From the NCBI GenBank assembly GCA_048213135.1, contig PS015183.1:80241-129206 (forward strand): a DNA stretch of 48,966 bases, read 5' to 3'. This DNA is from Reclinomonas americana ATCC 50394 (taxonomy: Eukaryota). How positions within the stretch are numbered: the stretch's first letter is position 1; the number at the start of each line of letters is the position of its first letter. The notes under the pieces are model-generated. The model did not search any database. It was not told the origin of the DNA and saw nothing but the letters and a program-made list of their open reading frames with translations. The position numbers and the translations under genes were made by a program. Positions 1 through 48,966 of this stretch are shown in pieces.

Positions 1-205
1 CGCACTCCACACCACGCGCACCCTCCTTGCCTTGAAAAAAACTCAACCGTCTGCATGCCAGTCAGTTTCTGAATCGGAAACCGAAACCGTAAATAATATC
101 ACCTGTCCTTGTCGCGAGAAAAGATCACTCGCTCTTAACTTCTCTCTCTCTCCACACACACACACACTCTCTCCCTCTCTCTCTCTGTCGCCCCACACCA
201 CCACC

Positions 206-1435
206 ATGACCTCCACCGCAGCCGCCAAGGTAAACCCACAAACAAACAAACAACAAGTTGTTGGGGCACGCGCCCATTCACTCTCTAATATCGATCTCCT
301 CCTCCACACACACACAGCGCCCCGATCGCGTCGCCTTTAGCGGGGAAGTGACTGTTGCAGTGGAGAGCGTGCCTCTGGCCTCCGCCTCCACCTTTAGCAC
401 ACCACGGCGACTGGATTTGGCGCAAGTCAGTGCGGCAGTGTCGGCTGCGGTCGCCGAGGCCTCTGCGTGGCCGCACAGTGCAAGGTCAGTCAGTCTCTCT
501 TGTTTAAGTGTCACAAGGTCGGGCGCTCATGCGAGCGATCGCACAGGAGCCTGCGCGATGGAGCGCTCTCACACGCGACGATTGCACTCAATAAGCAGCT
601 GACGGCCAGATCGTTGCGTGGTGATCGCTTTTGTGAGAGAGTGGAGGAGACAGGTGAACTGACTGGTCCCCTCGCAGAGAGCATTCCGACGCTCCAGTGA
701 CGGTGTTGCGATCGGCGCGTCCGGCTGGTGAGCATTATTGACTGGTGATTGCTGCTACGTTGTACTGACGATGAAGTTTTGTTCGTCAGCTGCTGCTGCT
801 GCTGCTGCTGTTGGCGGTGGTGGTGCTGCCGCACAGAGCAATGCTCTGCATGCACCGTCGGCCAGTGGCGCCATGTTCAAGGATCTGTTCTCGCATCTGG
901 AGCACATGATGGAGTCGTCGACGTTGCAGAAGGACAAGTCGGGTGAGTGGATAGAGAGAGAGGGAGTCCTCGCTCTTTGTTTTGTCTCTTATCTCGTCCA
1001 CGCAGATGTTCCCGGAGTCTCTGGCCGCGGCAAGGACCATGGCCATGAGACCAGCACGCACAAGCGTGCTGCTGAGCGCCCGTCGTTCCTCGAGCGCAAG
1101 CCGAGTGTCAAGTTCGAGGGCGACAGCGCCGCACGGCAGCACCTCAACGCACTGCCAGAGGGCATCCGGAGACGACTCCGTTGCGTACCCTTTTCTCCTC
1201 CCTCTTGCTGTGCTCTCCCTCTCGCTGTGCTCCATCTCGCTGTGCTCCCTCCTGCTGTGCTCCCTCTTGCTGTGCTCCCTCTTGCTGTGCTCCCTCTTGC
1301 TGTGCTCCCTCTTGCTGTGCTCCCTCTTGCTGTGCTCCCTCTCGCTCTGCTCCACATCTCGCTGTGCTCACAAACAACTTCTGTTTGGTAGATGAGTTCT
1401 CCGTCGGTCGCAGCACGGCGACACGCAAGCGATGA
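206..1435 (+). CDS. Hypothetical protein, ~7 exons, Ala/Ser-rich
   Basis: ATG at 206 ([14 protein letters not shown]). Exons join in frame via GT-AG introns (including GTTGCG donors at 613 and 1180) to TGA 1433-1435. No recognisable domain. Confidence 0.55.
1195..1368. repeat. 15-nt minisatellite (CTCCCTCTTGCTGTG)n inside the last intron of the first gene
   Basis: Directly visible tandem units. It generates the spurious REHSK/GSTAR/EGAQQ ORFs. Confidence 0.9.
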
Positions 1436-1670
1436 GAGTCGCTCGAGGAAGAAAAAGAAGCAGTTTCCCCCCTCCTTTTGACATGGAGGGAGAGGCACAA
1501 CAACAAACAACATATACAACCCGGCGGCGTCGAAAAGCAGCTGGAAATAGGGAGGGAGAAGTGCCCCTGAAGTAACGAGAATAGTCAAGAAAAACAACGT
1601 CACCACCAAGCACACCAATGTATATCAACACACTAATGAGAATGAGGATATGGGGGGAAAGAGAGAGGGA

Positions 1671-2038
1671 CACTCAGCTCGACGTCTGCTCACTCTGCTC
1701 AGTTCTGGCGATCTATTCTCCTCGCAGTCTCTGCGAGAGAGTCACTGCAAGAAGTCAGATCTGCTCCAACGAATTGCATTACCTTTGCGATAAATAGTGG
1801 CAATTGAGTAAGCACCCAGACCACACAAAAGGAGCCCAGCAAGGACGGAGAAGGAAGATCTGCTCCCACACTCCTCTCTCAAACTCCACTATCTCAGCCA
1901 TAAACTGTGGGAGTTGGGTGAACACCTAAGCCACAGAGTTTCACCTTGAAGCTGCCATCTCCCTCACGGCAGCGCCGGCTGCGTAGGAAGGTCAATGCTC
2001 CCTCTTCTCTCCTATGACTACAGCGTGGCAGCTGCGTG
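1671..2038 (-). ncRNA. Candidate structured ncRNA (RNase P/MRP-like topology), unconfirmed
   Basis: The two ends can pair, there are several internal hairpins, and GAAACUCUGUG (1932-1942) is complementary to GCAGAGU (1692-1698), like a P4 helix. Conserved-region matches are only partial. Confidence 0.25.
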
Positions 2039-2166
2039 AATGTGCTGGGTTAACACCTGTCACGCTCTTCTCTGCAACCCTGTCTCCCTCCCCCACGCTC
2101 CTCCACGATCCACACTGCATTATCAACTTCCTTTCTCTCCCCATCGCACACTGTCAATCCTCCTCC

Positions 2167-4441
2167 ATGCCCTCAGCATCGCCCGCATCAGGTGGCGCCC
2201 TCCGCGATCGCTTCTGTGCCGGCGCCGACTCCTCCAGCGACAACGACGACGCGCGTTTGTGTGAAGCACCAGACGCGGAGGCCGAAGACGAGGAAGGACC
2301 AGAGACACCAACAACAACAGACGAACCCTACACAGACAGTGTGTGTGTGAGAGAGAGAGAAAGAGAGATCGCGGAGAATCACACACACAGACAGACCGCT
2401 CGCCGAGCGCGATTGAGGTGTGTCAGCAGCAGGTTCTCGTCTTTGGTGGCGATGACTGTGAGAGCGCAGGTGAGAGAGAGAGAGAGAGAGAGAGAGCACA
2501 GACACTCACAAACTCTCCCTCATGCACTCACTTTCCTTCTCTCTCTGCGTGTGTGTGTCTCTGTCTGCCTCTCTCTTTCTCTCTCTCTCTCTCTCTCNNN
2601 NNNNNNNNNNNNNNNNNNNNNNNNNNNNNNNNNNNNNNNNNNNNNNNNNNNNNNNNNNNNNNNNNNNNNNNNNNNNNNNNNNNNNNNNNNNNNNNNNNNN
2701 NNNNNNNNNNNNNNNNNNNNNNNNNNNNNNNNNNNNNNNNNNNNNNNNNNNNNNNNNNNNNNNNNNNNNNNNNNNNNNNNNNNNNNNNNNNNNNNNNNNN
2801 NNNNNNNNNNNNNNNNNNNNNNNNNNNNNNNNNNNNNNNNNNNNNNNNNCCGGTGGCAGCAGTGGCGCCAGTACGGAAGAACTGCGGCGGCAGGTGCGCG
2901 AGTTGGTGGCGCTCATGGATAGGGAGGCGGTGGTTGGTGGTGGTGCGGCGGCGGCCACGGGCGGCGAGTGGTCCACCATTCGTGGCCTCACTGGCTTGAT
3001 GAACTTGGGTGCGTGCATGGGTTGAGAGACAGGCAGCAGTTGTTCCGAAGTTATATGTGTTGATAGGTGATGACACGCTGCGATCGCTGTCTTGTCGTGC
3101 GTGCATGTGCGTCTGTGTGCGTGTGTGTATGGGGGAGGGGATATATGGGAGTTGGCGACGGCAGGAGGAGGGGTGCACGAGATTCCGTTCTCTCTCAGAT
3201 TCGACCTGTTTTTTCGTGCGTGTGGACTGACCGCCGGTGCGTCTGTAGCACAACGCGAGGAACAAGTGCGCGATTTGGTTCGACAGGAGCCGGGAGCCAT
3301 AGAACAAGTAGTGGCCTGTCTGGACCAGATGCACCCGGCCGACATTCAAGCCGCCGCCACCCGCTGCGTGCGGGAAATTGGTGAGGACAAGTCGACAAGA
3401 AGAGGAAAATGTGCTTGTGAATGAGAGTGCAGGAGAGAGAGCAGAAGGGTGACAAGAGTAACTGTCGTGCTGTGTGCGTCGTGCTCACGCATTGTCCCGT
3501 GCGACGTGCACTTGCGCAGCACGACAACATGCCGAGAATAAGGAATTGATCCGCGAGGCCGGCGGCATCCGACTGTTGGTGCACCTGTTGTCGAGTAACT
3601 CCCAGTCCATTGCCAGGCGGGCAGCAGCCACCCTGAGTAATCTCGGTGAGTGGTGGTGACTCAGCCTCGTTTGCTGATTGTCGTCGTCGCTCTCACACCC
3701 GTGTGTCATGTCGGCAGCGGCCGAGAATCCCGCCAATAAGATCTGTATCAGCGAGGAGGGCGGCATTCCCGCTGTGGTTCGCCTGCTCTCTGCGGACTCG
3801 CCAAAAACGCAAGAGAACGCCGCGGCGTGCTTGCAGAACTTGGGTGCGTGTGAGGGTTGTTTTGTTGCAACCACGCGCAACGGAGCGTGCGATGACTGAC
3901 CAGTCTCTGTGCGCCATACGTTTAGCGGGTTGCAACATTGCCAATTGCGATCAGATCCGAGAGGCGGGTGGCATCGAGCCGCTGGTCAGGCTGCTGAGTT
4001 GTGGAGTGGAGGCCACTGTCAAGTGTGCGGCGTCGGCGTTGAGAAATCTTGGTGCGCTACCATCAGCTTGTGTCTTGTTGTGAGGGTGGTTGGTTGTTGA
4101 TGGTGTGATGAACAGCTGTGGACAACACCGCCAATCGCGACGCCATTCGTGAGGCAGGTGGTATCAGGCCACTTGTGCAACTGCTGCGTCACAAGAACGT
4201 GTCACTGGTGGACAAGGCGATTGGGGCGTTGAGGAATCTGGGTGAGTGGCGGGAGGGCGAAGGGGGGAAGGGGAAGGAGGAAGAAAATGATTCTCACGTT
4301 GATCCGTGGCCATAGTGGTCAACCCGCCCAACCGCGATGCAATTCGGGAAGCCAACGGTCTGGCTGCCTTGTTGCATCTGTTGGGCAAGCCACCGGAGCC
4401 TCGCGTGACCAAGAATGTGTTGGACATTCTGCGATACTTGA
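2167..4441 (+). CDS. Armadillo (ARM) repeat protein with acidic N-terminus; internal gap; 3' end uncertain (probably continues near 5072)
   Basis: Repeats such as NKELIREAGGIRLLVHLL..AAATLSNL, NRDAIREAGGIRPLVQLL..AIGALRNL. Exons at 3249-3380, 3520-3645, 3718-3843, 3926-4051, 4116-4241, 4316-4441. Confidence 0.9.
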
Positions 4442-5633
4442 GTTGCGCACGCTGCTGGTAGTCGTCATCGGTGTTGGTGGTGTTTCTCCTTGTCTTGGCG
4501 TCTTCCTTGCTTGTCCTGCGTATCTGCTTTTGTTCTTCATTCTCGTCGTGTCCTTGTTGCTTTGTTCTTGTATCCTGTTGCTCTTGTATTTGTTCTTACT
4601 TCTTCAATTATTCATTCGGGCTCCCTGTGTTGTTGTGGTTGTGGTTGTGGTTGTTGTTGTTCTGCTTCTTTCTTGTTCGTCGTGTGGTTCCTGCTCTTTT
4701 GTTCGTCTTTTTCGTTCTCAGAAAGTGGTTACTCTTGTACTTGATATCCGAGGGGAAGTAGGAGAAGGAGGGGGTGAGGGGAAGGAGGAAGAGAAGGAGG
4801 AGGAGTGGGAGAAGAAGACGAACAGCAACAACAACACTAGACGCCCAAATGAACACTTGAAGGAGAAGAGGAAGAGGGAAAAAGTACAAGAAGAAGAACA
4901 ACGAGGTGCAGAGAACGAGTCACAATCCTCCTCCTCCTCCTCCCTCCTCCTCCTCCTCCTTCCTCCTTCCCTCCTTCCCTCCTTCCCTCCTCCCTCCTTN
5001 NNNNNNNNNNNNNNNNNNNGGAGGAGGAGGAGGAGAGGCTCCTCCTCCTCCCAGTCGCCCACTCTTCCACAGATAAAACACAGCTGCTGCGGCTCCTCCT
5101 GCCGCGCCTACCAGCGCCAAAACGCCCATCACAACACGCATGCTCCAGCCTCCTCCACTCTGTTGCACTTGACTACTGCTGCTCACATCCGACGATGACA
5201 TTCTCTCTCACGTGTCTACACAAACACACACTCACACACTCACACGCATACACACACACACGAATGTGTGCGTGCGGTGTATGTGTGTGAGAGAGAGAGA
5301 GAGAGTACACAGAGAGGTTTGTGTGTGATGTTTGGGCGACAAGTTCTCCCGCCGCGTGAGTGAGCTTTTTTTGAGTCCCACTTTTTATGTGTTTTCGCGC
5401 CTTTTGCGGAGATTTTCGTTTGTTTGGCTCTTTACACAAACGTCGCTGATTGTGTGAGGTATTTTATTGTTCGGCGTGTGTGCGGAGGAGGAGCTGCGAG
5501 GAGAGCGTGTGTGGGAAAGTGGGCTGGGGCGAGTGAGAGAGGAATGATGCGTGTGGGAGAGGGTCGAGTTTGAGGATCTTTCTCTTTCTTTTTTTAGCGC
5601 AAAAAAACTGATTGGTTTGTTTCTTCCACATTT

Positions 5634-7317
5634 CTACTGGCGTTGTGTGGCCTGCAGTTGCGCCATCAGAGCTGCCAGGTCAGTCACTGGTGCTGCTGCG
5701 GCAGCGGGTGCGGCAGCGGCGGCCACGGTTTCCGACTCGGTCGGTCGGTATTGGAAGCGCAAACCGGAGGCAAGGCCGGCGGTCAGTGCCGCGTCGCTGC
5801 TCTTCACCGCCGGTGCGCTCTCCTCTTCCACGCAAAAGCCGAACTCCTCAAAGAGAGCCTGCTCCTCGGCGGTGACCTTGGAGGGCTTGGCGGGCGCCGC
5901 GACGGCCGCCGCAGAGGACGACGACGATCCCGACGCCGCCGCCTCCTCCGCCTTGCGTCTCTTGTAGTCCTCCTGACGGGCGCGGCATGACTTGCTGGAG
6001 CATGTCTCGGACGGCCTGAGCACCATGGTCGGGAAGAAATCGCGCAGCGCATTGTAGCCAAGGTAGGCCGACACGGATCCGAAACCGAGCAGGTACCTGC
6101 GCACGCGTGGGAGAGAGTCAAAAAACGCAGTACTTTGTGTGCGAAAAACGGGTCACACTCACTTGAGCGTATTCTGTGCCAGCAGACCGGCCGTGATGCC
6201 CATGGTGGTCGGCAGCGACGCTGCACACACACCCTCACGCTTGATCTTGTGCTCGTCGCCGGCCTCGGCCACCACCAGCGGCGGAGCGCATTCGAAGCAC
6301 GCAGTGGCGCCGGGCACCAGCAACTGAATGTGGCCCGACACAGCATCCTCCGACACACCGCTCTCCATCCACGTCTGGTTGAGCTGATTGCAGGCCTGGT
6401 TGACGGCGAGTCGCGCATTGTAATTGTCGACGCACGACAGCACCAAGTCGAGCGGCTTGCCGTCCTTGCCGCCGGCACGCACAATCTCCACAAACTCGGC
6501 GAACGAGTCCACCGTGGTGATGTTTGCGTGGTGCGCAATAATGTCCACGTCGGGGTTGATGTCGTGCAGCGTGCGGCGCGCGGCCTCCACCTTGGACAGA
6601 CCCGCCTGCTCCGGTCGGAAGAATAGTCGATTCATGTTGGCCATCTCCACCGTGTCGTAGTCCCACAGATGCAGGCGGCCTGCGGCGCGTGGCCCACGGT
6701 AAGCGATGGGAGGGAGGGAGGGAGAGAGGAATGGTGGAAATCTGCTTACCAATGCCACATCGTGTCAGCATTTCGGCGCACACCGAGCCGACGCCGCCGA
6801 CGCCGACAATGCCGACAGTGAACTTGCGAATGTCCTCGTAGTTCTCCACAATGCCCATGCGCTTGAGGGCCATGAGGCGGCTGAATTGGAAGGGGGGAAG
6901 AGAGGGGAAGAGAGGGGGATGAGAGAGGAAGGGAGGAAAGGGGGAAGGAGGAGGGAGGGCAGAGATGGGAAGGAGAGAGGGAAAGGAGGAAAAGAAGTNN
7001 NNNNNNNNNNNNNNNNNNNNNNNNNNNNNNNNNNNNNNNNNNNNNNNNNNNNNNNNNNNNNNNNNNNNNNNNNNNNNNNNNNNNNNNNNNNNNNNNNNNN
7101 NNNNNNNNNNNNNNNNNNNNNNNNNNNNNNNNNNNNNNNNNNNNNNNNNNNNNNNNNNNNNNNNNNNNNNNNNNNNNNNNNNNNNNNNNNNNNNNNNNNN
7201 NNNNNNNNNNNNNNNNNNNNNGGGTGCGAGGAAAATAGAGAGGAAGAGAACGAAGAGAGGTGGTTGCAGGAGGCGCAAGAGAGAGAGAGAGAGAAGAAGA
7301 AGAAGAAGAAGAAGAAG

Positions 7318-7348
<31 letters not shown>

Positions 7349-7866
7349 GAGGCGAGAAGCAAGGAAACGAAGTGGTAAGGGAGGCAGAGAGAAGATGAAG
7401 AGGGAGGAAGAGAACAAGATGAAGGAGGGACGAGACAGAGGAGAAGGAGAGGCTGAAGAGGAAGGAGGAAAAGTGGCTGCAAGAGAAAACAGAGACAGGG
7501 AGAAGTTGAAGGGGGAGACAAGAAGTGGGTGCGGGAAGGATGAGAGACGGAGTGGAGAAGTGGGCTGTGAAGCAAGGAAACGAAGTGGTTAAGGAGACAG
7601 AGAGAAGATGAGGAGGGAGGAAGAGAACAAGATGAAGGAGGGGCTCATTCTTCTTCTTCTTCTTCTTCTTCTTCTTCTTCTTCTTCCTCTTCCTCTCTCC
7701 CTTCTGCAGGAACCCAAGGACAAGCCACAAATGCCGTGCCTGTGAGGGACACAAACGCGTCTCTCTCTCTCTCTCTCTCTCTCGCTCTCTCTCTTGTTCT
7801 CGCCCTCTCACTTCCGTCATACGAGGACAAGCCACGATGTTGCGCCTGTGAGGGACGACAAACGAC

Positions 7867-7905
<39 letters not shown>

Positions 7906-8161
7906 ACACTCATTCTCTCACTTCTCCTCCCTTTCCTCTCGCCCTTCCACCCACCTATACGGATTCTCATCGACCACCTCCATGCTCATTTGCTCCACAC
8001 GCTGTCGCCGAGGACCTGCACACACACACACACTCGTGAATGACTGCTCACATTCACACACACACACATTCACACACACCTTGCACGCCCTCCAGCTCAC
8101 GCACACGCGCCTCCAGCTCCGCCACTCGACGACGCAACACAGCAGACTCCTCGTCAGCCAT
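5634..8161 (-). CDS. UBA5: UFM1-activating enzyme UBA5 (ThiF family), 5 exons
   Basis: Spliced product reads [76 protein letters not shown], and C-terminal [10 protein letters not shown]. These are hallmark UBA5 motifs. Confidence 0.97.
7290..7900. repeat. Complex repeat block in UBA5 intron: (GAA)n, inverted (TTC)n, (CT)n and two short direct duplications
   Basis: GAA run ~7294-7346 and TTC run ~7648-7687. A ~75-nt duplicate at ~7355 and ~7569; an AGGACAAGCCAC...(CT)n duplicate at ~7718 and ~7824. Confidence 0.8.
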
Positions 8162-8306
8162 TCTTACACACACAAAGAGAGTGTCCCGAGTTGCATGCAG
8201 GAGGACGCCAAGTGACAACGTTGCTGTTTCATTCTTTCACTCTCCTCCTTCTCCTTCCCTCTTCACACATAGAAAGAGAGACGCGGGCATGCTATAATCA
8301 CAGCGA

Positions 8307-9395
8307 TCAGCGTCCCAATTCAAGCTGTCGCTGTCTGCACTGCGCCTCGAGAACGTCGAGCTCGGCGCGCTTCAGAGCAATCGCCTACGAGAGAGAGAGA
8401 CACAGCGTGAGATAACGCAGACAACAACAACAAGTAGAGAGAGATGCTGATAGAGGGAACGCACTCGGTCTAGCCGCGCCAGCTCATCGCGCTTGGCAGC
8501 AATGGAGCTGTCGATATCGGAGGAGCCGAATGCGGTCGGCTCGTCGGCGCGTTTGGGTGGCGGTGGTGGCGGTGATGGGCGTGCCTTCTGTGACACGAGT
8601 GTGGCGAGTTTAGTTGCACGTACATGGGGGAAGAGGAGAGCGCGTGCGACGAACCGGCGGAGGTGGTGGCGGTGGCGGCGATGCAGCGACGGAGGGAGGA
8701 GGTGGTGGCGATCTCGCCGACGCTGCAGTGCACAATGAGCGGCTTGCGCGCTGGCGTGTGACTGACATAAGAGAGACGCACACAGCATGGGTGGCGGTGG
8801 GGGACCAGTGGGGGCGGCCAGTGGCGGCGGCTGCGGAACACGCGGCTTCTCGCGCGGCTTTGGTGCCTCCAGTCGCTCCTGAATGCCCGGTCGCTCAGAG
8901 ACCACTGCCGTCTCCACTCGCCCGTAGTCGCCGCCGCCCTTGACCTGTCACTGCGCAGTGAGCAGCAGCAGCAGCAGGAGCACGACTGCATCACGCGGAA
9001 CGCAACTCGCACATGATCCATCGACCGCACCGCATCCTCGCGCTTTGCTCGCACCGAGGCAATCACATCGTGGTAGTCTTTCTTTGGCTTCTCCTCCACT
9101 GGAGCAGCAGCCGCAGCAGCAGCGCCTGTGGGATCCTCGGCAGCCGCTTTCTGCAAGGAGAGAGACGTGAGCAAAAGAGAGAAACAGAGAGTGGAGGAAC
9201 AGAAGAAACGAAACCTCGCGCTTGGCCGCCAGCTGCTTGGCTGTGTCGCAAGAGAGAGGAGCAGCAGATAAGTGAGCGTGTGCTCTCTCAAAGATTCATA
9301 GGGTCTCTCTCCCTCTCTCTCTCTTTCTCTCTCCCTCTTGCTTTCCCTGAGGATCCTCTTAGACCTTCTGCTTCTACTATACCTCAGCTCCCAGC

Positions 9396-9429
<34 letters not shown>

Positions 9430-9545
9430 GAACAATCAGCGGAACAAATCAATCACTCAATCACACACTCACACATTCTCTCTCTCACACACACTCACAC
9501 ACACACACACTCACCAATATAGCTCGAGGCCTGCTGCGAAGCCAT
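8307..9545 (-). CDS. Hypothetical proline-rich / coiled-coil protein
   Basis: MASQQASSYI/AKQLAAKRE/KAAAEDP...MDHVR/VKGGG...poly-Pro exons.../AIALKRAELDVLEAQCRQRQLELGR* join in frame via GT-AG introns. Confidence 0.65.
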
Positions 9546-9822
9546 TCCAATAGCAACTCCTTTCGCTCTTTGAAACACCAATCAGACACTGACCGACTCT
9601 CACACACAGACACACACACACACACACACACGCACAGAGAGACGCAACACTTGACCAATAGAGGGACGAGTGATGGCAAGAGTGGTGGCAGTCACAATAG
9701 CTCCGGCAATCGCAAAGTCACGTGAGTTGGGCGCGCTCATGCACCGACTTAGGTCGCCAGTCAGTCGATCCGCGCTCTCCTCTCAATCACAACGCTCACT
9801 GACTTGTGTGTGAGACAAAGCG

Positions 9823-11090
9823 ATGCCCTCTGTTCGTCTGCCCACATGTTGTCTCCTGCTCTCGCCTCTGGGAAACCCGCTCGTGTGGTGGAGTGGCGTG
9901 TGTGAGCGCGCAGTGCTTGATGGAGACAACGATGATGAAGATGATGATGATGATGAAAGTGGCAGTGTTCAGGCAGCAGATGATGATGAAAGTGGTACGC
10001 GGTGCGAGTGGAATGTTCAGCACTTGGCGCAGCTGTTGGTCACGTTGCAGGATGTGTGCGCACAGTTCAGTCATCGTTGTCGTTGTCGATGTTGTTGTCT
10101 TCTCTGTGCGCGCACGCTCTTATACGCACGCTGTGTGTGTCTATTCAGTCCTCTGTGTGCGGCGGTCACGTTGAACGGGTGGACGTTTACGATTTTCGAT
10201 CATAAGAGTGTCATGACGGCGATTGGATCGCGTGTGCCTCCCGGGGCGGTGGTGTTGCCTGCGGATGATAGACTAGTTGAGTGGCGCTCTCTTGTGCCTC
10301 GCGCGTCTCTCCTTGCTGACGGATTTGTTGGTAGAGATGCATGCAGATAGGCAATGCGTTTTCGCGTGCGTTTCGTCGTGTGCTGGACGAGCACTTTGGG
10401 CAGGAGAAGGTAGCGAGTGGCGTGTGCATGCACGTGTGTGTGTGTGTTCATGTGTCGTCGCCTTGTGGGTTGACTGCGAGCCGTGCGTGTAGGATGCGTG
10501 GGATATGTCGATGCGATCGTATACGAGTCGGACAGAGTTGTCGGCGAGGGAGACTGGTGGCAGCATTCGCGCGTGGTCGCAGCACACGTTGCCGAATTTC
10601 GGTGCGTTTCGGCAGACGTATTTGCGTCATGTGCTGGGAGTGCGTGCGTATCCCGCCAAGTGGTTGTCGCCGGTGTTGGAGGAGGACGCGGTGATTGGTG
10701 CTCGCGTGGTCGACTTGCGTGCCGATGCCGTGTCGGTGGCCGCCCTCTTCCGTTCGCAGGTTCGCATGGAAGAAACAAACAGCCTACTGTGTGTCCGCCC
10801 TTTGTGCTAACTGCGGTGTTCTGATGGCAGTGTCGCCGTCGTCGCGCGTCGACAGCACTGGATCGCCGCCTGGAGAGTGTGTGTTCGCGCACCGACGGAC
10901 CGCTGTGGAGCACGGTGATCAAGCACATGAACGAGATGGCGAATGTGTTTCAGGCCCCCGAGGTTCACCATCTTTCGTTGCGCCACGCATGCATGCGCAC
11001 CCTGCTGATGGTCTGCGTGTCGCACAGGGTGGTGGTTCTAGCGCAGCAGCAACAGCGGTGGCCGGACCAAAAGTGGGTGCTCTGCGATTA
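9823..11090 (+). CDS. Hypothetical multi-exon protein (boundaries approximate)
   Basis: Protein-like exon blocks (DDEDDDDDESGS..., IGNAFSRAFRRVLDEHFGQEK, ...GPLWSTVIKHMNEMANVFQAPE) separated by GT-AG introns. No family recognised. Confidence 0.45.
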
Positions 11091-11348
11091 GCGGTGACCA
11101 CTTCGGTGATCCTCACTGTGCTGATGCGCGTGGTGCGACTAACTTCGGCCGCCGGCTTGCTCGTGTTTGTGCTGGAGACCACGGTAGGCTATTAATGATC
11201 GAACAGAACCACACACCACGCATCTCACTTTGTTTGCACCCTCAGTCTCCACCACCACCACCACCACCACCATCATCATCGTATACGGGATTGGCAGGTG
11301 CGTGTGTGCGAGCGCATCTCTCTCTCTCTCTCTATGTGTGTGTGTGTG

Positions 11349-11388
<40 letters not shown>

Positions 11389-11553
11389 NNNNNNNNNNNN
11401 NNNNNNNNNNNNNNNNNNNNNNNNNNNNNNNNNNNNNNNNNNNNNNNNNNNNNCCACCACCACCACCACTCACTCATCGTATACGGTACGTTAGGTCGAG
11501 TGCGTGTGTGTCGAGCGCGACTCTCTCTCTCTCTCTCTATGTGTGTGTGTGTG

Positions 11554-11613
<60 letters not shown>

Positions 11614-11641
11614 GTTCGTCTGATTCGTGTCAGCTGCAGAA

Positions 11642-12761
11642 ATGCATACGGCGCCCCAGTTCGTGAACAACCCGACTCACTTGCCGCCCTCGTTGATGGC
11701 GCGCATCGACGCTTGCGGTGCGCCATCGACATTGCATTCTCTTTCTTTTTTAATCTTGCGTCGCGTCTCATTCGTCTCCCCACCTGCGCCAGGCAAGACC
11801 ATCTCTCTTGCGTTTCCCAAACGCATCACCGCCGACCACTTTGACGACATGCACTCGAAGCGCCCTCCAGCTCCCGCCGACACACTGCGTGTCAGCGTAC
11901 CGCTGCTGCTGCCGCCACCACCACTTCCCGAACAACCGCCTGTGCGACCGCCAAGTGCTGCGCGTGCTGGCCGCTTCCGGCAATCGTCGAGCGGAGAGGT
12001 TTCCGCGGCTCCACCACCACCACCNNNNNNNNNNNNNNNNNNNNGTCACCGCCACCCTTGACGCCGCCCGCGTCGGCGCGATTGCCGCCTCCAGAAATCA
12101 CGGCCAGTCCGCAGACGCCAAAGAATGCGCGTGCGCTGAAGAATATGATGCTGTTGCGTCGCTCGGTGCACGAAGGAAGATGATTGGCGGCGCTGAAGTG
12201 TGTTTTCTCGATCGTAGAATGGAGGGCGCCGGCGCTGCGCATGTACTGGAGGGCAAGGCCACGTTTGTGGCAACACCACGTCGTCGTACGTCGTTTGATT
12301 ATGCCAGTGATCGTGAGGTGCGTGCGTGGGCCACGTGGGGTATGTACGCTGGAGAGCAACAGGCTGATTTGCACGCGTGGTAGAGTGTCTTGTCGCTGCG
12401 GTTCATCGATGGTTTGTGTTTGGACGCCACACCGCGTGTCAAGGCCACCCCGCGTCGGTTTGTGTGTGGCAGTGTGTGTGTTTGCCTCGACGTCGTGTGT
12501 GTTTGTGTTGACGGCGTCGGGTTTGCGCAGACGACCATCATTCGAGGCCGTCACCAGGGACATTTTCGAAAACGTGCGCACCAAGATGGTACGCAGTGCA
12601 GTGCGCAGGTAGTGCAGCGATACACTCTGAGTCTCACTCGCCACTCACAGAGTCCACGGTATCCGTCGCGGATGCCATCACTGACGGCCAACGTGCCCTC
12701 GCCAAAGCTGCCGGCGCCCAAGTCGCCGCCACCAAGGGCACTCTTCGTGGGCGATGATTAA
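11642..12761 (+). CDS. Hypothetical Pro-rich protein (boundaries approximate, small gap)
   Basis: Exon blocks GKTISLAFPKRITADHF..., RPSFEAVTRDIFENVRTKM, SPRYPSRMP...LFVGDD* with canonical splice sites. Confidence 0.45.
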
Positions 12762-12977
12762 TGAGTGCGGGGAGGAAGGAGAAGGATAGAAAAAGATGAA
12801 GAAACAGTGCGTTGAAAGCGAGCTACTGCACCTACAGCAAGCGACGCTGGTGGGAGCGAAACGATGACAACCTCAATGTATTTGTTGCATCTCTTTGTCA
12901 AGGTACGCAGCTGCAGAGACCATAATGCAAAGTACGACAACTGACCATCACACACTGCACGCCGGCGCACCTCTTAT

Positions 12978-15494
12978 TCACTCAACCACTTGCGTAAACT
13001 GCCCGCACGCCTCGCGCAACGCACGCATGCCATCGTACACTTCCTGCGCGGTTGGCCGGTCGCGCCGCATGCTCATGCACCGCAGTCCGAGGTCAAACAT
13101 GGGTTCGACAATGCGCGGCGTCCACTCGACACCGCCTGCGGCATCCACGAGCTCCATCGGACGCAGAGCATCAGGGGAGCGATCCCACGTATACGACCAC
13201 TCGCGAACGGCGGAAGTGGGCTTGCCAGTCACAAGCTGCACAAGGACAATCCCCATGGCAAATACATCGCTTTCCCGCTTTGGACTTCTGGAGTGCATGT
13301 GGAGCGGGTCCATATAGTCCAACGTACCGGCGGCAGTGGTTGTCTGTGGGTAGATAAGAGGAGGCAGTCAGCATGAGCACAGCAGAATGGTTTGGCAGAT
13401 TCGCGAGAGCTTGCACACTTTGCCATCCACAACAGATCGCGCGATGCCAAAGTCGCCGAGACATGGCTGTAGGCGGTGGTCAAGCATAACGTTGGAGGGC
13501 TTGATGTCGCGGTGTACAATCTCGTTCTGCATCAGGCTCCAGTGACACAGTGCTATGTGATAGTAACAAAGAATCGCAGCCTCACAGACCTCGTGCAGGA
13601 ATGCCACGGCCTCAGCCAATCCGAGACCAATTTGCACACGCTGCACGACAGAGAGCGGATTGCGGCCGGAAACGAGTGGCAGCAGGAGTAGGTCTTCCAA
13701 GTTGGGGACTCTGCACGTGCTCATCGTCAAGTCGTCAAATAGGCAAACCAGATGCAAGAGTGAACGAGGCACGCACTCGAGGGCTTTGTACACGAGGCAA
13801 CGCGCCTTGTCGTCGCCCACTGCGTAGCCAAGGAGCGGGACTAGGCGACGGTGGCGCAGACGACCAAGCGTTCTGACCTGCCGAGGGAATGAGAAGATTT
13901 AGAAAACGATATCGGGCGAGAAGGAAAACTGACCTCGCTCTCAAATGAAGACAGCGACCAGGGCGCGGACGAGTCGAGAACCTTGATGGCCACATGCATC
14001 TCACGAAGCAGGGTGATGAAGACGGTTCCCTGACCGCCTTCACCGACCTTCAGGCTAGGCGAAAAGGAATTGGTAGCCTGTACAATCTCGGGCCATTCGA
14101 AGCACTGTACCGAGGTGTCGACTGCGGCAGCAGAAAAGGTGAATGCCGAGACACGTGCACATGCGTACAAAGCGATGTCAAAACCTTGTGCGAGGAGGAG
14201 TTCGTGGCGGAGCTGAGAGACGAGTAAATTGCTCTCATCCAGTCGTCGTTGGCATTCCAGAAGCTGGCCCCCCATGGCTGCCAGACGTGCAGTAAGCTCG
14301 TCGTTCTCGCGCAGGACCGAGCAAAGCTGATCGTTTGTCGCATGAAGTTCGAGGGCCTGCTGTTGCGAAACTAGTTCCGTTGTTGCCAGTTGTTGACGAA
14401 CGGTGGCGAGTTCAGCGACCACGGCATCCTGCTGTTGACGTGACTTGATACGCTCTGCTTCGACTTCAGCGGCAAGCTGATCGCGCTCTGCGCGCAGTCG
14501 CGTCTCCAACTGGCTGGCAGCAGCGCGCTCCGTTTTCAATTGTGCATCGAGGGTGGTGGACCGAGAGGTTTCTTCTCGCAATCGCGTTTCGAGTTCGGCA
14601 AGGCGCGTTACATTCGCTGGCTCTGGCAGAGCGGGGTAACGCAACGGTGGTGACTGATGCATGAAAGGAGAAGGATATGAGCTTTAACGAGACACGGTAA
14701 TCGCTGCACACGGACTCACCGGCTCAATTGGTGGTGGAGGGAGACCTTCATCTCGCGGTCTTGCTACGGACGACGGTGCACCCACCACGGCATCAGCAGA
14801 CGCCGAAGTGCCCGCGGCCGAGGGTTTCGTGAAAACGGGCGGATCCGACGAGAAGACCGTCGACAGCTGCTGTACGAGCTTGGAGAGTGTGGACGTCCGC
14901 GAATACTCTGACAAGTACAGATGATACACGCGACCATCTCTGTCGACATGCCGATGCTTTTCCACAATTAGCATGTTGGACGTCGGCGTTACGTACACCA
15001 CCGGTGGCTGCGATGGAAAGTTTTCCGGAATCCAGATGTTGATAGGCAGATTGTACTGCGTTGAAGCATAGAACATGGGAACGGTGCCGTCCAGAAGAAG
15101 CAACAGGGCGTCAGAGCCGTCCTCACGGACTGATATGATAGGAGAGGGAGAGAGAGAGAGAGAGAGAGAGAGTGACAGATCAGTATGAGAGTGCATTCAT
15201 CTCACGCCCATTCTTCGCACTGTGCTCACCAAGTTCACTCACATTGGGTGTGAGGGATGGGTAAATGCGACACACATTCTGCACCTCGATCTTCACATGC
15301 TCACGATTCGGGTATGGATAAGCCTGCAACACACACACACACACACGCACACGCACACGCACACGCACACGCACACGCACACGCACACAAAACACAGGCA
15401 ACATTCATGAGACGTGTGCACGTTCAGCCACACGCGTGCACAGACAACCACAGGAACATCACGCAACTCGGTCCAACAGCCTGTCAAGAGACAT
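12978..15494 (-). CDS. UEV (TSG101/Vps23-like) - Pro-rich - coiled coil - IRAK/Pelle/RLK-like Ser/Thr kinase fusion protein
   Basis: UEV: LDGTVPMFY...YNLPINIWIPENFPSQPPVVYVTPTSNM...HVDRDGRVY. Kinase: FEWPEIVQATNSFS..VGEGGQGTVF, VAIK, CLVY, HRDIKPSN, DFG, GTLDYMDP, SDVFAMG. All exons join in frame. Confidence 0.9.
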
Positions 15495-15885
15495 GTTTTG
15501 CGGTGCAACAGACAACTGACGACAGCAAGCGCCGGGGTTTCACCTATCGTCAGGCTTTGTTTTGTGCTGTGTCCTTGAGTCCTCCGTCCCACCTCCACCC
15601 ATATCACACGCAACGGTCCCTCTCACGACGGTNNNNNNNNNNNNNNNNNNNNNNNNNNNNNNNNNNNNNNNNNNNNNNNNNNNNNNNNNNNNNNNNNNNN
15701 NNNNNNNNNNNNNNNNNNNNNNNNNNNNNNNNNNNNNNNNNNNNNNNNNNNNNNNNNNNNNNNNNNNNNNNNNNNNNNNNNNNNNNNNNNNNNNNNNNNN
15801 NNNNNNNNNNNNNNNNNNNNNNNNNNNNNNNNNNNNNNNNNNNNNNNNNNNNNNNNNNNNNNNNNNNNNNNNNNNNNNNNNNNNN

Positions 15886-16337
15886 TGGACACCACAGTGC
15901 GAGTGTGGTCGCTGGCGAGCGGAGACGAGGTGCGACGGCTGGAGGGCCTCTCTGCAGTGGTGAACGCTGTCGCCGTCACTTTCGATGGTCAGCGCTTTGT
16001 GAATGGGAGCGGAGACGGCACGGTGTGTGTGCGGTCACTGGAGGATGGAGAGGAGTTGCGACGGTTGGTGGGACACTCGGGAGTGGTGAACTCCGTCGCC
16101 GTCTCTCCCGACGGTCAGTGGGTTGTGAGTGGGAGTGACGACAAGACTGTGCGAGTGTGGCCCACGCCGCGCGGGCTTGCCACACAAGAGCTTGCAGCCG
16201 CTCGTTCGGCCGTGCGGGCCATCGACGAGCTGATCGGCGAGGAGGCTGACGGCGACTGGGTTCTCGTCGATGTCGTGTTGCGGTGCTTTGTGTTGGAGGA
16301 TGCAGAAGTGCTCGCGCGCCGTGCGCTTCCGTGGTGA
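15886..16337 (+). CDS. WD40-repeat protein, array copy 1 (3' part; 5' in gap)
   Basis: VRVWSLASGDEVRRLEG...GHSGVVNSVAVSPDGQWVVSGSDDKTVRVW followed by a helical tail ending ARRALPW*. Confidence 0.88.
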
Positions 16338-16559
16338 GTGGCGAATAAACAAGTGACTGTTTGCAGGTTGTGTCGGGCACCAAATCTCCCAACGGTGCAC
16401 TCAGGGAACAGGAGGTGCGCCTGTCTAGTTGCAACCAGACACGAGCACACACACACACACAAGTCACAGAACACAGCAGTTGCGGAGAGGAAGGGCGAGA
16501 GGAGGAACGGCGGAGACAAAGCAATGGTCACCGCCGTAGCCAGGTAAGCGACATGCATG

Positions 16560-17980
16560 TCACTTGGTGTCGTCGAGCTGGGCGAACAGATCCACCCGCT
16601 TCGCCTCAAGCTCACGCAGACGCTGTCGCACAAGAGCGAGGTCGGCCTCGTACGTCTCGTCGCGATTGCCGCGCGCCAGCAGTGTCGCCTCCTGCACAAG
16701 ACGCTCGCTGATCTGGACTTGAACGTCGTGGATGTGTGTGTGGAGTATTTCGCGCTGCACAGCAACAAGCATGTCAGTACGTCACTTTAGTGCAGCGAGC
16801 ACGTGGTCTGTTACAAACCAGTTGCATCTTGGCTGCCGCCGTCTCCAACTTGGCTGCCGCCGTCTCCAACTTGGCTGTCGCCGTCTCCAACTTGGCCTCG
16901 AGCTCCTGTATGCGCCGATTGGCCATCAACAGTTCCTGCACTTGACGTAGGGCGCACACAGCGATCATCGACAATGAGTGCCTCCATATCACACAAATAG
17001 TGCACATCAAGTCTCACACTTACATGGTCGCGATCGCCCACCTGCGCACACGCACAAAAAGGGTGGTGCGAGTCAGCAATGTATCCATCAAATCACCACG
17101 TCCGCGCCACCAACTCACCGTCTTGGTCAACTCCTGCCAGACGTTGCAAAACTCGAAAATCAAAAAAACCGACAGCCCACTGATACATGCAGGCGTGAGC
17201 TCAGCACTATCTCCCACTCACCTGCACACGGGCAGCATTGACGTTAGCCTTGGCCAGCTGCATCACACCCCGGGAAGAATTCGAAATGAAGGCCAGTGAG
17301 AACACTCAACAATATCTCTGCATGTCACTCAGATGGGAACCTCCTCACACCCTGCATGCGAGCACCTCTCTCCCTCTCTGACGAGTGATAATAAAGCCAT
17401 GACAGTGTGAAAAAATGTGCTAACAAGGGTCTACATAACGCACTCACACTAGAGTCAGTTCGTCGAGCAAGTCGCCGTCGCTTACCATGCCCCGACCCTC
17501 CAGCAGTTACGAGCGCACTCTCGTCGAAACGCACACGCCGAACTGCAGTCACGCACAGACAAACACAAGCGAGGTCGAGGTCGAGGTCGACGGCAACCAC
17601 TGCGTTTGACTCCACTGCAGCTGCCTCATCAGTTGCAATTGCAGTCGAGTCGCCGCTATCTTCTGCTTCCAGCACTGCAATCTGCTTCTCGCTGTCACTC
17701 ATGGCTCATCGGTCTTCGTCTCGAACGATGTCTGTTGATCCACTGAACTCCTTTCGACTCCACATCAATGTCGCTCACAACAAAGTGAGAGACAGACAGG
17801 TAGGGAGAGAGAGAGATAGAGAGAGAGAGAGAGGTGATAGTGAACGAGAGAGAGAGAAACAAAGGACTCACTCGCCATCTCCGTCTTCCTCTTGTTCACA
17901 CACACCTCGGTGCACGATCCGAGTCTCATCCACAGTCGCCATCGGCACCATACCAACACTCAGCAATCCACTCCCACTCT
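16560..17980 (-). CDS. Coiled-coil protein with micro-exons, array copy 1 (5' model uncertain)
   Basis: Exons ELTKT, ...IQELEAKLETATAKLETAAAK..., REILHTHIHDVQVQISERLVQEATLL...RELEAKR. Paralogous to copies 2 and 3. Confidence 0.6.
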
Positions 17981-18843
17981 NNNNNNNNNNNNNNNNNNNN
18001 NNNNNNNNNNNNNNNNNNNNNNNNNNNNNNNNNNNNNNNNNNNNNNNNNNNNNNNNNNNNNNNNNNNNNNNNNNNNNNNNNNNNNNNNNNNNNNNNNNNN
18101 NNNNNNNNNNNNNNNNNNNNNNNNNNNNNNNNNNNNNNNNNNNNNNNNNNNNNNNNNNNNNNNNNNNNNNNNNNNNNNNNNNNNNNNNNNNNNNNNNNNN
18201 NNNNNNNNNNNNNNNNNNNNNNNNNNNNNNNNNNNNNNNNNNNNNNNNNNNNNNNNNNNNNNNNNNNNNNNNNNNNNNNNNNNNNNNNNNNNNNNNNNNN
18301 NNNNNNNNNNNNNNNNNNNNNNNNNNNNNNNNNNNNNNNNNNNNNNNNNNNNNNNNNNNNNNNNNNNNNNNNNNNNNNNNNNNNNNNNNNNNNNNNNNNN
18401 NNNNNNNNNNNNNNNNNNNNNNNNNNNNNNNNNNNNNNNNNNNNNNNNNNNNNNNNNNNNNNNNNNNNNNNNNNNNNNNNNNNNNNNNNNNNNNNNNNNN
18501 NNNNNNNNNNNNNNNNNNNNNNNNNNNNNNNNNNNNNNNNNNNNNNNNNNNNNNNNNNNNNNNNNNNNNNNNNNNNNNNNNNNNNNNNNNNNNNNNNNNN
18601 NNNNNNNNNNNNNNNNNNNNNNNNNNNNNNNNNNNNNNNNNNNNNNNNNNNNNNNNNNNNNNNNNNNNNNNNNNNNNNNNNNNNNNNNNNNNNNNNNNNN
18701 NNNNNNNNNNNNNNNNNNNNNNNNNNNNNNNNNNNNNNNNNNNNNNNNNNNNNNNNNNNNNNNNNNNNNNNNNNNNNNNNNNNNNNNNNNNNNNNNNNNN
18801 NNNNNNNNNNNNNNNNNNNNNNNNNNNNNNNNNNNNNNNNNNN

Positions 18844-18921
18844 GTTCTCGTCGATGTCGTGTTGCGGTGCTTTGTGTTGGAGGATGCAGAGGTGCTCGCG
18901 CGCCGTGCGCTTCCGTGGTGA
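18844..18921 (+). CDS. WD40-repeat protein, array copy 2 (C-terminal tail only; rest in gap)
   Basis: VLVDVVLRCFVLEDAEVLARRALPW* is near-identical to 16260-16337. Confidence 0.75.
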   Translation, partial: VLVDVVLRCFVLEDAEVLARRALPW

Positions 18922-19170
18922 GTGGCGAATAAACAAAGTGACTGACTGTAGCTCATGTCGGGCACCAAATCTCCCAATGGTGTACTCGGAAACAGGAGGT
19001 GCGCCTGTCTAGTTGCAACCAGACACGAGCACAATCACAAGAAGTCACAGAACACAGCAGTTGTGGGGAGGAAGGGCGAGAGGAAGAACGGCGGAGACAA
19101 AGAAACTATCACCGCCGTCGCGCTGGTCGCCAGGCAAGCGACGAGCGACTTGGTGGCTCGCTCACGCACG

Positions 19171-21669
19171 TCACTCACTGCCGGCAAGCTGGGAGATCAG
19201 ATGCTCTCGCTTCGCCTCAAGCTCACGCAGACGCTGCCGCACGAGAGCGAGGTCGGCCTCGTACGTCTCGTCGCGCTTGCCGCGCGCCAGCAGTGTCGCC
19301 TCCTGCACAAGACGCTCGCTGATCTGGACTTGAACGTCGTGGAGCTTCGAGCTGGTGTGGAGCACTTCGCGCTGCACAGCAACAAGCATGTCAGTACATT
19401 ACTTTNNNNNNNNNNNNNNNNNNNNNNNNNNNNNNNNNNNNNNNNNNNNNNNNNNNNNNNNNNNNNNNNNNNNNNNNNNNNNNNNNNNNNNNNNNNNNNN
19501 NNNNNNNNNNNNNNNNNNNNNNNNNNNNNNNNNNNNNNNNNNNNNNNNNNNNNNNNNNNNNNNNNNNNNNNNNNNNNNNNNNNNNNNNNNNNNNACGGTG
19601 GAAGTGGATTGTTGAGTGTTGGTATGGTGCCGATAGCGACTGTGGATGAGACTCGGATCGTGCACCGAGGTATGTGTGAACAAGAGGAGGGAAGAAGGAG
19701 ATGGCGAGTGAGTCCTTTGTTTCTCTCTCTCTCTCTCGTTCACTATCACCTCTCTCTCTCTCTCTCTATCTCTCTCTCCCTACCTGTCTGTCTCTCACTT
19801 TGTTGTGAGCGACATTGATGTGGAGTCGAAAGGAGTTCAGTGGATCAACAGACATCGTTTGGTTTTCTATTCGAAGAGCAAAGAGCCATGAGTGACAGCG
19901 AGAAGCAGATTGCAGAGTTGGAGGCGGAGGAGGGCAGCAGCTCGACTGCGACTGATGAGACGTCAGTGGGGTCGGATGAGGTGCGTTGACTGTTGTTGCT
20001 TGTGTGTGTCTGCAGTGCGGCGAGTGCGTTTCGACGAGAGTGCGCTAGTAGCTGCTGGAGGGTCGGGGCGTAGTAAGCGACGACGACGTAGTCGGCTATC
20101 ACGACGAACTGACTCTGGTGTTTGTCAATCACGGCGTGCACAGTCGTCCAAGTCGGTGAGTGTGTGCTTGTCGCTGGTTAATGCGTTATGTAGACCCCAT
20201 GAGAGCACTTTTTTCACACTTTTTATGACTTTCATGGCTCTATTATCACTTGTCAGAGAAAGGGAGAGAGGGTGGTAGAGAAGGGCGCATGGAGGGTGTG
20301 AGGAGGTTCCCATGTGACATGCAAAGAAATTGTTGTGTTCTCACAATGCTGCACTTTCTTCCTGGGGTGTGATGCAGTTGGACGAGATCGACGTCAATGC
20401 TGCCCGTGTGCAGGTGAGTGGAAGATAGTGCTGAGCTCATGCCTGCATGTATCAGTGGGCTGTCGGTTTTTTTGATTTTCGAGGTTTGCAACGTCTGGCA
20501 GGAGTTGACCAAGACGGTGAGTTGGTGGCGCGGACGTGGTGATTTGATGGATATATTGCTGACTCGCACCACCCTTTCTGTACGTGTGCACAGCTGAGCG
20601 ATAGCAACAAAGTAAGTGTGAGACTTGATGTGCACTCTTTTTTGTGTGATATGGAGGCACTCATTGTCGATGATCGCTTTGTGCGCCCTACGTCGAGTGC
20701 AGGAAGTCGAGGTGTTGACGGCCAAGCTGCACATAAAGGAGCTCGAGGCCAAGTTGGAGACGACGACTGCCAAGATGCGCCTGCAGGAGCTCGAGTCCAA
20801 GTTGCGCGAGCAGGAGTTGCAGGCCAAGCTGGTTTGTAAAACTACGTGCACATAAATGCTCGCTGCATTNNNNNNNNNNNNNNNNNNNNNNNNNNNNNNN
20901 NNNNNNNNNNNNNNNNNNNNNNNNNNNNNNNNNNNNNNNNNNNNNNNNNNNNNNNNNNNNNNNNNNNNNNNNNNNNNNNNNNNNNNNNNNNNNNNNNNNN
21001 NNNNNNNNNNNNNNNNNNNNNNNNNNNNNNNNNNNNNNNNNNNNNNNNNNNNNNNNNNNNNNNNNNNNNNNNNNNNNNNNNNNNNNNNNNNNNNNNNNNN
21101 NNNNNNNNNNNNNNNNNNNNNNNNNNNNNNNNNNNNNNNNNNNNNNNNNNNNNNNNNNNNNNNNNNNNNNNNNNNNNNNNNNNNNNNNNNNNNNNNNNNN
21201 NNNNNNNNNNNNNNNNNNNNNNNNNNNNNNNNNNNNNNNNNNNNNNNNNNNNNNNNNNNNNNNNNNNNNNNNNNNNNNNNNNNNNNNNNNNNNNNNNNNN
21301 NNNNNNNNNNNNNNNNNNNNNNNNNNNNNNNNNNNNNNNNNNNNNNNNNNNNNNNNNNNNNNNNNNNNNNNNNNNNNNNNNNNNNNNNNNNNNNNNNNNN
21401 NNNNNNNNNNNNNNNNNNNNNNNNNNNNCCCCGTCGTCAGTCTCGCCGTCACAACCTTGCTGATTGCTTCGCACACTCTCCACCACCATCACCACTCGAA
21501 CTCCCGATAATGACACATCATCGTCATCATCACCACCACCGGTTCCACCAGCATCAGTCTTCTCGTCGCGCCCGCCTCTCCTTCCGCCTTCTCCTCCTGC
21601 TCCTTCTCCACAACCCTCACCGTCGCAAACACTGAAACGGTGATTAATGGTGGCCACCTCTGCCGCCAT
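19171..21669 (-). CDS. Coiled-coil protein, array copy 2 (middle contig 19595-20869 assembled in inverted orientation)
   Basis: Last exon REVLHTSSKLHDVQ...AGSE* (-). Micro-exons and the EVEVLTAKLHIKELEAKL exon lie on + in the inverted contig. The 5' part at 21429-21669 is on -. Confidence 0.6.
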
Positions 21670-22000
21670 TATACTCGCTACGAGGAGCAGCACACACGCC
21701 GCAGCGACTGATGACAACACGCGCTGAAGCAACGAATACACAGTGCCCTCACAACACACAGCAGAAACAAGCACTGCGTGATTGATCACGCTGGATGGGT
21801 AGGAGGAAGTGATTTGAGAAGGACGGCGAGGACGGAAGTGATGCCACGGGGTGCGTCGTTATTATAAAGCCTTGTGCAGCATAGTAGCTTTCGAGGGAGA
21901 GCAACGTGTGCTTGGACGCCCTGACAAGGAGAATCAGCCGATCGCACAAGCTTGTACCACTGTTCACGCGTACGTACGTCGACGTCGATAAATATCGCGT

Positions 22001-22022
22001 ACGACAGTGCGCGCTCTGTCGT
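22001..22022. promoter_or_regulatory. Near-perfect 22-bp palindrome in divergent intergenic region
   Basis: ACGACAG-T-GCGCGC-T-CTGTCGT. An identical copy is at 25052-25073. Confidence 0.4.
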
Positions 22023-22181
22023 GTAGGTGCGTGACAGTCATCGTATCAGACGACCCAGTTGACTCAACGTGAGCCTCGGTCGATGGAGGGCACTCTTTGC
22101 GTCACTGTGGCGCCGCGTGTCCTTTGCCTGTCATGTCTCTGCACACCGACACGCATTCCCTCGCATTCTCTGCAGAACAGC

Positions 22182-23145
22182 ATGCCGGCAGAGGTGTGTG
22201 TGATACATGGGTGCTGTTGTCTCCTTCTCTCCTCGTGTGTCCATCTCTTTCCTTCTCCGTGTCTGTGACTGCTTCCATGCATCTGACTTTGCCTTTCCCT
22301 TCTCTCTGTCCTCGCCCACACAGGTCTTGGAGGGACATGCGTCTGGCGTGTGGACAGTCACCGTCACCCCCCGACGGCCAGCACATTGTGAGTGGTGGCG
22401 ACCACACCATTCTTGTGTGGTCTGCGACGAGTGGCGAAGTGGTGCGGCGGCTGAATGGCCACACCGACGCGGTGATGTCTGTCGCTGTCACTCGCGACGG
22501 TCAGCACGTTGTGAGCGGCAGTTATGACAACACTATGCGTCTGTGGTCGCTGGCGAGTGGACGGGAAGTGCGACGGTTCGAGGGCCACACTCGCGGGGTG
22601 CGATCGCAGCGGTCGCCATCACTGCCGATGGTCGGTTCATCGTGAGTGGGAGCCATGACAACGGAGCGCGAGTGTGGTCGTTGGCAAGTGGAGAAGAGTT
22701 GCGACAAATGAAGGGACACACTGCATGGGTGCAGTCTGTTGCGATCGCTCCCAACGACGAGTTCGTCGTGAGCGGCAGTGCAGACAGGACTGTGCGAGTG
22801 TGGTCGCTGGCGAGCGGTGAGGAAGTGCGCCGGTTGGAGGGTCACACGGGAGTGACGTGGTCGGTCACAGTCACCCCCGATGGTGAGCACATTGTGAGCG
22901 CGGGTGGATACGACAACACAGTGCGAGTGTGGTCACTGGCGAGTGGAGAGGAGGTGCGACGGTTGGAGGGTCACACTTCGAGTGTGGTGGCTGTCGCCGT
23001 CACATTCGATGGTCAGTGGATTGTGAGTGGGAGCGGAGACGACACGGTGCGAGTGTGGTCGCTGGCGAGTGGAGAGGAGGTGCGACGATTTGAGGGACAT
23101 ACAGATCCGGTGTTGTCTGTCGCCGTCTCTCCCGACGGTCAGTGG
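22182..23145 (+). pseudogene. WD40-repeat gene, array copy 3; two frameshifts (pseudogene or homopolymer errors); 3' end in gap
   Basis: About 7 WD40 repeats of ~126 nt spread over three ORF segments. Frame changes at the C6 run ~22366-22371 and the G4 run ~22595-22598. Confidence 0.7.
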
Positions 23146-23165
23146 NNNNNNNNNNNNNNNNNNNN

Positions 23166-24708
23166 AGTGCAGCGAGCATTTATGTGCACGTAGTTTTACA
23201 AACCAGCTTGGCCTGCAACTCCTGCTCGCGCAACTTGGACTCGAGCTCCTGCAGGCGCATCTTGGCAGTCGTCGTCTCCAACTTGGCCTCGAGCTCCTTT
23301 ATGTGCAGCTTGGCCACCTCGACTTCCTGCACTCGACGTAGGGCGCACACAGCGATCATCGACAATGAGTGCCTCCATATCACACAAAGAGTGCACATCA
23401 AGTCTCACACTTACATGGTCGCGATCACTCAGCTGCATGCACGCACAGAAAGGGTGGTGCGAGTCAGCAATGTATCCATCAAATCATCGCGCGGACGTCA
23501 ACGACTCACCGTCTTGGTCAACTCCTGCGAGACGTTGCAAACCTCGAAAATCAAAAAAACCGACAGCCCACTGATACGTGCACGCGTGAGCTCAGCGCAA
23601 TCTATCACTCACCTGCACACGGGCAGCATTGACATCGATCTTGTCCAACTGCATCACACCCCAGGAAGAAAGTGAAGGCCAGTGAGATCACTCAACAATA
23701 TATCTGCACACAGATGGGAACCTCCTCACACCCTGCATACGCTCTTCTCTACCACCCTCTCTCCCTTTCTCTGACAAGTGATAATAGAGCCATGAAAGTC
23801 ATAAAAAGTGTGAAAAAAGTGCTCTCATGGGGTCTACATAACGCATTAACCAGCGACAAGCACACACTCACCGACTTGGACGACTGTGCACGCCGTGATT
23901 GACAAACACCAGAGTCAGTTCGTCGTGATAGTCGACTACGTCGCCGTCGCTTACCACGCCCCGACCCTCCAGCAGCTACTAGGGCACTCTCGTCGAAACG
24001 CACACGCCGAACTGCAGTCACGCACAGACAAACACAAGCGAGGTCGAGGTCGACGGCAACCACTGCGTTTGACTCCACTGCAGCTGCCTCATCAGTTGCA
24101 ATTGCAGTCGAGTCGCCGCTATCTTCTGCTTCCAGCACTGCAATATTAATCTGCTTCTCGCTGTCACTCATGGCTCATCAGTCTTCGACAAGACAACCAA
24201 ACGATGTCTGTTGATCCACTGAACTCCTTTCGACTCCACATCAATGTCGCTCACAACAAAGTGAGAGACAGACAGGTAGGCAGAGAGAGAGAGAGAGATA
24301 GAGAGAGAGAGAGGTGATAGTGAATGAGAGAGAGAGAAACAAAGGACTCACTCGCGACCTCCTCCTACCCTCCTCATGTTCACACATACCGCGGTGCACG
24401 ATCCGAGTCTCATCCACAGTCGCCATCGGCACCATACCAACACTCAACAATCCACTTCCACCGTCCCCGTCGTCAGTCTCGCCGTCACAACCTTGCTGAT
24501 TGCTTCGCACACTCTCCACCACCACCATCACCACTGGAACTCCCGATAATGACACATCATCGTCATCATCACCACCACCGGTTCCACCGGCATCAGTCTT
24601 CTCGTCGCACCCGCCTCTCCTTCCGCCTTCTCCTCCTGCTCCTTCTCCACAGCCCTCACCATCGCAAACACTGAAACTGTGATTAATGGTGGCCACCTCT
24701 GCCGCCAT
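23166..24708 (-). CDS. Coiled-coil protein, array copy 3 (last exon in gap; 5' model uncertain)
   Basis: MSDSEKQ..., RRVRFDES, micro-exons and EVEVAKLHIKELEAKLETTTAKMRLQELESKL are paralogous to copies 1 and 2. Confidence 0.6.
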
Positions 24709-25202
24709 TATACTCGCTACAGGAACAGCACACACGCCGACTGATGACAACACGCGCTGGAGCAACGAATACACGGTGCCCTCACAACACACAGCAGAAA
24801 CAAGCACTGCGTGATTGACTGATCACGCTCTCTCAGGCCAGATGGATGGATAGGAGGTGATTTGAGAAGGATCCGGACGGCGAGGACGGAAGTGATGTCA
24901 CGGGGTGCGTCGTTGTTATAAGGCCTTGTGCAGCATAGTAGCTTATGGGGAGGAGCAACGCGTGCTTTGACGCCCTGACAAGGAAAATCAGCCGATCGCA
25001 CAAGTTTGTCATCACTGTTCACGTCGACGTCCATTGATCCGGATACCGCGTACGACAGTGCGCGCTCTGTCGTGTAAGTGTGTGGTAGTCATCTTATTAA
25101 ACAACCGTGTTGACTCTACATGCGCTTCTGCCAATGGAAGGCACTCTTCACGTCGCTATGTCCTGCTGCAGTGCATTTCGCATCGTAATCGTCGTGCAGA
25201 AG

Positions 25203-25691
25203 ATGTCTCGATTACTCGTGCTCTCACTGTACCGACGCATGCTGCGCTCTGCAGCACTCTTCATCACTCCACGTGGGCGCGAATGGCTGCCAACCACCAT
25301 TCGTCGCGAGTTCCGCGCACACAGGCGAGAATGCACACACTCCCTCTCTCTGCCTGTCTCCCTCCCTGTCTCATTCTCCCTCTCTCCACAGTGCGGAGAG
25401 CGACCCTCTGCTGGTGTCGCAACGCATTCGCGCGGCTCAGGTGCAAGCCGCCTACTTGGCCTCCAAGGAGACTGTGTGTGTGCCGAGTGCTCCACTCATG
25501 AATCAAGTCGCGCAGGCGCAGGAGGCCGAGGTCTGTCAGAGGGAGAGTGAGATGCCTCAGAAGCCCAGTCATTGACTCACTCACTTGCATCACACAGCGA
25601 CAACGGCAAGTGCTGGACGAGCGAGTGCTTCCGTTCCTGTTTGAGTATGTGGCCACGGACTTTGAGGGCGAGCGGTGGAAGCAGCACATGA
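25203..25691 (+). CDS. Hypothetical protein, 5' exons (may or may not belong to the PH gene after the gap)
   Basis: Exons LFITPRGREWLPTTIRRE, AESDPLLVSQRIRAAQVQAAYLASKET, RQRQVLDERVLPFLFEYVATDFEGERWKQHM with canonical splice sites. Confidence 0.5.
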
Positions 25692-26631
25692 NNNNNNNNN
25701 NNNNNNNNNNNNNNNNNNNNNNNNNNNNNNNNNNNNNNNNNNNNNNNNNNNNNNNNNNNNNNNNNNNNNNNNNNNNNNNNNNNNNNNNNNNNNNNNNNNN
25801 NNNNNNNNNNNNNNNNNNNNNNNNNNNNNNNNNNNNNNNNNNNNNNNNNNNNNNNNNNNNNNNNNNNNNNNNNNNNNNNNNNNNNNNNNNNNNNNNNNNN
25901 NNNNNNNNNNNNNNNNNNNNNNNNNNNNNNNNNNNNNNNNNNNNNNNNNNNNNNNNNNNNNNNNNNNNNNNNNNNNNNNNNNNNNNNNNNNNNNNNNNNN
26001 NNNNNNNNNNNNNNNNNNNNNNNNNNNNNNNNNNNNNNNNNNNNNNNNNNNNNNNNNNNNNNNNNNNNNNNNNNNNNNNNNNNNNNNNNNNNNNNNNNNN
26101 NNNNNNNNNNNNNNNNNNNNNNNNNNNNNNNNNNNNNNNNNNNNNNNNNNNNNNNNNNNNNNNNNNNNNNNNNNNNNNNNNNNNNNNNNNNNNNNNNNNN
26201 NNNNNNNNNNNNNNNNNNNNNNNNNNNNNNNNNNNNNNNNNNNNNNNNNNNNNNNNNNNNNNNNNNNNNNNNNNNNNNNNNNNNNNNNNNNNNNNNNNNN
26301 NNNNNNNNNNNNNNNNNNNNNNNNNNNNNNNNNNNNNNNNNNNNNNNNNNNNNNNNNNNNNNNNNNNNNNNNNNNNNNNNNNNNNNNNNNNNNNNNNNNN
26401 NNNNNNNNNNNNNNNNNNNNNNNNNNNNNNNNNNNNNNNNNNNNNNNNNNNNNNNNNNNNNNNNNNNNNNNNNNNNNNNNNNNNNNNNNNNNNNNNNNNN
26501 NNNNNNNNNNNNNNNNNNNNNNNNNNNNNNNNNNNNNNNNNNNNNNNGCCTTGTGTGTGCGCGCGTGTGAAAGAGAGAGAGAGAGTGATGCTCAAAAGTT
26601 CGATCTGTCTGTTTCTCTCTATCACACACAG

Positions 26632-29600
26632 AGGCTTTCTCAACAAGCAGAGTGGATCCATTCTCTCAACATGGCAGCGTCGGTGCGTGTGTGTGCACAT
26701 TGGTGTCACACACAGGTGTGTCTGTGTTGCACTCACACATCACATGCAGCTTCTTCGTGTTGGACGATGAAGGATTGCGATACTATGCGGATGAAACGGT
26801 GAGACACTGCTCTCTCTCCACCTGCTTACTGTTCTCATTCTCTTCCGGTGCATGCTCACTCTCACACATTCCGTTGGTGAGCAGGAATCGCGACTCAAGG
26901 GCATCATGCCGCGACAGAGCATCATTTCCGTGTCGGAGACCGCCAAGCGAAAGCGCTTCTCGTTCTGCTTGACCACGCACCTCAAGAAGGGCAAACAGGT
27001 CTGTCTTCCCCCACCTCCAATTCTCTTCCCCGCCCCTTGTTGTCCTCACCCTGCAACACAGTTCTACATTGCGGCCACCACGCAGCAGGAGGCCGATGAG
27101 TGGATGGGCGCCATTCGTGATGTGGTGCACCAGCTGCCGGCGATGAGTGTCGATCGGGCGGCCACGGCGGCCGAGGGCAGTGCAGCTGCTCCTCGTCGTT
27201 TGCACACTGCTCGTCCGAAATCCGTGGCTGCGCTGGCGCTGAGCCTGTCGGGCGACAGTGGCAGCAGTTCGTTGGTGCAGCGGGCGTCTGTGGCACTTAC
27301 CGGTGGTCTCTTCTCGTCGCCAGCAGCCGCCACTGCGGCCACGGCACCTTTGACGCCACTGTTGTTGTCGTCGTCGTTGCCGGCCGACTCGTCGACGCGG
27401 AAGCGTGGCACTTCGGTGCCGCCTCCGCTAATCACGGCCGCGGCCACGGCCACGCTGCTGTCCATCGACTCGCTGCCTCGTGCGGCTGAGATTAGCGCCA
27501 ACATCTCACGGTCGCCGTCCGTCTCGCCCAGTGGCTCGCCGAAAGAGTCACCGTTCGCCATCGCCGATGATGACGATGAGGTGATTGATGGCGACGATGG
27601 AATCGGCGACTGCAGTCCGCGCACTTCAGTGTCTCCCTCGCGCATGTCTGTTGGTAGTCGGCCGCACTCACTGACGGCTGGCCACGGCGCCAGCTCGCCG
27701 TACGCCCCAATCGACGTGCCGGCTGTCGGAATTGGCCGGCGTCGCAGTCTCGCCGGAATCAGCAGTGGAGGTGGCGGCGGTGGTGGCACCGAGCGCATGG
27801 ATGCAGAGCTGCTGGATGAGGAAGCCTTGCTGGAGGACAGTACAGTCGCACGGTACGTCGGCGCGGGTGGGAAAAAGAAGAAGAGAGCATTGGTTGCTCA
27901 CTGGGTGGTGTGTAACAGAGCCGTGGTGCATCGCCTGAAGGAGCGGGCGCAACGGGCCGAAGCTGCGCGGTCGTCGATTGAACAGCAGGCGATTCACGAC
28001 TTGCAGCAGGTTTGAGTGCCGGCGATTCGCGTTTTTTTTAATTTGAACCGCTGTTTACGTTCACCACTGTGCGCGACAGCTGCTTCTTCTCAACGATGCG
28101 TCGGGCCAACGCATCTATCGCTTTCGGCGGAAACTGCGCAGACTTCGACGTGTTGCGAGTACAGAGCCCCGGCTGAGCGCTGTGCGCAAGCCATCTCGGA
28201 GGAGGAATGGCGTCGCAAAGGCAGCTGCGGTGGCACCGGTGGCTGCGACAGCCAGCAGCAGCAGTAACAACAGCAGTCATCGCGGTCCACTGAAACTCGT
28301 GCGCGACACCACGGTTGACTACGATACCAGTGGTGGCGTTGACATTGGCGAGGAGAACACCGAGGACGCAGTCACATGTAGCGATCACGACGACGATGAC
28401 GACGCGGAGGATGCCGCTGGCGATGTCATGGTTGACGACGACGAAGATGGCGTGAATGACGTGGATGAGGACGAAGAGGAGGAGGAAGAAGAGGAAGAGG
28501 AGGAGGACGAGGGTGCGGATACGGACAGCTTGTTGGGCGAGTTGGATGCCACTCGCGAGTACTGGGAGAGTCTCGTGGCGCAGATCGAGGCCGAGAAACT
28601 GAAGCTGGAGGTGCAGGTGTCGGAGGCGCGAGTGCGCATCAGCTCGCTCGAGCTGCAAATCGAGGTGCGCGTCGTCGTCCCCTCTTCCTGTTCGTGCGAG
28701 CAGTCGGCTGAATATTGTCGGTGCAGAATTCCATCCCGCTGGCCGAGTGGAACCGCCAGTCCAGTGAGCTGCAGGATCAGCGTATTCGTGCGGAGCGCTT
28801 TGTCGACGAGCGTGAGTACGCGCTGCAGGAGTTGCAACGGGCGCTCATCACGATGCAGCACGAGCGCGACGAGGCACTCTCCAGCTGCACCGACCTAGTG
28901 GTAGAGCTGAAGCGACTCGAATCGGTGCCGGGCAGTAGCCTGACTGCCGACGCCGTCGTGTGGGTGGTGGATGGCGGAGACGGTCACGATGCGCCTCCGC
29001 CTCCTCAGTCCTCGCTACTGTGGCAATCGTCGCCCACTGCCTCGCAATCGTCAAGTAGGGGAAGTCGCCGCCACCCACTGCCGACCATTGCTCCACCGCC
29101 AGCTCCGCCGTCACGTGCGCGGGCTGCTGTCGGTGCCCTGCACGTGGCCCCCCTACTGTCGGTTCCCGGCCCGCCTCCACTGCAGCGCACTGCAACGTCA
29201 CCAGCTGTGCTGGAGAAACGCATACCCACCGCCGAGGCGCTCACCATCAACGTGTCGGGCGACGCCACGTCACCGACCAGCACGATTGGCGCACTGTCGC
29301 AGCAGACGGGTGGTGAGTCGCCCACTCATCGAGCGCGCCGGCACACGCTGAGTCCGGCACTGTCGGCCGCCGTCCGCGACCTCGCCCTGGTGACCGCCAT
29401 GCCACTCGGTCCCAGTGCCTCACCTGTGGCGGTTCGTGTATTCCCCTTCCTCCTTTTCTTCGTCCCCGAAGGTGTTTACTGTATGGGGGAATCGTCGCAG
29501 TCACTGGCCGCGTCGTCTTCGGCTCCACCGTCCGTGAGCTCCATGGGCTCGCGACGAGCGAGCGTTGGTGCATCCATGCTGCCACCGATGCACATTCTCT

Positions 29601-30348
29601 CTCCAGTGTACCCACGATCACGCGCTCTCTCGTTGGCCTCTCCGGCCATGGCCGCGGCCGCCCCAGCAGTCAGCAACTCATCTGTGGCATCGGCGTCGCG
29701 ACGATCGATGGCCAAGGACGCGGAGCTCGTGTCACTGCGCCACCGACTCGAGCAATGTTGCGCATCACCCGTTTTTGCTGATTGAGGTGCGCGTTTTTCT
29801 CCTCATCGCGCCGTCTTTCTTCGCACAGCACAACAAGACCTTGTCAAGCAGACGTCGTCGTACGAGGCACTACAGCAGCAGCTTGCCGACACGGAGAGAA
29901 CGCTGTCCGAGGTGCTCTCCAACGAGAATGCCTGTTGCGTTCTCGACCAGCCACCCTTCCCATTGTCGATTGGTTGTGGTTTCTCACTCTTTTGTGTGAT
30001 GCAGTGCTGGAGCCAGGCTCCTGGTCGCCGGCGCAGCTCATTGCTTTGATGGGCGAGTTGTCGACCGTGCGCAAGGAACTCGACGACGAGCGTCGCACAC
30101 GCAAGGACGAACGAGGTTGCGTACCAAGTGCTGCATATTTTCCGGCATGATGTGCACTCTGTCCTCTCACCATCATCATCATCATCACACGACAGTGATC
30201 CTCGTTCGCGAAGTCATGGCTCTCCAAGACCAACTGCGACACACTACAAAGACGCGCAAGCGCGATCGCGACGCGGAGCCACCGAAATTCGCGACTCAAT
30301 TGGCCTCACTGAACGCGGATGTGGAGCGGCTGACGGCCTGCAATGCAG
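26632..30348 (+). CDS. PH-domain protein with low-complexity linker, acidic tract and coiled coils (partial)
   Basis: GFLNKQSGSILSTWQRR/FFVLDDEGLRYY/...KGIMP...FSFCL.../FYIAATTQQEADEWMGAI is a PH-domain signature. Downstream heptad-rich exons join in frame. Confidence 0.88.
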
Positions 30349-30698
30349 GTGCGCTGACAGAGGGCATGCGTTGCGAGCGACAACAATTTCTTTTCGTGGC
30401 TTATGTGCGTTGTTTNNNNNNNNNNNNNNNNNNNNNNNNNNNNNNNNNNNNNNNNNNNNNNNNNNNNNNNNNNNNNNNNNNNNNNNNNNNNNNNNNNNNN
30501 NNNNNNNNNNNNNNNNNNNNNNNNNNNNNNNNNNNNNNNNNNNNNNNNNNNNNNNNNNNNNNNNNNNNNNNNNNNNNNNNNNNNNNNNNNNNNNNNNNNN
30601 NNNNNNNNNNNNNNNNNNNNNNNNNNNNNNNNNNNNNNNNNNNNNNACATGTGAGAATGAGGGAGGGAGAGATCAAGAGTCGTGCGTGCACCACAAAC

Positions 30699-32860
30699 CT
30701 TTTCCTGGTCGGCGCTCTTTTCGGGCGGAATCACGAGGTACACCTTCATAATGTCGCCAGTGAGGTTCTCAATCGAGCGTAGCATGTCCAATGGATGATT
30801 GCTGCTCGTGCCCTCCAGGCCCTGCGATGGCAACATGTGAGCACTCGTGTGTGCTCGTGTGTACAGGCCACCGCCACACTCACCAACACCGTAAACACTT
30901 GCTGAACGAGTTCTGTGGCATTACGCAGACGCTCCTCGTCCGCACTCGAGTGGAAACGAGTTCCCGCCGTACTGTAGCGTGCGTGACTCTAACAATGAGG
31001 ACGCCGAGCGCAAAGCGACAACGTAAACCATCAGTTGCTGACGCACCCCAACAACGACTCCAGCTTTCGTTGCCTTTCCTCCTCGAAATCGACCTCGGCA
31101 GCCACACGCGATGCCACCTCTTGTCGGTTGGCCAGCTGAGACTCACTGCGGAAAGAGGTTGGCGATTGTGCTGCGAGTGAGCACTCGCGGTGGAACAAAG
31201 GCTTGACGCAGTGCGGAAAATACGCAACAGCTCCTCGGTGCGCACACGAATTTTGCGATTCCACGTCTCCAGCTGCTCCTCGGCCTCCTGCTTGAGTTGC
31301 ATGAGGAAGAGGTTCTTGTCCTCCAAACTGGTGAACTCGGCCAGCAGCGATTCGGGGTGATCCATCCAGTACTTGATGCAGTTGAGCTGCACGCGGAGAT
31401 GAGCAAATAACGACACTGTTTGGCTGACGCGCACGGCGCAACTCTGAAATCCGCCTCGTCGTCCTCGGTGGGCTCTGCAGGCTGATCTGGCACCTCGGTT
31501 TTGAAGGTCTGCAGTCCAAAAAAAACAGTGAGAAAGCGATTCAACTGATTGTTGCTGGCGGTGAGTATTTCATGTCGGCCCGCAACTGTGGACTGGTAGC
31601 GCAATTGCTGCTGTTTCCACTCCTTGGGCGTCAGCTTGTCGAGGAACTCCTTGTAGTTTCGCAACTCATTCAGCTGCTCATCTTTCGAGGAGAGCTCGGA
31701 GCGCACGCGAGTGATCTCGGTCGTCAGACGCTTGATCTCCTGCACCTTTTGCTCCTTGTTGCGAGCGGCTGCGTCGGCCCTGCTCACCGAGCGGGGAGGG
31801 TGTTAGCGACAAAAGCGAAAAAAGAAGGCAAAGAGACACACACACACGCGCCTCTTGATCTCGTCAACAGCCTCCCGCTCAATCTGATTCATCTTGTTGC
31901 CGACGGCCAGGAACTCCTTTGCAATCTGCTCCTCGCGCAAGCGTAGTGATTCCTCCTTTTGCAGCACCTCCGCCTGCAATCGCTCCGTTTCCTTGCGCTT
32001 CTCCTCCAGACTCATTTGCAGGAGGAAGATGTTGCGCTTGGATTGGATGAAGTCCGACATGCGTTCCTTGTCGGGGCGCGCCACTGCAACAACAACACAC
32101 AGTCAACACCGGAAGGTGAAGGGGGAGGGGAAGGGGAAGGGGAAAGAGAAAGAGAAGGAGAAAGAGAAGGAGAAGGAGAAAGAGAAGGAGAAGGAGAAGG
32201 AGAAGGAGAAAGACAGGAAAGAAGAAGCAGAAGGAGAAGAAGAAGAACAACGACGACAACAACAACAATAATAATAATGAAACGAAGAAGAAGAAGAAGG
32301 AGAAGGACGAGGAGGAGGGGATGATCTAGAAGAACGCAACAGTGCTTGCGGATGCTGAGCAGCTTGTCAATCTTTTGCTGGCTGGCCTCCATCCGCCGAA
32401 TGTCCTTGGCCGTCAGCTTGACCTCGTCCAGCTGCAATCGCTGCGTGCCGATACTTGACGAGAAGGTGTGTTTGGCGTGCACAGGCATGTGCATGGTTTG
32501 CGAGCGGGACTGCATGGGAGAGGCAAAGGGAGAAGGGGGCACAGGGAGAAGGGGGCACAGGGAGAAGGGTGAGAGGATGAGGGAGAAGGGAAAGGAGAGG
32601 GAGAAGGGCAAGGAGAGGGAGGGCATCAGCTGCAACAACTGCATTGAGAAGGAGATGAGAAGAGACACGAGAAGAGAGACGGGTAATGGTGACGAGACAA
32701 ACGAAAGAGGTGGAGTGTGGCAAGCAGGAGAGACAAGGGAGAAGGAGAACTGCGTGAGAGACAGAAGGAGACAGCAGGGAGTGAGAGAAGGAGAGAAGAG
32801 ACATAGCTACCCGACTGCAGTCATTGACCACAAGAAGAAGAAGAAGAAGAGAGAGAGAAG

Positions 32861-32921
<61 letters not shown>

Positions 32922-33243
32922 NNNNNNNNNNNNNNNNNNNNACACCCTTCCCTCCCTCTCCCACCTCCCACACCCCACTCACCGCCTCCTTGACACGCCG
33001 ACTCTGCGAGCGAATCACAAACACCTGCTCAATCGACGGCTGCACCCACGGGTTCTCCTCCTCCTCGGCCGCCGCCTCCACCTCAATCGCCTGCTGCTTA
33101 GGCGGCCTCCTAGGCGCGGCCGCCACTACTCGCCTCCGTGGTGGCGGTCGCGCACTCGGCTCACCCGTTGACGATGACGCGCCTTCATCGACTTCCTCGT
33201 CCTCTTCTTCGTCGTCGTTGCCGTCGATGTCGTAATCGCTCAT
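30699..33243 (-). CDS. CFAP100: CFAP100/CCDC37-CCDC38 family (DUF4200) ciliary coiled-coil protein (3' end in gap)
   Basis: KERMSDFIQSKRNIFLLQMSL, KVQEIKRLTTEI..., YKEFLDKLTPKEW, FTSLEDKNLFLMQ..QEAEEQLE match DUF4200-family motifs. Confidence 0.82.
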
Positions 33244-33388
33244 TGTTGTGTTGTGTTGTGATCAACGGGTTTTGCTCGCGATGTCGTTTTGTGTGTGATT
33301 TGTCTGTGCGAAATGGCGCGTGAGGCGTCGTTGTTGGTGTGGGCGCTCATTGAGGATCTGGGGCTCCCGTTGGAGGTGAGCAGGTCGT

Positions 33389-33424
<36 letters not shown>

Positions 33425-33439
33425 GAGATGCAAGTGGAT

Positions 33440-33950
33440 TGCGATCACTCAGTCACTCTTGCACACGCTCACACACTCGCATGCACACACACATGCGCAC
33501 ACACTCCCCCACTCATCCACTCACTCTCACTCTCAGTCACTCTTCCACACACTCATTCACTCACTCTTCCACTCTTCCACTCACTCTCCCACTCACTCTT
33601 CCACACACTCACTCACTCACTCACTCCCTCCCTCCCTCCCCTCACTCACTCGCTTACTCACTCTCTCACTCACTCTCACACACATACACTCACCCACTCA
33701 CTCCCCCACTCACTCCCCCACTCACTCCCCCACTCACTCACTCCCCACTCCCCACTCACTCACTCCCCACTCACTCATCCCCACTCACTCACTCCCCACT
33801 CACTCACTCCCCACTCACTCACTCCCCACTCACTCACTCCCCACTCACTCACTCCCCCACTCACTCACTCCTCCACTCACTCCTCCACTCACTCCCCCAC
33901 TCACTCCTCCACTCACTCACCTTCCACTCACTCCCCCTTCTCTCACTCAC
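33440..33950. repeat. (CACT)n / CACTCCC microsatellite block between divergent genes
   Basis: Directly visible tandem CACT/CTCCCCACT units. Confidence 0.9.
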
Positions 33951-33986
33951 TTGTCTTCAACGTTGCAGCCAAGTGGTCAGGTGCTG

Positions 33987-36900
33987 ATGAAGAGTCACCG
34001 GACGGTGAGCGAGATCTTGAGCTCGTTGCGCGTTGATGTGCGCTCGGTGACGGCGGATGTGGTGGAGAGTGGATCGGACTCGCTTCGTTGAGTGTTGCGA
34101 GGGTTGGTGGGGAAGGAGGGATGGAGGGCGATTTGCTGCTTGCCTCCACACCATCGAGTGTGTCACACGGTCGACGAGAGAGGTACAACAGATCTTGCAG
34201 GTCTTCTTGTTATTCGCGACCTGAATTGTCTGTCTGTCTCTCACTTCGCGAAGCCGTTTCTGTTTCATGAGTGTGCTGTCGACGAGAGGCACAGCAGATC
34301 TGCAGGTCTTCTTGTTATTCGCGACCTGCATCGTCTGTCTTTCACTCCCTCTGCCTTACGAGTGTGGTGTCGATGAGAGGCACAACAGATCTGCAGGTTT
34401 TCTTCTTCCTTGTTTCGCGACCTGCATCGTCTGTCTCTCACTCCCTCTGCCTTCGCGAAACCGTTTCTGTTTCCTGAGTTTGTGGTCGACGAGCAGATCC
34501 GCAGGTTTTCATCTTCATTGTTGGCGATCTGCATCATCTGTCTCTCACTCCCTCGGCATACGCGAAGCCGTTTCTGTTTCATATGAGTTTGTGGTGGACA
34601 ACCGAGACAGGCGATCTGCAGATCTTCTTCTTTCTTGTTTCGCAACCCTTCATTGTCTGTTTCTCTCTCTCTCTGTCGGCCTCTGTATCCACAAGACTGT
34701 TTAGACAGAGACTTGTCAACGAGCNNNNNNNNNNNNNNNNNNNNNNNNNNNNNNNNNNNNNNNNNNNNNNNNNNNNNNNNNNNNNNNNNNNNNNNNNNNN
34801 NNNNNNNNNNNNNNNNNNNNNNNNNNNNNNNNNNNNNNNNNNNNNNNNNNNNNNNNNNNNNNNNNNNNNNNNNNNNNNNNNNNNNNNNNNNNNNNNNNNN
34901 NNNNNNNNNNNNNNNNNNNNNNNNNNNNNNNNNNNNNNNNNNNNNNNNNNNNNNNNNNNNNNNNNNNNNNNNNNNNNNNNNNNNNNNNNNNNNNNNNNNN
35001 NNNNNNNNNNNNNNNNNNNNNNNNNNNNNNNNNNNNNNNNNNNNNNNNNNNNNNNNNNNNNNNNNNNNNNNNNNNNNNNNNNNNNNNNNNNNNNNNNNNN
35101 NNNNNNNNNNNNNNNNNNNNNNNNNNNNNNNNNNNNNNNNNNNNNNNNNNNNNNNNNNNNNNNNNNNNNNNNNNNNNNNNNNNNNNNNNNNNNNNNNNNN
35201 NNNNNNNNNNNCCCCCTTCCCCCCTCTCCCCCCTTCCCCCCTCTCCACCTCCCCTTCCCTCCCCCCTCCACACAGGAGACCTGCAGTGGAGCCCACAAAC
35301 CAGCGACTTTCTAACCATTCTGCGGCGCCACAAGCCGCCACTGCCCGTACTGCATCGCAAGCGCGTGGCCGAGTACTTTACCATTCTCAACCTGCGCAAG
35401 CGCAAGGTCCTCCTCCTCTCTTCTGCCTTCTCCTTTTCGTCCCCCAACCCTTGCCTTACTTGTCGGCGCGCAGATTGGCGTCATTGACAAGGACTTTGGC
35501 AAGTTCTCGCGCCTCACCGAGGTCAACGTGTCGGCCAATGAGCTGCGCGTGCTGGAGAATTTGCCGCCGCATGTCAGCATTGTCAATGCCTTTGCGAACC
35601 AGTTGCGCTTTCTTTCGATTCCACTTTGCAGTCGTCCCTCTTTTGCTCACTCGTGCGTGTGCAGGATCACCGAGGTGCGCCTGCCGTACTCGCGCAACGT
35701 TCAGCACCTCGGCCTCGGCAACAACTTGCTCAGCAGTCTGCAGTTCCTGGCAGAGACCGACGGTGCGTGTTGTGAAGCTGATGTGTTGGTCTCTCTGCAT
35801 GCTGTCCACTCACTCTTCACAGACGAGGGCAACACGGTGTGGCCGGCTCTGGTGGGGTTGGATGTGTCGTTCAACGAGTTTGATCAGTGGGACGAGTTTC
35901 TGGCGGTGGTGCAAAAGCTGCCGGCGCTGCGCATGTTGTGGATTCAGGGGTTGCGTCGGGGGGAAGGAGGAGAAGCTGGAGCCTGTTTTCCAACCCCAAG
36001 AACTTACCTTTACCGCAGCAACCCAATGTCCATGTGCATTGGAATCCGCGATGCTGCATTGCTGGGCTTGCCGCGACTGCGCTACTTGGACGGGGTGGAG
36101 ATTACTGTGCCGGAGCGTGATGCTCTGCAAGAGCGAAGCGAGCGCACACAGAGGATACTGGCGGAGAAGGGCGAGTTGCCGCCTGGCGAGCGGGACGAGA
36201 GACATGTGATTCCTGGTCTGTCCTCTCATGTCCCCCCGCATTGATGGATCATCTGACGCCCTTGAACGCAGAGGTCAAGGTGACGCTGACCATCGACGCA
36301 GTGTCGTCTGTCATTCCGCGCGTGCCAGAGGCCGCTGAGCTTCGTCCACTCTTTGATGAGACGGTGCCCGACGACCAGAAAAAGTTGCACATTCCCTCTC
36401 ACCTTCTCACGTCGTGATTGCTACACTCCTCACACACACACAACCTTGCAGACTGTGGGCACCGGTGGCGTACTCGCTGGTGTACTCGTTCTTTGGGCAC
36501 CCACCAGTGCGGTCGGTCGAGTTTTTCAATCCGGTGGAGCAGCAAAAGATTGAGGCTCTCACTGCGGAGATCAGTGGTGGTGCGGCAGGCGGCAAGGGTG
36601 GCAAGAAGGCTCCTCCGGCCAAGGTGTGTTATGTGCAGACAACTCGATAAGCAGGTGGTTTCTCGCCATTTTGACAAGTGGTGCGTGTGTGTGCGTGTGT
36701 GTACAGCCTCCTGCTGGCAAGAAAGGCGCCCCCGCCCCCGTCGAGGAGGAGGTGGGCGCAGAGGAGCGGATCAACGGCAAGGTCACTGCTTTGCTGAACG
36801 AAATGCGTGTACCGTTCGATGCGCGATTGCCGGCAGCGTGGGCGGAGAAGTTTGTCGTTCCATGTGGCTCGGCCTTGTTCCACTATCTGCGTGGTGCGCC

Positions 36901-37550
36901 TGCTTGTGTCTGTGTTCCCATCCGCTCGTGCATCTCACCAATCTGCTGGCGTGAACAGACGAGGGACTGAGTGTATCGTTGGTTGCTCGGCGTGCACTGG
37001 CACCCGCCGAGGGCTCGCCACCAGCGGCTGCCACCGATAACGAGGGTCCATCGGCTGCGGCTGCTGCTGCGCTGCCGGCGGCCGACGAGCTGGTGCTGGC
37101 CTCGGTCACGGTGCCGATGTCGGAGTTGTGCGGCAGCAAGGTCAGCTAATTATTAACTTACTTTCTCTCTCCCCCCACATCACTCCTGCCATTTGACAAA
37201 TGTCTCTGCAGAGCGAGGTCGCCGCACAGTTGACGATGAAGAAACTGGCGTTTTCTCGCGAGTACACAATCGACAAGCGTGAAGTGGTGGTCCTGGACTC
37301 CAAGGGTCGACCGCGACCTCTGGCACAACCACAATTGTCTACTGGGTCGGCTGCTGCTGCGCCACCTGGCGACAGCAGCAGCGACAGTGCAGCTGCGCCG
37401 CCGGAGCCATCGCTGGATGAGCGGCTGCGATTGACGTCGCCTGTGTTGCACGTGAGCGCGGCCGTGGCGTCGCCTCTCGAGAAGCCACCACCACCACCGC
37501 CAGAACCGGAACCCGTGCAGCCGACGCCGGTCAAGGGCAAAAAGAAATGA
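33987..37550 (+). CDS. Leucine-rich repeat protein, LRRC43-like
   Basis: LRRs FSRLTEVNVSANEL, LPPHVSIVNAFANQI, HLGLGNNLL, LVGLDVSFNEF, LRMLWIQGNP, LRRcap LPRLRYLDG; KGGKKAPPAK-rich C-terminus. Confidence 0.78.
34170..34720. repeat. Diverged ~90-115-nt tandem repeat (about 5 units) with internal inverted repeat, in LRR gene intron
   Basis: Units start ~34170, 34278, 34369, 34485, 34594. Core AGATCTGCAGGT...GCGACCTGCATC. Confidence 0.8.
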
Positions 37551-37627
37551 ATGTCGCCGTTGTTTAATGGTACACATAGACTCCCGGGTTAAAATAATTA
37601 TCTGCACCGAGGAGGGTGTTTGTTGGC

Positions 37628-40600
37628 CTACGCCACGCCTCTCCCACAAAAGGCTTCCAGTAGATCGGGGCTGAGACCAATGGCCCCATCGTACACCACA
37701 CCGCTGACGTCGAGACTGTTGCCACCCACACTCCATCGCAAGCGCGGCATGTCGAGCACCGACAGCTCGGCCACTGCCTGTGAGTCGTCCGCTTGTTGTG
37801 CTCGCTGCACGTCCCACGCACGAAGCGAGCAATCTGCGCCGCAAAGCCATCATCGGCAACATGAGAGAGAGAGAGAACACATCGGGCGGTGTGTCGGGAC
37901 AGACCGTCAGCTGCGGTGAACAGCAGTCGATCGTCTTCCGAAAACAGCAAATCGTTGACCGTGGACGACACCTGGAGAAGGACGCGACTCCACAGGCGAC
38001 CAACGCGCGCATTTGAGGTGCTCCACTGGCGCACGGTGTTGTCTTGCGAAGCGGAAAGGAGCCATCGCTGATCGTTGCTGAAGCGAAGCGACTGCATCGA
38101 GCACAACAAACACGATTGAGCATCTGATAAACAAAAGGATGCGCAAGATCACGCAGTGCAACTTTGATCGGCCGTGTATGGCCAAACAGCGACGCCAAGC
38201 ACGTGCCATCCGCCACGCGCCACAAACGAACCGAAGCGTCCATACTGCAGCGCGTGTAAGAGCGCAATCATCCAACTGCGCATAATACGTGAATGCTCAC
38301 CTGCCCGACGCCAGCAGCTGACCATTGCTCGGTGAAAACGCCAGCGACGTGATCCAATTGGCATGCCCACGAAGCTTGGACAGGCAACGCCCGGCGGCGA
38401 CGTCCCACAACGCCACCAGTGTGTCGTCGCCACCGGTGGCCAACAGCGCACCCGCCGGAGCAAAACACACACAGTTGACCACATCGTCGTGCGAGCCGGA
38501 CAAGGAGCGTACGTCGCCGCTCTCGCGGTCCAGCACCAACACAATGCCGGAGAAATCCTCGCTTGCGGCCGATGCCACGTATCTGCCATCGGCAGACACC
38601 GACACGGCTTGCACACCACTGCCGGTGCTGTGCGTCCACTCTTCTCGCACGCTGCCAGTCGTCGGATCGCGCACCGTAGCTGTCAGGCTACGCGCGCAGG
38701 CCACCACCAGCGAGGAGGTGCCGCCAACCGTCATGGCAGCAATGTCGTCCACCGGCCCGTCGGACACGGTGAGCACATTGCGCGACTGGCCGTCAAAGGC
38801 GCCCCAGAAGCGCATCACTCCATCGTAGCCGGCGGAGACCAGTGTGTCGGAGTCGATGAGCACCATACATGTGACACGGTCGGTGTGACCGCCAGCGGCA
38901 CGTGTCTCGGCCGTCACACTGGCCAACGGAGCAAGCACAGCGCCATTGGCACCAACAACACCGTCACCTGCCGACCGCAGTGACATGCCCTCCACATGTG
39001 CACCCCGGAAGGAGGCACGTCGCAACACAGCACCGGCCAGCGACACATTCCGCAAATCAGCGTCGTCCAGAATGCACGACTCCATCACGGCCTGCGCGAC
39101 ACAGGTGAGGCGTGAATGGGGAAAGGGGAAGNNNNNNNNNNNNNNNNNNNNCAAGGCGGAATGTAAGGGGAAACGAAAAGAGAGACAGATAGAACGGGAT
39201 GCCACTCACCTGCGTGAGACGGGCACCGGGAATGCGCACGCCGCGCAAATTCATGTTGATGAACGAGAAGCGGCACAAGTTGAGGGCTGGATGCAGCAAC
39301 GTGAACACCACAGACGCATGACATGGAAAGGGGAGGAGACAGCAATATCAACACAGACCAGTGATTGCGTTGGCAGCGGCGGCGGCCAACTCTGCACGAG
39401 TGCGAGTTTCGAGTACCAGCGCCAAGAGGGCGGCTTGCACGCCGTCGCTCAACATGGCACGATCTGCAATGAGCTCCAGAATGTCGCTCTGTGAAAGGAG
39501 AGAGACAGAATGAGTGTGGAAGCGACAGCAATGTGTGCGCGCGCGCGCATGTGACAATCACCTCACGATATCCGGTCAACACATGCATGTTGAGCAAGTG
39601 ATGTGCAAGGTCGTGCATAGCGACCTGATCCAGCTCGGCGTCAGCCAACTGCGGAATGGAGCGCGGATTGATGGCATCGCTGCGGACGCCGAGTGGATTC
39701 ACGACAGGTGCACTGCCGAGGCCGATGGGGGCGGCCAGTAGTGTCTCCACAAAGTCGAACGCTGTGAAAAACTGCCACCACAGCGGATGCAGAAAGGCCG
39801 TGCCGGTCGGCAGCAGCAGCAGGGTGCGTCGGAAGGCGCCAGCTTTGGCCACAACCGAGGCGGTGGGTGGCGGAGTGGCGGCCACTTTGCGCGAGGCCAG
39901 GCGGCACTGCATGAAACAGTCGGCCACAGTGCGGACCTCCTGTGCGTCAAGAATTGGATTGAGTGTGCGAGTGAGTCAGTGTTTCGCGGGCTTGCGCCAA
40001 GTACCGGTGCAAAGGAGGCAGCATCGGGCGACTGCAGCTGCTTCTCGAACCACCAGTGCGCCACATGATACAGCAAGCGATATCGTGTCATGCGGCCTGC
40101 GCGGGGTGTGAGCACAAACACACAGCAGAGAAAGGCATGTGGCGCACTGGAGACAAGCAACGCAACGTGACGAGTGCGACGAGGTGCGCGTGAAATCGGC
40201 AAACGCCGGCAGCGCCGTCGTCAGCATGTGCAAGAAGAGTGGCTGCCGAGGGACGTGAGCGAAACAAACAGAACTTGACTGACAATCACCACGGACGCAC
40301 AGTCTTGGTCAGGCGTCCCACGCCAGGAATGCTGGCCACGTGCTGTGCCAAGAACTGGCGTGACTCGCCCGAGTACCCGCTGGTGTCTTGGTCCACGACT
40401 CTGCAGAATAGAGAGAGGAGTGAACACAAGCGGCGAGGGCTACAGATTATCCACACACACACGCACGCACTTGGCGAAATACAGGCGCAAATCGTCGGGT
40501 CCCGGCGGTACCAACTCGCACTCCACTAATCGCTGCGACAGGAACGAGGGCGGCGACAGGCTGCCCGAGCGCGACCGACTGCCACTGCGTGCACGATTAT

Positions 40601-42720
40601 CCCGCAGACTCCCACTCCGGCTGCGCCCACCGCCTCCAGCACCTCCACTGCCGCCGCCCACACCAATGCCCGTTCCTGTGACGTTGAGTTGAGTCCCTAT
40701 TGCGCCACACAACATGGGGATGTGCAGGGAAACAGGACTGTGGACCTTCTAACGGCGACGTCCGACGCGGTGACAAGGCCGGGCTGATGGGACTTGTTTC
40801 GGCTTCGGGGTCCACCAGATTTGCGACGCCGAGGCCCAACTGCTTCACGGCGGCTCGGCGGCAGGTGAGAATGATCTTTACATTCCAGTCCTGCACAACG
40901 ACGCTTGACTGTGTCACCGTCAAGAAAATATCGACTGCGTCATACACACACATACCGACAAGTGGTTGACGACCCAGAAGTTCTTCTCGCGAATGGACGA
41001 CGCACGCAGATCATCGTAGTTGTCGAGCAGCAGCAGAATCTGACGACCCTCCAGCTTGATGTCCTCGATCTGTGGACCGCACGCGGTGAGTTGCCATCAC
41101 CATCGCATCACATGCTGTCGTTCGCGGAGTGACGGAACCTGCTCCAGAGAGAATCCGCGCGTCTTGAGCACGTGAAACATGAACTCGCCACCGAAAGCCT
41201 GAATATCCGACACGGTTTGCATGGCCACAAAGATCGGAATCGGTGGGTGCGGCAAGCTGCCGGAGCCCCACGATTTCCACACATCGCGCTCCAGGTGATG
41301 CAGCAGCGCCGTCTTGCCAGCTCCCGGCAGGCCGCTCACCAGCAGCACCTACAGGCAGAACTCAAGTCACACACACGCGTGCTGCAAGTAAACCTCCATG
41401 ACAAAAACTGCTGCGCACCTGGTCCACGGCGTCCTCCAGAAAGGTGTTGATGATGGTGAGTACGGGCACCGCGCGTGTGACAGGCTGCACAATGTTGCTG
41501 GTGGCACGCAGCGGGATGGATGGGTACCCGTGAAACATGTCTTGCCGGTCGTCGCCATCCAGCACGGCCACGCGCTTCGCTCGCAGCACGATCGAGGCGT
41601 GCACAATCGGGTCGTCGGTGGCAATGGTCGACACTGTGACACGCCCAGCGTGTGCGTGTGTGTGAGAGAGAGGCCACGCATCTTCAAACAGAGACAGTCA
41701 CCAACCATCGATAGCGGCGACCTCGGGCACTGGTGACTCCAACGCCGGAACCACAGCAGCTGAAGCAGCAGCAGCAGCAGGAGACACCGGTGCTGGTGCC
41801 GACACCTCCAGCGTCGATGGTGGCGGTGGCGGCGATACCACCGCCGCAGCAGGCTCCGCTGCCTCTGCGACCGCCTCCGGCATGGCCGGGGTGGCCTGTG
41901 CGGCAGCCGACGACGAATCGTCGCCCATGTCAATGTACACGTCGCTCGAGTCGGCCGAGTCCACGTCGGCCTCCACCGCATTGGCCACCGCAGCCGGCTC
42001 TGCACCAGTGGCGCTGTCAGAGGGAGTGCCACCATCACCAAACAACAGAGAGAAGAGAAAAGTGTGCAAACCGACGGCGGCAGCCTCGACGGCCTCCGGG
42101 GAAACCCCACCCTCTGCGACCGCAGCCGTCGACGACGTTGCTGCTGACGCTGTGCTCACATCATCGGCAGCATTGTCTGCATGCTCGTCAACGCGGTCGG
42201 GCATGAGTGCCGAAGGCTCCGGCAGTGTCGACGGCGGTGGTGGTGGCGAGGCGGGTGGTGGCGGTGGCGACACCAGCAGTGATGTCGGTGGCGAGTATCC
42301 ATCGCGCGTATCAGCACCCAGTGGAAGCGGAGGTGGCAGCGCCAGAAGCAGGGCAGCATCAACGCCGTCGGCGTTGGCGCCGGCGATGTTGTTGCTGAGA
42401 TTGCGATGCACCGGCGACGAATCATCCAATCTCACTGTGCGTGCGTGTGCGTGCGCGTATGGCATTCAGCATGCAGACATGTACACATAGGCGGAGATTG
42501 TGCTGTGCGGGGAGGAGGAGACAAGCATGTACGCACACGAGGGAGTGTCGCGGAATGGTGACTCGGCGGGCGTGGTGGCTGAGACCACTGCAGTTTCGTG
42601 CACTTTTGCTGCGGCCTGCGTCTCGTGCTGCAACGGTGCGCGACGCACATCGACGGGTCGCGAGGCGCAGCAGCCACCACCGACCAGTGGTTGTCGTCGT
42701 CGTCGCACGAACATTGGTGG
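37628..42720 (-). CDS. NACHT NTPase - pentapeptide repeat - WD40 protein (NLR-like STAND); 5' end in gap
   Basis: Walker A VLLVSGLPGAGKT, Walker B ILLLLDNYDD, sensor-1 KIILTCR, WHD FLHPLWWQFF, AAANAIT...MNLRGVRIPGARL, pentapeptides (ADLRNVSLAGAVLRRASFRGA), and multiple WD40 repeats. Confidence 0.9.
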
Positions 42721-43414
42721 GGGTAAAGAAGCAGCNNNNNNNNNNNNNNNNNNNNNNNNNNNNNNNNNNNNNNNNNNNNNNNNNNNNNNNNNNNNNNNNN
42801 NNNNNNNNNNNNNNNNNNNNNNNNNNNNNNNNNNNNNNNNNNNNNNNNNNNNNNNNNNNNNNNNNNNNNNNNNNNNNNNNNNNNNNNNNNNNNNNNNNNN
42901 NNNNNNNNNNNNNNNNNNNNNNNNNNNNNNNNNNNNNNNNNNNNNNNNNNNNNNNNNNNNNNNNNNNNNNNNNNNNNNNNNNNNNNNNNNNNNNNNNNNN
43001 NNNNNNNNNNNNNNNNNNNNNNNNNNNNNNNNNNNNNNNNNNNNNNNNNNNNNNNNNNNNNNNNNNNNNNNNNNNNNNNNNNNNNNNNNNNNNNNNNNNN
43101 NNNNNNNNNNNNNNNNNNNNNNNNNNNNNNNNNNNNNNNNNNNNNNNNNNNNNNNNNNNNNNNNNNNNNNNNNNNNNNNNNNNNNNNNNNNNNNNNNNNN
43201 NNNNNNNNNNNNNNNNNNNNNNNNNNNNNNNNNNNNNNNNNNNNNNNNNNNNNNNNNNNNNNNNNNNNNNNNNNNNNNNNNNNNNNNNNNNNNNNNNNGG
43301 TTAGTGAAAAGGGAAAGGGGGGAAGAGGGAAAAGGGGGGAGAAAAACAGGCAAGACAAAGAACGCAAACGCCGCACAAATAGGTAAGGCACACACTCCTC
43401 CTCTTCTCTCTCAC

Positions 43415-45094
43415 CTTGTCGGGGTACACCTGCACGTCGCCAAGACCCTCATCGCGGTAGGTCTCAATGACCACGTTGACGGACTCGATCGACTTCGAGA
43501 AGCTCTGGTACGCGGCCTCAGGCTGCAGCTGGAGCTCCAGAATGGCGCGGTCGAGCTTGTTGACGACAAGCACCGGCTTGATACGCTCCGACAGAGCCTG
43601 GCGCAGCACGGTCTCGGTCTGCACGCACACACCCTCGACGCAATCGACGACGACCAAAGCGCCGTCAGTCACACGCAGAGCGGCAGTCACCTGTGTAGAA
43701 AAAAAGCAAAGGGTGTGAGGGGATACAAGCGATGTAGGAGGAAGGGTAGGAAGAACAAACCTCCGAGCTGAAGTCGACGTGACCGGGGGAGTCGATGAGG
43801 TTGATCAGGTACGACTCCTTCTCGCCCTCAGGGGCGTTGAGCTTCTGCATGGCGAAGAAGAGCGAGATCGAGGTGGCCTTGATGGTAATGCAGCGATCCT
43901 GCTCGTCCTGGCGGGTATCTAATGGGAGGGAGAAGGGAGGTGAGAAGCGGGGGCAAGATGGAGGGAAAGAGAAAGGAAGGAGGAAAACATCCAATGCCAG
44001 AGATGACATGACGCGTCGGCAACATGACAGAAAAAGCGTGGCCGACATGGCGCGGACATGTCGAGGCGCCACGAGAAAGCACGCACCACGCCCGCACAGC
44101 GACGCACAAGACGCAACAAGTAGACGTGGCAAGAGGCGAGGGCGAGAGCGACAGGGGGATGAAAGAAGGGGAGAAGCGGAGGAGTGGGTTGCGAAGCGTG
44201 TGCATGTTGCACCGCCAAGACGACGACGGGGTACAACAGACTCACGATGCCAGGCACCCGCAGCACCTCTCTTGTTGTCCTCGCAGCGCACGGCAATGAA
44301 GTGAACGCAAAGGAAAAGAGTGCGGTGGTTTGGTGCAACAAAAGCACAAGTGCAGATGCACATGGCCAAACTCACACGCGCCGAATCTTTTCTTCGCTTC
44401 TCTCCACACCTACTCATCTCTCTCTCTCCCCCTGTCCCTCTCTTCGCCCAACAACATTGCGACAAAGAGACTGAAAGACGCAAAGAGAACATGATATTCA
44501 AGTGTGCGCGGGAGCGCAGAATCCTCAAACGCACTCCGATCCCACCACCACCACCACAACAACAACACTCACCAGTGATGCGCTTGTCACCGGCATCGGC
44601 AATGGCGATGATACCGGCGGCGGCGACCAGACTGTGCCAAGGGGAGAGAGGAGAAGGCGTGTGAGCACACCGACAAGCACGCGCCAAAATACATCACACG
44701 CGCACAAACGCACCTGTCGGTCAGGGTGGACTTGCCGTGATCGACGTGAGCAATCACAGACTGTGCGCGACAAAGTGGCGATGAGCAACACGGTGAGCGG
44801 CACGGAAAGGGGGCGAGAGCGTGTGACAAGAGCGACATGGCGCATCATGTGGAGCTAAACATGGCTCCCTCCCCTTTTGCCCCTCCCCCCTCCGCCCCAA
44901 GCACCCACTCACCATGTTACGAATGCTCGTCTTGATGTCCATGATGCGGCGGACTTCGTCTACGCTGAAGTTCACCTGTGGGGAGCGAGGAAGAGAAGCG
45001 GAGCGAAGAGTGAGTCTTCCGATGGCAAACCCCCGACGACACATAAAAGATTGCTGCGCAATGAGCAAGAGTGGACGGGGTGTGTGCGCACCAT
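43415..45094 (-). CDS. EEF2: Eukaryotic translation elongation factor 2 (N-terminal part; rest in gap)
   Basis: [40 protein letters not shown]../[63 protein letters not shown]. Confidence 0.98.
44200..44345 (-). ncRNA. Candidate intronic H/ACA-type snoRNA in the long eEF2 intron
   Basis: Hairpin - ACAACA (H box, 44273-44278) - hairpin - ACA (44205-44207) + 3 nt on the sense strand. Confidence 0.35.
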
Positions 45095-45569
45095 GGTGAT
45101 AACTGGTTGGTTAACAGGGGGGAGGTAGCACGGATAACGAGAGAGAAGGGTGGGGGAGCTTTGCGCAACACCACACCAAGAATAACTGGAGGGAATCCGT
45201 CGGTCGAGCCAAAGTCCCAACTTCCTGCACCAACGTTGAAGAGAGCAGCGGGGGGGTTCTTTATTGCCGTGTACAAGGGTCGCTCCCGACGGAACTGCCA
45301 GGAGGAGGGCCATTCTTAGGCACGCATGTGGTCTGTGTGCCGGAAATTCGAAAAGAATATTCTCTCGCGATCGGGAGAGAGAAGAGAGAAGAGAAAGCGC
45401 ACGGTGACACTCTCCCGAATGCTGTACATTGCCTTGGTCGTTTAACATGACTGTGCTGCTGTGAGTGGGTTGAAGAAGTCGTCGCCCTCCGTGCGACGCT
45501 CACATGCTCGGCAAAGCATCTGCATAGACGACACTGTGAGTTACGCAGGCTTCTGCAAGCACCTCGCCA

Positions 45570-46447
45570 TCACTGGTCGTGGTACGCACTGAGTTCGACA
45601 TCCTGGAACGCGCCGACCTTGCCCTTCAGAGCCACCAGTCGGTTGAGATCGCTCTTGGCGGTGGAGTCGGGGAAGAAGACGTGCCACTCGCCAGCAGAGT
45701 GCGTAATGTTGATGCCGTAGCTGTAGCGGCTGGTGGCTTTGTTGTTGTACGTCCACAACACGACAGAAGTGATAGAGCTGGCGGGGAAGTTCGACGAGGT
45801 CTTGCTCTTGAAGGGGGCCTGTTGCAAGAGGTGGTGAAGGTGGTGATGGTGAACCGCTGCACTCTCTTGCTGTCTCGCCCTCCCTCTCCCTCCCTCCCTC
45901 CCTCTCCCTTCCCCTCCCTCTCCCTTCCCCTCCCCTCTCCCTCCCTCCCTCCCTCCCTCCACGCAACATTCAGCGTGATGACCACCTGAGCGTTGCCGGT
46001 GGCGCTGTCGACTCGGACCTCAAACGTGCCACTGCCGGCGGACTCGGCCTTGTTGCTGCCGGCTTCGGTGTAGGTGAACAGCGAAGAGGGGATGGAGATG
46101 TTGGATGCTTCGGCTAGGCTCTCCTCTTCGAAGAAGCCAGCGGCTGGGTGGAGACTGGTGGTGAGCGGACGCACACCAAGAGGATGATTGGTGGAACACA
46201 GCGCTACACATCGCTGCGTGTGTAAAGTACATCGTGCGAAACATACACACACACACATACACATGCACATGCAGAGAAGAGCACGGATGCGCTCACACAC
46301 GCCCAACACACACACACACACACCGTCGAGATCGAGCAGAGTCTCGACAATCTCCTTGCGTGTCATGCGACGCGCATTGGCACTGCCGGCCAGCAGAGCG
46401 ACGGCTAGGAGGAGGAAGAGGACGGAAAGGAGGGAATTAACGCGCAT
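45570..46447 (-). CDS. Secreted hypothetical protein, 3 exons
   Basis: Signal-peptide-like MRVNSLLSVLFLLLAVALLAGSANA. Exons join in frame to ...ELSAYHDQ*. Confidence 0.75.
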
Positions 46448-46884
46448 GGTGTGCAAGAGAAATGCGTGGATATGTGCTCGCGATATCAACCTTAGCAAGA
46501 TTTGGACTGACTTTCACTTCCAAGTCGACGGTGACAACGACACGCAAGCTGGTCTTTTCTTTGTGGCGAGTTTCTTCAAGTGCATGTACAGTGGCGCGCG
46601 GATTTTAATGTTCGCGAATTCTCATCTCGGTAAATATCCAACCAGCTGTAAGCGTCGCCTATGTGCCGCCCTCTCCGCCTGCTGGATGGTGCACCACTCG
46701 TTGTTCCCATTGATGTCCACGCAGATTGGTCAGCGACAGTGCATGCCAGAGAGAGAGGAAGCGATGGAGACGAGGAGAAAGTGGAATTGACAGTCGGTTT
46801 TCGAATTCGCCAAAGCTGTGAAGCAGTCTCTCCAACAGAAACCATGGCCATGGGGATCACACGCATGTATTACTCTCCACACAT

Positions 46885-48807
46885 TCAGTCGGCGTGCCAC
46901 TTGAGGCGACCAAAGTTGCACTCGTCGAGCACCGGTCGCCACAGTGCGCTGTGGCGACGGATCGCCAGCATATCGTTCCCGCACCAATCGGCCGGGTTAC
47001 GATCTTGCCATGCAACGTGCATGCCACACACTTCGTGCACATCCTGCCATCGTAATGGTCAGACACTGGGAAGAGAAAGGAAAACTGGGACAGACAGACG
47101 AACCTGCCACCAGAGCCCGCTGACTGGAATGCACAAGCCCACGGCCACAATGAACACGTCGAAATCGCGCTCGTCAAGCCACGCCACGAACTCGCGCAGT
47201 GTCGGCGACGGCATCGTGCCGACAGCACGTGCCGCTCGGAAAGACTTGTCTTGCGTCAATTTGGTCAGGGTGGTGAAGTCTGCACAGACACGCCCGAAAG
47301 CACACGTTCAGTGACAACTGCTCGCGACAGCAAACTGCGAGATGCGGGGCGCACCGTCGTTCCAGAAGAGACCGTACTCGAAGGAGAACAAGTCGACCTT
47401 GCGCTGTTGCAGCAGTCGTTCCATTCCCTTGATCACGTACGAGTCCCAGCCCTCCACGTCGATCTGTGCACGAGTGCTTGAATAAACGTCTGACAATACT
47501 GGTACCAAAACCTGTTCTTGTGCACAGCGCACCTTGATGTAAAAGATTTTCCGCCCCTCTGTCAACACCGCCTTGGCCTCCGGGTCGTTCTCCATGAACC
47601 AGTCGAGGCGCATCGTGGGAATCGTGTCTACTGGCTCCTGACTCGCACCGAGCATCTCCACTTCACGCAAAGTCGGCTGTCGCAGACTGTCACACAGCGC
47701 ATTGTTGTGAGTGCTGTGCGCGATACGCCACTCGTGCGACATGTGCAACAAGAGCAAACCCGTAGAGATTGCCAGCTTCCCTCCACTGTAAGCACTCAGG
47801 CATGTCAGAATCTGCGTCTATCCACTCCCCCAAGCGCACAGATGCAGTGGTCACCTTGCTCATCGCGTACAATGGCTGCGCCTCCACATTCTGATCGCTC
47901 AGTCCCACACGATGTGGCATAAGCGTGCCGGGCGGGAGCTCGGTAGCCGAAGACGCCAGTCCGTTGAACGCCGTCTCACCCGGTTCAAACGCAAACACCC
48001 GTGCGCCGTACTTTCCCAGTCGCTGGCCGAACAGAACGGCATCGGAGTGACAGGCGATTTCACTCGCAAAGTCACCGGCACCTGCGTGCATGCCGCATGT
48101 ATGCGTGAGTGCGGCCAGCGAGAGAGTGGACGCATGCACTTCTTGCGCGATTGCAACAAACGCAACCGACATCCACCAGGATTGGCGGGTCGAAAGCCGC
48201 TCTCTCTTCGTCGCTCAGATTGAGAGATTTGTCCTTTTGCACGCGGTGCCACAAGAGACCAAGCTTGGTGTGCAAGGTCTTCAACGGTCCACCAAACACA
48301 CTTGCAGTGCGAGTGAAATTCAGGCACCAGTGGTGCAAATGGTCCAACAGCCAATCAGAGAGCGCATTCCGCCAGCGCATGACTCGTTGCTGCTGGCGAT
48401 GCGCCTCCAGACCGGCACGAAGCTCTGCCGCGATGGTCGGAGGTGTTTGCTGCAATACTACAAGAATGTGTGATTGAGAGAGAGAGAGAGCGAGACGACA
48501 AAGGTACACAACACAAAATGAGAAAAACGGACGTGCCTTGCTCAGCTCCCGCCGACCATTCTCCCACTGTGTAGCTCACTGGCGGTGGCAGCTCGTGCGG
48601 CGCTCCCCTCACAGAGCAGTCGGCAACGTGCTGCGCACCAGCACAACAAGCGTCATTCGAGAGAAACCATTAATTGTCAACTGGGAACAAAACTGAGCGA
48701 ACGCACATCCTCGATCGACTCCAGTAGAATGCGTTCGACGCGCTCCACAAACGCTTCCTCGGTGATCGCCCGTTGCACGTCATTGTGCTTGGCATAAAAG
48801 TCCTTGG
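46885..48807 (-). CDS. FkbM-family (Methyltransf_21) SAM-dependent methyltransferase; 5' end beyond window
   Basis: Spliced ILVDVGAG, RVFAFEP, IFYIKIDVEGWD..VIKGMERLL...FEY; last exon ends ...GRLKWHAD*. Confidence 0.85.
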
Positions 48808-48854
48808 CTGTCGACATGACACCTCGTCAATGGCAAAGTGTGGAAGGCATGAAT

Positions 48855-48891
48855 TTCTCTCTCTCCCTCTCTCTCTTCCCTCTCTTCTCTC

Positions 48892-48966
<75 letters not shown>
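48855..48966. repeat. (CT)n microsatellite
   Basis: Directly visible. Confidence 0.95.

What the first reader, a model, noticed from the sequence alone, without database searches (positions are those of the whole stretch)
12978..15494. TSG101-type UEV domain fused to an IRAK/Pelle-like kinase: possible ESCRT 'integrated decoy' sensor kinase
Seen: one gene encodes a UEV domain closely resembling TSG101/Vps23, a Pro-rich linker, a long coiled coil and then a kinase. The UEV-to-coil join needs only a 66-nt GTGAGT..CAG intron (14654-14719), and the coil runs into the kinase within one ORF. Known: TSG101 is UEV-Pro-coil-steadiness box, so here the ESCRT-I core appears replaced by a kinase. The kinase has the RLK/Pelle/IRAK N-terminal motif (F..EI..ATN.FS..GEGG.G.V), a Tyr gatekeeper (CLVY) and intact catalytic residues. 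UEV domains bind ubiquitin and P(S/T)AP motifs, including viral late domains. Inference: a sensor that couples capture of PTAP or ubiquitinated ligands to kinase signalling, analogous to integrated-decoy immune receptors. I do not know this architecture from characterised proteins.
Basis: partly seen in the sequence, partly recalled or inferred. Interest (0 to 1): 0.78.

Follow-up and report, generated by a model that had tools for sequence, protein, structure and literature searches.

The report
TSG101-type UEV domain fused to kinase
One intron-rich eukaryotic gene appears to join the ubiquitin/PTAP-reading head of the sorting protein TSG101, through a long dimer-forming coiled coil, to an IRAK/plant-receptor-type protein kinase, a combination I could not find described, although no RNA evidence or second example could be obtained.

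Summary
On the minus strand, 15494-12978, eight exons joined by seven GT..AG introns (144, 100, 66, 56, 66, 63, 75 nt) give an open 648-codon frame. It encodes a TSG101-type UEV domain (Pfam E 1.1e-30; human TSG101 UEV E 3e-21), a Pro-rich linker and one 158-residue helix. That helix is predicted to pair in parallel and in register (0.55 against 0.00 for the best control). A Ser/Thr kinase follows, and three separate pieces of it match plant RLK/RLCK and human IRAK structures best. The Vps23 core that defines ESCRT-I TSG101 is absent.

The UEV and coil-kinase frames are the same frame, broken by one TAA inside the 66-nt intron. No RNA evidence could be obtained.

None of the 150 nearest UEV proteins carries a kinase, and none of the 120 listed kinase relatives carries a UEV domain. 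Four literature searches found no description.

My reading is a dimeric cytoplasmic IRAK/RLK-like kinase aimed by its UEV head at P(S/T)AP-type or ubiquitinated partners. The "integrated decoy" idea remains untested speculation. It is a new variant of known kinds, of moderate interest.

The parts
15468..15494 (-). Exon 1 (tentative), ATG 15494-15492, residues 1-9
   Evidence: model. Its donor GTTGCG is unusual. It adds 6.8 bits to the TSG101-profile score (220.3 against 213.5 without it). An unspliced start at ATG 15404 scores 215.5.
15324..15467 (-). Intron 1, 144 nt, GTTGCG..CAG, holds a (GT)/(GTGC) microsatellite at about 15329-15390
15230..15323 (-). Exon 2, residues 10-40 plus the first base of codon 41; N-terminal helix and start of the beta-hairpin of the UEV
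   Evidence: aligned to the TSG101 profile from residue 2
15130..15229 (-). Intron 2, 100 nt (not a multiple of 3), GTGAGC..CAG, 86% pyrimidine tract
   Evidence: Its removal restores the frame and collinearity with TSG101.
14720..15129 (-). Exon 3, residues 41-177: main part of the UEV domain (to about residue 145, nt 14816) and first half of the Pro/Ala-rich linker
   Evidence: Pfam UEV E 1.1e-30. Human TSG101 UEV E 3e-21. AF2 model with pLDDT 84.7 matches TSG101 UEV structures at rmsd 0.9-1.7 A and 41% identity.
14654..14719 (-). Intron 3, 66 nt, GTGAGT..CAG: the UEV-to-coil join. It holds an in-frame TAA (14686-14684) and, 21 nt further on, an in-frame ATG (14662-14660).
13934..14653 (-). 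Exon 4, residues 178-417: rest of the linker (178-188), coiled coil (189-346, nt 14620-14147), spacer, and kinase N-lobe from about residue 360 (nt 14107) with Gly loop, VAIK Lys401 and alphaC Glu417
   Evidence: AF2 gives one helix, 12-169 of this exon, with pLDDT above 95. Homodimer prediction scores 0.55 against 0.00 for the best control. The N-lobe matches LysM-RLKs, CERK1 and IRAK1.
13878..13933 (-). Intron 4, 56 nt (not a multiple of 3), GTCAGT..CAG
   Evidence: The join is collinear with RLKs.
13777..13877 (-). Exon 5, residues 418-450 and part of codon 451: beta4-beta5, gatekeeper Tyr447
13711..13776 (-). Intron 5, 66 nt, GTGCGT..CAG
13590..13710 (-). Exon 6, residues 451-491: hinge to alphaE
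13527..13589 (-). Intron 6, 63 nt, GTCTGT..CAG
13419..13526 (-). Exon 7, residues 492-527: catalytic loop HRD(498)..N503 and DFG 516-518
13344..13418 (-). Intron 7, 75 nt, GTGTGC..CAG, with an in-frame TGA
12978..13343 (-). Exon 8, residues 528-648 plus TGA (12980-12978): activation segment (Thr528-530, YMDPL) and kinase C-lobe
   Evidence: Pfam Pkinase. The best solved relatives are plant LRR-RK, BIK1, lectin-RK and SymRK.

Best explanation
A single nuclear gene of an intron-rich eukaryote encodes a 648-residue cytoplasmic protein. Its parts are a TSG101-type UEV domain (1 to about 145), a Pro/Ala-rich linker (about 146-188), one long helix (189-346) that forms a parallel in-register homodimeric coiled coil, and a C-terminal RD-type Ser/Thr kinase of the RLK/Pelle/IRAK kind (about 360-648).

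Shown: the domains, their order, the open spliced frame, the collinearity with TSG101 up to the point where the ESCRT-I core should start, and the presence of the catalytic motifs.

Inferred: the two UEV heads of the dimer dock on P(S/T)AP-type motifs, for example those of ESCRT-0/Hrs-like or ALIX-like proteins, and perhaps on ubiquitin. This brings two kinase domains, held side by side by the coil, to endosomal or ubiquitinated targets. The kinases activate by trans-autophosphorylation of the Thr-rich activation segment (Thr528-530) and then phosphorylate the docked partner or its neighbours. Because it lacks the Vps23 core, the protein should not assemble into ESCRT-I. It would read the same signals as ESCRT-I and answer with phosphorylation instead of sorting.
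For: Gene model:
- Eight exons give a 1947-nt open frame, and all seven introns are GT..AG, five of them 56-75 nt.
- Two introns (100 and 56 nt) are not multiples of three, so the gene must be spliced to be read at all.
- The spliced kinase aligns without gaps at any join to six RLK/IRAK-like proteins and is 35-42% identical over 215-297 residues to plant lectin-RLK kinase domains.

UEV domain:
- Pfam E 1.1e-30 and human TSG101 UEV E 3e-21.
- The fold model matches only human TSG101 UEV chains in all 20 listed rows down to rank 21, at rmsd 0.9-3.2 A, well ahead of yeast Vps23 UEV at ranks 26, 41 and 43.
- Met93 corresponds to TSG101 Met95, whose M95A mutant abolishes PTAP binding (passages of PMC2172688). 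This Met is invariant in the 26-sequence UEV alignment.

TSG101 collinearity: a profile of 119 UEV proteins aligns residues 2-340 to positions 34-349 of 409, at 247.6 bits.

Coil:
- AF2 predicts one helix with pLDDT above 95.
- The two-copy prediction scored 0.55 against 0.00 for the best of 3 controls, and contacts are in register (138 with 138, and so on).
- The runs agree in at least 97% of contacts and partner pLDDT is at least 87.
- That mark was reached by 21 of 30 proteins solved as homomeric pairs and 0 of 23 solved as single chains. For eukaryotes the counts are 17 of 29 and 0 of 30.
- The model supports pairing but does not show it, and coiled coils may pass from memory.

Kinase type: the best solved relatives of three separate pieces are as follows.
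- C-lobe: plant LRR-RK, BIK1, lectin-RK and SymRK.
- N-lobe: LysM-RLK, CERK1 and IRAK1.
- Core: BRI1 at 6.9e-12, IRAK1 at 1.3e-9, then SOBIR1, SymRK and IRAK4. The first non-RLK/IRAK hit is CDKL5 at 6e-6.
Against:
- No genome was available to check for a separate canonical TSG101.
- No second example of the architecture was found. There were 0 kinase hits among the 150 nearest UEV proteins plus P0001, and 0 of 120 listed kinase relatives carry PF05743. Two metagenome scans found nothing. The gene may therefore be a lineage-specific singleton or a model artefact.
- The 66-nt intron holds an in-frame TAA, followed 21 nt later by an in-frame ATG. A UEV-only product plus a separate coil-kinase product cannot be excluded from sequence alone.
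- TSG101 Asn45, whose N45A mutant abolishes ubiquitin binding, is Glu43 here, so ubiquitin binding is doubtful.
- The APE Glu is Leu541, which may weaken the kinase.
- Similarity of the coil to the TSG101 stalk is weak: 9.2 bits against a maximum of 8.6 for 500 shuffles, and 1.5 for the reversed sequence.
- Kinase placement rests on best hits and not on a tree with outgroups.
Confidence: 0.6

Rival explanations
1. Two products and not a fusion. In this reading the 66-nt segment is not removed, or not always. The UEV frame would end at TAA 14686-14684, giving a UEV-plus-linker protein of about 188 residues. A coil-kinase protein would start at ATG 14662-14660.
For: An in-frame TAA and, 21 nt downstream, an in-frame ATG lie inside the proposed intron. 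There is no RNA evidence. No other UEV-kinase protein was found.
Against: - Both frames are the same frame, and the segment has a consensus GTGAGT donor, a CAG acceptor, a 77% pyrimidine tract and a branch-like site.
- Its length matches four other introns of the gene (56-75 nt).
- A 21-nt spacer leaves no room for a terminator and a promoter in a gene that otherwise needs six introns.
- The join continues one Pro-rich linker across the boundary.
- Intron retention as a minor isoform remains possible and would be compatible with the fusion.
Confidence: 0.12
2. Integrated-decoy immune sensor. Here the UEV is a bait copy of the host TSG101 head. A virus late domain or a pathogen effector that hijacks ESCRT-I would bind the bait and switch on the kinase, as proposed for the integrated domains of cereal kinase fusion proteins.
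For: - The UEV is very close to TSG101 proper: 41% identity to human, with the PTAP-site Met kept.
- The ESCRT-I core is replaced by an IRAK/RLK-type kinase, a kinase class used in innate immunity of plants and animals.
- Kinase fusion proteins with integrated domains exist in wheat (PMC10260397 and 10.1101/2025.08.26.672365, seen as search listing and abstract starts only).
Against: - Nothing in the sequence distinguishes a bait from a working targeting domain.
- No paralogue family, no sign of diversifying selection and no second copy could be examined.
- The window holds no paralogue.
Confidence: 0.07
3. Variant ESCRT-I subunit. The coil is a true TSG101 stalk that still bundles with VPS37/MVB12-like partners, so the kinase rides on an ESCRT-I-like stalk and the protein does not form a homodimer.
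For: The full-length TSG101 profile alignment runs on through the coil to the start of the core. The coil alone scores 9.2 bits, above all 500 shuffles (maximum 8.6) and above the reversed sequence (1.5).
Against: - The margin over the shuffles is tiny, and shuffles destroy heptad periodicity.
- phmmer of the linker-coil against 151 UEV proteins gave no hit at E up to 10.
- The Vps23 core, which binds VPS28 and VPS37 (recalled), is absent.
- The coil is predicted to pair with itself.
Confidence: 0.08
4. Assembly or annotation artefact or pseudogene. Two unrelated genes were brought together by misassembly of a gap-rich draft scaffold, or the locus is decaying.
For: The window has 16 runs of N, one of them only 138 nt upstream of the proposed start. 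No identical or near-identical protein is in the searched collections; the best UEV identity was 61%.
Against: - The interval 12978-15632 contains no N.
- All exons are open, all joins are collinear with homologues and all catalytic motifs are kept.
- A misjoin would have to fall by chance inside a 66-nt intron-like segment while keeping frame and phase.
Confidence: 0.04

Closest known systems
TSG101 / Vps23 (ESCRT-I subunit)
   Same: It has an N-terminal Cys-less UEV domain, with 41% identity and rmsd about 1-1.7 A to human TSG101 UEV. The PTAP-site Met is kept. A Pro-rich linker and a long coiled coil follow in the same order. The domain order UEV-PRD-CC-steadiness box for TSG101 comes from passages of PMC7073217.
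   Different: There is no Vps23 core or steadiness box; a 290-residue protein kinase stands in its place. The coil is about 158 residues and is predicted to self-pair. The ubiquitin-site Asn45 is Glu here. There is no internal P(S/T)AP motif.
IRAK/Pelle kinases and plant RLK/RLCK kinases (for example IRAK1/4, BRI1, BIK1, L-type lectin RLKs)
   Same: The kinase domain matches these best in three separate segments. It is 35-42% identical to lectin-RLK kinase domains. It has an RD catalytic loop and a Tyr gatekeeper in LVY. That this gatekeeper is typical of IRAK/RLK kinases is recalled.
   Different: No death domain, transmembrane segment or extracellular domain was found (one search gives no such family). 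The N-terminal partner is a UEV domain with a coiled coil. The APE Glu is replaced by Leu.
Cereal kinase fusion / tandem kinase resistance proteins (for example Sr43, WTK4)
   Same: An RLK-derived cytoplasmic kinase is fused to an unusual 'integrated' domain.
   Different: Those are plant proteins with genetic proof of pathogen recognition. Here the organism is unknown, there is no genetic or population evidence, and the fused domain may simply be a targeting module.
Kinases that carry an ESCRT- or ubiquitin-reading module (ULK3 with MIT domains; AMPK-related kinases and SnRK1 with UBA)
   Same: The logic is the same: a small reader domain aims a kinase at the ESCRT or ubiquitin system. ULK3 is recalled. 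UBA on SnRK1-type kinases is mentioned in passages of PMC3019232.
   Different: The reader domain, the kinase group and the domain order all differ. None uses a UEV domain.
Other non-canonical UEV architectures
   Same: The UEV domain is used as a module outside ESCRT-I. Among 119 nearest UEV proteins, 75 have the Vps23 core, 4 a RING, 1 ubiquitin repeats, 1 VWA and 1 an F5/8-C domain. UEV+LDH (UEVLD) is listed in PMC11788884 (passage).
   Different: None of these has a protein kinase.

Membership tests
TSG101/Vps23 (ESCRT-I) | N-terminal UEV domain (E2 fold without the catalytic Cys) | tested here: met
   Pfam PF05743 E 1.1e-30. TSG101 UEV E 3e-21, with Tyr aligned to TSG101 Tyr110 at the vestigial site. 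Fold match.
TSG101/Vps23 (ESCRT-I) | Pro-rich linker followed by a coiled-coil stalk | tested here: inconclusive
   A linker with 12 Pro in 49 residues and a 158-residue helix are present. Homology of the coil to the TSG101 stalk is weak: 9.2 bits against a shuffle maximum of 8.6.
TSG101/Vps23 (ESCRT-I) | C-terminal Vps23 core / steadiness box (PF09454) | tested here: not met
   No PF09454 hit on any exon ORF at E up to 0.01. The TSG101 profile alignment ends at 349 of 409. The C-terminus is a kinase.
RLK/Pelle/IRAK kinases (TKL group) | Complete eukaryotic protein kinase core with catalytic motifs | tested here: met
   Gly loop, Lys401, Glu417, HRD, Asn503 and DFG are present. The exception is the APE Glu, which is Leu541.
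RLK/Pelle/IRAK kinases (TKL group) | Closest similarity to RLK/IRAK kinases and not to other kinase groups | tested here: met
   In one search all 120 listed hits carry PF07714/PF00069 and most are plant lectin RLKs.
RLK/Pelle/IRAK kinases (TKL group) | Placement inside the clade in a tree with other TKL families as outgroups | not tested
RLK/Pelle/IRAK kinases (TKL group) | Death domain (IRAK/Pelle proper) or transmembrane/extracellular part (RLK proper) | tested here: not met
   No such Pfam family on any exon ORF. The protein is therefore RLCK-like (cytoplasmic).
Integrated-decoy / kinase-fusion immune receptors | A separate canonical copy of the integrated domain's parent gene in the same genome | not testable with these tools
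   No genome is held for the window, and there is no paralogue in the window.
Integrated-decoy / kinase-fusion immune receptors | Genetic or biochemical evidence of pathogen-ligand recognition | not testable with these tools
   This needs experiments.

The most novel reading that the evidence does not exclude
The protein is a surveillance kinase for ESCRT hijack. Its TSG101-like head acts as bait for viral late domains or pathogen PTAP-bearing effectors, and ligand-driven clustering of the preformed dimers fires an IRAK-type kinase. That would be a protist counterpart of integrated-decoy immunity built on the TLR/IRAK kinase lineage.
Probability: 0.07. Interest if true: 0.85.

Novelty: new variant of a known kind. 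Interest (0 to 1): 0.45.

Why it matters
UEV domains of the TSG101 type are known almost only as the cargo- and PTAP-reading head of ESCRT-I. IRAK/RLK kinases are known as innate-immune and receptor-proximal kinases aimed by death domains or membrane anchors.

A natural protein that wires the ESCRT-I reader directly to such a kinase would show that the P(S/T)AP/ubiquitin code can be read out as phosphorylation. It would offer a simple system, one polypeptide that is predicted to dimerise, for studying how UEV ligand binding can control an enzyme. It would also add a data point on how IRAK-type kinases were deployed outside plants and animals.

If the gene is only a lineage-specific singleton of unknown expression, its value is mainly as a lead.

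Tried and rejected
RNA evidence and genome:
- No whole genome is held for the window, so a search for a canonical TSG101, VPS28 or VPS37 was impossible.

Homology searches:
- With the UEV exon and longer lengths, only one hit appeared, P0001, a canonical 530-residue TSG101.
- With exon 4 there was no hit among 8000 candidates.
- Two metagenome scans, with exon 4 and with the UEV exon, gave 186 and 597 pattern matches, none confirmed.
- The protein-atlas look-up of the UEV exon returned only plain UEV clusters.
- Earlier findings of this scan gave nothing by place or by sequence. A word search returned only Asgard Vps23-like notes that do not bear on this gene.

Literature searches found no UEV-kinase fusion:
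- One search returned 7 papers, all listed.
- One search returned 284, of which 15 were listed.
- One search returned 33, of which 15 were listed.
- One search returned 120, of which 10 were listed.
- The 'UEV' mentions in PMC7902614 and PMC11788884 were a UBC2-UEV1 reference and UEVLD.
- The Phytophthora infestans kinome paper has 0 mentions of UEV in its main text. Its supplementary tables could not be seen.

Readings considered and rejected:
- A stop-codon reassignment or read-through at the TAA. It is unnecessary, because the segment has full intron signals and other introns of the gene shift the frame.
- An unspliced start at ATG 15404 through the (GT)n tract, which scores lower than the exon-1 model.
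- Four Logan proteins with two kinase domains plus TIR (P0161, P0166, P0178, P0193) as close kin. Their per-domain scores to this kinase (58-73 bits) are lower than those of plant RLKs (about 130 bits).
Full report
**What is there**

The window is eukaryotic nuclear DNA from a gap-rich draft scaffold. It has 16 runs of N, about 56% G+C and microsatellites. On the minus strand between 15494 and 12978, stop-to-stop ORFs in changing frames carry a UEV domain, a long helical stretch and pieces of a protein kinase.

Joining them through seven GT..AG introns gives an open frame of 1947 nt, or 648 codons. The exons are 15494-15468, 15323-15230, 15129-14720, 14653-13934, 13877-13777, 13710-13590, 13526-13419 and 13343-12978. 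The introns measure 144, 100, 66, 56, 66, 63 and 75 nt. They are poorer in G+C than most exons, and most have pyrimidine tracts and CTNAY branch-like sites. Two of them (100 and 56 nt) shift the frame, so the gene cannot be read without splicing.

No N lies between 12978 and 15632. The window holds no paralogue.

**Checks on the model**

- A profile built from 119 of the 150 nearest UEV proteins aligns residues 2-340 of the spliced product to profile positions 34-349 of 409, at 247.6 bits.
- Exon 1 adds 6.8 bits, so it remains tentative.
- The spliced kinase aligns to six RLK/IRAK-like proteins with no gap at any of the four kinase exon joins.
- It is 35-42% identical over 215-297 residues to plant lectin-RLK kinase domains.

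**The join in question**

The UEV ORF (15196-14684) and the coil-kinase ORF (14683-13841) are in the same frame. They are separated by a single TAA at 14686-14684, which lies inside the 66-nt segment 14719-14654 that begins GTGAGT and ends CAG. An in-frame ATG (14662-14660) lies 21 nt after the TAA.

A two-product reading is therefore formally possible. It would need a 21-nt intergenic spacer in a gene that otherwise has six introns of the same style. I give it about 0.12. Retention of this intron as a minor isoform, giving a UEV-only protein, is compatible with the fusion.

**The domains**

*UEV (1 to about 145)*
- Pfam gives E 1.1e-30 and human TSG101 UEV matches at E 3e-21.
- An AF2 model of exon 3 (pLDDT 84.7) matches only human TSG101 UEV chains in all 20 listed rows down to rank 21. 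TM scores are 0.64-0.70, rmsd 0.9-3.2 A and identity 36-41%. Yeast Vps23 UEV appears only at ranks 26, 41 and 43 with 20-23% identity.
- By the alignment, Met93 corresponds to TSG101 Met95. Tyr61, Tyr66, Asn67 and Pro69 correspond to Tyr63, Tyr68, Asn69 and Pro71. That these residues line the PTAP groove is recalled.
- M95A eliminates PTAP binding and N45A eliminates ubiquitin binding, from passages of PMC2172688 and PMC7073217.
- Asn45 corresponds to Glu43 here, by ungapped extension of that alignment, so ubiquitin binding is less certain.

*Linker (about 146-188)*
- It has 12 Pro in 49 residues and no P(S/T)AP motif.

*Coil (189-346)*
- AF2 gives a single helix with pLDDT above 95.
- Two copies were predicted to pair in parallel and in register, with a score of 0.55 against 0.00 for the best of three controls.
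- The runs agree in at least 97% of contacts and partner pLDDT is at least 87.
- That mark was reached by 21 of 30 solved homomeric pairs and 0 of 23 single chains. For eukaryotes the counts are 17 of 29 and 0 of 30.
- This supports pairing but does not show it, and coiled coils may pass by likeness to solved ones.
- Similarity of the coil to the TSG101 stalk is marginal.

*Kinase (about 360-648)*
- The Gly loop, Lys401, Glu417, HRD 496-498, Asn503 and DFG 516-518 are present, and the gatekeeper is Tyr447.
- The APE Glu is Leu541.
- Three separate segments find plant RLK/RLCK and IRAK structures first.
- In one search the order is BRI1 at 6.9e-12, IRAK1 at 1.3e-9, then SOBIR1, SymRK and IRAK4. 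The first kinase of another group is CDKL5 at 6e-6.
- A tree with outgroups was not made.

No Vps23 core, death domain or membrane segment was detected.

**Is the architecture known?**

- The UEV exon found 2139 proteins at E up to 0.001 among 1.84 billion representatives. The best 150 were listed, and the highest identity was 61%.
- None of these 150, nor P0001, matched the spliced kinase at E up to 10.
- I scanned 119 of the 150 in Pfam; 31 were left out for the size cap. Of the 119, 75 had the Vps23 core, 4 a RING, and one each had ubiquitin, VWA or F5/8-C. No kinase family was among the 25 of 28 families shown.
- From the kinase side, 176 proteins matched and 120 were listed, none with PF05743.
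- Many metagenome proteins are exon fragments, and only the top of each list is visible. The absence of a second example is therefore moderate evidence and not proof.
- Four literature searches found no description.
- IRAK-like kinases outside plants and animals are known. Phytophthora infestans has five, all predicted inactive (passages of PMC3019232). An IRAK4-type kinase is inferred for the last eukaryotic common ancestor (passage of 10.1101/2020.01.27.920793).
- The nearest UEV domains come from scattered protists: Histiona, Plasmodiophora, Nonionella and Rhodelphis. They do not place the organism.

**How it most likely works**

Shown: the domain order, the open spliced frame, the kept PTAP-site Met, the kept catalytic motifs and the predicted long helix.

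Inferred: a preformed parallel dimer carries two UEV heads at one end and two kinase domains at the other. The UEV heads dock on P(S/T)AP-type motifs of ESCRT-0/ALIX-like or other proteins, and perhaps on ubiquitin. The RD kinase activates by trans-autophosphorylation of its Thr-rich activation segment and phosphorylates docked partners. Without the Vps23 core the protein should act beside ESCRT-I, or in competition with it, and not within it.

The immune-decoy reading is not excluded, but it has no support of its own.

**Verdict**

This is a new variant of known kinds (TSG101-type UEV proteins and cytoplasmic RLK/IRAK-type kinases). For now it is a singleton without expression evidence. Interest is 0.45.

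Noticed in passing
window 14654-14719 (minus strand): If intron 3 is retained, the frame ends at TAA 14686-14684 after 11 extra codons. That would give a UEV-plus-linker protein of about 188 residues without coil or kinase, a possible regulatory isoform.
   Followed up: partly
window about 14637-14626 (minus strand), protein residues 183-186: The Pro-rich linker holds a YPAL motif. YPxL-type motifs are known ALIX-binding late-domain motifs (recalled). A second YPSL at residues 30-33 lies inside the UEV fold.
   Followed up: no
window about 15329-15390: A (GT)/(GTGC) microsatellite fills much of the proposed intron 1. Read unspliced from ATG 15404 it would encode a Val-Arg/Val-Cys repeat.
   Followed up: partly
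window 15888-16337 (+) and 22073-22642 (+): Two WD40-repeat ORF fragments (Pfam WD40 E 1e-19 and 2e-18) border runs of N. They may be parts of one or two WD40 genes broken by assembly gaps.
   Followed up: no
window 31146-31802 (-), 43668-44693 (-), 35315-36241 (+): Other neighbours are a DUF4200 coiled-coil ORF (E 2.6e-11), an EF-Tu-type GTPase fragment (E 6e-11) and an LRR ORF (E 7.5e-7). This is ordinary eukaryotic gene content, with no ESCRT or further kinase gene in the window.
   Followed up: no
proteins P0161, P0166, P0178, P0193 (Logan assemblies, 849-872 aa): These kinase relatives carry two kinase domains plus TIR-type domains (PF13676, PF08937). They share 74-78% identity with this kinase only over the 28-residue catalytic-loop stretch. 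TIR with an IRAK-like kinase in one chain is itself unusual.
   Followed up: partly
proteins P0002, P0003, P0089: Non-canonical UEV architectures appear among the nearest relatives: four tandem UEV domains (1258 aa), two UEV domains plus three ubiquitin repeats (1086 aa), and UEV plus a VWA domain (738 aa).
   Followed up: no
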